Shown here piece after piece: positions 1 to 45,942 of a DNA stretch of 45,942 nt. Source of the stretch: a virus; UHGV virus genome UHGV-0205279; one strand, given 5' to 3'. Below the pieces are notes generated by a model. It searched no databases. It was not told the origin of the DNA and was given only the letters and a program-made list of their open reading frames with translations. Within the stretch, counting starts at the first letter, position 1. Each line of letters opens with the position of its first letter. Made by a program: the position numbers and the translations under genes.

Positions 1-2124
1 ATGCTAGAAACTTTAAAACAGACTACTGGAGATCAACTACATAAAATAGCCCATAATTTTGCTGATAAATGGGATTCAATTAAGCGTGATACAGCTAGAA
101 AATGGTCAGATATGAAGTCAAATGCTTCAAAGTGGGGAAGTAATATGCATTCCTGGTTTGATGGCTTTAATAGAAAATGGCAAAATGGCTGGTCTAATTT
201 AGGTAAAGGAATCCAAAATATTTTTTCCAATATGTGGAAGGCTATGCAGAAGCTAGGCAAAAATGCCATGAATGGTTTAATTGATATTGTTAACGGCGGT
301 ATTGGAGCTGTTAATGATGTCATTTACTTCTTCGGTGGTGGTCACTCTACTGTTAAAAAGTTATCTCATTTTGCAACTGGTACTGGATATTTTAGTTCTC
401 AAAGACGTGCGATTACTGAACCAACATTAGCAATGGTTAATGATGGTAACGATTCGCCAGAAACTGGCAATAAAGAAGCTCTTTACCGTCCGACAACTGG
501 AGAATTTGGTATTTTCCAAGGTCGAAATACTACTACAATGCTTATGCCTGGTGATGAAATTCTTAATGCAACTGATACTAAGAACTTAATGAATGCTATG
601 GGTATTGCTCGCTTTGCAAACGGTGGTATTAGTAGTTTCTTTGGCAATATTGGTAAGAACGTTGGCAACTTCTTTGGTGGTATTGGTTCATGGGCCAAGG
701 ACACTATGGAAGGCATGAAGAAGTTCTTTGAAAAGGCTAAAGAAATAATCTCGCACCCACAGAAAGCTTTAGATGGCATATTTAAATGGACTGGCGTTAA
801 GGGTTTATCTCGCGGTGCATTCCATACCATGATTACTAAAGGCTTTGACAAAGGTAAGAAACAAGTAAGCGAGTTCTGGAAGACGCTTTGGAATATGGTA
901 TCTAGTTCTCTTGATGGAGAAGCGGAAGGCGGTTTACTTGGAGCAGTTGAAAAATATGGTAAAGGCAAGCCTTATGTTTGGGGTGCTGAAGGTCCAGATG
1001 CATTTGACTGTTCGGGATTAGTTAAGTACGCCTTAGAGAAAGCCTTTGGTAAGAGTTTTCCTCACTATTCAGGAGATCAATATTCTGCTTCACGCGGAGT
1101 TAAAGACCCACAAATTGGAGACTTAGTATTCTTTGGACCAGGTGGACGAAACCACGTTGGTGTTTATGCTGGCAACGGTAAAGTGTGGTCAGCTATGAAT
1201 CCAAGCTCTGGTATTGGAATGGCTAATGTCTCAGACTTTCACGAGGGAGAAGTAAGCTATCGTCGTGTTCCAGGATTAAAGAACGAGGGCGGAGAAAGCA
1301 ACGTCAAAGCAAACTCTAATTTGGAAAAATTTATTAAAGGGCTACCTGGAATGGGTGGCTTTTTTAAGTTCATTAGTAAAATTGGAGATTTATTTGGTAT
1401 TGCAGCTGATGCAAAGGATCCTGCTGGTACAGGAGCTGATCGTTGGGGCGAAGACATTAAAAAGGCTGCTGAAACAATGCATACCTCAGTTACTCCAACA
1501 GAAATCCGAAAAATCATTTCTATGATTGCTGGCGAATCTAGAGGCAATCCTAGCGCTGTACAGCCAGGAGCTGATCCAGATGGTGACGGTTCTGGTCCAG
1601 CACGAGGATTATTGCAGTACAAAACTAGTACTTTTAATGCATATAAAGTTAAAGGACATGGCAATATTTACCATGGCTGGGATCAATTGCTTGCTTTATT
1701 TAATGATTCTAACTGGCGTAATGATATTCACTTTGGAGCAGGCTGGGGTCCAACAGGTCATGCAAGATATGCAAACGGCGGGCTTGCTAACCAGCCTTCT
1801 ATTTTTGGCGAAGCTGGCTTAGAAATGGCTATTCCACTATCAGCGGTTAAATCTAGTCGTTCTTATGAATTGCTTGGCAAGACTGCTGCGATTGTTGCCG
1901 CTAGAGATAATATTCAACCAACCTCTGCTAATGCTGGTGGTTTAGGCGAAAAATTAGATAAAGTAATTGATCTGCTTACTGCTATTCTTACTGCACCAGC
2001 AACGGTTGAAACTAGTATTAATGTAGATAAACAGTCTCTGGGGAATTCAATTACTGAGGTTGTAAATGCAAGAATGCGTTTGAATTCAATTAATAGAAAG
2101 AAGGGTATAAGTGTCATACGGTAG
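1..2124 (+). CDS. Tape measure protein, C-terminal part, with NlpC/P60 peptidase and lytic transglycosylase (SLT-like) domains
   Basis: W-periodic TMP repeats; GKPYVWGAEGPDAFDCSGLV...HVGVY (NlpC/P60); ESRGNP...GLLQ (SLT); GEAGLEMAIPL TMP motif. Continues from 42611-45942. Confidence 0.93.
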   Translation: MLETLKQTTGDQLHKIAHNFADKWDSIKRDTARKWSDMKSNASKWGSNMHSWFDGFNRKWQNGWSNLGKGIQNIFSNMWKAMQKLGKNAMNGLIDIVNGGIGAVNDVIYFFGGGHSTVKKLSHFATGTGYFSSQRRAITEPTLAMVNDGNDSPETGNKEALYRPTTGEFGIFQGRNTTTMLMPGDEILNATDTKNLMNAMGIARFANGGISSFFGNIGKNVGNFFGGIGSWAKDTMEGMKKFFEKAKEIISHPQKALDGIFKWTGVKGLSRGAFHTMITKGFDKGKKQVSEFWKTLWNMVSSSLDGEAEGGLLGAVEKYGKGKPYVWGAEGPDAFDCSGLVKYALEKAFGKSFPHYSGDQYSASRGVKDPQIGDLVFFGPGGRNHVGVYAGNGKVWSAMNPSSGIGMANVSDFHEGEVSYRRVPGLKNEGGESNVKANSNLEKFIKGLPGMGGFFKFISKIGDLFGIAADAKDPAGTGADRWGEDIKKAAETMHTSVTPTEIRKIISMIAGESRGNPSAVQPGADPDGDGSGPARGLLQYKTSTFNAYKVKGHGNIYHGWDQLLALFNDSNWRNDIHFGAGWGPTGHARYANGGLANQPSIFGEAGLEMAIPLSAVKSSRSYELLGKTAAIVAARDNIQPTSANAGGLGEKLDKVIDLLTAILTAPATVETSINVDKQSLGNSITEVVNARMRLNSINRKKGISVIR

Positions 2125-2854
2125 ATTAATTTATCACAATAAAAGCTCCACTTATTTTGGAGCGCGTGTAGTTTTTCCATTAGTGCAGGCCACAACCAAA
2201 AGAAACGTTTCTCTCACTCAAGTTGTGGGTGTAAATGGTTCTTACATTAATGATAATTTGAACTATACAGATATCACGCAACAAATAACTTTTATTGTCG
2301 AGCGTCCAATTTTCTATAAAGATTGGTTTACGTGGGGGATGGATTTTGGTGATTGGTTAACATGTAAAGATAAATTTGTTAAGTATGAGCCTTTTTATTT
2401 TGATCATTTTAGAGGTTGGCATTGGGAAGCTTATGTAAGCGAAAGTCCTACTGTAACACCACAAAGTAGCAATATTGCTAACGTAACAATGAGCTTAGCC
2501 TGCAAGCCGTTTCTAATTGATGATGAATCAATTAAATACCAGCCAGTCTCCACCTTACCTATCTATAATCCAACGCAATATAATTCCTTGCCTTTATTTC
2601 ATATTGTTGGCAATGGCGATTTTACGATGACTGTTAATGGTTTAGATTATCAGTTTAAAGATACTGATGACGAACTGTTTATAGATAGTGAAAAATGTTT
2701 GGTTTATAAGTCACTGACAGAAAGACGGACAAGCAGGGCAATTCTGCCTAATCATGAATATCCACAATTGATACCAGGTAAAAATACTATTTCTTTGAGT
2801 GGTAATTATTCTAAGTTTGAATACCAACCAAGATGGAGGCGAGCAATTGTATGA
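2111..2854 (+). CDS. Distal tail protein (Dit)
   Basis: Directly after TMP, 247 aa, with a typical C-terminus (YPQLIPGKNTI...PRWR). Confidence 0.85.
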   Translation: MSYGRLIYHNKSSTYFGARVVFPLVQATTKRNVSLTQVVGVNGSYINDNLNYTDITQQITFIVERPIFYKDWFTWGMDFGDWLTCKDKFVKYEPFYFDHFRGWHWEAYVSESPTVTPQSSNIANVTMSLACKPFLIDDESIKYQPVSTLPIYNPTQYNSLPLFHIVGNGDFTMTVNGLDYQFKDTDDELFIDSEKCLVYKSLTERRTSRAILPNHEYPQLIPGKNTISLSGNYSKFEYQPRWRRAIV

Positions 2855-5649
2855 TTCCTAGATTATATGAGACATATATTTCAGATTTTAATACTGAGGG
2901 TCTAGGTTCATTTCGAGATTTGCTCTCTGTATCAATTACTCGAAATAGGAATGAGATTCCCACTCTAGCAATGACATATCCAATTAATGGTCCATTAAGT
3001 CAAGAATTAACCGAGGGAATGGTTATTGTTGCTGACATGGGACCAGCAGATGATGAAAAAAATCAGCAATTCAGAATCGTAGATGTGCAGAAAAGCATGA
3101 CTGCAATTACACTTACCGCTAATCATGTCTGGGCTGATTTATCAAATATTCCTCTCAAAAAGAATATCAGTGAAGCACATGCTCGATCCAATAGAGCATT
3201 TGATTTGATTAGCGATGCTTTGGCGTGGCCTGTTTCAGGACTAGGGTTTGCCAGCGATATTCCAACAGTTGCGAATCTAGGCTGGAATTTTAAAGAGCTA
3301 GCTAATGCAAATGCTGCTATTTTTGGAGCTGACCAAGCTGGGGATCAAACCACTAACACAATGGAAGCTTTATACAATGGAGAATTTAGATTCAATAATT
3401 ATTACCTAACTATGCTGAAACATGCTGGTCAAGATAATGGGGTAGTGATTAAATACGGGCGAAATATGCAGTCCATTACTAGGGATGAGACCACTAGTGG
3501 AACATATAATGCGATTATGCCGTATGTAACCTATTCTCCCGAAGAACAACCACAGCCAGACGGAGAACCATTTGATGGAAAAGCCACAGTTCAATATTTG
3601 GCTAACGGTACAATTAACCTTTTTAGTACCCCATATAAAGGACACACCCCTGTAAACAGTATCAGGAATGGCGAATACTTAAAGTTTGTTGCGAAGACTG
3701 ATAAGCAAACGCTCAATAATGATATCTGGTATAAGACTGATACAGGTGGTTGGGTTGAAGCCAGTTTGATTACATTTGACAAGTCAGGTAACTATGTAGT
3801 TAATAAGATCACTGCTCAGGGAACTCTTGAAGTGGGTGATGATATTCAAGGCATAATTGTTAAGAATGACGGTGTTGGTACGGTTTCATACGCAGGCCCT
3901 GGTCAAGTGCCACTTTATACTTCACCTTTTGGAGGTCATAAGAGCGGACAATACTTGAATAATGGCTCTAGCTATAAGATTTATTGGAAGGCTAAAGATA
4001 TCGATGGAACTGTTTGGTACAATTTAGGCAATCGAGATACGCAATGGATTTCATCTCAATATTTTGTCTTATCAAAGACTGGGGACTATGCAACGCAAAA
4101 AGCCTATGGCCGTTTAAGCATTAATGGTAATGTAACAGTGATGTCGGGTCCTGGTGGGACAGGAAACGTAATTAGCTGGAATAATAAAGGTCAATATCCG
4201 ATTTATGATATTTCAACTGACTCTGAAGGCACTAAGTGGTATCACATTGGTCAGCAGAATGGCCATCAGCTTTGGGTTAAATCTGGCGATAATGTTAGCT
4301 TTAAAGAACCTGGAACAGTTGAATATAAAGAAGATGATGCAGAAAAAGCTAATATTCAGCAAACTGCACAAGTTCCTGTATATAGTGATCCAAGTGGTAT
4401 AAGTCCAACCGGAAAATACTATAGCTTAGGTAGTTTACTAAGAATTACAGCGCAGTCAACTAGTCAAGGTAAAACCTTTTATGAAGTTGGAACTAATCAA
4501 TGGATTAATTCAGATTTCTTCAGTTTCGCTCATGCCACAGATGTAGCACCAGGTGAAGATGATTCGGATGCTGAGCCTGAGGTATCAGAACAAACTTTAG
4601 AATTAGACGAAACAGTGCTAGTTTCTGAATATGCACGGATAACTAACGCACCTTTGAGAGTGCAAGCAGTAGATTTATCTTCTTATGGAATTGGTAATGA
4701 TAAGAACAAGTTGCTAGCGGTTGCTAAAGCTTATATGAAAGAATACAGGATCGGTTACCCAAATATTTCGCTTACTGTTTCATATGAGCAAATGCAAGGC
4801 GAGTATCAAAAATTAACTCAAGTTGACTTATATGATTATGTGAGTGTGTTATTCGATGAGGTAGGAATTTTTGAAAAAGCTCAATGCACTTCCATAACTT
4901 GGGATCCTGTTAGAGAAATTGCTACCAGCATTACAATAGGTCAGTTGCCTATTAGTTATGACCATGCTTTAAATAATTTTGTAACTAATATGGTTGCAAA
5001 AAATACAACTATGGCTACTAAACGCGCAACTCACTTGTTTGGGGAATTAAAGCAAGTTATGGAAGAAAATGATCAAGATCAAAAGGCTGGATTGCTTAAA
5101 TTAACTAGGCAGCTTGGTATTGACGATCAAGCTTGGAGAGATAGCTATGACCGATTACAAAGTATGATTACTTCCATAAATACGACTGTACAAGACGTAC
5201 ACAACTGGATTGCCAGTGGTGGCGGGGGAGAAATTACCGCTTATCCTAACTGGCAAAAGCCAACTGAATTAAGAGCTTTAAGTAATGGTGGCGGATATCT
5301 CCGTTTTAATGCTGAAGGCTTAGAATACGTTGGACGCGATGGGGTTGCTAGAAGTGCCATAGACAGTCAAGGCCGGCTAATTGCTGAAAGAATTACTGGT
5401 GGTACGATCACAGGAGTTAAACTTGAAGGTATTACTGTTGATGGTGATTCTTACATACGTTCAATTGGTGGCGATGGAAAAGTTGCAGTTATGTCGGGCG
5501 ACCATGGCTTTTCTTGCACAGCACCTGGCAAAGAAAAAGTTGCTCTTGATTGGGATCAAAATTGGGGAGTGCTCAGGATTGGAAATCAATACTTATATGC
5601 TTCTGACATTGCTTGGATACGTCAACAGCGTGGCGGCCGAATTCATTAG
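2851..5649 (+). CDS. Tal / tail spike protein with inserted SH3b/SLAP-like cell-wall-binding repeats
   Basis: MIPRLYE...GLG N-terminus of the prophage endopeptidase tail family; IKYGRNM motif; repeated WY..G..QW(I/V) modules. Start placed at ATG 2851 behind GGAGG. Confidence 0.85.
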   Translation: MIPRLYETYISDFNTEGLGSFRDLLSVSITRNRNEIPTLAMTYPINGPLSQELTEGMVIVADMGPADDEKNQQFRIVDVQKSMTAITLTANHVWADLSNIPLKKNISEAHARSNRAFDLISDALAWPVSGLGFASDIPTVANLGWNFKELANANAAIFGADQAGDQTTNTMEALYNGEFRFNNYYLTMLKHAGQDNGVVIKYGRNMQSITRDETTSGTYNAIMPYVTYSPEEQPQPDGEPFDGKATVQYLANGTINLFSTPYKGHTPVNSIRNGEYLKFVAKTDKQTLNNDIWYKTDTGGWVEASLITFDKSGNYVVNKITAQGTLEVGDDIQGIIVKNDGVGTVSYAGPGQVPLYTSPFGGHKSGQYLNNGSSYKIYWKAKDIDGTVWYNLGNRDTQWISSQYFVLSKTGDYATQKAYGRLSINGNVTVMSGPGGTGNVISWNNKGQYPIYDISTDSEGTKWYHIGQQNGHQLWVKSGDNVSFKEPGTVEYKEDDAEKANIQQTAQVPVYSDPSGISPTGKYYSLGSLLRITAQSTSQGKTFYEVGTNQWINSDFFSFAHATDVAPGEDDSDAEPEVSEQTLELDETVLVSEYARITNAPLRVQAVDLSSYGIGNDKNKLLAVAKAYMKEYRIGYPNISLTVSYEQMQGEYQKLTQVDLYDYVSVLFDEVGIFEKAQCTSITWDPVREIATSITIGQLPISYDHALNNFVTNMVAKNTTMATKRATHLFGELKQVMEENDQDQKAGLLKLTRQLGIDDQAWRDSYDRLQSMITSINTTVQDVHNWIASGGGGEITAYPNWQKPTELRALSNGGGYLRFNAEGLEYVGRDGVARSAIDSQGRLIAERITGGTITGVKLEGITVDGDSYIRSIGGDGKVAVMSGDHGFSCTAPGKEKVALDWDQNWGVLRIGNQYLYASDIAWIRQQRGGRIH

Positions 5650-5664
5650 ATTGAGGTGAAATAA

Positions 5665-5874
5665 TTGAATAATGATGCTGTTTTAGCAAAAGCTCTAAAC
5701 GAAATTGCACGTTTAGAGCTTTTAAATTTTAGGAAAGACGTTGTAATCGAACAATTACAAAACGAGATTAGAATGAGAGATCAATTGAAAGGAGGCGAAA
5801 AGAATGCTCCAAGCAGTGACACTAAGCACGAACAAACAAACGACCAATCTAAGTCGAGTGGAGGTAAGAGATAG
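5665..5874 (+). CDS. Small coiled-coil tail-module protein
   Basis: GAGGTG RBS before TTG; lies between Tal and BppU. Confidence 0.6.
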   Translation: MNNDAVLAKALNEIARLELLNFRKDVVIEQLQNEIRMRDQLKGGEKNAPSSDTKHEQTNDQSKSSGGKR

Positions 5875-8671
5875 TGATAAAGGTGAAATACTAGAATCGT
5901 TTATTCTCAATCCTGATGGAACGCCATACGATTTAACAAATAAATCTCTCGTCTTTAATGAAAATAAAGATGGCAATAAGTTTGTTTCAGATGATAACGT
6001 TGAAATCGTGGATGAAAGAATAGGGCATATTACTTATCAGTTACACGATCAAGTTCATTCTGCAAGAGGTACGGCTTGGTTTGACATTATTGATAAATCT
6101 AATGGGTCGAAGATTGATTCAACTACTGACTTCTATATTGAAGTTAGAGACAGCTTAAAGTGTACGGTTTACAACACAACGTATATTTCAGATCTGGAAA
6201 AATTAAAGCAACAGATGGAAACCTTGCTTAAACAAGCTGATGGTGAACTTCAGGCTGAATTGCAAAAAGCGGAACAGCAACTTGATCAAGAGTTGCAGAA
6301 CTTCCGTAATCAATACAATTCTTTAAGTGCTGATTTTCAAAATCAATTTAATGCTGCACAAAATGCTCGTCAGCAAGACTACACAAATCAAAAGAATGCT
6401 ATTAACCAGGACTGGACTAATAATAAAAATCAGATCTGGGGTCAATGGAATACTGATAAATCTAGTATTGACAAGCAAGCTAAAGATACCATTCAAGCAA
6501 TTAAAGACAATGCTAAGCAAGTGCTAGATAAAGACCAAGCAGACTGGAATGCAAAACAGCATTCTTGGGATGACACATTTAGCCGAATTGTTAAAGAGTG
6601 GCAAGTTAAGACTAACAGTTTAAATAGCACCGTTCAGGATTTAACAACTAAATTTGGCAATATTATCAATGAAGTGACTGACTTGATGAATAACAAATTG
6701 CCAGATATGAATGCTAAAACTGACGCTGTTCAAAAGAAGGTTGACCAATTAAGAACAAGTCTTGGTCAGATTGATTGGACTACTTTTTCCAGAAGAACAG
6801 ACAACAGTGGTGGTGTAAACTTGCTTCCTAATACAGCTACTTTGAAGGATTTTAGTACAGGACATTATGGCGACAGTGATGCGCACAATGGAATATCTAT
6901 AGATCCTAAAAGTCAGTGGTCCTCTGACACAAATATAAATTTAGTTAAAACAAAAATAGCTTATGTATGGGGCGATAAAGCTAAAAATGCTCCACTTGTT
7001 ATTCCGGGTGGCGTGTATTTACCGGCAGGGACATACACATTAAGTTTTCTAGCTCGAACAAATGGTATAGATGATTCCCCAATATTCCATTTTGGATTAT
7101 ATAGTGATTGGACTAATAATCATGGTGGAGCTCCGCTTGCTACATCTGACGCTGTAAACAATAAATGGGGAAGACATCAGATAACTTTTAGCATTCCAGA
7201 AAGCTACTATCATACTACATTGCGGATACAGCAGAATGATGATGCCGCTATTCCGGGAGGTTCTATTTATTTTGCTAATTTAAAGCTTGAATCAGGCTCA
7301 ATCGCTACTGATTGGTGCCCAAGCTATCTTGACTTTGATAGGCTAGATGGTCGTCATGATATGGTAGATTCTCCTGATTTCAATACTTTAACAAGTACAG
7401 GAATATACTTTATTACACAGCCCGATCATGGCCGTAATTATCCTGTTGCAAATGGGGGTATCTTAAAAGTCGATAATGCTCATGATTCACGTATTGAACA
7501 GACCTATTATGAAGATACAAATGACGCACGAATCTGGCATCGTCAATACGTGGAGAGTACATGGAAGCCGTGGAAACAAATACCGAATAGCGATGAAGTA
7601 TTGCCTGTATCTGGCGGTAGTATGCAGAAGGGAAGCTGGATTAATTGGGATGCACAAAGTCCTTATAATGCTCATGAGGGCAATATTGGTGGAATTCAAT
7701 GGAATGGCGCTTCTGATAGTATTAAAATTTTTGGAGATAACAACGCCAGCGACAATCTAGATCTAGCTATTCAATTAGGTGATGATGATTCTAATCACAT
7801 TTCTTTTAGAAGAGCAGATGGCGACGAAGTAGCTGCAATTAATATGGATGGATACTATACGGGATCAGTAGGTTGGAATAATATTAGAAGTAAGCCTGAT
7901 GTAGCGCAAAAAAGCGATCTAAATGTGAATGTTATTAGAGACTATAATATTGAAACCGATCAGCCAGGTCCTACGACAGTAGAACAGGCTGGAAAGCCTG
8001 TGCTAGTAGATCAAGCAACATTAGCTACTTTTGCCAGAGCTTATCGAGATGTTCGAAACCATACCGATTATCGCTATCCAACAGATCAAGCATTGAATAC
8101 AGCTATCAATTTAAATAGTGATCCTTATCTGGATACAGGAATTTATAAGATCGGTAATTGTGCCACTATCAATGGACCATGGCCTGATACTACAAGACGA
8201 TGGTACTATTTAACTGTGATTAAATATGATGACAACACCATTTATCAGACTGTTGACCAGGGACCTGAACGTTTTGTAAGAACTGTTTCTAAAACTACTA
8301 ATTCATATCCGCAATGGAATCAATTCGCTATGATGAATAGAGTTACGGATCTATCTGATAGATTGCAAGGCTTTACCATGCAACAAACTATGTTTCAACA
8401 CCGCGTTGACTATGATAGCCCATCAGGGACTATCAGTAATCAAACCGTAGACTTCAATGATTATAAAGAAACAGGGATTGTAAAGTTCGTTAATTGTTTT
8501 ATTCAAAATGGGCCATACAAAACAGACAATCGTCACACAATATTTTTGAAGGTCACTAATTTAGATGGTCAAACTCAATATCAAACTGTATATGAGGGAG
8601 ATGACCTTTATGGCCGTAAATTATTTAATGGGTCGGGTCAATGGCATAGTTACACGAATACGACTATTTAA
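5804..8671 (+). CDS. BppU-like baseplate/receptor-binding fibre protein (BppU N-domain, coiled coil, CBM-like domain, three knob-like repeats)
   Basis: DGTPYDLT BppU motif; helical stalk; GVNLLPNT...KLESGSIATDWCP carbohydrate-binding-module signature; repeated DFN...TG(I)Y...QT modules. Confidence 0.85.
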   Translation: MLQAVTLSTNKQTTNLSRVEVRDSDKGEILESFILNPDGTPYDLTNKSLVFNENKDGNKFVSDDNVEIVDERIGHITYQLHDQVHSARGTAWFDIIDKSNGSKIDSTTDFYIEVRDSLKCTVYNTTYISDLEKLKQQMETLLKQADGELQAELQKAEQQLDQELQNFRNQYNSLSADFQNQFNAAQNARQQDYTNQKNAINQDWTNNKNQIWGQWNTDKSSIDKQAKDTIQAIKDNAKQVLDKDQADWNAKQHSWDDTFSRIVKEWQVKTNSLNSTVQDLTTKFGNIINEVTDLMNNKLPDMNAKTDAVQKKVDQLRTSLGQIDWTTFSRRTDNSGGVNLLPNTATLKDFSTGHYGDSDAHNGISIDPKSQWSSDTNINLVKTKIAYVWGDKAKNAPLVIPGGVYLPAGTYTLSFLARTNGIDDSPIFHFGLYSDWTNNHGGAPLATSDAVNNKWGRHQITFSIPESYYHTTLRIQQNDDAAIPGGSIYFANLKLESGSIATDWCPSYLDFDRLDGRHDMVDSPDFNTLTSTGIYFITQPDHGRNYPVANGGILKVDNAHDSRIEQTYYEDTNDARIWHRQYVESTWKPWKQIPNSDEVLPVSGGSMQKGSWINWDAQSPYNAHEGNIGGIQWNGASDSIKIFGDNNASDNLDLAIQLGDDDSNHISFRRADGDEVAAINMDGYYTGSVGWNNIRSKPDVAQKSDLNVNVIRDYNIETDQPGPTTVEQAGKPVLVDQATLATFARAYRDVRNHTDYRYPTDQALNTAINLNSDPYLDTGIYKIGNCATINGPWPDTTRRWYYLTVIKYDDNTIYQTVDQGPERFVRTVSKTTNSYPQWNQFAMMNRVTDLSDRLQGFTMQQTMFQHRVDYDSPSGTISNQTVDFNDYKETGIVKFVNCFIQNGPYKTDNRHTIFLKVTNLDGQTQYQTVYEGDDLYGRKLFNGSGQWHSYTNTTI

Positions 8672-8685
8672 ATTTAATATTTTTA

Positions 8686-8715
8686 ATCCTTAACCAAACA
8701 GTTAGGGATTTTTTT
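8686..8715 (+). terminator. Intrinsic terminator after the fibre gene
   Basis: AATCCTTAAC-CAAACA-GTTAGGGATT followed by a T-run. Confidence 0.7.
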
Positions 8716-8730
8716 ATGGAGGAATTTAAA

Positions 8731-9195
8731 ATGACAGAAGAAATTAGTCAAAATGTAGAACAAGCAAAAACAGCTGGTACAGCTACAACTATGAAGACTT
8801 ATTATTGGTCAAACGATGATGTGCCTTTTAGGGTAATTACATCAACTGATGAAATTACAGCTAATCAATATCCTTTAGTAGTAACTCCACCTGATCCAAA
8901 CTTGAAGTCTCCAAAATATGATTGGATGAAAGGTAAATGGCACGACATCAGCGAAGAATCTTACGGGCAACGTTTGACAGCAGTTACCGAAAGCTTGAAG
9001 ACCCTTGAAGGAAGTATTACTAGCTTGCAAGAAGCCCACAAGGACACTCTGCAAAGTGCGGAAGCCAGCGATAAGGTTATGGATCAACTTCGAGCCACCG
9101 TTCAACAAACTAACAGACTGGTGGCTAATTTAAGTGCAATGATGGTTGCATTGAGTAAAAAGTCTCAATCCAGCAATACTGAAGTATCAAAATAG
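8731..9195 (+). CDS. Hypothetical protein, probable tail-fibre chaperone
   Basis: RBS GGAGG before ATG 8731; PPDPNLKSPKYDW..GKW motif plus C-terminal coiled coil; follows the fibre gene. Confidence 0.65.
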   Translation: MTEEISQNVEQAKTAGTATTMKTYYWSNDDVPFRVITSTDEITANQYPLVVTPPDPNLKSPKYDWMKGKWHDISEESYGQRLTAVTESLKTLEGSITSLQEAHKDTLQSAEASDKVMDQLRATVQQTNRLVANLSAMMVALSKKSQSSNTEVSK

Positions 9196-9208
9196 GAGGG
9201 AATTTTAA

Positions 9209-9412
9209 ATGGATTTACAAGCAATGATCGCAGAAGTTCAAAGAGAACTAATTGAATCATGGAAGAACCAATATAATTGGGGCTGGTTTGGCGAAAAGAA
9301 AGAAGCCAACTTAACTTTTCAAAGCTATGTTCAACAAGGTATTCTTAGCAAAGAAGGATATAAAGAAATCACAGGTGAAGATTATAATGAAACATCTCTT
9401 AACAAATCTTAA
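9209..9412 (+). CDS. XkdX-like small protein
   Basis: YVQQGILSKEGYKEITGEDY motif. Confidence 0.8.
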   Translation: MDLQAMIAEVQRELIESWKNQYNWGWFGEKKEANLTFQSYVQQGILSKEGYKEITGEDYNETSLNKS

Positions 9413-9509
9413 TAGTAATTTTCAAATTTTAGCAATTGGAAGTATTCTTACAAGTTCAACAACTTCAGTTTCTGCAATTGCTTTATACATTAAGAACGAA
9501 TTAGCTTAA
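9387..9509 (+). CDS. Possible 40-aa small protein (MKHLLTNLNSNFQILAIG...)
   Basis: AGGTG RBS before ATG 9387; fills the gap; may be a remnant. Confidence 0.35.
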   Translation: MKHLLTNLNSNFQILAIGSILTSSTTSVSAIALYIKNELA

Positions 9510-9561
9510 ATAAATCTTAGTCGCCTAAGAAATAAACAGTACGCAAGGGCGGCTATTAAAG

Positions 9562-9972
9562 GTGATAAAAATGCTAAAGAATTATCAAAAAATCAGATCC
9601 GATCCACTTAAGTTAGTTTTGACAATTTTACAAGCTTTGATTTCGCTTTGGGTTACTGGAATTGGGCTATTTCTATATAGCGATCAGCATTACTTCTTTT
9701 GGCCACCAGACTGGTCAAATGTTGAGAACGACATTCGAATTGACACTTTTATAGTACTAGTTGGACTAGTGCTTTTTTTATGCACAATTTTTGGCGTAAA
9801 GAACCGCAAGATTATAGCAACTTTATTAGTTTGTTCTGGCGCTATAAGCCTATCAATGGCTACCTTGTCACTGCTTCATGTAATCATGTCTAATTATTGG
9901 ATTATGGGACTTAACGTGATTGGAGAACTAATCCTATTTAGCTTAGTTCTATTAGTAGCTCATTACTTATAG
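9562..9972 (+). CDS. Four-TM membrane protein in the lysis cassette (holin-like)
   Basis: Four hydrophobic segments; upstream of holin/lysin. Confidence 0.7.
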   Translation: MIKMLKNYQKIRSDPLKLVLTILQALISLWVTGIGLFLYSDQHYFFWPPDWSNVENDIRIDTFIVLVGLVLFLCTIFGVKNRKIIATLLVCSGAISLSMATLSLLHVIMSNYWIMGLNVIGELILFSLVLLVAHYL

Positions 9973-9984
9973 GAGGTGGGGCGC

Positions 9985-10170
9985 TTGCAAGACTTAAGCA
10001 ACCTGTTACTAGCGATTGCTGCATTAATTGGGGCGATCACTACTTTTTATCAGGCTATAGCAAAAATCAAGCACAACGCTCCACCGAGTGAAGCAGATAT
10101 GAGTGTTGAAGATGTTAAGAAAGAAATTAAAAAGTTACAGAAGAAACTTAAGGAGGACAAACATGATTAA
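9985..10170 (+). CDS. Single-TM plus coiled-coil protein (holin-associated)
   Basis: GGAGG then TTG 9985; N-terminal TM and basic coiled-coil tail. Confidence 0.6.
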   Translation: MQDLSNLLLAIAALIGAITTFYQAIAKIKHNAPPSEADMSVEDVKKEIKKLQKKLKEDKHD

Positions 10171-10357
10171 GAATTTAGAAAAAGAGCTAAAGAAATTAAA
10201 CGTTAAGCGTAGCAAGCTATCTAAGTTTTTAGCCAAGCAAAATAAAAAGACCTTATCAGCTAACCAACTTCAACTCTTAAAAGAGCAAAAGCAGGCGATG
10301 GGTAAGTATGCAAAGGCTCTAAAGTTACGCATTAAGGATTTAAAGGAGACTAAATAA
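10163..10357 (+). CDS. Helical-hairpin protein resembling the crAss001_48-related family
   Basis: AGGAGG before ATG 10163; KL..FL...L...Q..LL..Q..AM..Y...L..RI pattern. Confidence 0.6.
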   Translation: MIKNLEKELKKLNVKRSKLSKFLAKQNKKTLSANQLQLLKEQKQAMGKYAKALKLRIKDLKETK

Positions 10358-10755
10358 TGAATTTCAATCAATTATTAGAAACAGCAATTGTCGTTTTATC
10401 AGTTGCAGCGGTTTTTATTGCTTCTATTTATAGTAAGCACAAAATTGAGATTGATAGAAAAGCAGCACAGGGTGACTTACTTGCTAAGTCTGAGCAACTT
10501 GCAGCACGTTCTGTAACCCCCCTTGTCTACCAAGCTGAGAAGAGGGGAGGGAGTGGCGAAGACAAGCTAGAATTCGTAATTAGCACTCTCAATATTCTTT
10601 TAACTATGGCTCACTTGCCAAGTCTACCAACAAGCTTCTTAAAGGGGCTAGCTGAAAAGGCTGTGACTGCTATGAAACAAGCACAATCAATTGCAGATAC
10701 AGTGGATAAGCCTAAGACGACCATTGTTGGCGAGTTAAAGGAAGTTAAGAAGTAG
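10357..10755 (+). CDS. Holin, LL-H type
   Basis: N-terminal TM, GSGEDK and AEKAVTAMK motifs; directly before the lysin. Confidence 0.8.
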   Translation: MNFNQLLETAIVVLSVAAVFIASIYSKHKIEIDRKAAQGDLLAKSEQLAARSVTPLVYQAEKRGGSGEDKLEFVISTLNILLTMAHLPSLPTSFLKGLAEKAVTAMKQAQSIADTVDKPKTTIVGELKEVKK

Positions 10756-10764
10756 GAGGTAACT

Positions 10765-11700
10765 ATGAAAGTTGTAAAAAGAAGTTATGGTGTAGATGTA
10801 TCTAGCTATCAAGATAATAATGCAGCTAATTATTCTGGTGCTAAGTTTGCAATTGTCAAAGTATCGGAAGGCTTAGACTATCGTAACCCTAAAGCTGGTA
10901 GTCAAGTATCTACCGCAAAAACTAATGGTATATTGCCAATGGCTTATCACTATGGAAGATTTAGTAGCAATAGTAACGTAGCCGTTCAGGAAGGTAATTA
11001 TGCAGTTAACTCAGCTAAAGCAGCTGGACTTAATGTAGGTTCTTACTTAGCATTAGATTATGAACAAGGTAGTGGTAATGAAACTGGTGGAGATGCTGGT
11101 GCTAATACTACTGCAATCCTAGCTTTCTTAGATACGATCGTAAGTGCTGGTTACCAACCATTGTTGTACTCAGGTGCTGCATTACTTAAGTCTAAGATTG
11201 ATACTGGTAAGGTATTAGCAAAATATCCAAATTGCTTATGGGTAGCGTCTTATCCTGTATCTGGTGCAACAAGTGAGGCAAACTTCGGTTACTTTCCCTC
11301 AATGAACGGGGTAGTAATCTGGCAATTTACCGATAACTGGCGCGGATTAAACGTTGACGGTAACATCAGCTTGGTTGATCTTAAGACTGACGGTAAGCCA
11401 GTAGACCAACCATCTAAACCAACTATTAAGCAATCAACACCGCAATCTTGGGTTGATGATATTGGTGATACTTGGTACAAGGAAGAAGGTAAGTTCTATC
11501 CCAACGGTACTATCAACATCAGATACGGCGCTAGAACTACCAGCGATATTATTGGTACAGTAACCAAAGGCGATTGCGTTAAGTATGATGCTTACAGTCG
11601 TCATGGTGGCTATGTCTGGATTAGACAGCCAAGAGCTAACGGAGAATACGGCTTCTTAGTTTGTCGTCAAGGTAACGATCCATGGGGGACATTTAAATAA
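10765..11700 (+). CDS. Endolysin: GH25 muramidase plus C-terminal SH3_5 domain
   Basis: GVDVSSYQ, ALDYE and WQFTD...DGN (GH25); VKYDAYSRHGGYVWIRQ (SH3_5). Confidence 0.95.
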   Translation: MKVVKRSYGVDVSSYQDNNAANYSGAKFAIVKVSEGLDYRNPKAGSQVSTAKTNGILPMAYHYGRFSSNSNVAVQEGNYAVNSAKAAGLNVGSYLALDYEQGSGNETGGDAGANTTAILAFLDTIVSAGYQPLLYSGAALLKSKIDTGKVLAKYPNCLWVASYPVSGATSEANFGYFPSMNGVVIWQFTDNWRGLNVDGNISLVDLKTDGKPVDQPSKPTIKQSTPQSWVDDIGDTWYKEEGKFYPNGTINIRYGARTTSDIIGTVTKGDCVKYDAYSRHGGYVWIRQPRANGEYGFLVCRQGNDPWGTFK

Positions 11701-11702
11701 TA

Positions 11703-11831
11703 TGATATAATAAACTTAATAGAGCTAAGTAAATCTAAGTGATCTTAGTTCGCGTGGTCTAGTTTGTAGGACTGGCTGGAGCACGTTTAAATCCTACAAT
11801 CGAAATAACCACTCTGGGGTAATTCCTGGAG
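11703..11831 (+). ncRNA. Candidate structured sRNA downstream of the lysin (3' terminator split by the IS)
   Basis: Extended -10 TGATATAAT (11703-11711), no ORF, several stems, ends in the terminator hairpin. Confidence 0.45.
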
Positions 11832-13304
11832 TGTAGTGACCCACAAAAATTGGACACTTTATTAATATTATGCAACTAAGGATTGATTCCGATATTGAAT
11901 CGGAGTCAGTCCTTTTAGTTTACTCTTTGTTCTTTCGTAATTATAAAAGTGAATATAATCTTTAATCGCTTGTTCTAATTCATTCAGATTGGCATAGTTT
12001 GATTCTTTGCCATAAAACATCTCTCTTTTAAGTATGCCAAAGAAGCCTTCCATAAGCCCATCGTCTGGAGAACAGCCTTTCCTAGACATACTTTGTTCAA
12101 TGCCACGTCTTGCAAGTTCATATTGATAAGTCTTATGTTGATATTGCCAGCCACGATCTGAATGAAATACTAATCCATTCAATGAATCATTAACTTTAAA
12201 TGCATCATCAAGCATAGTCAGTACCTGCTGCAAGTTGGGACGACGAGAGATATTATAAGCGACAATATCTCTCCCACAGCCATCGATAATAGGCGATAGA
12301 TAAAGCTTTTGTCCTCTTAAGTTGAATTCAGTAATATCCGTGTACCACTTCATATTTGGTCTAATAGCAAAGAAGTTGCGTTTAATTAAGTTAGGTTTAA
12401 TTCTTCCTTCAATTTCACCCTCAAAGCTGTTGTAGCGTCTTCTACGTTTCATACGATATCCAATCAAATTAAGTTTACGCATTAAACGATAGACTGTTTT
12501 TCGATTGATTATAAAGCCTTCACTATGTAAGTGATCAGTTATTGTTCGATAACCTGGAGCAGTGTATCTATCTTTAAGTTCAAAGAATATTTCTTTAATT
12601 CGTTTAATTAGACTGTGGTGCTTTATCTCATCTTGATCTTCGCGCTTTAAAATATTGTAATAATTGCTTCTGGATAAGCTAGGTAAAGCATTATTCGGAT
12701 CATTTAAAATCGACAAGATAGTTTTAACACCCAACCCAAGTTCTAGCCTTAATTCTCTAACAGCTTGTGCTATTTCTGTTTTGGTTGGTTTTTTCTCTTT
12801 TGAACCAAGGCATCCAATTTTTTTATAAATGCATTCTCGACAGTAAGCTTTAAATTCTGGTGACGCAATTCTTCGTTTTCTTTCTTCAATTTCTCTAGCT
12901 CTTTGTTCACGGGTTCGTCGTCCTTTCCTCTTGATAACGACATTATACCCGTTTTCTTTATAAGAGCGAATCCAGTTAATAAGCATCCCTTGACTTTTCA
13001 AGCCCAATTCTAAAGATACAGAGTAAGCAGCTTCATGATTGACTAAAACCCGATTGATAGCTTCTAGCTTAAATTGGGCTGAATAATAAGTATGGGGCTT
13101 ATCTAATATATCCATTCCATGCCTATGAATGAGTGAAACTAAGTACTTAATACTAACTGAGCCTATTCCATACTTTTTACTTAAATATGTCGATCTTTTA
13201 TTTTCAATAGTCCATTCTTTATAAATATTCAATTTATCTTTTTTAGTTAATTTAGACATAGTAAAACCCCCGAAATCCGTGTCCGAATTTCGGGGGTCAC
13301 TACA
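11832..13304 (-). mobile_element. IS3-family (IS150-like) insertion sequence, 1473 bp, with 3-bp target duplication GAG
   Basis: 26-bp terminal inverted repeats TGTAGTGACCCACAAAAATTGGACAC / TGTAGTGACCCCCGAAATTCGGACAC (22/26 identical) with TG...CA ends; GAG at 11829-11831 and 13305-13307. Confidence 0.95.
11868..13259 (-). CDS. IS3-family transposase, OrfA and OrfB fused in one frame
   Basis: HTH N-terminus; DDE motifs KWYTDITEF, FHSDRGWQY and MEGFFGILKRE. Confidence 0.92.
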   Translation of the reverse strand: MSKLTKKDKLNIYKEWTIENKRSTYLSKKYGIGSVSIKYLVSLIHRHGMDILDKPHTYYSAQFKLEAINRVLVNHEAAYSVSLELGLKSQGMLINWIRSYKENGYNVVIKRKGRRTREQRAREIEERKRRIASPEFKAYCRECIYKKIGCLGSKEKKPTKTEIAQAVRELRLELGLGVKTILSILNDPNNALPSLSRSNYYNILKREDQDEIKHHSLIKRIKEIFFELKDRYTAPGYRTITDHLHSEGFIINRKTVYRLMRKLNLIGYRMKRRRRYNSFEGEIEGRIKPNLIKRNFFAIRPNMKWYTDITEFNLRGQKLYLSPIIDGCGRDIVAYNISRRPNLQQVLTMLDDAFKVNDSLNGLVFHSDRGWQYQHKTYQYELARRGIEQSMSRKGCSPDDGLMEGFFGILKREMFYGKESNYANLNELEQAIKDYIHFYNYERTKSKLKGLTPIQYRNQSLVA

Positions 13305-13341
13305 GAGTGGCTATTTTTTTGCATTATTTTTCTACTTTTTG

Positions 13342-13370
13342 TTGACAACGTACGTAAAAGCGTGTATTAT
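13342..13370 (+). promoter_or_regulatory. Sigma-A promoter of the moron cassette
   Basis: TTGACA-17-TATTAT. Confidence 0.75.
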
Positions 13371-13418
13371 AATAATTGAAAGGAGGAAAACGATACAGGA
13401 TAGAAAGGAGAATTTAAG

Positions 13419-13517
13419 ATGAAGAAAAAAAGGCATAAGAAAAAACCAAGAATAAAGATGCACTTCAAAATCAATCTTTGGTTCTTGGTTTACGAAATTT
13501 CCATTGAATGGAACTAA
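13419..13517 (+). CDS. 32-aa basic peptide MKKKRHKKKPRIKMHFKINLWFLVYEISIEWN
   Basis: AAAGGAG RBS just downstream of the promoter; below the ORF-track cutoff. Confidence 0.6.
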   Translation: MKKKRHKKKPRIKMHFKINLWFLVYEISIEWN

Positions 13518-13593
13518 TAATTGAAGAGGGAGGGAACGGAACTCCCTTCCTTTTCTATATCTTCATTTTACTAAGCAAAAAGGAATTTTACAA

Positions 13594-13722
13594 ATGAAAA
13601 ATCTAAAAATTCAGAAGAAATATAACAATAAAGAGATAAAATTTGAATTTTATCCAAGAAGGTTTTTAATTGTTTTAGGTACAATAATAACTTTACTGGT
13701 TCTCTGGAAGGTGGTGTTTTAA
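13594..13722 (+). CDS. 42-aa peptide with a C-terminal TM helix (MKNLKIQKK...RRFLIVLGTIITLLVLWKVVF)
   Basis: AAAGGA RBS; its stop abuts the next ATG. Confidence 0.6.
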   Translation: MKNLKIQKKYNNKEIKFEFYPRRFLIVLGTIITLLVLWKVVF

Positions 13723-13908
13723 ATGGCTAAAATTACAGAAGCAAGAGCTAAGGCTAATAAAAAATGGGACGAAAAAAATAAAGCTAGAAAATTATACATC
13801 AATAAACGTTCAACTGCTAAAAGCTTCATATTGAATTTAGCAACTGAAGAAGACCTAAAAAATATAAAGCAGTATATTGCTGATCGAGAAAAGCAATTAG
13901 ACATCTGA
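13723..13908 (+). CDS. 61-aa basic helical protein adjacent to attP
   Basis: Coupled to the upstream ORF; ARAKANKKWDEKNK...RSTAKSFI..ATEEDL pattern seen in small Firmicutes phage proteins. Confidence 0.75.
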   Translation: MAKITEARAKANKKWDEKNKARKLYINKRSTAKSFILNLATEEDLKNIKQYIADREKQLDI

Positions 13909-14151
13909 AAAAGGGACAGAAAAGGGACAAACTAGTGGCAATAATTGACATTTAGTGGCATTTGATGACAACTAGTCAACATCTAAAATTATTGATTTAT
14001 CAATGGTTTTGCTTTAATATCAATATTGGTGTGATTTCGTCACATTGAACCTCCTAAGAAGTGTAGGATAATAAATAAAGCCCCGTAGCAGTAGTGCTAT
14101 AGGGCTTTTATGTGTGATTGTTAAACTTGAAAAGGGACAGAAAAGGGACAG
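13907..14151. other. attP: arm-type repeats flanking core CCTCCTAAGAAGTGTA (14050-14065)
   Basis: Tandem AAAAGGGACA repeats at 13907-13930 and 14129-14150 next to the integrase 3' end. The core's reverse complement, TACACTTCTTAGGAGG, matches the phi-adh core as recalled. Confidence 0.85.
14075..14111. terminator. Bidirectional hairpin terminator downstream of int
   Basis: ATAAAGCCCCGTAGCA-GTAG-TGCTATAGGGCTTTTAT. Confidence 0.65.
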
Positions 14152-14153
14152 TT

Positions 14154-15311
14154 TTATTCAAAATTTTGCATAGCTTCATCGAATTCTAAGTGTTGTTTAT
14201 GGGTAACGTGTAAATAAATTTTTCTTGTAATATCAGAATTGGCATGACCAACTCTATCTGTAATTAAACTTAATGGATATCCTTCTTCTGCAAGTTTGGA
14301 AACGTGAGTGTGTCGGAATATATGCGAGGTAGCTTTTTTCTTCCATTTCTGTTCGTTTACAAACTCTCTTAGAAATCTACTTACAGCTGATGTATTTATC
14401 GGTCCATTAGTATTACTGTATTTATTATGAAATAGGAAATCATTAGCGTTTTGTCCCTTAGAAAATTCTTTATATATCACAACTGCTTCTTTAGGCAAAA
14501 CAATAGTTCGTTGACTAGAGGAAGTTTTGGTAAACTCCTGTCTTTCATTGCGATGACCTTCAGTGCTAATTAAAGTACCTGAAATATTAACATACCATAG
14601 CTTTGTTTCTTTATTTTGAAATATATTCTTTACGAGCAACCCACATCCTTCTCCTAGACGCATACCAGTAAGGTATAGCATTTTGAATAAAGCGTAAAAA
14701 TCATTTCTCTTTTTTTCCAAACAATGGTTAAATAATTTACTCAATTCTTTATCAGTAAGATACCAGTTCTCTATTCGGTCTTGTTTCTTAGCACGTTCAT
14801 TTTTAAAATTAATTTTTACTTTTAAAGCCGGGTTCTTTCTTGCATACCCAAATTGAATTGCAAAATCAAAAAGCTTTGTAAGAACTACATGATATTTATG
14901 TGCAGTAGCATTAGATAATTCATCTTTATAAAGAAGATCATTAATATATGTATTAAGTTCAATAGTAGTAATAGAATCAGCCGATCTTTTCCCGAAAGTC
15001 CTAGAAATTTTACTAAGACAAGCGAAATAAGTATCTAAAGTTTTAGGTGCTAAACCCTGATCAGACATATTAGTTTGTAAATCTTCAATAAGTTTATCCA
15101 TCGTAATTTGTTTAATAGATTGAATATTTAACTTATCTTGGATCATCTTTTTGACTTTCACATCAGCTAAATTTCGAGCCTTAGCAGTGTTTTTAGTAAT
15201 TGTGGTAGAACTCTTATGTACGCCCAGGAAAGAGGGATCAGTATACCTAATTGAGTATTTAAATTTGCCATTTTTTAAAGGTTCAATCTGAGGAGTGTAA
15301 TATTTTACCAT
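14154..15311 (-). CDS. int: Tyrosine integrase
   Basis: TGMRLGE, HIFRHTH, GHAN and IYLH catalytic motifs; 385 aa. Confidence 0.97.
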   Translation of the reverse strand: MVKYYTPQIEPLKNGKFKYSIRYTDPSFLGVHKSSTTITKNTAKARNLADVKVKKMIQDKLNIQSIKQITMDKLIEDLQTNMSDQGLAPKTLDTYFACLSKISRTFGKRSADSITTIELNTYINDLLYKDELSNATAHKYHVVLTKLFDFAIQFGYARKNPALKVKINFKNERAKKQDRIENWYLTDKELSKLFNHCLEKKRNDFYALFKMLYLTGMRLGEGCGLLVKNIFQNKETKLWYVNISGTLISTEGHRNERQEFTKTSSSQRTIVLPKEAVVIYKEFSKGQNANDFLFHNKYSNTNGPINTSAVSRFLREFVNEQKWKKKATSHIFRHTHVSKLAEEGYPLSLITDRVGHANSDITRKIYLHVTHKQHLEFDEAMQNFE

Positions 15312-15330
15312 TTGATTTTTACCTCCATTT

Positions 15331-15467
15331 TGCTAAAATAGGGTAGACGAAAGGGACTGATTTAATAATCAGACTTTCATCTAGCATATATATGTGTTTG
15401 CTTTGAACATTGGTTAGAGTGATGACCGACCCGTTAAGTGTTACCAGCGCTTTGCGGGTCTTTTTTT
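15331..15467 (+). ncRNA. Candidate antisense sRNA over the integrase leader
   Basis: Extended -10 TGCTAAAAT (15331-15339); stem 15344-15383; terminator 15428-15467. Confidence 0.55.
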
Positions 15468-15476
15468 GCATCTAAT

Positions 15477-16160
15477 TTAATCATCGTCACCGTCTGAATC
15501 ATCATTTGATGGTTTAGTAATAGTTTGTGTGCCGATTGTTTTAATAGTTAACGGCTTACCATATGAATCCATAGAATCACTATCGTAAGGCCGAAGTAGA
15601 TACGTATCTACATTTTTATCGCCATCATCTTTGTCTAATTGAAAAGACATCGCAAATGGAACCGTTTGACCCGGATCGACTTTATTTAATTTTGCGTTAA
15701 TCTTATCTTTCCAGGGAGTTAAATCTTCTTCAAATTGAGAACGTTCACCGCCTACTTCATGAGTAGATTTAGCCAACTTTTGTTCTAATTTTAAGTTATC
15801 CATGAAAAAATCTTCCGGAGTAACACCTTTTTTAGCTTTATTAGTGAATGAAGCATCAATAACTATATAGTTCACATCACCGTCTGGAGTAGCATCCTTA
15901 AGGGTAACTTTAGTTAACTTTTCAATCTTAATTGAACCTTTGCTAGTTTTAAAAGTATTACCTATGAATTTGTTAGTAGAATGTGATTTAGTCTTTTCTT
16001 TAGCTTCTTTATCTGCTTTATTAAGCGTCTTTTCTAGTTTATCAGCATTTCTACTAGTTGCCTGTTTATTACCACCATTGCCAGCCTGGTTAGAACAAGC
16101 ACTAGTTCCTAAACCTAACGCAACTAATGTCGTCGCTGCAACAATATATCTCTTTTTCAT
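15477..16160 (-). CDS. Lipoprotein (DUF5067-like), candidate superinfection-exclusion protein
   Basis: Start ATG 16160 behind GGAGG; MKKR-hydrophobic-TSAC lipobox; lies between int and cI. Confidence 0.8.
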   Translation of the reverse strand: MKKRYIVAATTLVALGLGTSACSNQAGNGGNKQATSRNADKLEKTLNKADKEAKEKTKSHSTNKFIGNTFKTSKGSIKIEKLTKVTLKDATPDGDVNYIVIDASFTNKAKKGVTPEDFFMDNLKLEQKLAKSTHEVGGERSQFEEDLTPWKDKINAKLNKVDPGQTVPFAMSFQLDKDDGDKNVDTYLLRPYDSDSMDSYGKPLTIKTIGTQTITKPSNDDSDGDDD

Positions 16161-16271
16161 GATTACCTCCACGATTGCCTTAGGTTTAACGTCACTGGTA
16201 TTGTGGACGACGAACAAATATAGTAGATGCGCGATCGGAACGAGCGCGCAGCTAGGGCGCCCGCGGTTAGA

Positions 16272-16322
16272 TTATTTATTGATTTCATGAATCAAAAGAA
16301 GTAAGATGATTATTTGGTTCAT
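16272..16322 (-). CDS. Candidate 16-aa hydrophobic peptide MNQIIILLLLIHEINK (type I toxin-like)
   Basis: GGAGG RBS at 16331-16335; RBS and ATG lie inside a long hairpin. Confidence 0.4.
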   Translation of the reverse strand: MNQIIILLLLIHEINK

Positions 16323-16438
16323 GTTTGTCACCTCCGAAGACACGGGCACAGCTTGCTGTGCTAAACTCAGGAGAGTGACATAACATGAAGAGAGCGGGCG
16401 TCCTAAGAGCTTTTAACTTCTAGGGATGCCTGTTTTTT
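16279..16438 (+). ncRNA. Candidate sRNA B (about 16314-16438) with its promoter
   Basis: TTGATT-17-TAAGAT (16279-16307); hairpin 16318-16389; terminator 16395-16438. Confidence 0.6.
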
Positions 16439-16454
16439 ATGCTTGATGTGATGT

Positions 16455-16597
16455 AAAAAAAGAGGCATGTGATACATTTCAAAAGAAATAATCACATGCC
16501 TCGCTCATCACTCTGAGCAATACATTAAAGACCATTTTCATGGTCGACATCAATCTGTCGATACCTGTATTATGACATATGACTATTTATTATTCAA
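16455..16597 (-). ncRNA. Candidate sRNA A (about 16563-16455) with a promoter overlapping the PemK-like stop codon
   Basis: TTGAAT-17-CATAAT with extended TG; three hairpins; 12-bp terminator stem plus U7. Confidence 0.65.
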
Positions 16598-17507
16598 TAG
16601 TTTTGATTAAAGCTAATTTGATGTTTTGAAGTACATCTTCAGATACATATGCATTTCCAGAAATAGTAAAATGATTTAACTTTGCTACTTTCAGTTTGCT
16701 TACTGACTTAATATCTGATATGACTCCAAAAGATTGTTTATTATACTTTCGTAATTGTTCAGTAACATATATTAATTGATCAACGATATCTGTACATGTT
16801 TTCAGCTGTTTAATTATTTCTTTTTGAAATAAAATAATTGTTTCAAGAAAAGAAACAAGTTTAAAAATAGTTGGATACTTTTCCCACGAATTTGTTTTTT
16901 TGATTTCTAAAAGTAAATTTTCTAAATCTGGATGTCTTTTTGTAATATCAATACTTCGATTGCTTTTTAAAAGGGAAGAAATATCGATATGTTGATTTTT
17001 AAAAAATTCCATTTCTTCTGCAGAAAAAGAAAAACTATCACCAGAATTGTTTTTTCTAAAAGTTTTAAGTCTTTTATCTAGAATTTTGATTTTTCTTTTT
17101 AATTCTTTAACACGGTTATTACCTAATTCAATTATTCCGTTCATTAGTCCATAACCCAAGTCGATATATCCTCTATGATAATGAGATGAAAGAGGTACAA
17201 CTAGGATCTTACTTTTATATTTCGTGTCATTATTGGATATCACTATTCCGAAATGTCTGCCACCTAGTTCAGTTCCAACAGGGACACCATAATCAATCAT
17301 TACTATAGTTCCTTGTTTAAATTTTCTATAATACTTAGGTGATTTACCATGTAATTCTTTGTCTAACTCATATCCATAGAAATTCATCCAATTAGGTAGA
17401 CGTGAGATCTTCCAATTATTAGGATCGCCTTCATAATAGACGGAATTAAACTTAGCAAGCTTTTGTCTTTTTTCGGTATTAGTATATCTTCGTTTATATT
17501 CAGACAT
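16590..17507 (-). CDS. PemK/MazF-fold endoribonuclease-like protein with a large helical insertion
   Basis: KQGTIVMIDYG...GTELGGRHFGIVISNN...ILVVPLSS and C-terminal SDIKSVSKLKV motifs, separated by about 140 helical residues. Confidence 0.8.
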   Translation of the reverse strand: MSEYKRRYTNTEKRQKLAKFNSVYYEGDPNNWKISRLPNWMNFYGYELDKELHGKSPKYYRKFKQGTIVMIDYGVPVGTELGGRHFGIVISNNDTKYKSKILVVPLSSHYHRGYIDLGYGLMNGIIELGNNRVKELKRKIKILDKRLKTFRKNNSGDSFSFSAEEMEFFKNQHIDISSLLKSNRSIDITKRHPDLENLLLEIKKTNSWEKYPTIFKLVSFLETIILFQKEIIKQLKTCTDIVDQLIYVTEQLRKYNKQSFGVISDIKSVSKLKVAKLNHFTISGNAYVSEDVLQNIKLALIKTIE

Positions 17508-17546
17508 ATTTTTAATATTCCTTATTTTTATTTTTTAGTTTGATTA

Positions 17547-18224
17547 CTACATATCAAACCCAACATGAATAGCTTTACCTAGGATACGACCTGGATTGTC
17601 TTTGTTTAAGATGATCGGGTCGTATTTTGTGTTTATAGGATAAAGAAATACATCTTTCCCAACATGCTTAACCTTCTTTAAAGTGGCTCTGGTATCATCA
17701 TCAACCTGAACGGCTGCAATTTCATCGTCTTCAATAGTAGGCTGCTTATGGATAAGAACAAGGGCACCGTCTGGAATAAGTGGTTCCATCGAATCACCTT
17801 GGCATCTTAGTGCAAAAAGTTCATCTTTTTTCGGTTCTTCTTCAAATAATTCATGAGTGTAGCCCTCAATGTTCTGTTCGGCCAAGATAGGTTCACCGCA
17901 TGCGATTGTTCCTATAATAGGAACTCGAACGTAATGCATCCCTGATGTGTCGATAGAATTGGAGGGAGTAGGTTCTGAATCTAGTTCAAAAGAATATCTT
18001 GGATCTATATCACTTTTTTTAACATTTAATGCTAAAGCGAGTTTTTCCAAGTTTCCAGCATTAGGAGTGGATTTTTCTCGAAGATAACCGGATAACGTTG
18101 TAAGAGGTATACCAGCTTTTCTGGCTAATTCAGATTGTGTCATTCCATGCATATATTCTTTTAAATTAGCAGATATTAACTTTCGAGCGGCTTGTTCGAA
18201 AGCTGATAATTTATTTCTCGGCAT
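17547..18224 (-). CDS. cI: CI-like repressor (XRE HTH plus S24 autopeptidase)
   Basis: HTH TQSELARKAGIPLTTLSGY; IACG cleavage site; GDSM and TLKK catalytic motifs. Confidence 0.95.
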   Translation of the reverse strand: MPRNKLSAFEQAARKLISANLKEYMHGMTQSELARKAGIPLTTLSGYLREKSTPNAGNLEKLALALNVKKSDIDPRYSFELDSEPTPSNSIDTSGMHYVRVPIIGTIACGEPILAEQNIEGYTHELFEEEPKKDELFALRCQGDSMEPLIPDGALVLIHKQPTIEDDEIAAVQVDDDTRATLKKVKHVGKDVFLYPINTKYDPIILNKDNPGRILGKAIHVGFDM

Positions 18225-18291
18225 TATTTAGCCTCCTTTCTCTAACTGATCTTAAAACTAAACTTTTAAGATTAATTGAGTTTATGCCTAT

Positions 18292-18378
18292 ATTATAATA
18301 GAAATTTCGTAGTTGTATTCATTTTTATACAAAAATACTAGTTTATTAGTTGACATTACGAATAAACTAGTATAATAT
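18292..18378. promoter_or_regulatory. Genetic switch: divergent promoters and operators
   Basis: Rightward TTGACA-17-TAATAT (18350-18378); leftward -10 TATAAT (18292-18297); TACGA-N6-TAGTA-like boxes at 18296, 18336 and 18357. Confidence 0.75.
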
Positions 18379-18409
18379 AAAATCGAACTTGAACGAGAGG
18401 AGGAAATAT

Positions 18410-18655
18410 ATGAGTCAAAAAGATGTGAAACTTACGCTCGAAGCGGCTCGAATAAATGCAGGATATACACAGGCTCAAGCTGCGAATGCACTAGGACTAA
18501 AGCCGACAACACTTGCAGGTTGGGAAAAGGATAGCACTAGATTGTCATATATAGAAGCACATAGATTAGCTAAGTTATATGGAATAACTCCTGATTTGCT
18601 TTTTTTTGGCAAAAAATACGATTTTATTAGTAGAATGAAGAAAGAGAGAAAGTAA
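18410..18655 (+). CDS. cro: Cro-like HTH protein
   Basis: GAGGAGG before ATG 18410; LTLEAARINAGYTQAQAA HTH; divergent from cI. Confidence 0.88.
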   Translation: MSQKDVKLTLEAARINAGYTQAQAANALGLKPTTLAGWEKDSTRLSYIEAHRLAKLYGITPDLLFFGKKYDFISRMKKERK

Positions 18656-19452
18656 TGAATAATCAATTGAAAGTTCTAGGTACAGAACATATCGGTAAGA
18701 TTACATTCACTGGAATTGAGGGTGGATTTGGACCAGGTAAGAAAGCAATTTTAGCAAAAGACACTGCTAGAATTCATAATCAGCCAGTTGGAGAAATCAA
18801 TAGAAGAATCAATAACAATCGTAAGTGGTTTAAAGACGGTGTCGATATTATTGACCTGAAATCCGTTATGGCTCAAAACCATAACGAAATTGGATTTACC
18901 CAAAATGCTTGGAATCGTGCTAAGAACATCTATCTATTATCTGAGCGTGGATATGCCAAACTTCTAAAAATTCTTGATGACGATAAAGCTTGGGAGATCT
19001 ATGACGAATTAGTAGATAACTACTTCAATATGCGAGTAGCAATTAAAGAAAAGAGACCGGCGATTGTTAACCAAGAACGTCTAAGAATTATGAAAGATAA
19101 TTCAGCTACAAGAAGAGCAAATATTCTTTACAAAATAGCAATGGCAACTGAATCAACTAGTTCAAAGGAAGCTTTATTGGCAAAAGCAGCTGAAGTCTTA
19201 ACTGGTGAAATGACCATTCCAGTTATGAAAATTAAATATTACAGTGCAGGAGAAGTTGGAAAGAAGTTAGGCATTAGTGCCCAAAAGGTAGGTCGTATTG
19301 CTAATAAATTGGGATTAAAGGCTGAACAGCCGGGACAAAACAAGTACGGTCGCTGGGCTAATAGCAAGTCTCAATATTCCGATAAAGAAGTTCCGCAATG
19401 GCTTTATACTGATGAAGGGATAAAAGCAGTTAAGAAAGAATTGGAGGAATAA
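18655..19452 (+). CDS. Antirepressor (ORF6N-domain)
   Basis: GIEGGFG...IYLLSERGYAKLLKILDDDKAWEIYDELVDNYF; C-terminal YSAGEVGKKLGISAQKVGRIAN. Confidence 0.88.
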   Translation: MNNQLKVLGTEHIGKITFTGIEGGFGPGKKAILAKDTARIHNQPVGEINRRINNNRKWFKDGVDIIDLKSVMAQNHNEIGFTQNAWNRAKNIYLLSERGYAKLLKILDDDKAWEIYDELVDNYFNMRVAIKEKRPAIVNQERLRIMKDNSATRRANILYKIAMATESTSSKEALLAKAAEVLTGEMTIPVMKIKYYSAGEVGKKLGISAQKVGRIANKLGLKAEQPGQNKYGRWANSKSQYSDKEVPQWLYTDEGIKAVKKELEE

Positions 19453-19454
19453 TT

Positions 19455-19667
19455 ATGAATTATGAAAACGTAAAAGATGCGCTTAAAGAATTAGTTAGTT
19501 TGAATGATCCTAATACAACATTTGGCAAGGTCTCAACAGTCATTGATTCAGGAGTGAAGACTGATGAAAGAAAATTCAAGTTAAAAGATCTTCAAGAGTC
19601 TAACTATGAATTGTTAGCTAATGTATGTGACTTACTGGGTATGAGTGAGATTTATCTTGATGATTGA
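19455..19667 (+). CDS. Hypothetical protein
   Basis: GGAGG RBS; in the early operon. Confidence 0.7.
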   Translation: MNYENVKDALKELVSLNDPNTTFGKVSTVIDSGVKTDERKFKLKDLQESNYELLANVCDLLGMSEIYLDD

Positions 19668-19693
19668 GGACTAGGAAATGAAGGTGAAATAAG

Positions 19694-19921
19694 ATGATGG
19701 ATGAATTACTTGATAGCTACGCAGAAATTGCTTTTTTACTTTTACAAATGATCTGTTAGATACTCTTCTATCTGAATTTGAAAGTAATAAAAAACTCGCT
19801 CTTTCTTACAAGAATAATTAGCAACCAACTCCCTGCTGATGCTAAATATTCTTTAAAAGATAGAAACGAGTTGATAAAAATCCTGATTAAGCAATTAGAA
19901 CAAGAAGCACTTAATCAGTAA
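19694..19921 (+). pseudogene. Probable frameshifted small gene (MMDELLDSYAEIAF...LIKQLEQEALNQ)
   Basis: AGGTG RBS; protein-like frame segments join if homopolymers T6 (about 19732) and A6 (about 19789) are adjusted. Confidence 0.4.
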
Positions 19922-20171
19922 TTTTTACGACTGAAGAAGTTTTATAAAGAGCTCCATGACTAAAAGAAATCCACTCTGATTGACTGATAAGTCCTTGAAG
20001 TCCGATTTTGGGATCAGAAGTAGCTATTTCTGTGGAAGATAAAGTACCTGCAAAAACATAACTTGCATAGTACAGACCATCAATTTTTTCTGTTATCCAG
20101 GCTCGAATAATGTCATTTTGACCAACAGAAACTTCTTCACCGTTAGAAAACGTAATTTTCATTGTCATCAA
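19911..20171 (-). CDS. Hypothetical protein (leftward accessory gene)
   Basis: AAGGAGGTG RBS upstream on the minus strand. Confidence 0.7.
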   Translation of the reverse strand: MMTMKITFSNGEEVSVGQNDIIRAWITEKIDGLYYASYVFAGTLSSTEIATSDPKIGLQGLISQSEWISFSHGALYKTSSVVKITD

Positions 20172-20286
20172 ATCACCTCCTTATTATCAGATGAGTTTAG
20201 TTTAGCAGAAAATGAGGTGAACAAAGTATGGATATAAGAAGTGCGATAAACGAAGCAAAAAAAGAAGCCTAATTAAGGCTTCTGGA

Positions 20287-20809
20287 TTAATTATTATGTT
20301 TGAGTTGATAATCCAGTGCAATTAACATATCACTATTTGGTAAAACTCGATTTACATTAAGAGACTGCTCATATCTAACGCCATCAACTATATAAATAAG
20401 AATTAGATTATTAGTCAATTTAAAGTTATTCAAATGCTGAAAGCAAATTATAGGACTGGAACTAGACCTAGCTGGAATATTAATAGGAGTAACGTCTGAC
20501 CAACAAATTTTTTCTTTATTATCAATCGTTTGACTTAATAAACGTGCATGATGCCAAGATGATTCAACTATATCATCATTATTTTTCAAAAATATGTGAG
20601 TTAAGGTAGCTGGACGGGACGACATATTACTAATTAATAAACTTACATTTAATTGTGTAGATACTTCATGAACCCATCGTATATAAAGCTTAATTTTGAT
20701 GTGTTTTTCGTAATAGGTATTAATCGCAGAATAAAGCGAAAGCAAAAAGGCTAATGAAGCAACAATAACAGAAATAATTTCATAAAGAGTCAAAGTGAGG
20801 TCCCCCATG
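20287..20809 (-). CDS. N-terminally membrane-anchored hypothetical protein (leftward accessory gene); start uncertain
   Basis: TM IISVIVASLAFLLSLY followed by a beta-rich domain; AT-rich; upstream extended -10 elements. Confidence 0.7.
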
Positions 20810-20896
20810 GATAAAAATACACAAAAAAATATTGCCATTTCAATTATAGCAATGATTCTGTCAATTATAGCAATTATATTAGCGCTTATTGGTTAA
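20807..20896 (+). CDS. 29-aa hydrophobic peptide MDKNTQKNIAISIIAMILSIIAIILALIG
   Basis: GAGG RBS; single TM; ends just before the next gene. Confidence 0.45.
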   Translation: MDKNTQKNIAISIIAMILSIIAIILALIG

Positions 20897-20905
20897 AAGA
20901 GTGAG

Positions 20906-21103
20906 GTGAAAAAAATGCCAACAATCGAACCAGGAAGAGACCTAATTAAAAAGTATTTAAAAGAAAATAGTATAAGCATTTCAAAACTAGCTAGTGCCTA
21001 CGGCATTCCTAAACAAGATGTAACAGATTATCTTTCAGGACGCATTAAAGCACCTAAAGGAAATCGGTTCATCTTAAAGGCAATTAGAGATTTCAACTTA
21101 TAA
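20906..21103 (+). CDS. Small HTH protein
   Basis: ISISKLASAYGIPKQDVTDYLSG. Confidence 0.75.
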   Translation: MKKMPTIEPGRDLIKKYLKENSISISKLASAYGIPKQDVTDYLSGRIKAPKGNRFILKAIRDFNL

Positions 21104-21115
21104 GAGGTGCTTAGA

Positions 21116-21331
21116 ATGGCTGATATTTTAACGCCTAAAGAGATTCAAAAGAAGTACGGCTGGTCATACTCAACATGGCGTAGAAGACGTGAGGAATGTC
21201 AAATTTCACCATATAAAGATGCAATTATAATGGAAAGCCAACGAAGATGTCACGTTAAGGCTAAAAGATTTGAAGAGTTCCTAGAGTGGAAGTCACAGCA
21301 AATTTATAATGAACAATTTGGTTTAGTTTAG
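21116..21331 (+). CDS. Excisionase-like winged-HTH protein
   Basis: ILTPKEIQKKYGWSYSTWRR...FEEFLEWK pattern; GAGGTG RBS. Confidence 0.6.
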   Translation: MADILTPKEIQKKYGWSYSTWRRRREECQISPYKDAIIMESQRRCHVKAKRFEEFLEWKSQQIYNEQFGLV

Positions 21332-21340
21332 GAGTCAATT

Positions 21341-21490
21341 ATGAGCAAGTGGATTAATTACAAAATTAATAAATTTATGGGCACTGATTTCACTATTAGA
21401 GAAACAGAACTAGCAACTATGTTTACTGCAATTCTAGCATTAGTTTCATTTACATTCGTTATGTACAATGCAATTTTTCCGAATATCTAA
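21341..21490 (+). CDS. 49-aa membrane peptide (MSKWINYKINKFMG...)
   Basis: AGGAG RBS; C-terminal TM; not in the ORF track. Confidence 0.6.
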   Translation: MSKWINYKINKFMGTDFTIRETELATMFTAILALVSFTFVMYNAIFPNI

Positions 21491-21500
21491 GAGGTAAATA

Positions 21501-21650
21501 ATGAAACGTTTAAGCGAACTATTACAAGGGATTAATCATACCAATCCGTTGAAAGAAAGCAATGAAGCAAAACTATTGTGCAGTAACGCGTACTACAAAT
21601 ATAGAGAGGTGGTAGAACCGTGGAAGCAAAAACAGGCAAAGAACTACTAG
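21501..21650 (+). CDS. 49-aa hypothetical protein (MKRLSELLQG...)
   Basis: GAGGT RBS; fills the operon gap. Confidence 0.55.
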   Translation: MKRLSELLQGINHTNPLKESNEAKLLCSNAYYKYREVVEPWKQKQAKNY

Positions 21651-21964
21651 GTGCAATTCATGATAATGAGAAAATGGAACGCATTAATCGACTAAAAGGT
21701 ACTGATTCACTAGCGGTGTGGTGTGGTGACAATCTGTACATCATTAGTAATTCAGAAACGGAATCTGATTTTCACACGTCAGTCGAATTTCTAAAAAATC
21801 GTTTGAATTTACTAGGAACATCTGAGTTCTGTGACGAGATAGATACAACTGAAAAAGATTTCTTTGAAGAAATCCTAGATGCAATCGACGATGAATGGAC
21901 GGATGAGTACATTCAAGAAGTTCTAACAGATTGCTACCACATGGAGGACTTAAGCCATGAGTGA
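21620..21964 (+). CDS. Acidic hypothetical protein
   Basis: ORF with GAGGTGG RBS in the early operon. Confidence 0.7.
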   Translation: MEAKTGKELLGAIHDNEKMERINRLKGTDSLAVWCGDNLYIISNSETESDFHTSVEFLKNRLNLLGTSEFCDEIDTTEKDFFEEILDAIDDEWTDEYIQEVLTDCYHMEDLSHE

Positions 21965-22223
21965 TGAATTTAGAAAGTGGCAATACGATACTGAGCAGGC
22001 TATCAAAGAATGGCCCAACAAGTTAGTTCACGAGGCTCTTAAGCAAAGCAATGGCTATATCGGTAAAGCTAAAAGATGGTTAAAAAGCAAGCGTCCGGAT
22101 AATCTAGATAGTTTTCATGGAAAACCAGAAGAACAATTTATTGTCACGATTAGAGCAGTTTATGATGAAGCAATTATTAAATTAGGGAAAATAGCAGATA
22201 AACAGAAAGTAGATGAGTACTAA
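21957..22223 (+). CDS. Hypothetical protein
   Basis: GGAGG RBS; overlaps neighbours. Confidence 0.7.
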   Translation: MSDEFRKWQYDTEQAIKEWPNKLVHEALKQSNGYIGKAKRWLKSKRPDNLDSFHGKPEEQFIVTIRAVYDEAIIKLGKIADKQKVDEY

Positions 22224-22894
22224 TGCCAGCATTTAAATGGGACGAGGATAAAGGTACTAAGTATCGTTGGCTTGTATATGGCGTGCCTGGTGTTGGAAAA
22301 ACAACTTTGAGTAAATATTTAAAAGGTAAAACTTACCTGCTTAGTCTTGACGATAGCTTCCACAGAATTGATTTCTGGAAAGGTAAAACAGATATTTGGG
22401 CTATTGACCCAGAAAAAACGATTGAAGACTTAGCGGACTTTGTAAAAAACTTTAAGCCAGATGATTACGATAACTTGATTATTGATAATGTCAGCAATTT
22501 GCAGAAACTATTCTTTATTGAAAAAGCCAGAGAGACCAGAACCGGTTTAGACAATAAAATGTCCGACTACAACGAGTGGACCACACTAATTACCAGATTT
22601 ATTGCTAAGTGCTTTAGCTGGAATATCAATATCTTCGTCACTGCATGGGAGGCTCAAACTAAAGTAACTGATCCTAGCGGTCAAGAATTTATGCAGTATG
22701 GTCCGGATATTAGACCTAATCCTAGAGATTATATTTTAGGCAACTGTGATGTCGTAGCTCGTATGGTTCAAAAGCCACAGTCAGGAGAGCGTGGTCTGAT
22801 TATGCAGGGAAGTATAGATACCTATGCTAAAAATCGCTTAGACGAGCGACAAGGTAGCAAGGTAGAGGATTTCTTTGAGGAGGTTAAAAAATGA
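22223..22894 (+). CDS. Phage NTP-binding protein (Sak4-like, AAA_24)
   Basis: YGVPGVGKTT Walker A; LIIDN; YAKNRLD. Confidence 0.88.
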   Translation: MPAFKWDEDKGTKYRWLVYGVPGVGKTTLSKYLKGKTYLLSLDDSFHRIDFWKGKTDIWAIDPEKTIEDLADFVKNFKPDDYDNLIIDNVSNLQKLFFIEKARETRTGLDNKMSDYNEWTTLITRFIAKCFSWNINIFVTAWEAQTKVTDPSGQEFMQYGPDIRPNPRDYILGNCDVVARMVQKPQSGERGLIMQGSIDTYAKNRLDERQGSKVEDFFEEVKK

Positions 22895-23217
22895 GTTACT
22901 GGATAGGCTTGGTTGAACCTGACAGAAAACACAGAGAAATTGACGAGTTTGGCGTTCATTGTTCATGGAACTTTCGAAATATGATGGAACACTTGCCGTG
23001 TGGTTGGGTTAGAGATTGGCAAGGTAAGCAGGCTAGCGACATGATCGAGCTAGTACATCAAAGCGTTAGATTAGTAGGGTTGAACCCACGGCAATATCAA
23101 AAATATGAAATTGATAGCAATCGTAATTTAGGCACAGTAATTAATTGCTATGACATCTTAACTAGATGCTATATCGGGTTTATCAAATATCCAGACGGAA
23201 TAATAGCGATAGATTAG
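22891..23217 (+). CDS. Hypothetical protein
   Basis: GAGGAGG RBS; ATGA overlap. Confidence 0.7.
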   Translation: MSYWIGLVEPDRKHREIDEFGVHCSWNFRNMMEHLPCGWVRDWQGKQASDMIELVHQSVRLVGLNPRQYQKYEIDSNRNLGTVINCYDILTRCYIGFIKYPDGIIAID

Positions 23218-23226
23218 GAGATTTTT

Positions 23227-23595
23227 ATGGCGAGAAGATTAAGTGATAAAAAATATAATGCTTTAATGCGAGAGATTAATGCTCAAAAAACAGGTAAGAA
23301 TCTCTTTGTAATACAGCTTAATAAAGATATTGCAGCGGAATTTCAATATACAGGGGTACATAATACTTTTAATTTTGACTTTATCGAATTACCGCTAAAA
23401 GATGCCCTTGGAGTAGGAGGACACTATCATGGATTTCCACCTTGCTTAATACCAATTACTACTAAATTACTAAAAGAATATGTACTACATGAAATGAGTT
23501 GGGACGCTTTTTATCATAGAAGTTTTGGCTTTGGCAATTATTTTACCGAGAAAACGGGTATTGACTACTTAGATTTAGTTGAATGGGAAGCATAA
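23227..23595 (+). CDS. Hypothetical protein
   Basis: AGGAG RBS; in operon. Confidence 0.7.
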   Translation: MARRLSDKKYNALMREINAQKTGKNLFVIQLNKDIAAEFQYTGVHNTFNFDFIELPLKDALGVGGHYHGFPPCLIPITTKLLKEYVLHEMSWDAFYHRSFGFGNYFTEKTGIDYLDLVEWEA

Positions 23596-24959
23596 TGTAT
23601 CAACTATTCGATTATCAACAAAAGCTCGTCGATGGAGCACGCAAAGCATTAGCAAAAGGTCATCAAGGTGTTCTAATTGTGAGTCCTCCTGGTAGCGGAA
23701 AATCAGTAGTAATTGCTGAAATTGCTAGATTGACAACTGAAAAAGGTGGAGAGGTTTTATTCTTTGTTCACCGAAAAGAGTTAGTAAATCAGATTAAGGA
23801 TAGTTTTATTAAACAGGGCGTTAACTTGAATAACTGCACGATTATGACGGTTGGCAAAGTAGCTAACAGATTAAACTACCTACCAAAACCTAATTTAATC
23901 ATTGTAGATGAGTCTCAACACTCAAGAGCTAAAACTTATCTAAAAATATTCAATTACTACTCAGATGTGCCCAGATTGGGCTTTACGGGTAGCCCCTGGC
24001 GGTTATCTGGTAAAGGCTTTAAAGATATCTATTCAGCAATGATTGAAGGCCCAAAAGTTAAATGGTTAATCCAGAATCATAAGCTTGCACCATTTACTAT
24101 GTATGGTTACCGATTAGGCGATGATAGCAAATTAAAGCGTGGTTCAGGTGGAGATTATACCAGTAAATCACTCGATGATTTTGGTAAAACAATTATCCGA
24201 GGAGACATTATAAAAAGCTGGCAGAGGTTTGCTAATGGACGCAAGACAATAGTTTATTGTCACTCAGTACAATTTGCCAAGGAAGTAGCAAAAGCTTTTA
24301 GAGAGGCTAATATTAGTGCTTATGAAGCAGATAGTAAAACACCTGCAAATGAACGCGACAGAATAATGAATGATTTTCGTGAAGGTAAGATTAAAATTCT
24401 TTGCAATTGCGATCTTATTTCCGAGGGGTTCAACGTTCCGGATTGTTCATGCGTGATATTACTTCGACCGACAGAGAGCCTAGTAGTGTACTTGCAACAA
24501 TCTATGAGATGCATGAGGTACCAGCCCAATAAAGATGCAATTATTATTGACCAAGTTGGCAACTTTACTAGGTTGGGCTTACCTAATGCTGACAGAGATT
24601 GGACGTTAGAAGATCGAGCTAAACATCCACAGAGAGAGGGCGGTAGTGATGGACCAGCTATTAAAACTTGTCCGGAATGTTTCGGAGTGATTTTAGCTAG
24701 CTGTCATGAATGTCCTCTATGTGGTCACAGCTTTGAAGCTGAATTTAGAAAGCTTGCACAAGATCGACGTGCTGAATTAGAAAAAATCAATCTTAATGCA
24801 AAAGAATTGCGCGAACGCAAAAAGAAGGAGCAGGAGCTATTGCTTCGTGATCCTAGCACGTTTACCACATTTAAAGAGCTAGCAATTTATGGTAAAGCCA
24901 CAGGACATAAGCCTGGTTGGGCATGGCATATGGCTAAAGCGAAAGGATTAGTTAAATGA
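23595..24959 (+). CDS. SF2 helicase with C-terminal zinc finger
   Basis: SPPGSGKS, IVDESQH, GFTGSP, QQSMRCMR, CPEC/CPLC; start at the TAATG overlap. Confidence 0.93.
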   Translation: MYQLFDYQQKLVDGARKALAKGHQGVLIVSPPGSGKSVVIAEIARLTTEKGGEVLFFVHRKELVNQIKDSFIKQGVNLNNCTIMTVGKVANRLNYLPKPNLIIVDESQHSRAKTYLKIFNYYSDVPRLGFTGSPWRLSGKGFKDIYSAMIEGPKVKWLIQNHKLAPFTMYGYRLGDDSKLKRGSGGDYTSKSLDDFGKTIIRGDIIKSWQRFANGRKTIVYCHSVQFAKEVAKAFREANISAYEADSKTPANERDRIMNDFREGKIKILCNCDLISEGFNVPDCSCVILLRPTESLVVYLQQSMRCMRYQPNKDAIIIDQVGNFTRLGLPNADRDWTLEDRAKHPQREGGSDGPAIKTCPECFGVILASCHECPLCGHSFEAEFRKLAQDRRAELEKINLNAKELRERKKKEQELLLRDPSTFTTFKELAIYGKATGHKPGWAWHMAKAKGLVK

Positions 24960-25114
24960 TTAGAACAAAAATTATTACTGGACCTAAATATGAAAAATGT
25001 GAATTTGAATTTGATATAGAACGTTTTTCTAACCAATTCAATAGAAAGATTATAGATGTTCAATACACATCAAACGTTTCAAACTATGAAGCTATCATTA
25101 CTTACGAGATTTAA
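24956..25114 (+). CDS. 52-aa protein, Cse60/DUF2758-like
   Basis: MIRTKII...KIIDVQY...YEAIITYE; not in the ORF track. Confidence 0.6.
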   Translation: MIRTKIITGPKYEKCEFEFDIERFSNQFNRKIIDVQYTSNVSNYEAIITYEI

Positions 25115-25117
25115 CAA

Positions 25118-25276
25118 ATGACCAAAATAAAAAATAAAGTTTATAAGTTCGATGACGAGCATACAGACCAAATTAATGATTTTATTGCGAATCATAACGT
25201 CATTCGAACTCACGGATATAGTAAAAATTATGAAGCATATTTAAAGATTTATTACAAAGAATATAAGGAGAAATAA
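25118..25276 (+). CDS. 52-aa protein, possibly Cse60/DUF2758-like
   Basis: KIKNKVY...QINDFIANHNVI...LKIYYKE; not in the ORF track. Confidence 0.55.
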   Translation: MTKIKNKVYKFDDEHTDQINDFIANHNVIRTHGYSKNYEAYLKIYYKEYKEK

Positions 25277-25279
25277 ACA

Positions 25280-25909
25280 ATGGCAGGATTTTTAGATTTT
25301 AACCCAGATAACGTAAATTATCAAACTGAAAATAAACCACTTCCAGCAGGAACCTATGAAATGATTATCAAGTCAGTGGAAGTTAAAGCTACTAAAGGTA
25401 CCAATCCTCACGAATACTTAAACTTTGATTTAGTGGTTCGAAAAGACCTAGATCAAGTAGCTGAGCTTTCTGAAACTAATGCTAAACAACATGGACGTCA
25501 TATTTTTGTATCTGTTTGGACTTTGAAAGATAATTCTGGCAATGACAGTGGCAAGTATGACCCTAAAGTACTTAATCATATTGCAAAAGTTGCAGGTGTT
25601 CCAACAACAAACTTTAAGTCAATTGAAGAGTATATGAATGCTTTATTCAATAAGCCAGTCCGTACATCTGTTACTGTTCGTGAAGATGAATATCAAGGTA
25701 AAAAAACAAAACGTAACGAATCAACTCCAATTTACTTTAAACCGGGTAATGACAAGCCTTCATACATTGGTTGGTACAAGACTAAGTACAAACTTCAAGC
25801 GGGTGTTGCTCAACAATTAGCAGATAGCAATCCAGCAACTAAGGGTGGTCAAGATCCTTTTGCTGAAACTAAGGGCGCAACCGTAACAGATAACGATTTA
25901 CCATTTTAG
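25280..25909 (+). CDS. Single-stranded DNA-binding protein (DUF669-like)
   Basis: LPAGTYEMIIKSVE N-terminus; acidic DNDLPF tail. Confidence 0.85.
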   Translation: MAGFLDFNPDNVNYQTENKPLPAGTYEMIIKSVEVKATKGTNPHEYLNFDLVVRKDLDQVAELSETNAKQHGRHIFVSVWTLKDNSGNDSGKYDPKVLNHIAKVAGVPTTNFKSIEEYMNALFNKPVRTSVTVREDEYQGKKTKRNESTPIYFKPGNDKPSYIGWYKTKYKLQAGVAQQLADSNPATKGGQDPFAETKGATVTDNDLPF

Positions 25910-25919
25910 GAGTTAGCGA

Positions 25920-26156
25920 ATGATTAAATTAATGTTGATACTTTGGTATCTATTTGTTGGAGTAATTTGGCTAAGCTTTGCATATATGACCTTTGAAGAC
26001 ATAATTTTTCCAAAATATCCGGACCGCGTTTACAAAAAAGATGTAATCCAAAGCTGTATTGATACATTAGTTGCGGCATCTATAGCTTTAATTATTGCAC
26101 TTTTACCCAATTTCATTGGTGCAGTAATCCAATTGATTGTCAGCTTATTTCGTTAA
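25920..26156 (+). CDS. Two-TM hypothetical protein
   Basis: AGGAG RBS; two hydrophobic segments. Confidence 0.7.
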   Translation: MIKLMLILWYLFVGVIWLSFAYMTFEDIIFPKYPDRVYKKDVIQSCIDTLVAASIALIIALLPNFIGAVIQLIVSLFR

Positions 26157-26170
26157 GTAAGGTGGTGTAG

Positions 26171-28513
26171 ATGGAGAAATTTACTTACAACAACATCCCA
26201 AAAGAGTTGCGAAAGCTCCAGCAATGGGGATTATTTGAACTTAAATGGGTTCCAGAAAGAAATAAAAATACTAAAATTCCGATCAACCCTTATGATGGAT
26301 CAGCTGGAAAATCTAATGATCCAAGTACATGGTCAGATTTTGATACGGCAGTTCGGGCACTAAAGGAGGTTGAACGAGCGTCCGGGCTCGCCTTCTACTT
26401 TGCTAATGGATATGTCGGACTAGATATTGACCATATCGACAGCAACTTAGAAGACTGGAGACGGGGAGACCATGACCTGAATAATTTAGTTAATAAATTT
26501 CAGACATTGACTAACAAGACATACATGGAAGTCAGCCAATCTGGTACTGGAATTCATGCCATCTTTAAAGGCAAAATTCCTGGTAAAAGACGACGCAAAG
26601 GCAACTATGAGATGTATCAAACGGGGCGATTTTTCGCTCTTACTGGCAATACAATCATCCCTGATCCTGAAATTCAATCTTTATCAAAAGACCAAATGAA
26701 AAGGTTGTATGAATTCCTTTTTGGTAAAGATAAAGTTATCCAATTGCATCCCAGTGCGGACAACATCACACCAGTGGACTTATCGGTTACAGAGATCATC
26801 AAAAAGGCTGAAAATTCAACCAAGACTGGAAAAAGGTTCACTATGTTCATGCAAGGTGGGTGGGAGCAATTTTACGATTCACACTCAGAAGCTGATTTAG
26901 CATTTGCTAATGATTTAGCGTTCTGGTGTGGTCGAGACTTCCACAAGATGGATACAATCTTTCGTAATTCTAGCTTAATGCGTGAAAAATACGATGAAAA
27001 GCATGGTGCTGTAACTTACGGAACATCGCTTTTAAATAAGGCTATCAATGACACACAAAACATCTACAGTCCTGAAAGTGACAATCAGGATTCTGAATCT
27101 TCCTATCAGTTTTCTTTCAATGAAGACAAAACTAAGAAGTTCATACCTCGTTCCTGGGACGATCAAGGTAGAGGGCTTAGAATGCGCGATCAATTTTCTA
27201 CAGTTCTTAAATATAATGCTGTCGATAAGAAGTGGTTTTTCTTCAATGGTTCTTACTGGCAAGAAGACGTAGGTAAACAAAAAACAGAGCTTGCAGCTGA
27301 ACGTGTAGTTAACTCCATTAAAACTGAAAAGCCAGAACTAAGTTTCTCAACTAAAGAAGATGCCGATAAAGCAATGAATGAGTGGTATAGATTCCAGAAA
27401 GAGTCTCGTTCACATATGGCTAAGATGCACATGATTGATGAGTTCAAGAAGTACGTGATTATCAAGCACGGAGATTTTGATAAAGACGATATGCTGCTTA
27501 ATACCGAATCTGGCTATGTTGATTTAACTTCTGGAGAGCTTAAAGACCATGACATTGATAAAAACTTTAGCCATCAAACGGTATGCGAATACTCTGACAA
27601 TGTGGACGCTCCATTATGGAACAAGTTCTTAAATCAGATCTTTAATAATGACCAAGAATTAATTCATTATGTGCAGAAAGCTATTGGCTATAGTTTTACC
27701 GGATCAACTGCTGAGCAGTGTCTATTTATCTTAAATGGGAGAGGACGCAATGGTAAATCAGTTTTCTCAAATGTAATTAGTGATCTAGCTGGCAATTATG
27801 CTAAGCAGATGAACGTTCAAACACTTGTTGCTAAGAAAATGCAGAGTGGGTCAGCTAACTCGGACGTAGCACGACTTGAAGGTGCACGAGTAGTCACTAG
27901 TTCTGAAATGAATGAGGGAGATAGATTCGATGAATCGCTAGTTAAGCAACTAACCGGTGGCGATAAGATTCTAGCTAGGTTCCTTTACGGTTCAGAATTT
28001 GAGTACAAGCCTAAATTTAAGATCTGGATGGCAACTAACCACTTGCCAATCATTAGAGGTCTTGATGATGGTATTTGGAGAAGAATTAAGATTATTCCCT
28101 TCAATGTTCAGATTCCAAAGGATAAGGTCGACAAGAACTTAGAAAGTAAGCTTAAGTCTGAATATACCGGCATACTCAATTGGGTTGTACAAGGTAGCTT
28201 AATGTGGCAAAAAGAAGGCTTAGAAGATCCAGAAGCAGTTCATAAAGTTGTTGAAGCTTATCGAGCACAAATGGATCCAATGGAAGCATTCTTAGATGAG
28301 CAATGCGTTACTGGTCCTGATTTTGAAATTAAAGCTAGAGAACTTTACGATGCCTACCATACTTGGGCTAGAAATTCTGAAGAGTACAAGATGAGCATGA
28401 CAAAATTTGGTAGAGAAATGGGTAAAAAGCTTGTCAAAGTACATAAAAGAGACGGCTGGTATTATGTTGGATTGAAGTTGAGAGAGGAAAATTCAACGTT
28501 TGCTTTCAATTAA
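26171..28513 (+). CDS. Primase-helicase (prim-pol N-domain plus P4/D5-type SF3 helicase)
   Basis: GLDIDH, EVSQSGTGIH, GRGRNGKS, KQLTGGD, ATNHLP. Confidence 0.93.
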   Translation: MEKFTYNNIPKELRKLQQWGLFELKWVPERNKNTKIPINPYDGSAGKSNDPSTWSDFDTAVRALKEVERASGLAFYFANGYVGLDIDHIDSNLEDWRRGDHDLNNLVNKFQTLTNKTYMEVSQSGTGIHAIFKGKIPGKRRRKGNYEMYQTGRFFALTGNTIIPDPEIQSLSKDQMKRLYEFLFGKDKVIQLHPSADNITPVDLSVTEIIKKAENSTKTGKRFTMFMQGGWEQFYDSHSEADLAFANDLAFWCGRDFHKMDTIFRNSSLMREKYDEKHGAVTYGTSLLNKAINDTQNIYSPESDNQDSESSYQFSFNEDKTKKFIPRSWDDQGRGLRMRDQFSTVLKYNAVDKKWFFFNGSYWQEDVGKQKTELAAERVVNSIKTEKPELSFSTKEDADKAMNEWYRFQKESRSHMAKMHMIDEFKKYVIIKHGDFDKDDMLLNTESGYVDLTSGELKDHDIDKNFSHQTVCEYSDNVDAPLWNKFLNQIFNNDQELIHYVQKAIGYSFTGSTAEQCLFILNGRGRNGKSVFSNVISDLAGNYAKQMNVQTLVAKKMQSGSANSDVARLEGARVVTSSEMNEGDRFDESLVKQLTGGDKILARFLYGSEFEYKPKFKIWMATNHLPIIRGLDDGIWRRIKIIPFNVQIPKDKVDKNLESKLKSEYTGILNWVVQGSLMWQKEGLEDPEAVHKVVEAYRAQMDPMEAFLDEQCVTGPDFEIKARELYDAYHTWARNSEEYKMSMTKFGREMGKKLVKVHKRDGWYYVGLKLREENSTFAFN

Positions 28514-28517
28514 GTAT

Positions 28518-28768
28518 GTGTGACAGGTGGAGACGGGTTTGTTACGGGTTGATAAGTGCCGCCAAGCTTAGAGCCACAAGGATTGTGATGAGTTTGCCAA
28601 GTGTGACTGGATAAAAAAAGACCTTTTATTATATTTATTTTTTTATTTTATAATTTTATTTTTTAGTAAATAAACTAGTAATACTTGTCACAGCCTTACA
28701 GCCCGTAAGATTAAAACCCGTCATAAATTCGTCACGAACTAGTCACTTTTTTAGCCAACCCGTCACAT
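28518..28768. repeat. Replication origin: convergent GTGACGGGTT-like iterons around an AT-rich core
   Basis: Rightward copies at 28520, 28530, 28541, 28585, 28603; inverted copies at 28682, 28715, 28726, 28737, 28757; AT-rich 28611-28683. Confidence 0.8.
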
Positions 28769-28838
28769 TTTATGAGTAGATTCGAATATTGGTTCGAATC
28801 AGTTAACGATAGTGTTGTGCAAAAATAGGAAGATAAAA

Positions 28839-29228
28839 ATGAAAAATAGAATAAAGCAGTTAAGAAGAGAACATGGATTAAAGCAAAGCGAACTTGCGGA
28901 AGAGTTTAATAATTTTATTTGGCAGAATCGATTAAAAATAAAACCAATAAATTTTTCTGTTATATCTAAATGGGAAACTGAAAAAAGCCATCCAACTAAA
29001 GCAACATATAAAGCCTTAGCCAACCTTTTCGACGTTTCAGTTCCATATTTAAAAGGTGCGTTAGCTTACGACGACTTAACGCCAGAAGAAAAGAAGCTGG
29101 AAGATAGACTAAGCAGAGCAATTAATAATGCAATAGCTGATGAACTTAAATATTCAAGCTTATCAAACAAAGAAAACAGGCGTGCAACAAAAATAGCTTT
29201 GCAAGATGCTTCAGCTTATTACGCATAG
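28839..29228 (+). CDS. XRE-family HTH regulator
   Basis: MKNRIKQLRREHGLKQSELA...ISKWE...LANLFDVSVPYLKG. Confidence 0.85.
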   Translation: MKNRIKQLRREHGLKQSELAEEFNNFIWQNRLKIKPINFSVISKWETEKSHPTKATYKALANLFDVSVPYLKGALAYDDLTPEEKKLEDRLSRAINNAIADELKYSSLSNKENRRATKIALQDASAYYA

Positions 29229-29246
29229 AACTGTTGAGGATAAGCA

Positions 29247-29504
29247 ATGGAAGTTATAGATAAGACAAAAAATAAACAAAAAGAGCAATGGCAATTGGGT
29301 GATGTGTTAAAGAGTAATGATGGAGATATAGGAATGATTATCAAAGATAATTATAATAACTACACAATCATTGATTTTAAGGGAGACATGATGGGATTTG
29401 GACCATTTAGTATTTATGAACTTGGTGGACATGATACTATTTCTAACTTGCAAAAAGAATACCCAAATTATCACAAAGTAAACGCAAAGCTGGTGATTGA
29501 ATGA
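29247..29504 (+). CDS. Hypothetical protein
   Basis: GAGG RBS. Confidence 0.7.
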   Translation: MEVIDKTKNKQKEQWQLGDVLKSNDGDIGMIIKDNYNNYTIIDFKGDMMGFGPFSIYELGGHDTISNLQKEYPNYHKVNAKLVIE

Positions 29505-29647
29505 TGGATATATTTAAATGTGAAAATTGTAGTTGCTTGATGATACTAAATATCTGCAATCTTGCTGAATATTTGGATAGAGGAACAGTTAGTTGCCCTT
29601 ATTGCGGAGCAAATTCAGAATACTTAAATAAATTGGAGAATAATTAA
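29501..29647 (+). CDS. 48-aa zinc-ribbon protein
   Basis: CENC...CPYC; ATGA and TAATG overlaps with neighbours. Confidence 0.65.
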   Translation: MMDIFKCENCSCLMILNICNLAEYLDRGTVSCPYCGANSEYLNKLENN

Positions 29648-29886
29648 TGCTAGCAACAAAAGAAAAGTGTGAGTATTGTACTTTTAAGGGCGATTATGGC
29701 AAGTCTTTTATTATCAATTTAGGTTTTGCGGAAGAAGAACTAACCATAACAACTCATTGTCATAACAGGTATTGGCTATATATTGTCGTTAATGATACAG
29801 CAGATCCTATTAATGGTATTCAAGAGCGATTTTCAAATCCAATTAATTATTGCCCCATGTGTGGACGGAGGTTAAGGAATGACTAA
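29647..29886 (+). CDS. Zinc-ribbon protein
   Basis: CEYC...INYCPMCGRRL. Confidence 0.75.
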   Translation: MLATKEKCEYCTFKGDYGKSFIINLGFAEEELTITTHCHNRYWLYIVVNDTADPINGIQERFSNPINYCPMCGRRLRND

Positions 29887-30012
29887 AAAACAGCAACAAT
29901 GCCCATATTGCCAGATGATTACACCGAGGAAGAGATTGAACGAGAAGTGAAAGAGGTAGCTTTGGAACACTTTGGTTGGAGCTATGAAATTTTAACTGAG
30001 GAGAAAAAATAA
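29879..30012 (+). pseudogene. Chimeric remnant of two genes (deletion scar)
   Basis: MTKKQQQCPYC start is out of frame with an LPDDYTEEEIEREVKEVALEHFGWSYEI tail whose stop overlaps ATG 30012. Confidence 0.5.
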
Positions 30013-30305
30013 TGTTTTTAAATGGCAAAGATTGGAAATGTCCTAAATGTAAAACTGAAAATTATATTGGAGATAGTGTAAATGATGTGGCTACATCAAA
30101 AAGTTTAGAATATCTTGAAAATTATAATATTGAAGTACCATTTATTTGCGATAAGTGTGGTTTTAAAGAAGTATTATTAGTTGCGTATGACTTGGCTAAA
30201 AGTCGTTACGAAGTAGATTATGAAGATACAGCATTTTGTAATAAAGACACAAAATGGAGAGATAAGTTACTCAAAGAAGCTGGATTAATCACGGGAAATA
30301 AATAA
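30012..30305 (+). CDS. Zinc-ribbon protein
   Basis: CPKC...CDKC. Confidence 0.75.
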   Translation: MFLNGKDWKCPKCKTENYIGDSVNDVATSKSLEYLENYNIEVPFICDKCGFKEVLLVAYDLAKSRYEVDYEDTAFCNKDTKWRDKLLKEAGLITGNK

Positions 30306-30475
30306 TGAAAGTTAAAACAATTGTAAATTGGCAGGAAGATTGGTTTGATGATGAAATTAATGAATTTATTCAACATAAACATATTGTTGATATAAAATTC
30401 AGTGTTTTATCTGATTCGAATAATGATAATTATATATTCAGCGCTCTAATCACATATGAAGAAGTAGGTATTTAA
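30305..30475 (+). CDS. 56-aa Cse60/DUF2758-like protein
   Basis: MKVKTI...DEINEFI...IVDIKFS...FSALITYEE; TAATG overlap. Confidence 0.7.
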   Translation: MKVKTIVNWQEDWFDDEINEFIQHKHIVDIKFSVLSDSNNDNYIFSALITYEEVGI

Positions 30476-30548
30476 CTATGCCTGATTGGATTTTTGTAGC
30501 AGCATTCTTAGTTCTGCTAGCAATAATAATTTTAATAGTAGGGAGTAT

Positions 30549-30776
30549 ATGAAAATGACAGACAATACAAATAAGCAATTAAAAGGCAATCAATTATCAT
30601 TTGATGCAGGTATTAAAAATTTTAAAGCAGATGGTAGTGATGTTGTAATTACACTGGTTGCTGACTCTAAGAAAATGAATTTGAACACGCTTAATGAGAT
30701 TGCATAAAATAAATTAACAGTTGACTTTACTAGTGTTCAGACTGAACTATTACCAAAGAAGATTGAGGAAAAATAA
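30549..30776 (+). pseudogene. Small gene interrupted by an in-frame TAA at 30705-30707
   Basis: The frame continues NKLTVDFTSVQTELLPKKIEEK to a stop overlapping ATG 30776. Confidence 0.55.
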
Positions 30777-31093
30777 TGTACGCATTAAGAAAATTAAGCA
30801 ACGAAGAAAAACTAAAGTACGAATTGAAAAAGACGATAGAAAGTGAATACTCTGGCTTAGATATCTCAATTAATAATTTAAGTCTTGGAGTTAAAGGGTT
30901 CTATCCTGGTAGAACTGTCTTTAATTTAGAGATTGATACTCGTATCACAGAGCCTGTAGATATTATTAACTTAACCAATATGCCTATTAAAACATCGACT
31001 ATTAAGCAACTTAAGGAAGATCAAAAGAAGTATGGCTACAAACAATTGACTACTATGGTTGCTGATATATTGGAGAAACATTATGAAGATTAG
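30776..31093 (+). CDS. Hypothetical protein
   Basis: GAGG RBS. Confidence 0.7.
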   Translation: MYALRKLSNEEKLKYELKKTIESEYSGLDISINNLSLGVKGFYPGRTVFNLEIDTRITEPVDIINLTNMPIKTSTIKQLKEDQKKYGYKQLTTMVADILEKHYED

Positions 31094-31370
31094 ATCAATG
31101 ATTTTTTTTAAAAGGTTTTCTCAAGACGAAATGACAGTTTTGTGTAGTCCTGACGAAATGAATGATATAAAACTAACGCAATATTCTAATCCTTTAATGC
31201 CTATTAGAACTTATGTAGGATTAACAGATGAACCATACGAACCTGACTTTACTTATGGCTCTAATTCTTATGTGGTTAGTCAGAAACCGATTGATACTCG
31301 TCTTTTTTATATTCCGACTAAAGATATTACGCTTATTCAGGAGGCTGACATTGATTTGGACGATCATTAA
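31083..31370 (+). CDS. Hypothetical protein
   Basis: GGAG RBS before ATG 31083. Confidence 0.65.
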   Translation: MKIRSMIFFKRFSQDEMTVLCSPDEMNDIKLTQYSNPLMPIRTYVGLTDEPYEPDFTYGSNSYVVSQKPIDTRLFYIPTKDITLIQEADIDLDDH

Positions 31371-31608
31371 CACAATTGGACCTTTGACGGTCATTGTACT
31401 TTGCCTTTATAACAATTATTTGCAAAAGAAATCGCAACGTCTCAGCAAGCAAGCTTTACGTGAAATTGATGAGTATTATAAGACAATTTCTAGAACTATT
31501 GATGCACAAACTAATTTCAACAATTCAGTAGTTGATAACTTTGAACGCCATGAGGAAGCTATGCGAATTATTGTTAATTATATTAAAGCTGGTGAAAATA
31601 ATGTCTAA
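31351..31608 (+). CDS. Membrane-anchored coiled-coil hypothetical protein
   Basis: AGGAGG before TTG 31351; N-terminal hydrophobic segment. Confidence 0.6.
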   Translation: MIWTIINTIGPLTVIVLCLYNNYLQKKSQRLSKQALREIDEYYKTISRTIDAQTNFNNSVVDNFERHEEAMRIIVNYIKAGENNV

Positions 31609-31963
31609 ATCTGAGCATAGTATTCAATCAAAGATACAAGTTGAATTATCTAAGCATGGTTGTACAGTATTCCGTGCTAACGTTGGAAAGATGAGAACAC
31701 CAGATGGGCGTTTCTTTTCTACTGGATTACCTTCTGGTTTTCCCGACTTGTCCGGTTTTAGATGGATTGATGGCAAAGCTTTCTATATTGAAGTTAAGAA
31801 TGCAACTGGTAAACCAAGAGAAGATCAGATACGTTTTCATCACATGCTTACGTCACACAATATAATTCATGGAATTGCGCGATCGGTTGATGATGCTCGA
31901 ATGATTATTAATGGCGGTTTAGTAGGATACGGCTTTAGTGACTATGAAGGAGGGATTGCATGA
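31601..31963 (+). CDS. VRR-NUC domain nuclease
   Basis: SEHSIQ...GFPDL...YIEVK...GKPREDQ. Confidence 0.9.
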   Translation: MSKSEHSIQSKIQVELSKHGCTVFRANVGKMRTPDGRFFSTGLPSGFPDLSGFRWIDGKAFYIEVKNATGKPREDQIRFHHMLTSHNIIHGIARSVDDARMIINGGLVGYGFSDYEGGIA

Positions 31964-32451
31964 CACTTTCTACTGAGTTTTATGATTATTTACATGAATT
32001 AGAAAAAGGTGGATCAATTAATCGTTTTGATATGGATAGCCCAGAGCTTACTAAGCTTCATGAGCTGGCTTCTGGAACGTTTGAAGATAGACGAGCTAAT
32101 TGTATTAAGCTTCTTGAGCGAGGATTTGATAAGTGGGAAATCTCTGCTGAAACAGAGTTTGCAGCGTCAGTTATTGAAATTTTTCGTAGAGAAGCAAGAA
32201 TTCCGATTGTGCCTCACTATAATTATTTAATTGATGGCAAGTTCTATACAGATTTAAATGCACTACGAAAAGCGTTTAAGATTCCTACAACTGCTTTAGC
32301 AATTGACTATCTTTGCGATAGACGACACAAGGCGTATCATCTTAAAAGATTCCATTGGGAACAGATACCGTTAGGTTCACACATGATCGATGGGCACGGT
32401 ACAGAACGAGTTAAAGATTCTTATGATATCAGGACTTACAAGCAATTTTAG
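31960..32451 (+). CDS. Hypothetical protein
   Basis: GGAGG RBS; ATGA overlap. Confidence 0.7.
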   Translation: MTLSTEFYDYLHELEKGGSINRFDMDSPELTKLHELASGTFEDRRANCIKLLERGFDKWEISAETEFAASVIEIFRREARIPIVPHYNYLIDGKFYTDLNALRKAFKIPTTALAIDYLCDRRHKAYHLKRFHWEQIPLGSHMIDGHGTERVKDSYDIRTYKQF

Positions 32452-32543
32452 TCTACTTATATCCATACCTTTTAGTTATTTTATGTATTAAAATATAGAA
32501 GTAAAGTATCATGAAATAAGTTAAATTATTGAGGAGTGGGAAT

Positions 32544-33029
32544 GTGAGTTTATTATTTAGAGAATTAGATTGCGATAAGACGTGCGATAGAGTTGATGAA
32601 TTCTTAACTGATGATTTAGAAAGATTAATTCTAATGGCTGGTCGTAATCTTACTGACTTACGTTCTCCTAGCTTATCTCTAGCACCTGGTCATTCCAGTG
32701 GAACTAATCATGCAGAAGTAAATATCATTCGTGGTCTTAACGCTGAGGCAGAGGTAAGAGCAATCCATCACACAATCTATCATCTGCCTGAAATGTCAAA
32801 AATAATAATGCGAGATCTTTATATCTATCAGATGGAAAGCTGGCAAGTAGCTGATGCAATACGATATGGTCATACGCAATTCAATACTCTAAAGAGAAGA
32901 GCGCAATTATTCTTTGCTGACAGTTTCGATCACTGGCAAAGATATATGGCTTGTCAACCGATCATTGATTTACACGAATATAAACAACCGGAATTAGACC
33001 GGAACAGTAGTGGCGAAAAGGCGGAATAA
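32544..33029 (+). CDS. ArpU-family late transcriptional activator
   Basis: D..KT...V..FL, LRSPSL and KRRAQLFFAD motifs; last gene before the packaging module. Confidence 0.85.
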   Translation: MSLLFRELDCDKTCDRVDEFLTDDLERLILMAGRNLTDLRSPSLSLAPGHSSGTNHAEVNIIRGLNAEAEVRAIHHTIYHLPEMSKIIMRDLYIYQMESWQVADAIRYGHTQFNTLKRRAQLFFADSFDHWQRYMACQPIIDLHEYKQPELDRNSSGEKAE

Positions 33030-33070
33030 TAGCGAGGGTTAACCGGCTGGAATATAAGGTATAGTAGTAT
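32986..33070 (+). promoter_or_regulatory. Putative late promoter with 11-bp-phased activator repeats
   Basis: (A/G)ACCGGAA-like boxes at 32986, 32997, 33019 and 33041; -10-like TATAGT/TAGTAT at 33060-33070; no good -35. Confidence 0.55.
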
Positions 33071-33246
33071 TGTGAGTTAAATCAGAATAGATATAGAACT
33101 CATATTTACTAAACTTCTTTAATTTAACAGACTGGTAGTGGTTCAATTCCACTATCAGCCATATAGATATCGCAGGTAAGCATCAATGTTTTTATATAGT
33201 TATTAGGTCATATAATTTACGAATATTCGCTAGCGATATCTACTTG

Positions 33247-33286
33247 AAAGAGTTTGCTTATGGAAACGGCAAGCTCTTTTTCTTTT
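33247..33286 (+). terminator. Terminator-like hairpin in the late leader
   Basis: AAAGAGTTTGC...GCAAGCTCTTT followed by a T-rich tail. Confidence 0.55.
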
Positions 33287-33314
33287 GTTCTAAATATCGT
33301 ATGGAGGTAATATC

Positions 33315-33827
33315 ATGCCAAGAGTTAGACGTTGCAAGTATCAAGGGTGTCATGCCTTTGCTATGCTGCCTAATTACTATTGTGCTAAACATATTGAACA
33401 CGAAGCAGAGTACCGAGCAGAGCGTGAAAAGTATCGTAAGCGTCAATCATCACGAGCTACAACTTGGCACTACAATCATGTCACTCGCTATCGCAACTCT
33501 GTTAAGTCAGAGCAAAATAAGTTCTATCACTCTCGTGAGTGGCAGTCGCTCCGTGCTCTCGTTCTTCAACGCGATTTCAATCTGTGCAAATACTGTCGAA
33601 TAAATCCTGGAAACATTGTCGATCACATTGTTCCTATTGAATGGGATCAAAACAAGATGAAGAATATAGACAATCTAGTAACATGTTGTAGGGACTGTCA
33701 CGCTAAGAAAACTCGCTGGGAGCAAGATTACTATGGCACTGGTCTACATAATTCTTTGAAAGATGTACCAGCCATTACGGATACCAAATTAATTAATAAA
33801 TTGATGAATGCGCGAGATGGCAAATAA
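33315..33827 (+). CDS. Terminase-associated HNH endonuclease
   Basis: FYHSREW...CKYC...VDHIVP...NLVTCCRDCH; upstream of terS. Confidence 0.92.
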   Translation: MPRVRRCKYQGCHAFAMLPNYYCAKHIEHEAEYRAEREKYRKRQSSRATTWHYNHVTRYRNSVKSEQNKFYHSREWQSLRALVLQRDFNLCKYCRINPGNIVDHIVPIEWDQNKMKNIDNLVTCCRDCHAKKTRWEQDYYGTGLHNSLKDVPAITDTKLINKLMNARDGK

Positions 33828-33889
33828 CTGCGATCTGAGACGATTTAATTTTTAATGAGTAATCATACTCGATTGAATTTTAAATTGAA

Positions 33890-33950
33890 TTTAGCCCCGC
33901 CGTATGTCATCTAGGCACGAGCCGCACCATAGCCGTCATCTTGCGTGAAA
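33890..33950. other. Probable cos region
   Basis: GC-rich island (AGCCCCGCCG...GGCACGAGCCGCACC) in AT-rich DNA between HNH and terS; exact ends cannot be determined here. Confidence 0.6.
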
Positions 33951-33990
33951 TATTAAATTTTGAAACTTTTTGAAAGCGGGGTGAAACCTA

Positions 33991-34440
33991 ATGAACGTTG
34001 ACTTAACTAAACCAAAAGTTCCAACGCAAGCGCCGAAATGGCTGGGAACTTACGGCAAATATTTGTGGCCCAAATTGACCGCATATTTGAATAAAAGCAA
34101 TAAGATTATTCGTGCAGACGAGTATTTAATTCAGCAATATTGTTCTGCATATGATATTTACAGACAGGCTTATGAAGATTTACAAAAAAATGGCATTCAG
34201 CAAAAGGTTTATAAAACTTCTCTCTCTCCTGTAGATGGTTCAGTGGTCAGTCGTGATTTTCAGGGTTTCAAGAAAAATCCTGCTTACAATATGATGTCTG
34301 ATTCTTTAGGAAGACTTAATACAATTGGTAAACAACTGGGTCTAATTCCACAAGCTAGAAATAAGCTTATGGAACTTTCAGAGCCAGACACAGAAAAGAA
34401 ATCAGTTGCTGAATCAATGAAGGAGTTCTTTAAATCATGA
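33991..34440 (+). CDS. terS: Terminase small subunit (P27 family)
   Basis: APKWL...YCSAY...KKNPA...LGLIPQAR. Confidence 0.92.
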   Translation: MNVDLTKPKVPTQAPKWLGTYGKYLWPKLTAYLNKSNKIIRADEYLIQQYCSAYDIYRQAYEDLQKNGIQQKVYKTSLSPVDGSVVSRDFQGFKKNPAYNMMSDSLGRLNTIGKQLGLIPQARNKLMELSEPDTEKKSVAESMKEFFKS

Positions 34441-36317
34441 AAATTGATCTTACACAAACTCATGATGTAATCGGTGCTTTTAAAAGTATTGATTGGTCAG
34501 ATATTAAGGCTAAATATCGTGAACCTGCAACTTTATACGCATTTTCTGTTTTAAACTGTGAAAAAACGACCGGATACATGGAAAAGTTGCATGCTTTTCG
34601 TCATTTAATGGACCTAACTCGCCAAAACACAAAAGACTTTCTATATCACTATGATGTGGAAGAGGCTAATAAAGCTTTAACAATTGCATCTGTAATTCCT
34701 GATGTTGATACTCATAAAATAATGCCGTTAATGGACTGGCAAAAATTTATTTTATGTCAAATTAATGGTTGGAAAGATGAGAATAATGAAAGACGATTTA
34801 CTGATATTCATATTTCAGTTGGACGTGGCCAAGGTAAGACTCAAATTGCAGCCGTTCAATTGTGTAAGGCATTCTTAGTAGATACTTGGGGCTACACAAA
34901 TAAGGACTTCTTGGTTACTGCTAACACTTCTGATCAATCAAGTAAATTATTTGGTTATGTTAAAAAGATGATGAAGACGGTTATTTCAATTGAACCATTT
35001 AAAACATTAGCTAAGAAAACTCAACTTGAAATCCAAGCTAACCAAATTATTCAAAAGAAAACTAACAATAAAATATGGAAGATTTCTTATGAAGCGGATA
35101 AATACGACTCCACTCACAACGTTTTGGCAATTTATGATGAAGCCGGAGCACTTAAGTCATTTGACCGTCTGACAGATATTCCAGACGGTCAGTCTCAGGT
35201 AATTCCATATCATCAATTTATTAAAATCAGTTCTGCTTATCCTGATCCAACAAGCCCATTTCATGATGAGCAAATAAAAATGCAAAATATCATGGAAAAG
35301 GACTTTGAACGTAAAGGAGATAACTCTCTCTGTCTTGTGTGGATGCAAGATGATCTAGATGAGACTTACAAACCTGAAACTTGGGTTAAAAGTAATCCTT
35401 TAATTGCTTTATCTGATAAAGAAAGAGAACGTAGAACAGGAAATTTAATTAAGCAAAGAGATCAAGCAATTCTTAATAACACACTTCATAAATTTCAAAA
35501 CAAAAACTTGAATCTATGGTTAAAACAATCAATTGCAAGCTATCTTAATTTGAAAGATGTTGAAGATGCTGTAGATAATGATTTTAAAATTGATGGGCGA
35601 GAAGTATTTATCGGTTTTGACTATTCAATGTTTTCAGATAACACCGCTATCGGTTTTGTTTATCCATATGGAGACGGCCAATTCCGCTTAGAACAACACA
35701 GTTTTATTCCGTGGCAACATGCAGGAAACATTGAGACTAAAGAAAATCAAGATGGAATTGTTTATCGTCAATATCCTGAATATTGCACAATTACAGCGCA
35801 CCCACAGGGTATTATCAATCCGGAGCAGATTTATAGATGGCTGCTTAACTATGTTGAACAGCACCAATTGAAAGTTAAATTCTTTGGTTATGATCGATTT
35901 GGTTCTTATCAAGTTAAAAACATTACCGAATCACTTAATGTAAATACCAACTGGTACATTATGGATATTCAGCAAAGAACATCAGCTCTTGCGAATCCGA
36001 CTAAATTTTTGCAAGAGCTTTTTGTTACGCATAAAGTAAGTATTCCTAATGATCCAGTAATGCAAAAGGCTTTACTTAATGCAGTAGTTAAGGCTGATAA
36101 AATTGGCATTCAAGTAGATAAAGACAAGGCAACGTTGAAAATTGATGTTGTGGATGCGTTAGTTGATGCACTATTTCAAGGGATGTATTACTTCGATGAA
36201 AATGCTGATTTAAATAATAAAGATACTGAAATTGATAGGATGACAGAACAACAAGTTCTGGATTGGTTTAAAAATCCTAATTCAGGACTACTAGGAGGTG
36301 AGCACGCTGGTCACTAA
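34437..36317 (+). CDS. terL: Terminase large subunit
   Basis: GRGQGKT Walker A; AIYDE Walker B; GFDYS and KIDVVDALVDA nuclease motifs. Confidence 0.96.
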   Translation: MKIDLTQTHDVIGAFKSIDWSDIKAKYREPATLYAFSVLNCEKTTGYMEKLHAFRHLMDLTRQNTKDFLYHYDVEEANKALTIASVIPDVDTHKIMPLMDWQKFILCQINGWKDENNERRFTDIHISVGRGQGKTQIAAVQLCKAFLVDTWGYTNKDFLVTANTSDQSSKLFGYVKKMMKTVISIEPFKTLAKKTQLEIQANQIIQKKTNNKIWKISYEADKYDSTHNVLAIYDEAGALKSFDRLTDIPDGQSQVIPYHQFIKISSAYPDPTSPFHDEQIKMQNIMEKDFERKGDNSLCLVWMQDDLDETYKPETWVKSNPLIALSDKERERRTGNLIKQRDQAILNNTLHKFQNKNLNLWLKQSIASYLNLKDVEDAVDNDFKIDGREVFIGFDYSMFSDNTAIGFVYPYGDGQFRLEQHSFIPWQHAGNIETKENQDGIVYRQYPEYCTITAHPQGIINPEQIYRWLLNYVEQHQLKVKFFGYDRFGSYQVKNITESLNVNTNWYIMDIQQRTSALANPTKFLQELFVTHKVSIPNDPVMQKALLNAVVKADKIGIQVDKDKATLKIDVVDALVDALFQGMYYFDENADLNNKDTEIDRMTEQQVLDWFKNPNSGLLGGEHAGH

Positions 36318-36504
36318 ATTAAAACAACAGCTGTGGAAGTATATTGATGTAATTTTCTACTTTACGGGACTTGCGGGAATTACTTTTGGAGCTTTTAAAA
36401 TTAATGAACCATTAGGTTACATCGTTGGCGGTGTAGCCTTTTTAATTTCTGGATATTTAGTGGAGCTTATCGCAGCAGGCGGTGAGAAAGGGGGTGGTAG
36501 CTAA
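36298..36504 (+). CDS. Small two-TM protein between terL and portal (DUF1056-like); start uncertain
   Basis: Hydrophobic; occupies the position usual in cos phages. Confidence 0.7.
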   Translation: MSTLVTKLKQQLWKYIDVIFYFTGLAGITFGAFKINEPLGYIVGGVAFLISGYLVELIAAGGEKGGGS

Positions 36505-37700
36505 TGCCTCTGCTTAAACTAAATAAATCTCACTCTCAAGGCTTTTCCTTAAATGATCCTGACTGGGTGACTTTTTTAACAGGTGGGGAAGCTCAAAAAT
36601 ATGTTTCTGCTGATACTGCATTAAAGAACTCTGATATTTTTTCTTTGATTATGCAATTATCAGGAGATTTAGCTATGGTTCGCTATACGGCTGATTCTGA
36701 TAGGTCTCAATCAATTATTAGCAATCCGAGCGTAACCACTAATGGCTATAGTTTCTGGCAAGGGATGTTTGCACAGCTCTTATTAGATGGAAATTGCTAT
36801 GCTTACAGGCACAAAAATACTAATGGTGTTGATTTATCGTGGGAGTATTTAAGACCTTCACAAGTGCAACCAATGCTACTGCAAGATGGGTCTGGATTGA
36901 TCTACAACATTAATTTTGATGAACCAGCAATTGGGTATATGGAAAATGTACCGGCTTCCGATATTATTCATATTCGGTTGCTTTCGAAGAATGGTGGTAA
37001 AACAGGCGTTTCACCGCTATCTGCATTAGTTAATGAACAACAGATCAAAGATGCGTCTAATGCTTTAACTTTAAAAGCATTGAAACAGTCTGTTACTGCT
37101 AGTGCAGTGTTAGCGATTCAACATGGCGGTTTGCTTGATAAAGAGACAAGAATTGCAAGATCAAAAGAAATATCTAGACAAATTCATGAATCAGATGGAC
37201 CAGTAGTAATTGACGCACTTGAAGAGTACAAGCCATTAGAAATGAAAGGTAATATTGCCAGCTTGTTAAATCAAGTCGATTGGACTAGAGATCAAATTGC
37301 AAAAGTTTATGGCGTACCAGACAGTTATTTAAACGGTCAAGGCGACCAGCAATCTTCTATTACTCAAATTAGTGGTCAGTATGCGAAATCTCTTAATCGA
37401 TATGTTCAAGCAATTATTGGCGAACTTAATTCTAAGCTTCATGCTCATATATCTGCAGATATCCGTTTTGCAATTGACACAATGGGAGATCAGTACGCAA
37501 GTACTATTTCTAACTTGGTAAAAGGTGGAACGATAGCTGGCAATCAAGCTCAATTTATTTTGCAAAATTCAGGATATTTACCTACTGATCTACCTGATCC
37601 AGAGAAGAAACCACAACAAGCAATTCAACTAATTCAACAACAAGAGGGAGGTGATGATGATGGTAACAATTCAGATGAACGGGGAAGTGATTCCGAGTGA
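36504..37700 (+). CDS. Portal protein (HK97 family)
   Basis: LLLDGNCY, IIHIR, GVSPL, IAKVYGVP. Confidence 0.95.
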   Translation: MPLLKLNKSHSQGFSLNDPDWVTFLTGGEAQKYVSADTALKNSDIFSLIMQLSGDLAMVRYTADSDRSQSIISNPSVTTNGYSFWQGMFAQLLLDGNCYAYRHKNTNGVDLSWEYLRPSQVQPMLLQDGSGLIYNINFDEPAIGYMENVPASDIIHIRLLSKNGGKTGVSPLSALVNEQQIKDASNALTLKALKQSVTASAVLAIQHGGLLDKETRIARSKEISRQIHESDGPVVIDALEEYKPLEMKGNIASLLNQVDWTRDQIAKVYGVPDSYLNGQGDQQSSITQISGQYAKSLNRYVQAIIGELNSKLHAHISADIRFAIDTMGDQYASTISNLVKGGTIAGNQAQFILQNSGYLPTDLPDPEKKPQQAIQLIQQQEGGDDDGNNSDERGSDSE

Positions 37701-38373
37701 TTACGCTGACGTTTATGATTACTTAGGCTATGAGAGTATTAATCCTAGGGCTGTTAAGCAAGCTTTGAATGACGCAGATGGATCAGACGTGACGCTTGAA
37801 ATAAATTCTCCTGGTGGCTATGTGGACGCAGGAAGTGAAATTTATACTGCACTTAAAGAGTATCAAGGAAGAGTTACGGCGAAGATTACTGGTCAAGCTT
37901 GTTCTGCTGCTTCATGGATTGCACTTGCTGCTGATCGTGTCGAAATGTCGCCAACTGCTCAAATGATGATCCATAGAGCTTCTACAATCTCAATGGGTAA
38001 TAGCGATGACTTATCTAGTGCATTGAATGCTTTAGATTCACTAGATAAATCATTTGTTGATCTGTATAGTCAACGCACGGGCTTAGACAAGCAAGAAGTT
38101 TACAGATTAATGTGCAATACAACTTGGATGAATGCTAAACAGGCCGTAGATAAAGGCTTTGCGGACGAGATTATGTTTCAAGATCAAGAACAGCCTGCAT
38201 TAGTAAATGCAGATGGTTCTCTATCAGTAAAGCCAGATATGATCAATAAAATTAAGAATTTACTTCGTAATCAATCGACCCAGAATGTCGTTAAACCTCT
38301 ACCAAAAGAAGATAAAAAGAATAATGGTCAACTTCAAAAGAAGCTGGCTATTTTATTTGGAAAGGAAAATTAA
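37657..38373 (+). CDS. Prohead protease, ClpP-like
   Basis: INSPGG, ACSAAS, MMIH, TWMNAKQAVDKGFAD. Confidence 0.93.
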   Translation: MMVTIQMNGEVIPSDYADVYDYLGYESINPRAVKQALNDADGSDVTLEINSPGGYVDAGSEIYTALKEYQGRVTAKITGQACSAASWIALAADRVEMSPTAQMMIHRASTISMGNSDDLSSALNALDSLDKSFVDLYSQRTGLDKQEVYRLMCNTTWMNAKQAVDKGFADEIMFQDQEQPALVNADGSLSVKPDMINKIKNLLRNQSTQNVVKPLPKEDKKNNGQLQKKLAILFGKEN

Positions 38374-38378
38374 GATTA

Positions 38379-39584
38379 ATGAATATCAACCAATTAAAAG
38401 ACGCGTTTGATATGGCAGGTCAAAAGGTACAAGATTTAGAAGATAAGCGCGCACAAATTGTTGTTGATCTTGGTAAAGATGAATCTTCCCACTCTGTAGA
38501 TGAAGTTGCCAAGTTAAATGAAAGTTTAAAGAATGCCAAGATGAATCAAGAATTAGCTAAGTCAGCTTATGAAGACGCTAGAGCTAACTTGAATGCTGAA
38601 CCAATTAATAAGAAACCATTGCCAGTAAAGGAAGATGGTAAAGCTGATATTAAAGCAATTAAGGACCAATTTGTTTCAGATTTTAAGAATTTAGTATCAT
38701 CTGGAACTACTGGTGCTGGAAATGCAGGTTTGACTATTCCAGAAGATATTCAATTACAAATTAGAACCTTAACGCGTTCATTTGTATCTCTTGAAAGCTT
38801 AGTCAATGTTGAAAATGTTTCTACTTCTCATGGTTCACGAGTTTACGAAAAATTGAACGATATTACGCCATTGAAAGATTTAGATGACGAAACTGCAATC
38901 ATTGGCAATAATGACGATCCAGAATTGACAGTAATTAAATACTTAATTCATCGTTACGCTGGAATTACTACTGTAACTAACACCTTATTAAAGGATACTG
39001 TAGACAACATCATTCAATGGTTAGTTAACTGGGTAGCTAGAAAAGACGTTATTACTCGTAATGCTAAGATTCTTGAAGTTATGGGCAAAGCTCCTAAGAA
39101 GCCAACTATTTCTAAGTTTGATGACATTAAGGACTTAGAAAACAACACTCTTGATCCAGCAATTGAAGCAAGTTCAAGCTTTATCACTAACCAATCTGGA
39201 TATAACATTTTGAGTAAATTAAAGGATGCAGAAGGTCGCTACTTAATGCAGCCAGATGTAACTAATCCAGATAAGTACATGATTGATGGCAAGCCTGTAG
39301 TTCGTATTGCTGATAAGTGGTTGCCAGATGTTTCCGGTTCACACCCTCTTTACTTTGGCGACTTAAAGCAAGGAATTACTTTATTTGACCGTCAACAAAT
39401 GCAAATTGACACTACTAATACTGGTGCTGGTTCATTTGAAAGCGACAGTACTAAGCTTCGTTTCATTGATCGATTCGATGTTGAATTAATTGATGATGGA
39501 GCTTTTGCTGCTGCATCATTTAAGACCGTTGCAGATCAAGCCAAAGGTGTTGCTGATACTGATAAGCAAACTACTTCAAAATAG
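38379..39584 (+). CDS. Major capsid protein (HK97 fold with N-terminal delta domain)
   Basis: Coiled-coil N-terminus; GLTIPEDI, KDAEGRYL, YFGDLK. Confidence 0.95.
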   Translation: MNINQLKDAFDMAGQKVQDLEDKRAQIVVDLGKDESSHSVDEVAKLNESLKNAKMNQELAKSAYEDARANLNAEPINKKPLPVKEDGKADIKAIKDQFVSDFKNLVSSGTTGAGNAGLTIPEDIQLQIRTLTRSFVSLESLVNVENVSTSHGSRVYEKLNDITPLKDLDDETAIIGNNDDPELTVIKYLIHRYAGITTVTNTLLKDTVDNIIQWLVNWVARKDVITRNAKILEVMGKAPKKPTISKFDDIKDLENNTLDPAIEASSSFITNQSGYNILSKLKDAEGRYLMQPDVTNPDKYMIDGKPVVRIADKWLPDVSGSHPLYFGDLKQGITLFDRQQMQIDTTNTGAGSFESDSTKLRFIDRFDVELIDDGAFAAASFKTVADQAKGVADTDKQTTSK

Positions 39585-39600
39585 TTAGAGGTGATTCTTA

Positions 39601-39981
39601 ATGGCCACTTATCTTAAGATCACTGATGGCCTTAAGAGGTCATTAGGATATCTTGATGAAGATGATTCTTTAGACGATGGTTTAAAGAATAAAATGTCAA
39701 ACGCCTTAATTGCCGCTGAAAGTTATGTTCAGCATGCAATTGGTACTGATGTTAAAGACTTCTATATTTCTGAAGAAAATAAACCACTATATACGTTAGT
39801 TTGTAATGCTTTAGCTGCTTCTTATGTGCAAAATCCAGTAAGTATTACTTCTGGTGCTGTAGTTAATGTTGACATAGTGACGAATGCCATTATTGGTCAA
39901 TTAAGAGGAAGATATGCTAAAGAATTGGAGGATCAAGATGGTCAGAATACTAAATCCCAGTCGTCAGACTCAGAGAATTGA
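39601..39981 (+). CDS. Head-tail connector (gp6-like)
   Basis: Position; AAESYVQHAIG...IIGQLR. Confidence 0.8.
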   Translation: MATYLKITDGLKRSLGYLDEDDSLDDGLKNKMSNALIAAESYVQHAIGTDVKDFYISEENKPLYTLVCNALAASYVQNPVSITSGAVVNVDIVTNAIIGQLRGRYAKELEDQDGQNTKSQSSDSEN

Positions 39982-40294
39982 GTTTGGCAAAGAATCTGAT
40001 GAACCAGAATACGACCAAAACGATAATCCCAAGCCTACAATAACCGTTCTGTGGACGACTTTAGCAATCCCTTATACTTTGAATACAACTCAAATTATTC
40101 AAGCGCAGGGGCTTAATTTAGCTGACCAGCGAATGTATGCAGTTCGTCATCGCTTAGATAGTTTCTGGGATCAAATCTCAAGAGCTATAGTTAATGGCGA
40201 GATGTATGAGGTTGTTCATATAAATCCAGATGAAAAGAACTCTCCCACAAGTTATGATTTAGTAACGGTTAAGAAGGTTGAAGATCATGGCTAA
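39938..40294 (+). CDS. Head closure protein
   Basis: GGAGG before ATG 39938; position after the connector. Confidence 0.78.
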   Translation: MVRILNPSRQTQRIEFGKESDEPEYDQNDNPKPTITVLWTTLAIPYTLNTTQIIQAQGLNLADQRMYAVRHRLDSFWDQISRAIVNGEMYEVVHINPDEKNSPTSYDLVTVKKVEDHG

Positions 40295-40766
40295 AGATAT
40301 GGGAGAGTTTTTAGATAATTGGATTGATTCAGTAGAGCAGAGTATGAAGTTATCGCCTGAAGATAAGGCCAAGATAACAGGAGCAGGTGCCGAAACTTTT
40401 AGTCAGGTGTTGCACGACCACACGCCACGAAGTAATGAAATCTATAGAAGAGGGCGCTCTGCGGGTCATGCTAATGCTAAGCATCATAATCGGCATCGAA
40501 AGACTAAACACTTACAGGACAGCATTACATATAAATCTGGTTATACTGCTGATAAATTGCATACGGGCGATACCGATGTGGGCTTTGAAGGCAAATATTA
40601 TGATTTTTTAGCAAAAATCATTAACAACGGTAAGCATAAGATGTCTGATAAAGAATTAGCTAATATGCATTTTGTTGATAAGGCCCAACAAGGAGCTAAA
40701 AGAGCAGTTGAAGAGGCAGAATTGAAAGCATATAAGGAAGTGATGAACCATGACAGCGATAAATGA
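40287..40766 (+). CDS. Tail completion protein (HK97 gp10-like)
   Basis: ITGAGA...TP...HLQDSI...VGF...NNG. Confidence 0.78.
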   Translation: MAKDMGEFLDNWIDSVEQSMKLSPEDKAKITGAGAETFSQVLHDHTPRSNEIYRRGRSAGHANAKHHNRHRKTKHLQDSITYKSGYTADKLHTGDTDVGFEGKYYDFLAKIINNGKHKMSDKELANMHFVDKAQQGAKRAVEEAELKAYKEVMNHDSDK

Positions 40767-41121
40767 CGCATATCAAGCTATTTTAAATAAAGTGCCCGGC
40801 GTAGATCGTTACTATAAAAAGCGAATAACAGGGAAAATTGATAACACTAAAACTGATTTGCTAATCACTCCAGTTATTGGAAGCTATGCCGGTTATGGTT
40901 CAAACATCCCCACTGTGGAAGTTCAAGAAATAGAAGTCCAAGTTTTTATTGGAAATGAAAATAAAACAGCTAATTTAGACACAATCAAAAACTCAATTGT
41001 GTCTTTTTTAGTGCCCAAATGGAGAGTGACATATGGACCTGATGAAGGTTTTGATCCAGAAACTGGAGAGAATATACTCACCCTTCATTTTTTACGTAAT
41101 TATGAAAGGAATTTAACCTAA
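40750..41121 (+). CDS. Probable tail terminator protein
   Basis: Size and position directly before the major tail gene. Confidence 0.7.
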   Translation: MTAINDAYQAILNKVPGVDRYYKKRITGKIDNTKTDLLITPVIGSYAGYGSNIPTVEVQEIEVQVFIGNENKTANLDTIKNSIVSFLVPKWRVTYGPDEGFDPETGENILTLHFLRNYERNLT

Positions 41122-41771
41122 TGGAATTAAACGGTTTTGCAAGAGCATTAATTGCTCCTGAAGACGATAACGCAAGATTAAAGAGCGTTGATGAATTTAA
41201 GAAGTATGGTCGATACAAAGCACAAGGTATTTTTCAAGCCGATCTGCAAACTGCTAAAGGTACTACTCAAAGTAATATCACAGGTTTAAATCCGACTATT
41301 CAAAAAGTTTATGGATCTAACACCGTTGCCGAAAGTGAAGTTGGTATTGAAAATATTTCTGCAACCTTAGCAGTGAACGACATGCCTTTTGATATTAGTT
41401 CATTATTGCAAGGCATGTATAAAGATGAAACTCATGGTGGTTATAAGCGCGCAGATAAACGCTTATTTAAAGGTGCTTATATTGCAATTTCTGAAAATCA
41501 TGGATTTCCAGTATACTATGCATTCCCTTACTGCACATTCACACCTGGTACTGGTGTAAACATGCAAACTGATGCAGCTTCTCCAGTAACTGTTCACGAT
41601 ACATTTACTGTTACTCCACAAGCACGCCCAACTGACAATTTGCTTTATCAAATTTTCGTTGGAGATCCTGATCGTGATCCGGCTTGGAAAAATGAGGAAG
41701 CAATGTTGGCTTATATTGTTGACGGCTTTCAACAGGCCTCTACGCCGGCTGGACCTGGAACTGGACATTAG
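41121..41771 (+). CDS. Major tail protein
   Basis: ITGLNP...KVYGSN motif; 216 aa; position. Confidence 0.88.
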   Translation: MELNGFARALIAPEDDNARLKSVDEFKKYGRYKAQGIFQADLQTAKGTTQSNITGLNPTIQKVYGSNTVAESEVGIENISATLAVNDMPFDISSLLQGMYKDETHGGYKRADKRLFKGAYIAISENHGFPVYYAFPYCTFTPGTGVNMQTDAASPVTVHDTFTVTPQARPTDNLLYQIFVGDPDRDPAWKNEEAMLAYIVDGFQQASTPAGPGTGH

Positions 41772-41802
41772 CAAGAGCAGGGTGGGAGAGGTAGGAACAA
41801 AT

Positions 41803-41829
41803 GAAGCAGGTTCGAATCCTGCTTTTTTT
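41803..41829 (+). terminator. Intrinsic terminator with a tRNA T-loop-like loop
   Basis: AAGCAGG-TTCGAAT-CCTGCTT followed by a T-run. Confidence 0.7.
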
Positions 41830-41848
41830 ATATGAAAGGATTTTTTAG

Positions 41849-42400
41849 ATGACACAAATAACTGTTGAAGCAAAAGAATTGGGACTTAAGCCAATCGGAG
41901 TTGACCATAGTTTTGGCATGAAAAGAAAGGCTGGTCAACTTAATCAAGATATCTCTCAAATTCAATTAGATGCACAACGGGATTTTTCTAGTGCAGTTAG
42001 AGATATGAATGTTTTACAAAAGCTTGATAAATCTAAATCAGAAGATGAACGTACGCTAGAACGCTTAGAAGATAAATATGGAACAGGTTTTGGTTCAACT
42101 GATCCAGATTATTGGAATATGAGAGTTGAATCAGTTGCCTTAGCAATTTCACCGCAAGTAAATCAAGTTACTTTAACTTCTGAAACTGAACTTAAAATCA
42201 CAGAAAAATACTTAGCTTTTATTGAAGATTTAGCAGGGATTAATACTAAAGCCAGAAAGCAAAAATTTGAAAATCAGGATTTAAGTACTGATGATATTGC
42301 TAAAGTTGCTAAAAAGCTTATGTTTGCAATTTTAGATATTAAAGAAGATTCAGAGGTTTCTGAATCAGATAAGAAAAGTAACTCTGTGGGAAATAAATAA
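41849..42400 (+). CDS. Tail assembly chaperone (gpG-like)
   Basis: Between the major tail gene and TMP. Confidence 0.8.
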   Translation: MTQITVEAKELGLKPIGVDHSFGMKRKAGQLNQDISQIQLDAQRDFSSAVRDMNVLQKLDKSKSEDERTLERLEDKYGTGFGSTDPDYWNMRVESVALAISPQVNQVTLTSETELKITEKYLAFIEDLAGINTKARKQKFENQDLSTDDIAKVAKKLMFAILDIKEDSEVSESDKKSNSVGNK

Positions 42401-42611
42401 GTTTTGGTCAGAATTTGTTGAGGACATTGATTACACTGAGCAAGATGCAATCGTTAATGGTCATGTTTCACCTGATGAAATAGAAGCATTTGACACAGAC
42501 CGCTGGGCACAAATTATGGAAGCTCAAAGCCGTAAAGATCGTCCAGTAGATGCCAGTGAATATGCTTTAAGCCAATTGACACAAGGAAAAACTAGAAAGG
42601 AGGTTAAATAA
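42375..42611 (+). CDS. Tail assembly chaperone extension (gpT-like), reachable by frameshift
   Basis: Open frame 42336-42611 without an early start codon; its stop overlaps the TMP ATG; +1 relative to gpG. Confidence 0.7.
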   Translation, partial: KVTLWEINKFWSEFVEDIDYTEQDAIVNGHVSPDEIEAFDTDRWAQIMEAQSRKDRPVDASEYALSQLTQGKTRKEVK

Positions 42612-45600
42612 TGGCAGGAAAAATACCAGTTGGAGACTTTAATACACGAATTTCTTTAGATGGCGAACAACCGATTCAAACGCTTAAATCTTTAAAGAAT
42701 GAAGTCTCATCTGCTACTAGTGCATGGAAGGCACAAGTTGCTGAATTAAAGTCAGCTGGAGACCAATTAGGCGCAGCTAAAGCTAAATACGAAGGACTAG
42801 GCGATACTTTAAAGAAACAACAATCTTTATTAGAGCGTAATAAGTCAGAATTAAATAGCCTAAAAGAAGCTCAAGCTAAGGTTGACACAACCACAGAAAA
42901 AGGTCGCAATGAATACGAAAGATATTCAAAAGAAATTGCTACTGCTGAACGCAATGTTGCTAACGCTACTACTAGAATTGCTAAATTAAGTCAGCAACAA
43001 GAAAAAGCTCGTAACTCGCTTGATTACTACAAGTCAGGATTAGCAAGCGCGCAAAGTGAGCTAAAGAAAATTACTGAATCAAGTAATGCTTATGTTGGAA
43101 GACTTGAAGCAGAAGGCAAACATGAAGAAGCCAATAAAGCTAAATTGTCTGGCTTATCACGTGAATACGACAAATTAAATCAAGTTTATAAGATCCAATC
43201 TAATGAATTATCTAAGATTGCCTCTGAGGCTGGTAAATCTAGTGAAGCATATAGACGTCAGAAAGTACGTGTAGATGAAACGGCCACAAGTCTAGCTAAG
43301 ATTAAGTCTGAAATGTCAGGCTTATCTTCAGAGATGAAGAAGGCTAATCCATCAATTTTTGACAAGATTAAAGCGAAAATCATTGGCGTAAAATCTGAAG
43401 CCAAGGAAACTCACTCCGTTTTTGGACAAGTATTTGGAGCAAATATTCTTTCTAATGTTGCTCAAAGTGCTTGGGGACATTTAACTAGTGCAATTTCTTC
43501 AGCAAAAGATGAAGCAAAGCAGTACTCGCTAGAACAAGAAACAATGCTTGCAACTTGGCATACTTTAACTGGTAGCGCTAAAGAAGGTCAAAAGTTAGTA
43601 GATATGACTACTAAAATGGCTATTGCAGCTAACAACTCTGTAAGCATGGTTGACGCTTTAAATCAAAAGTTCTACGCAATTAATAAAAATGCTGATGTTA
43701 CTGGTAAACTTACTAAATCTGTGTTAACTTTGCAGGATGCTTTTGGGGCTACTGATGACGCAGTAGAAAACTTTGGTGTTCAGTTTTCTCAAATGATGGC
43801 GAATGGTAAAGTATCTGCACAAGATATGATGTCATTTGTTAACGTCTTCCCTGTATTAAGAACTAATTTGCTGAAAACAGAACAATCCATTACTCATAAT
43901 TCCAAAATGACAATGAGTCAGATGAATGACTTAATGTCAGCTGGAAAAATCACTTCTAAAACTATGGAAAAGGTTTTAGAAGATACAGCAAAACAATATC
44001 AAGGTGCTACTGAGAACTTTGGTAAGACAATTCCGGGGATGATGAGAACTGTTAAGTCTCAAATGCCTGTTTTGCTTTCTGCAATTAGTGACCCTTTAAC
44101 TAAAGCAGCTAATCCTATTGTTGCTCGTATTAGCGATTGGATTACTTCTAAAAATACTAAAAATGCCTTCACAAAATTAGGAAAAACATTTTCAGATGGA
44201 TTAAATAAAACCCTTAATTCTATGTCTAAAGGCACTGGCAAAAGTGCAGGCAAGGATATTACTGATACGCTTAATAGAGGTTTAGAAAAATTAAATGGTC
44301 TTATAAAAGATACTTTTAATTTTCTCTCAGCTCATGGTAAAGACATTGCAAGCATAGTTGTAGATGTTGGTAAATTAAGTGGAGCAATTGGAAAACAGGT
44401 TTGGAAAGATTTTGCTAATATTATTAGCACAATTGGTGGTGCATTTGGACTTGTAAGTGATAAGGCTTCTAAATCTAATGATCCATTAGCTAAAATTGCT
44501 GATATTGTTCATAATCTTGCTAAAAATAAAACAGCTATTAAATTAATTGCTGGATACTTAGTAATTATGGCAACTATAAAGACATTAAGTCCATTAGCAA
44601 CGGGTTTAATGGGAATTGCTAAGGGTGGAAAAGCAGCCTATAAATTTATTAAAGGAATGCCAGACGCATTTGAAACAATGCAAATTAAAGGTCTGCTTGC
44701 AATTGATAAATTGAAGTCAGGCTTTGGTAAATTAGGCTCAGTAATTAAAGATCTTTATTCTAATACTGGAAAAGGAAAATTTTCTGGCGCATTACAATCA
44801 ATTCACTCTGCTGGTGGATTCAGTGGCTTGTCAACAGCTGGTAAAGTTGCTACTGGTGTAGCAGGTGTAGGTGTTGCTTTAGATGCTGGTTCATCTATCC
44901 TATCAGCATTCAAAGATAAGAAAGGATCAATGAAGCAGTACCAAGATGCAGGAAAAGGAATAGGTTCTGCAATTGGTGGCGGTATTGGTCTTTTCTTTGG
45001 TGGTCCTGCTGGTGCAGCAATCGGTTCACAAATTGGTAAGATTGCCGGTGGCTGGGGTGGTAAAGCAACCAAAGAGTTCCTTAATGGTTGGAAATCTAAA
45101 AAGCCACCTAAGAATTTCTGGTCTATCGAGAATTTAGGCTGGTCTACTAAGGACGCTTTAAGCAAAGCTGGAAAAGGTATAGATTCTTGGTGGAAAGGAA
45201 TCCAAAAATCTAATAAGAAAGCACAAGCTGAACAAAAGGAGGCAGCAGAACAAGCCGAAAAGCAACGTCAAAAAGAAAAGAAAGCCTGGGATAAATATTG
45301 GTCTAATGTAGGTAAAGGCTTTGAAAAATTTGGTAAAGATTCCAAGAAAAATTTAGACAAATCAGTTAAAAATGCCCAAAATTTTACAAAGAAATTAGGA
45401 CCTAATATTAAAAAGGGCTATGATACCTTTCTTAAAAATGGGCACAATTTTTTTAAGAAGTTCAATACTAATTTAGGTGATTTCTTCAAATCCATTCCTA
45501 AAAATAAATATGTTAAAGCGTTCCAGAAAGGGACGCTTTTTCAAACTGCTTATAAGGACATCAATAAGCAAACCTCAAAATGGACTAAAGATTTTAGTAA

Positions 45601-45925
45601 ATCTTGGAATAAGCATTGGAAGAATACTCAAAAAGCTGTTTCCCAATGGTCTAAGAACACTAAGAAAAATTATGATAAAGGGACTAAGTCTTTACAAAAA
45701 AGCCTTAAATCCTGGTCTAAGAATGCAAAAAAGACATGGGATTCTCATTGGAAAACTTTAAATAAGTCAGTAGGTACTTTCTGGAATAAAGCGAAGAAAA
45801 GCAGTGCTGATGGTACTAAGAAATTACTTGAAGAAACCAAAGGATATGCAAAAGAATCAGGCAAAGAATGGCTTAAACATCATAGCTATGTAACCGATAT
45901 TTCTAATGATTTCCAAAAAACTTAA
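42611..45925 (+). CDS. Tape measure protein, N-terminal part (broken by a 1-nt frameshift at A6 45915-45920)
   Basis: Coiled-coil N-terminus, tape-measure domain and aromatic 11-residue periodicity; the -1 frame runs across the junction into position 1. Confidence 0.92.
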   Translation: MAGKIPVGDFNTRISLDGEQPIQTLKSLKNEVSSATSAWKAQVAELKSAGDQLGAAKAKYEGLGDTLKKQQSLLERNKSELNSLKEAQAKVDTTTEKGRNEYERYSKEIATAERNVANATTRIAKLSQQQEKARNSLDYYKSGLASAQSELKKITESSNAYVGRLEAEGKHEEANKAKLSGLSREYDKLNQVYKIQSNELSKIASEAGKSSEAYRRQKVRVDETATSLAKIKSEMSGLSSEMKKANPSIFDKIKAKIIGVKSEAKETHSVFGQVFGANILSNVAQSAWGHLTSAISSAKDEAKQYSLEQETMLATWHTLTGSAKEGQKLVDMTTKMAIAANNSVSMVDALNQKFYAINKNADVTGKLTKSVLTLQDAFGATDDAVENFGVQFSQMMANGKVSAQDMMSFVNVFPVLRTNLLKTEQSITHNSKMTMSQMNDLMSAGKITSKTMEKVLEDTAKQYQGATENFGKTIPGMMRTVKSQMPVLLSAISDPLTKAANPIVARISDWITSKNTKNAFTKLGKTFSDGLNKTLNSMSKGTGKSAGKDITDTLNRGLEKLNGLIKDTFNFLSAHGKDIASIVVDVGKLSGAIGKQVWKDFANIISTIGGAFGLVSDKASKSNDPLAKIADIVHNLAKNKTAIKLIAGYLVIMATIKTLSPLATGLMGIAKGGKAAYKFIKGMPDAFETMQIKGLLAIDKLKSGFGKLGSVIKDLYSNTGKGKFSGALQSIHSAGGFSGLSTAGKVATGVAGVGVALDAGSSILSAFKDKKGSMKQYQDAGKGIGSAIGGGIGLFFGGPAGAAIGSQIGKIAGGWGGKATKEFLNGWKSKKPPKNFWSIENLGWSTKDALSKAGKGIDSWWKGIQKSNKKAQAEQKEAAEQAEKQRQKEKKAWDKYWSNVGKGFEKFGKDSKKNLDKSVKNAQNFTKKLGPNIKKGYDTFLKNGHNFFKKFNTNLGDFFKSIPKNKYVKAFQKGTLFQTAYKDINKQTSKWTKDFSKSWNKHWKNTQKAVSQWSKNTKKNYDKGTKSLQKSLKSWSKNAKKTWDSHWKTLNKSVGTFWNKAKKSSADGTKKLLEETKGYAKESGKEWLKHHSYVTDISNDFQKT

Positions 45926-45942
45926 AGAAGAATCATGGCAAT

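Follow-up and report, generated by a model that had tools for sequence, protein, structure and literature searches.

Sma-family MazF/PemK-fold genes of phages are followed by a predicted two-unit RNA, a candidate type III-like antitoxin

The Sma-like gene and its setting

The viral genome UHGV-0205279 (45,942 nt, the window) belongs to a temperate phage with a lysogeny module in the order cro-like gene (+ strand), cI, Sma-like gene, DUF5067 lipoprotein-like gene, and tyrosine integrase gene (int) (Table 1). Its host is probably a lactobacillus, an inference based on the nearest named homologues, which come from Lactobacillus johnsonii (65-66%) and Limosilactobacillus. The Sma-like gene starts 39 nt past the cI stop codon, as stated in the original prediction, all coordinates of which hold, and the two genes likely share a transcript. 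Between the lysin and integrase genes lies a gene for a transposase with an integrase-core (rve) domain (11868-13259, − strand).

Table 1. Predicted features around the Sma-like gene in the window.
Feature	Position	Strand	Basis
cI-like repressor (HTH_3 + peptidase S24)	17547-18224	−	ORF and Pfam domains
Sma-family MazF/PemK-fold predicted RNase, 305 aa	16590-17507	−	ORF, Pfam, profile, model
Predicted sigma70 promoter of the RNA	16569-16597	−	TTGAAT-17-(TG)CATAAT; conservation
Predicted structured RNA, 108 nt, candidate antitoxin	16455-16562	−	Promoter, fold, covariance
Unit 1: AUC + small hairpin P1 (4 bp, loop GAUUGA)	16546-16562	−	Fold, alignment
P2 hairpin (6 bp), abuts P1	16530-16545	−	Clade-specific, missing from many clades
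Unit 2: AUU + small hairpin P3 (5 bp, loop GAGUGA)	16503-16521	−	Fold, alignment
Intrinsic terminator P4 + U tract, abuts P3	16455-16502	−	Terminator search, fold
Second predicted RNA, divergent from int	15346-15467	+	Own promoter 15312-15339, own terminator, z −4.5

The protein encoded by the Sma-like gene consists of an N-terminal extension (residues 1-60) and two core segments (61-118 and 255-305) separated by a helical insert (approximately 119-254). While the Pfam PemK match covers only residues 64-112 (E 7e-6), phrog_1412 spans residues 10-301 (E 2e-42). An AlphaFold2 model (pLDDT 76, pTM 0.55) places helices at residues 120-254 between the two halves of a MazF barrel, in line with the split fold originally proposed, and its best PDB match in Foldseek is S. 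aureus MazF (E 7e-4); among the fold matches listed for this model, a ToxN chain is absent. Neither PADLOC 2.0 nor NCBIfam yielded a match to the protein. The top annotated phage match is ORF005 of PT1028, to which it aligns over the full length in a profile comparison (hhalign 100%, E 3e-53) and with 28% identity over 260 aa in BLASTP. We infer that ORF005 is Sma, since no other MazF-like match was obtained in the PT1028 record and since it agrees with what has been published on Sma. According to these accounts, Sma of SaPIpT1028 is an antiphage system of a single gene, whose product resembles MazF and has a long central region (PMC12409344, PMC13660305). By homology, the window protein is thus a member of the Sma family with a published anti-phage homologue.

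Profile searches assigned 889 clusters to this family at E≤0.001, and 574 clusters (50% identity) at E≤1e-10. Across 119 relatives, the insert ranges from 51 to 151 aa and is poorly conserved, with a mean column identity of 0.18 versus 0.61 and 0.52 for the core halves. Residues H85, D94, P105, S108, and K271 are invariant. H85, present in 119/119 sequences, aligns (via a canonical MazF-like ORF) with the Arg of the G-H-R-P motif in E. coli MazF, the catalytic residue of that enzyme. The neighboring R84 of the GGRH motif, which had been suggested as the residue for a control mutation, is variable and does not suit this role, for which H85 is the apt choice. Phage 77 ORF017 is another relative of the window protein; it is reportedly listed among proteins that inhibit growth when produced on their own, as might be expected of a toxin. 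In 5 loci (L021, L071, L072, L103, and L138), the Sma-like gene is split or interrupted, and both promoter and RNA are retained.

The genes upstream of Sma-like genes differ among the 46 loci compared, cI being the neighbor in the window. ORFs of 50-120 aa occur ≤60 nt upstream in 8/46 loci, but their sequences are unalike, and a constant protein partner was not found upstream in these 46 loci. The protein, originally described as an orphan PemK/MazF-fold protein, is a Sma-family member and not an unknown orphan. With MazEF/PemIK, the family shares the toxin fold, and it differs from them in the lack of a constant small upstream gene, in the insert, and in the His replacing the catalytic Arg. 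Membership in the type II MazEF systems was rejected, as there is no constant adjacent gene for a small protein antitoxin.

A promoter and a folded RNA behind Sma-like genes

The predicted promoter of the RNA, already recognized in the original prediction, is present in the window, with a −35 element that overlaps the last codons and the stop of the Sma-like gene, a 17-nt spacer, and a TG-extended −10 element, and it is conserved behind homologues; the predicted transcription start is A16562. As promoter-like sites in the surrounding 5-kb region occur at chance level (19 found versus 20.6 expected), the weight of this promoter comes from its conservation. Of 115 profile-matched ORFs in the loci examined, 92 could be assessed (3′ end intact, downstream sequence long enough), and clustering at 70% identity left 51 gene ends, including the window. 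Under a strict rule (promoter ≥9/12, −35 element from 15 nt before to 25 nt after the stop, terminator 55-125 nt past the predicted start), the promoter alone was found at 38/51 Sma-like gene ends compared to 4/125 control ORFs, and promoter plus terminator at 37 of the 51 non-redundant ends compared to none of the 125 controls from the same loci. For controls with a long downstream gap, the corresponding counts were 1/61 and 0/61. A relaxed rule detected 48/51 Sma-like gene ends and 10/125 controls. Because these rules had been fixed after data inspection, 8 further loci were tested, of which 6 satisfied the strict rule and the remaining 2 the relaxed one; it should be noted that 1 of these held-out loci repeats an RNA already seen and 2 belong to a known clade. 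PT1028 ORF005 passes the test for promoter and terminator as well. The predicted start is an A in 32/37 loci, and the predicted RNAs measure approximately 70-110 nt. At the level of sequence, these comparisons confirm that a predicted promoter followed by a folded RNA is a family-wide trait of Sma-like genes, and the RNA is very probably transcribed as a discrete species.

In the window, nucleotides 16562-16455 fold into 4 hairpins (−45.7 kcal/mol, z −7.9; z −2.9 for the pre-terminator part). The pre-terminator part is more stable than shuffled sequences in all 37 loci (mean z −2.1, with 20 loci below −2). The length of 108 nt agrees with the approximately 110 nt originally predicted. The first two hairpins proposed there overlap by 2 nt; in the stable form, a 4-bp P1 (16559-16546) abuts the 6-bp P2 (16545-16530), and an A/U-rich linker separates P2 from P3. 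When 10 close RNAs were aligned with MAFFT, 97.9% of cells paired, and compensatory changes were seen at 10/24 pairs (6 in the terminator, 2 each in P2 and P3, and 0 in P1); the second pair of P1 is mismatched in 5 of the 10 sequences. A covariance model built from these RNAs was run on 60 sources and gave 25 matches. Besides the 10 RNAs used for training, it recovered 10 others, each of them behind a Sma-like gene; the other matches are 3 antisense ones to terminators, a second copy in L058 behind what is left of another Sma-like gene, and one additional site in the window. Applied to 99 same-genus genomes (40 candidates scored per genome), the model gave 3 matches, 2 behind Sma-like genes and 1 orphan.

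A search of Rfam, proposed with the original prediction, was run and returned no match to the RNA or its homologues, nor to window positions 15300-18500. The Rfam pemK motif (RF02913), to which the RNA is similar in name, small size, and occurrence in Firmicutes, was considered and rejected, as its 61-position model matched neither the window RNA nor its homologues; the best RF02913 match lay before an ORF that is presumably excisionase-like.

Two similar units and their distribution

Across clades, the RNAs share a common layout: A-Y-N(1-3) with a small hairpin, an optional larger hairpin, an A/U linker, a second A-Y-N(1-3) with a small hairpin, and the terminator. Both small hairpins were found in 29/37 loci, the remaining 8 having been dropped from the two-unit test since no perfect hairpin pair was found in them; in L009, the rule chose P2. 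Unit 1 was closer to its own unit 2 than to those of other loci when compared with all of 20,000 permutations. When each of 20 clusters formed at 45% identity was represented by a single locus, the identity between units was 0.54 within and 0.38 between loci (p<0.0005, all 200 draws), while clustering at 35% left 5 clusters and a borderline result (median p 0.03-0.06, worst 0.27). Furthermore, L045, L082, and L090 contain near-exact internal repeats whose sequences are unrelated to each other. The tip CA-GA(U/G)UGA-UG, which the original prediction had noted in both outer hairpins, is present in the window, but the loops vary in homologues. The resemblance of each locus's own units and the near-exact internal repeats thus support, at the sequence level, the idea of two sites for one symmetric protein, although the loop sequence itself is not conserved.

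The sequence of the RNA differs between clades and its type tracks the protein clade, tandem genes included. In L003, 2 tandem Sma-like genes are each followed by their own RNA type; the pairs in L003 and L034 encode proteins of 217 aa and approximately 300-320 aa, with a different RNA behind each. The unit sequences of 29 loci occur almost solely at Sma loci within the 642 kb searched. In L004 and L006, an apparent 3′ half (unit 2 and terminator) of an L062-type RNA was seen by eye right after the RNA terminator, and this leftover suggests that one Sma cassette replaced another.

Two kinds of sites depart from this association. First, positions 15409-15429 in the second predicted RNA of the window match unit 2 at 18 of 21 nucleotides (0.01 expected by chance); the promoter predicted for this RNA overlaps, on the other strand, the ribosome-binding site of int. 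An integrase-divergent RNA with a near copy of unit 2 is found in 12 phage contigs, 10 of which have no Sma-like gene in the flank examined; because of these contigs, the unit may bind another factor. The copy may represent a decoy, shared ancestry, or the sign of such a factor. In the same position as the second RNA of the window, antisense to and upstream of int, L044 has a sub-threshold match (2802-2891, − strand) to the S. pyogenes sRNA Spy779816 (RF02589). Second, an orphan RNA is located at approximately 10087-10190 of L135 (G1530:C23:23086-23189), where 19 kb of sequence contain nothing Sma-like; an ORF of 1356 aa about 4 kb away is, judging from its appearance, presumably Cas9-like.

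A candidate antitoxin and competing explanations

MazF proteins are dimers, the fold of ToxN is akin to that of MazF, and ToxI is made up of pseudoknot repeats that lie in tandem upstream of the toxin gene and are cut by the toxin. The locus resembles type III toxin-antitoxin systems, judging by its sequence, in the combination of a toxin-like protein with an adjacent non-coding RNA gene. ToxIN/AbiQ is described as an RNase toxin that is inhibited by a bound non-coding RNA and freed on phage infection. In contrast to ToxI, the window RNA lies downstream, has its own predicted promoter, contains a pair of degenerate hairpin units, and is without a match in Rfam; upstream tandem repeats of the ToxI type are absent from the window gene, with its upstream gap of 39 nt. 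A closer likeness in RNA architecture is offered by AbiF with RCd22/AbiFr, a prophage system in which an RNA of approximately 100 nt with two stem-loop motifs and a terminator is reported to neutralize a dimeric RNase by binding, but AbiF has a HEPN fold instead of the MazF fold, and RCd22 lies upstream and is co-transcribed with its gene (bioRxiv 2025.04.15.648962). With Sma of PT1028, the window module shares the split MazF fold with its long central insert, the location on a mobile element, the lack of a protein antitoxin, and the same succession of promoter, hairpins, and terminator. The window protein exceeds that of PT1028 by 40 aa, and P2 is an additional hairpin of the window RNA. The published descriptions of Sma present it as a single gene, and the passages on the system mention no RNA (PMC12409344, PMC13660305). 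In our search of the literature, mostly of non-subscription papers, no report of a Sma-associated RNA was found, and an earlier description is possible.

A type III-like pair is the most economical reading of the locus, since a constant protein partner was not found, the RNA is neither antisense to the mRNA nor equipped with a Shine-Dalgarno-led ORF, and it is kept even where the next same-strand gene is missing. The downstream, independently promoted RNA of the original prediction has its counterpart in a conserved structured RNA with a predicted promoter of its own, and this RNA is probably a separately transcribed antitoxin that would bind the predicted RNase and keep it silent in lysogens. 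Translation of the cI transcript would yield the protein, the promoter within the last codons of the gene would supply an excess of the RNA, and the two A-Y-N and small-hairpin units would occupy both equivalent RNA-binding faces of the presumed dimer. Upon superinfection, a stop of host transcription or the contact of a phage product with the variable insert could cause loss or displacement of the RNA, and the freed RNase would block the incoming phage. ToxN is described in a review as released by host transcription shut-off, with phages escaping it via RNA mimics. A role of the insert as phage sensor would fit its variability and a remark in PMC13660305. We also lean slightly towards the broader view that Sma represents a widespread, unrecognized family of RNA-antitoxin modules with clade-specific two-unit RNAs, in which the orphan and integrase-linked copies would be decoys with which other phages or hosts silence the module.

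If correct, the antitoxin reading would explain how a MazF-like defence enzyme without a protein antitoxin spares its host, would change the classification of a named defence system with many occurrences in phages of Staphylococcus, Streptococcus, and Lactobacillaceae, would add a MazF-fold branch with downstream RNAs to the type III systems, and would provide an explicit two-site model for testing. It would also offer a testable reason for the reported difference between native FS-Sma of RN4220, which fails against phage 96, and the cloned, plasmid-borne sma gene, which is activated by this phage and stops it (PMC13660305). Conversely, an antitoxin would be unneeded if the active cloned sma was non-toxic without the downstream RNA. 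Further points against the antitoxin are the publication of Sma as a one-gene system (PMC13660305), the absence of compensatory changes in P1 together with the location of 6 of the 10 covarying pairs in the terminator, the 8 loci dropped from the two-unit test and its weaker outcome at 5 clusters, the orphan RNA in G1530, and the copies of unit 2 away from Sma-like genes.

Co-occurrence and the two-unit data fit any cognate RNA-protein pair, and the RNA might instead bind the protein as a cofactor or sensor that is required for defence, for which the reported activation of Sma by a specific phage (PMC13660305) could be cited. We regard this as unlikely, since the RNAs known to bind a protein next to RNase toxin genes (ToxI, RCd22, and the AbiV RNA), as far as they have been described, inhibit their partners, and since the window RNA lacks a guide-like segment that varies and finds only short complements elsewhere in the window, of 11 nt at most. 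To a similar degree improbable is that the element serves the following gene of the lysogeny module, in many cases int, as a promoter with an attenuator or leader, or that it represents two DNA operators, and that it travels with sma by adjacency only. Int does lie 160-310 nt beyond in many Staphylococcus and Streptococcus phages with a Sma-like gene, twin hairpins are twin DNA palindromes too, and the integrase-linked RNA carries a copy of unit 2. However, the gene downstream of Sma-like loci varies or is missing, and behind PT1028 ORF005, the RNA element is kept although 1.9 kb contain no annotated same-strand gene. In addition, the terminated fold is the main state of the ensemble (frequency 0.56), the strict pattern never occurs at control genes of the same loci, and the RNA type follows the protein clade even where genes are in tandem.

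Less probable still is a genuine small RNA with a protein-independent job, e.g., binding of a host or phage factor, next to a Sma protein that is held inactive by its own insert. The orphan RNA of G1530, the occurrence of unit 2 in phages that lack Sma, and the description of Sma as a single-protein system (PMC12409344, PMC13660305) agree with this possibility, but it sits poorly with an association that stays tight throughout Bacilli although the RNA sequences differ completely, and with the near confinement of the unit sequences to Sma loci. Finally, a type I antisense antitoxin or a micro-peptide mRNA, to which a small hydrophobic peptide gene just downstream of the RNA might point, is highly improbable, because the RNA lies on the same strand as the Sma-like gene and so is not antisense to the toxin mRNA, pairs with the sma and peptide mRNAs no better than shuffled sequences do, and lacks an ORF led by a Shine-Dalgarno site.

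This peptide gene (16272-16322, − strand) encodes 16 aa, lies inside an inverted-repeat-bounded stretch at approximately 16225-16440, and has a strong Shine-Dalgarno site that is buried in a hairpin. Versions of 20-21 aa, in up to 3 copies per locus, occur in other phage loci, the window copy being 4 aa shorter, and the peptide looks like a type I toxin. In L003, L010, L014, and L015, a motif of about 30 nt (GTCCAA ... TTAAAAGCT) is found downstream of the RNA and before differing genes of the lysogeny module, where it is possibly a cassette-exchange site or a leader.
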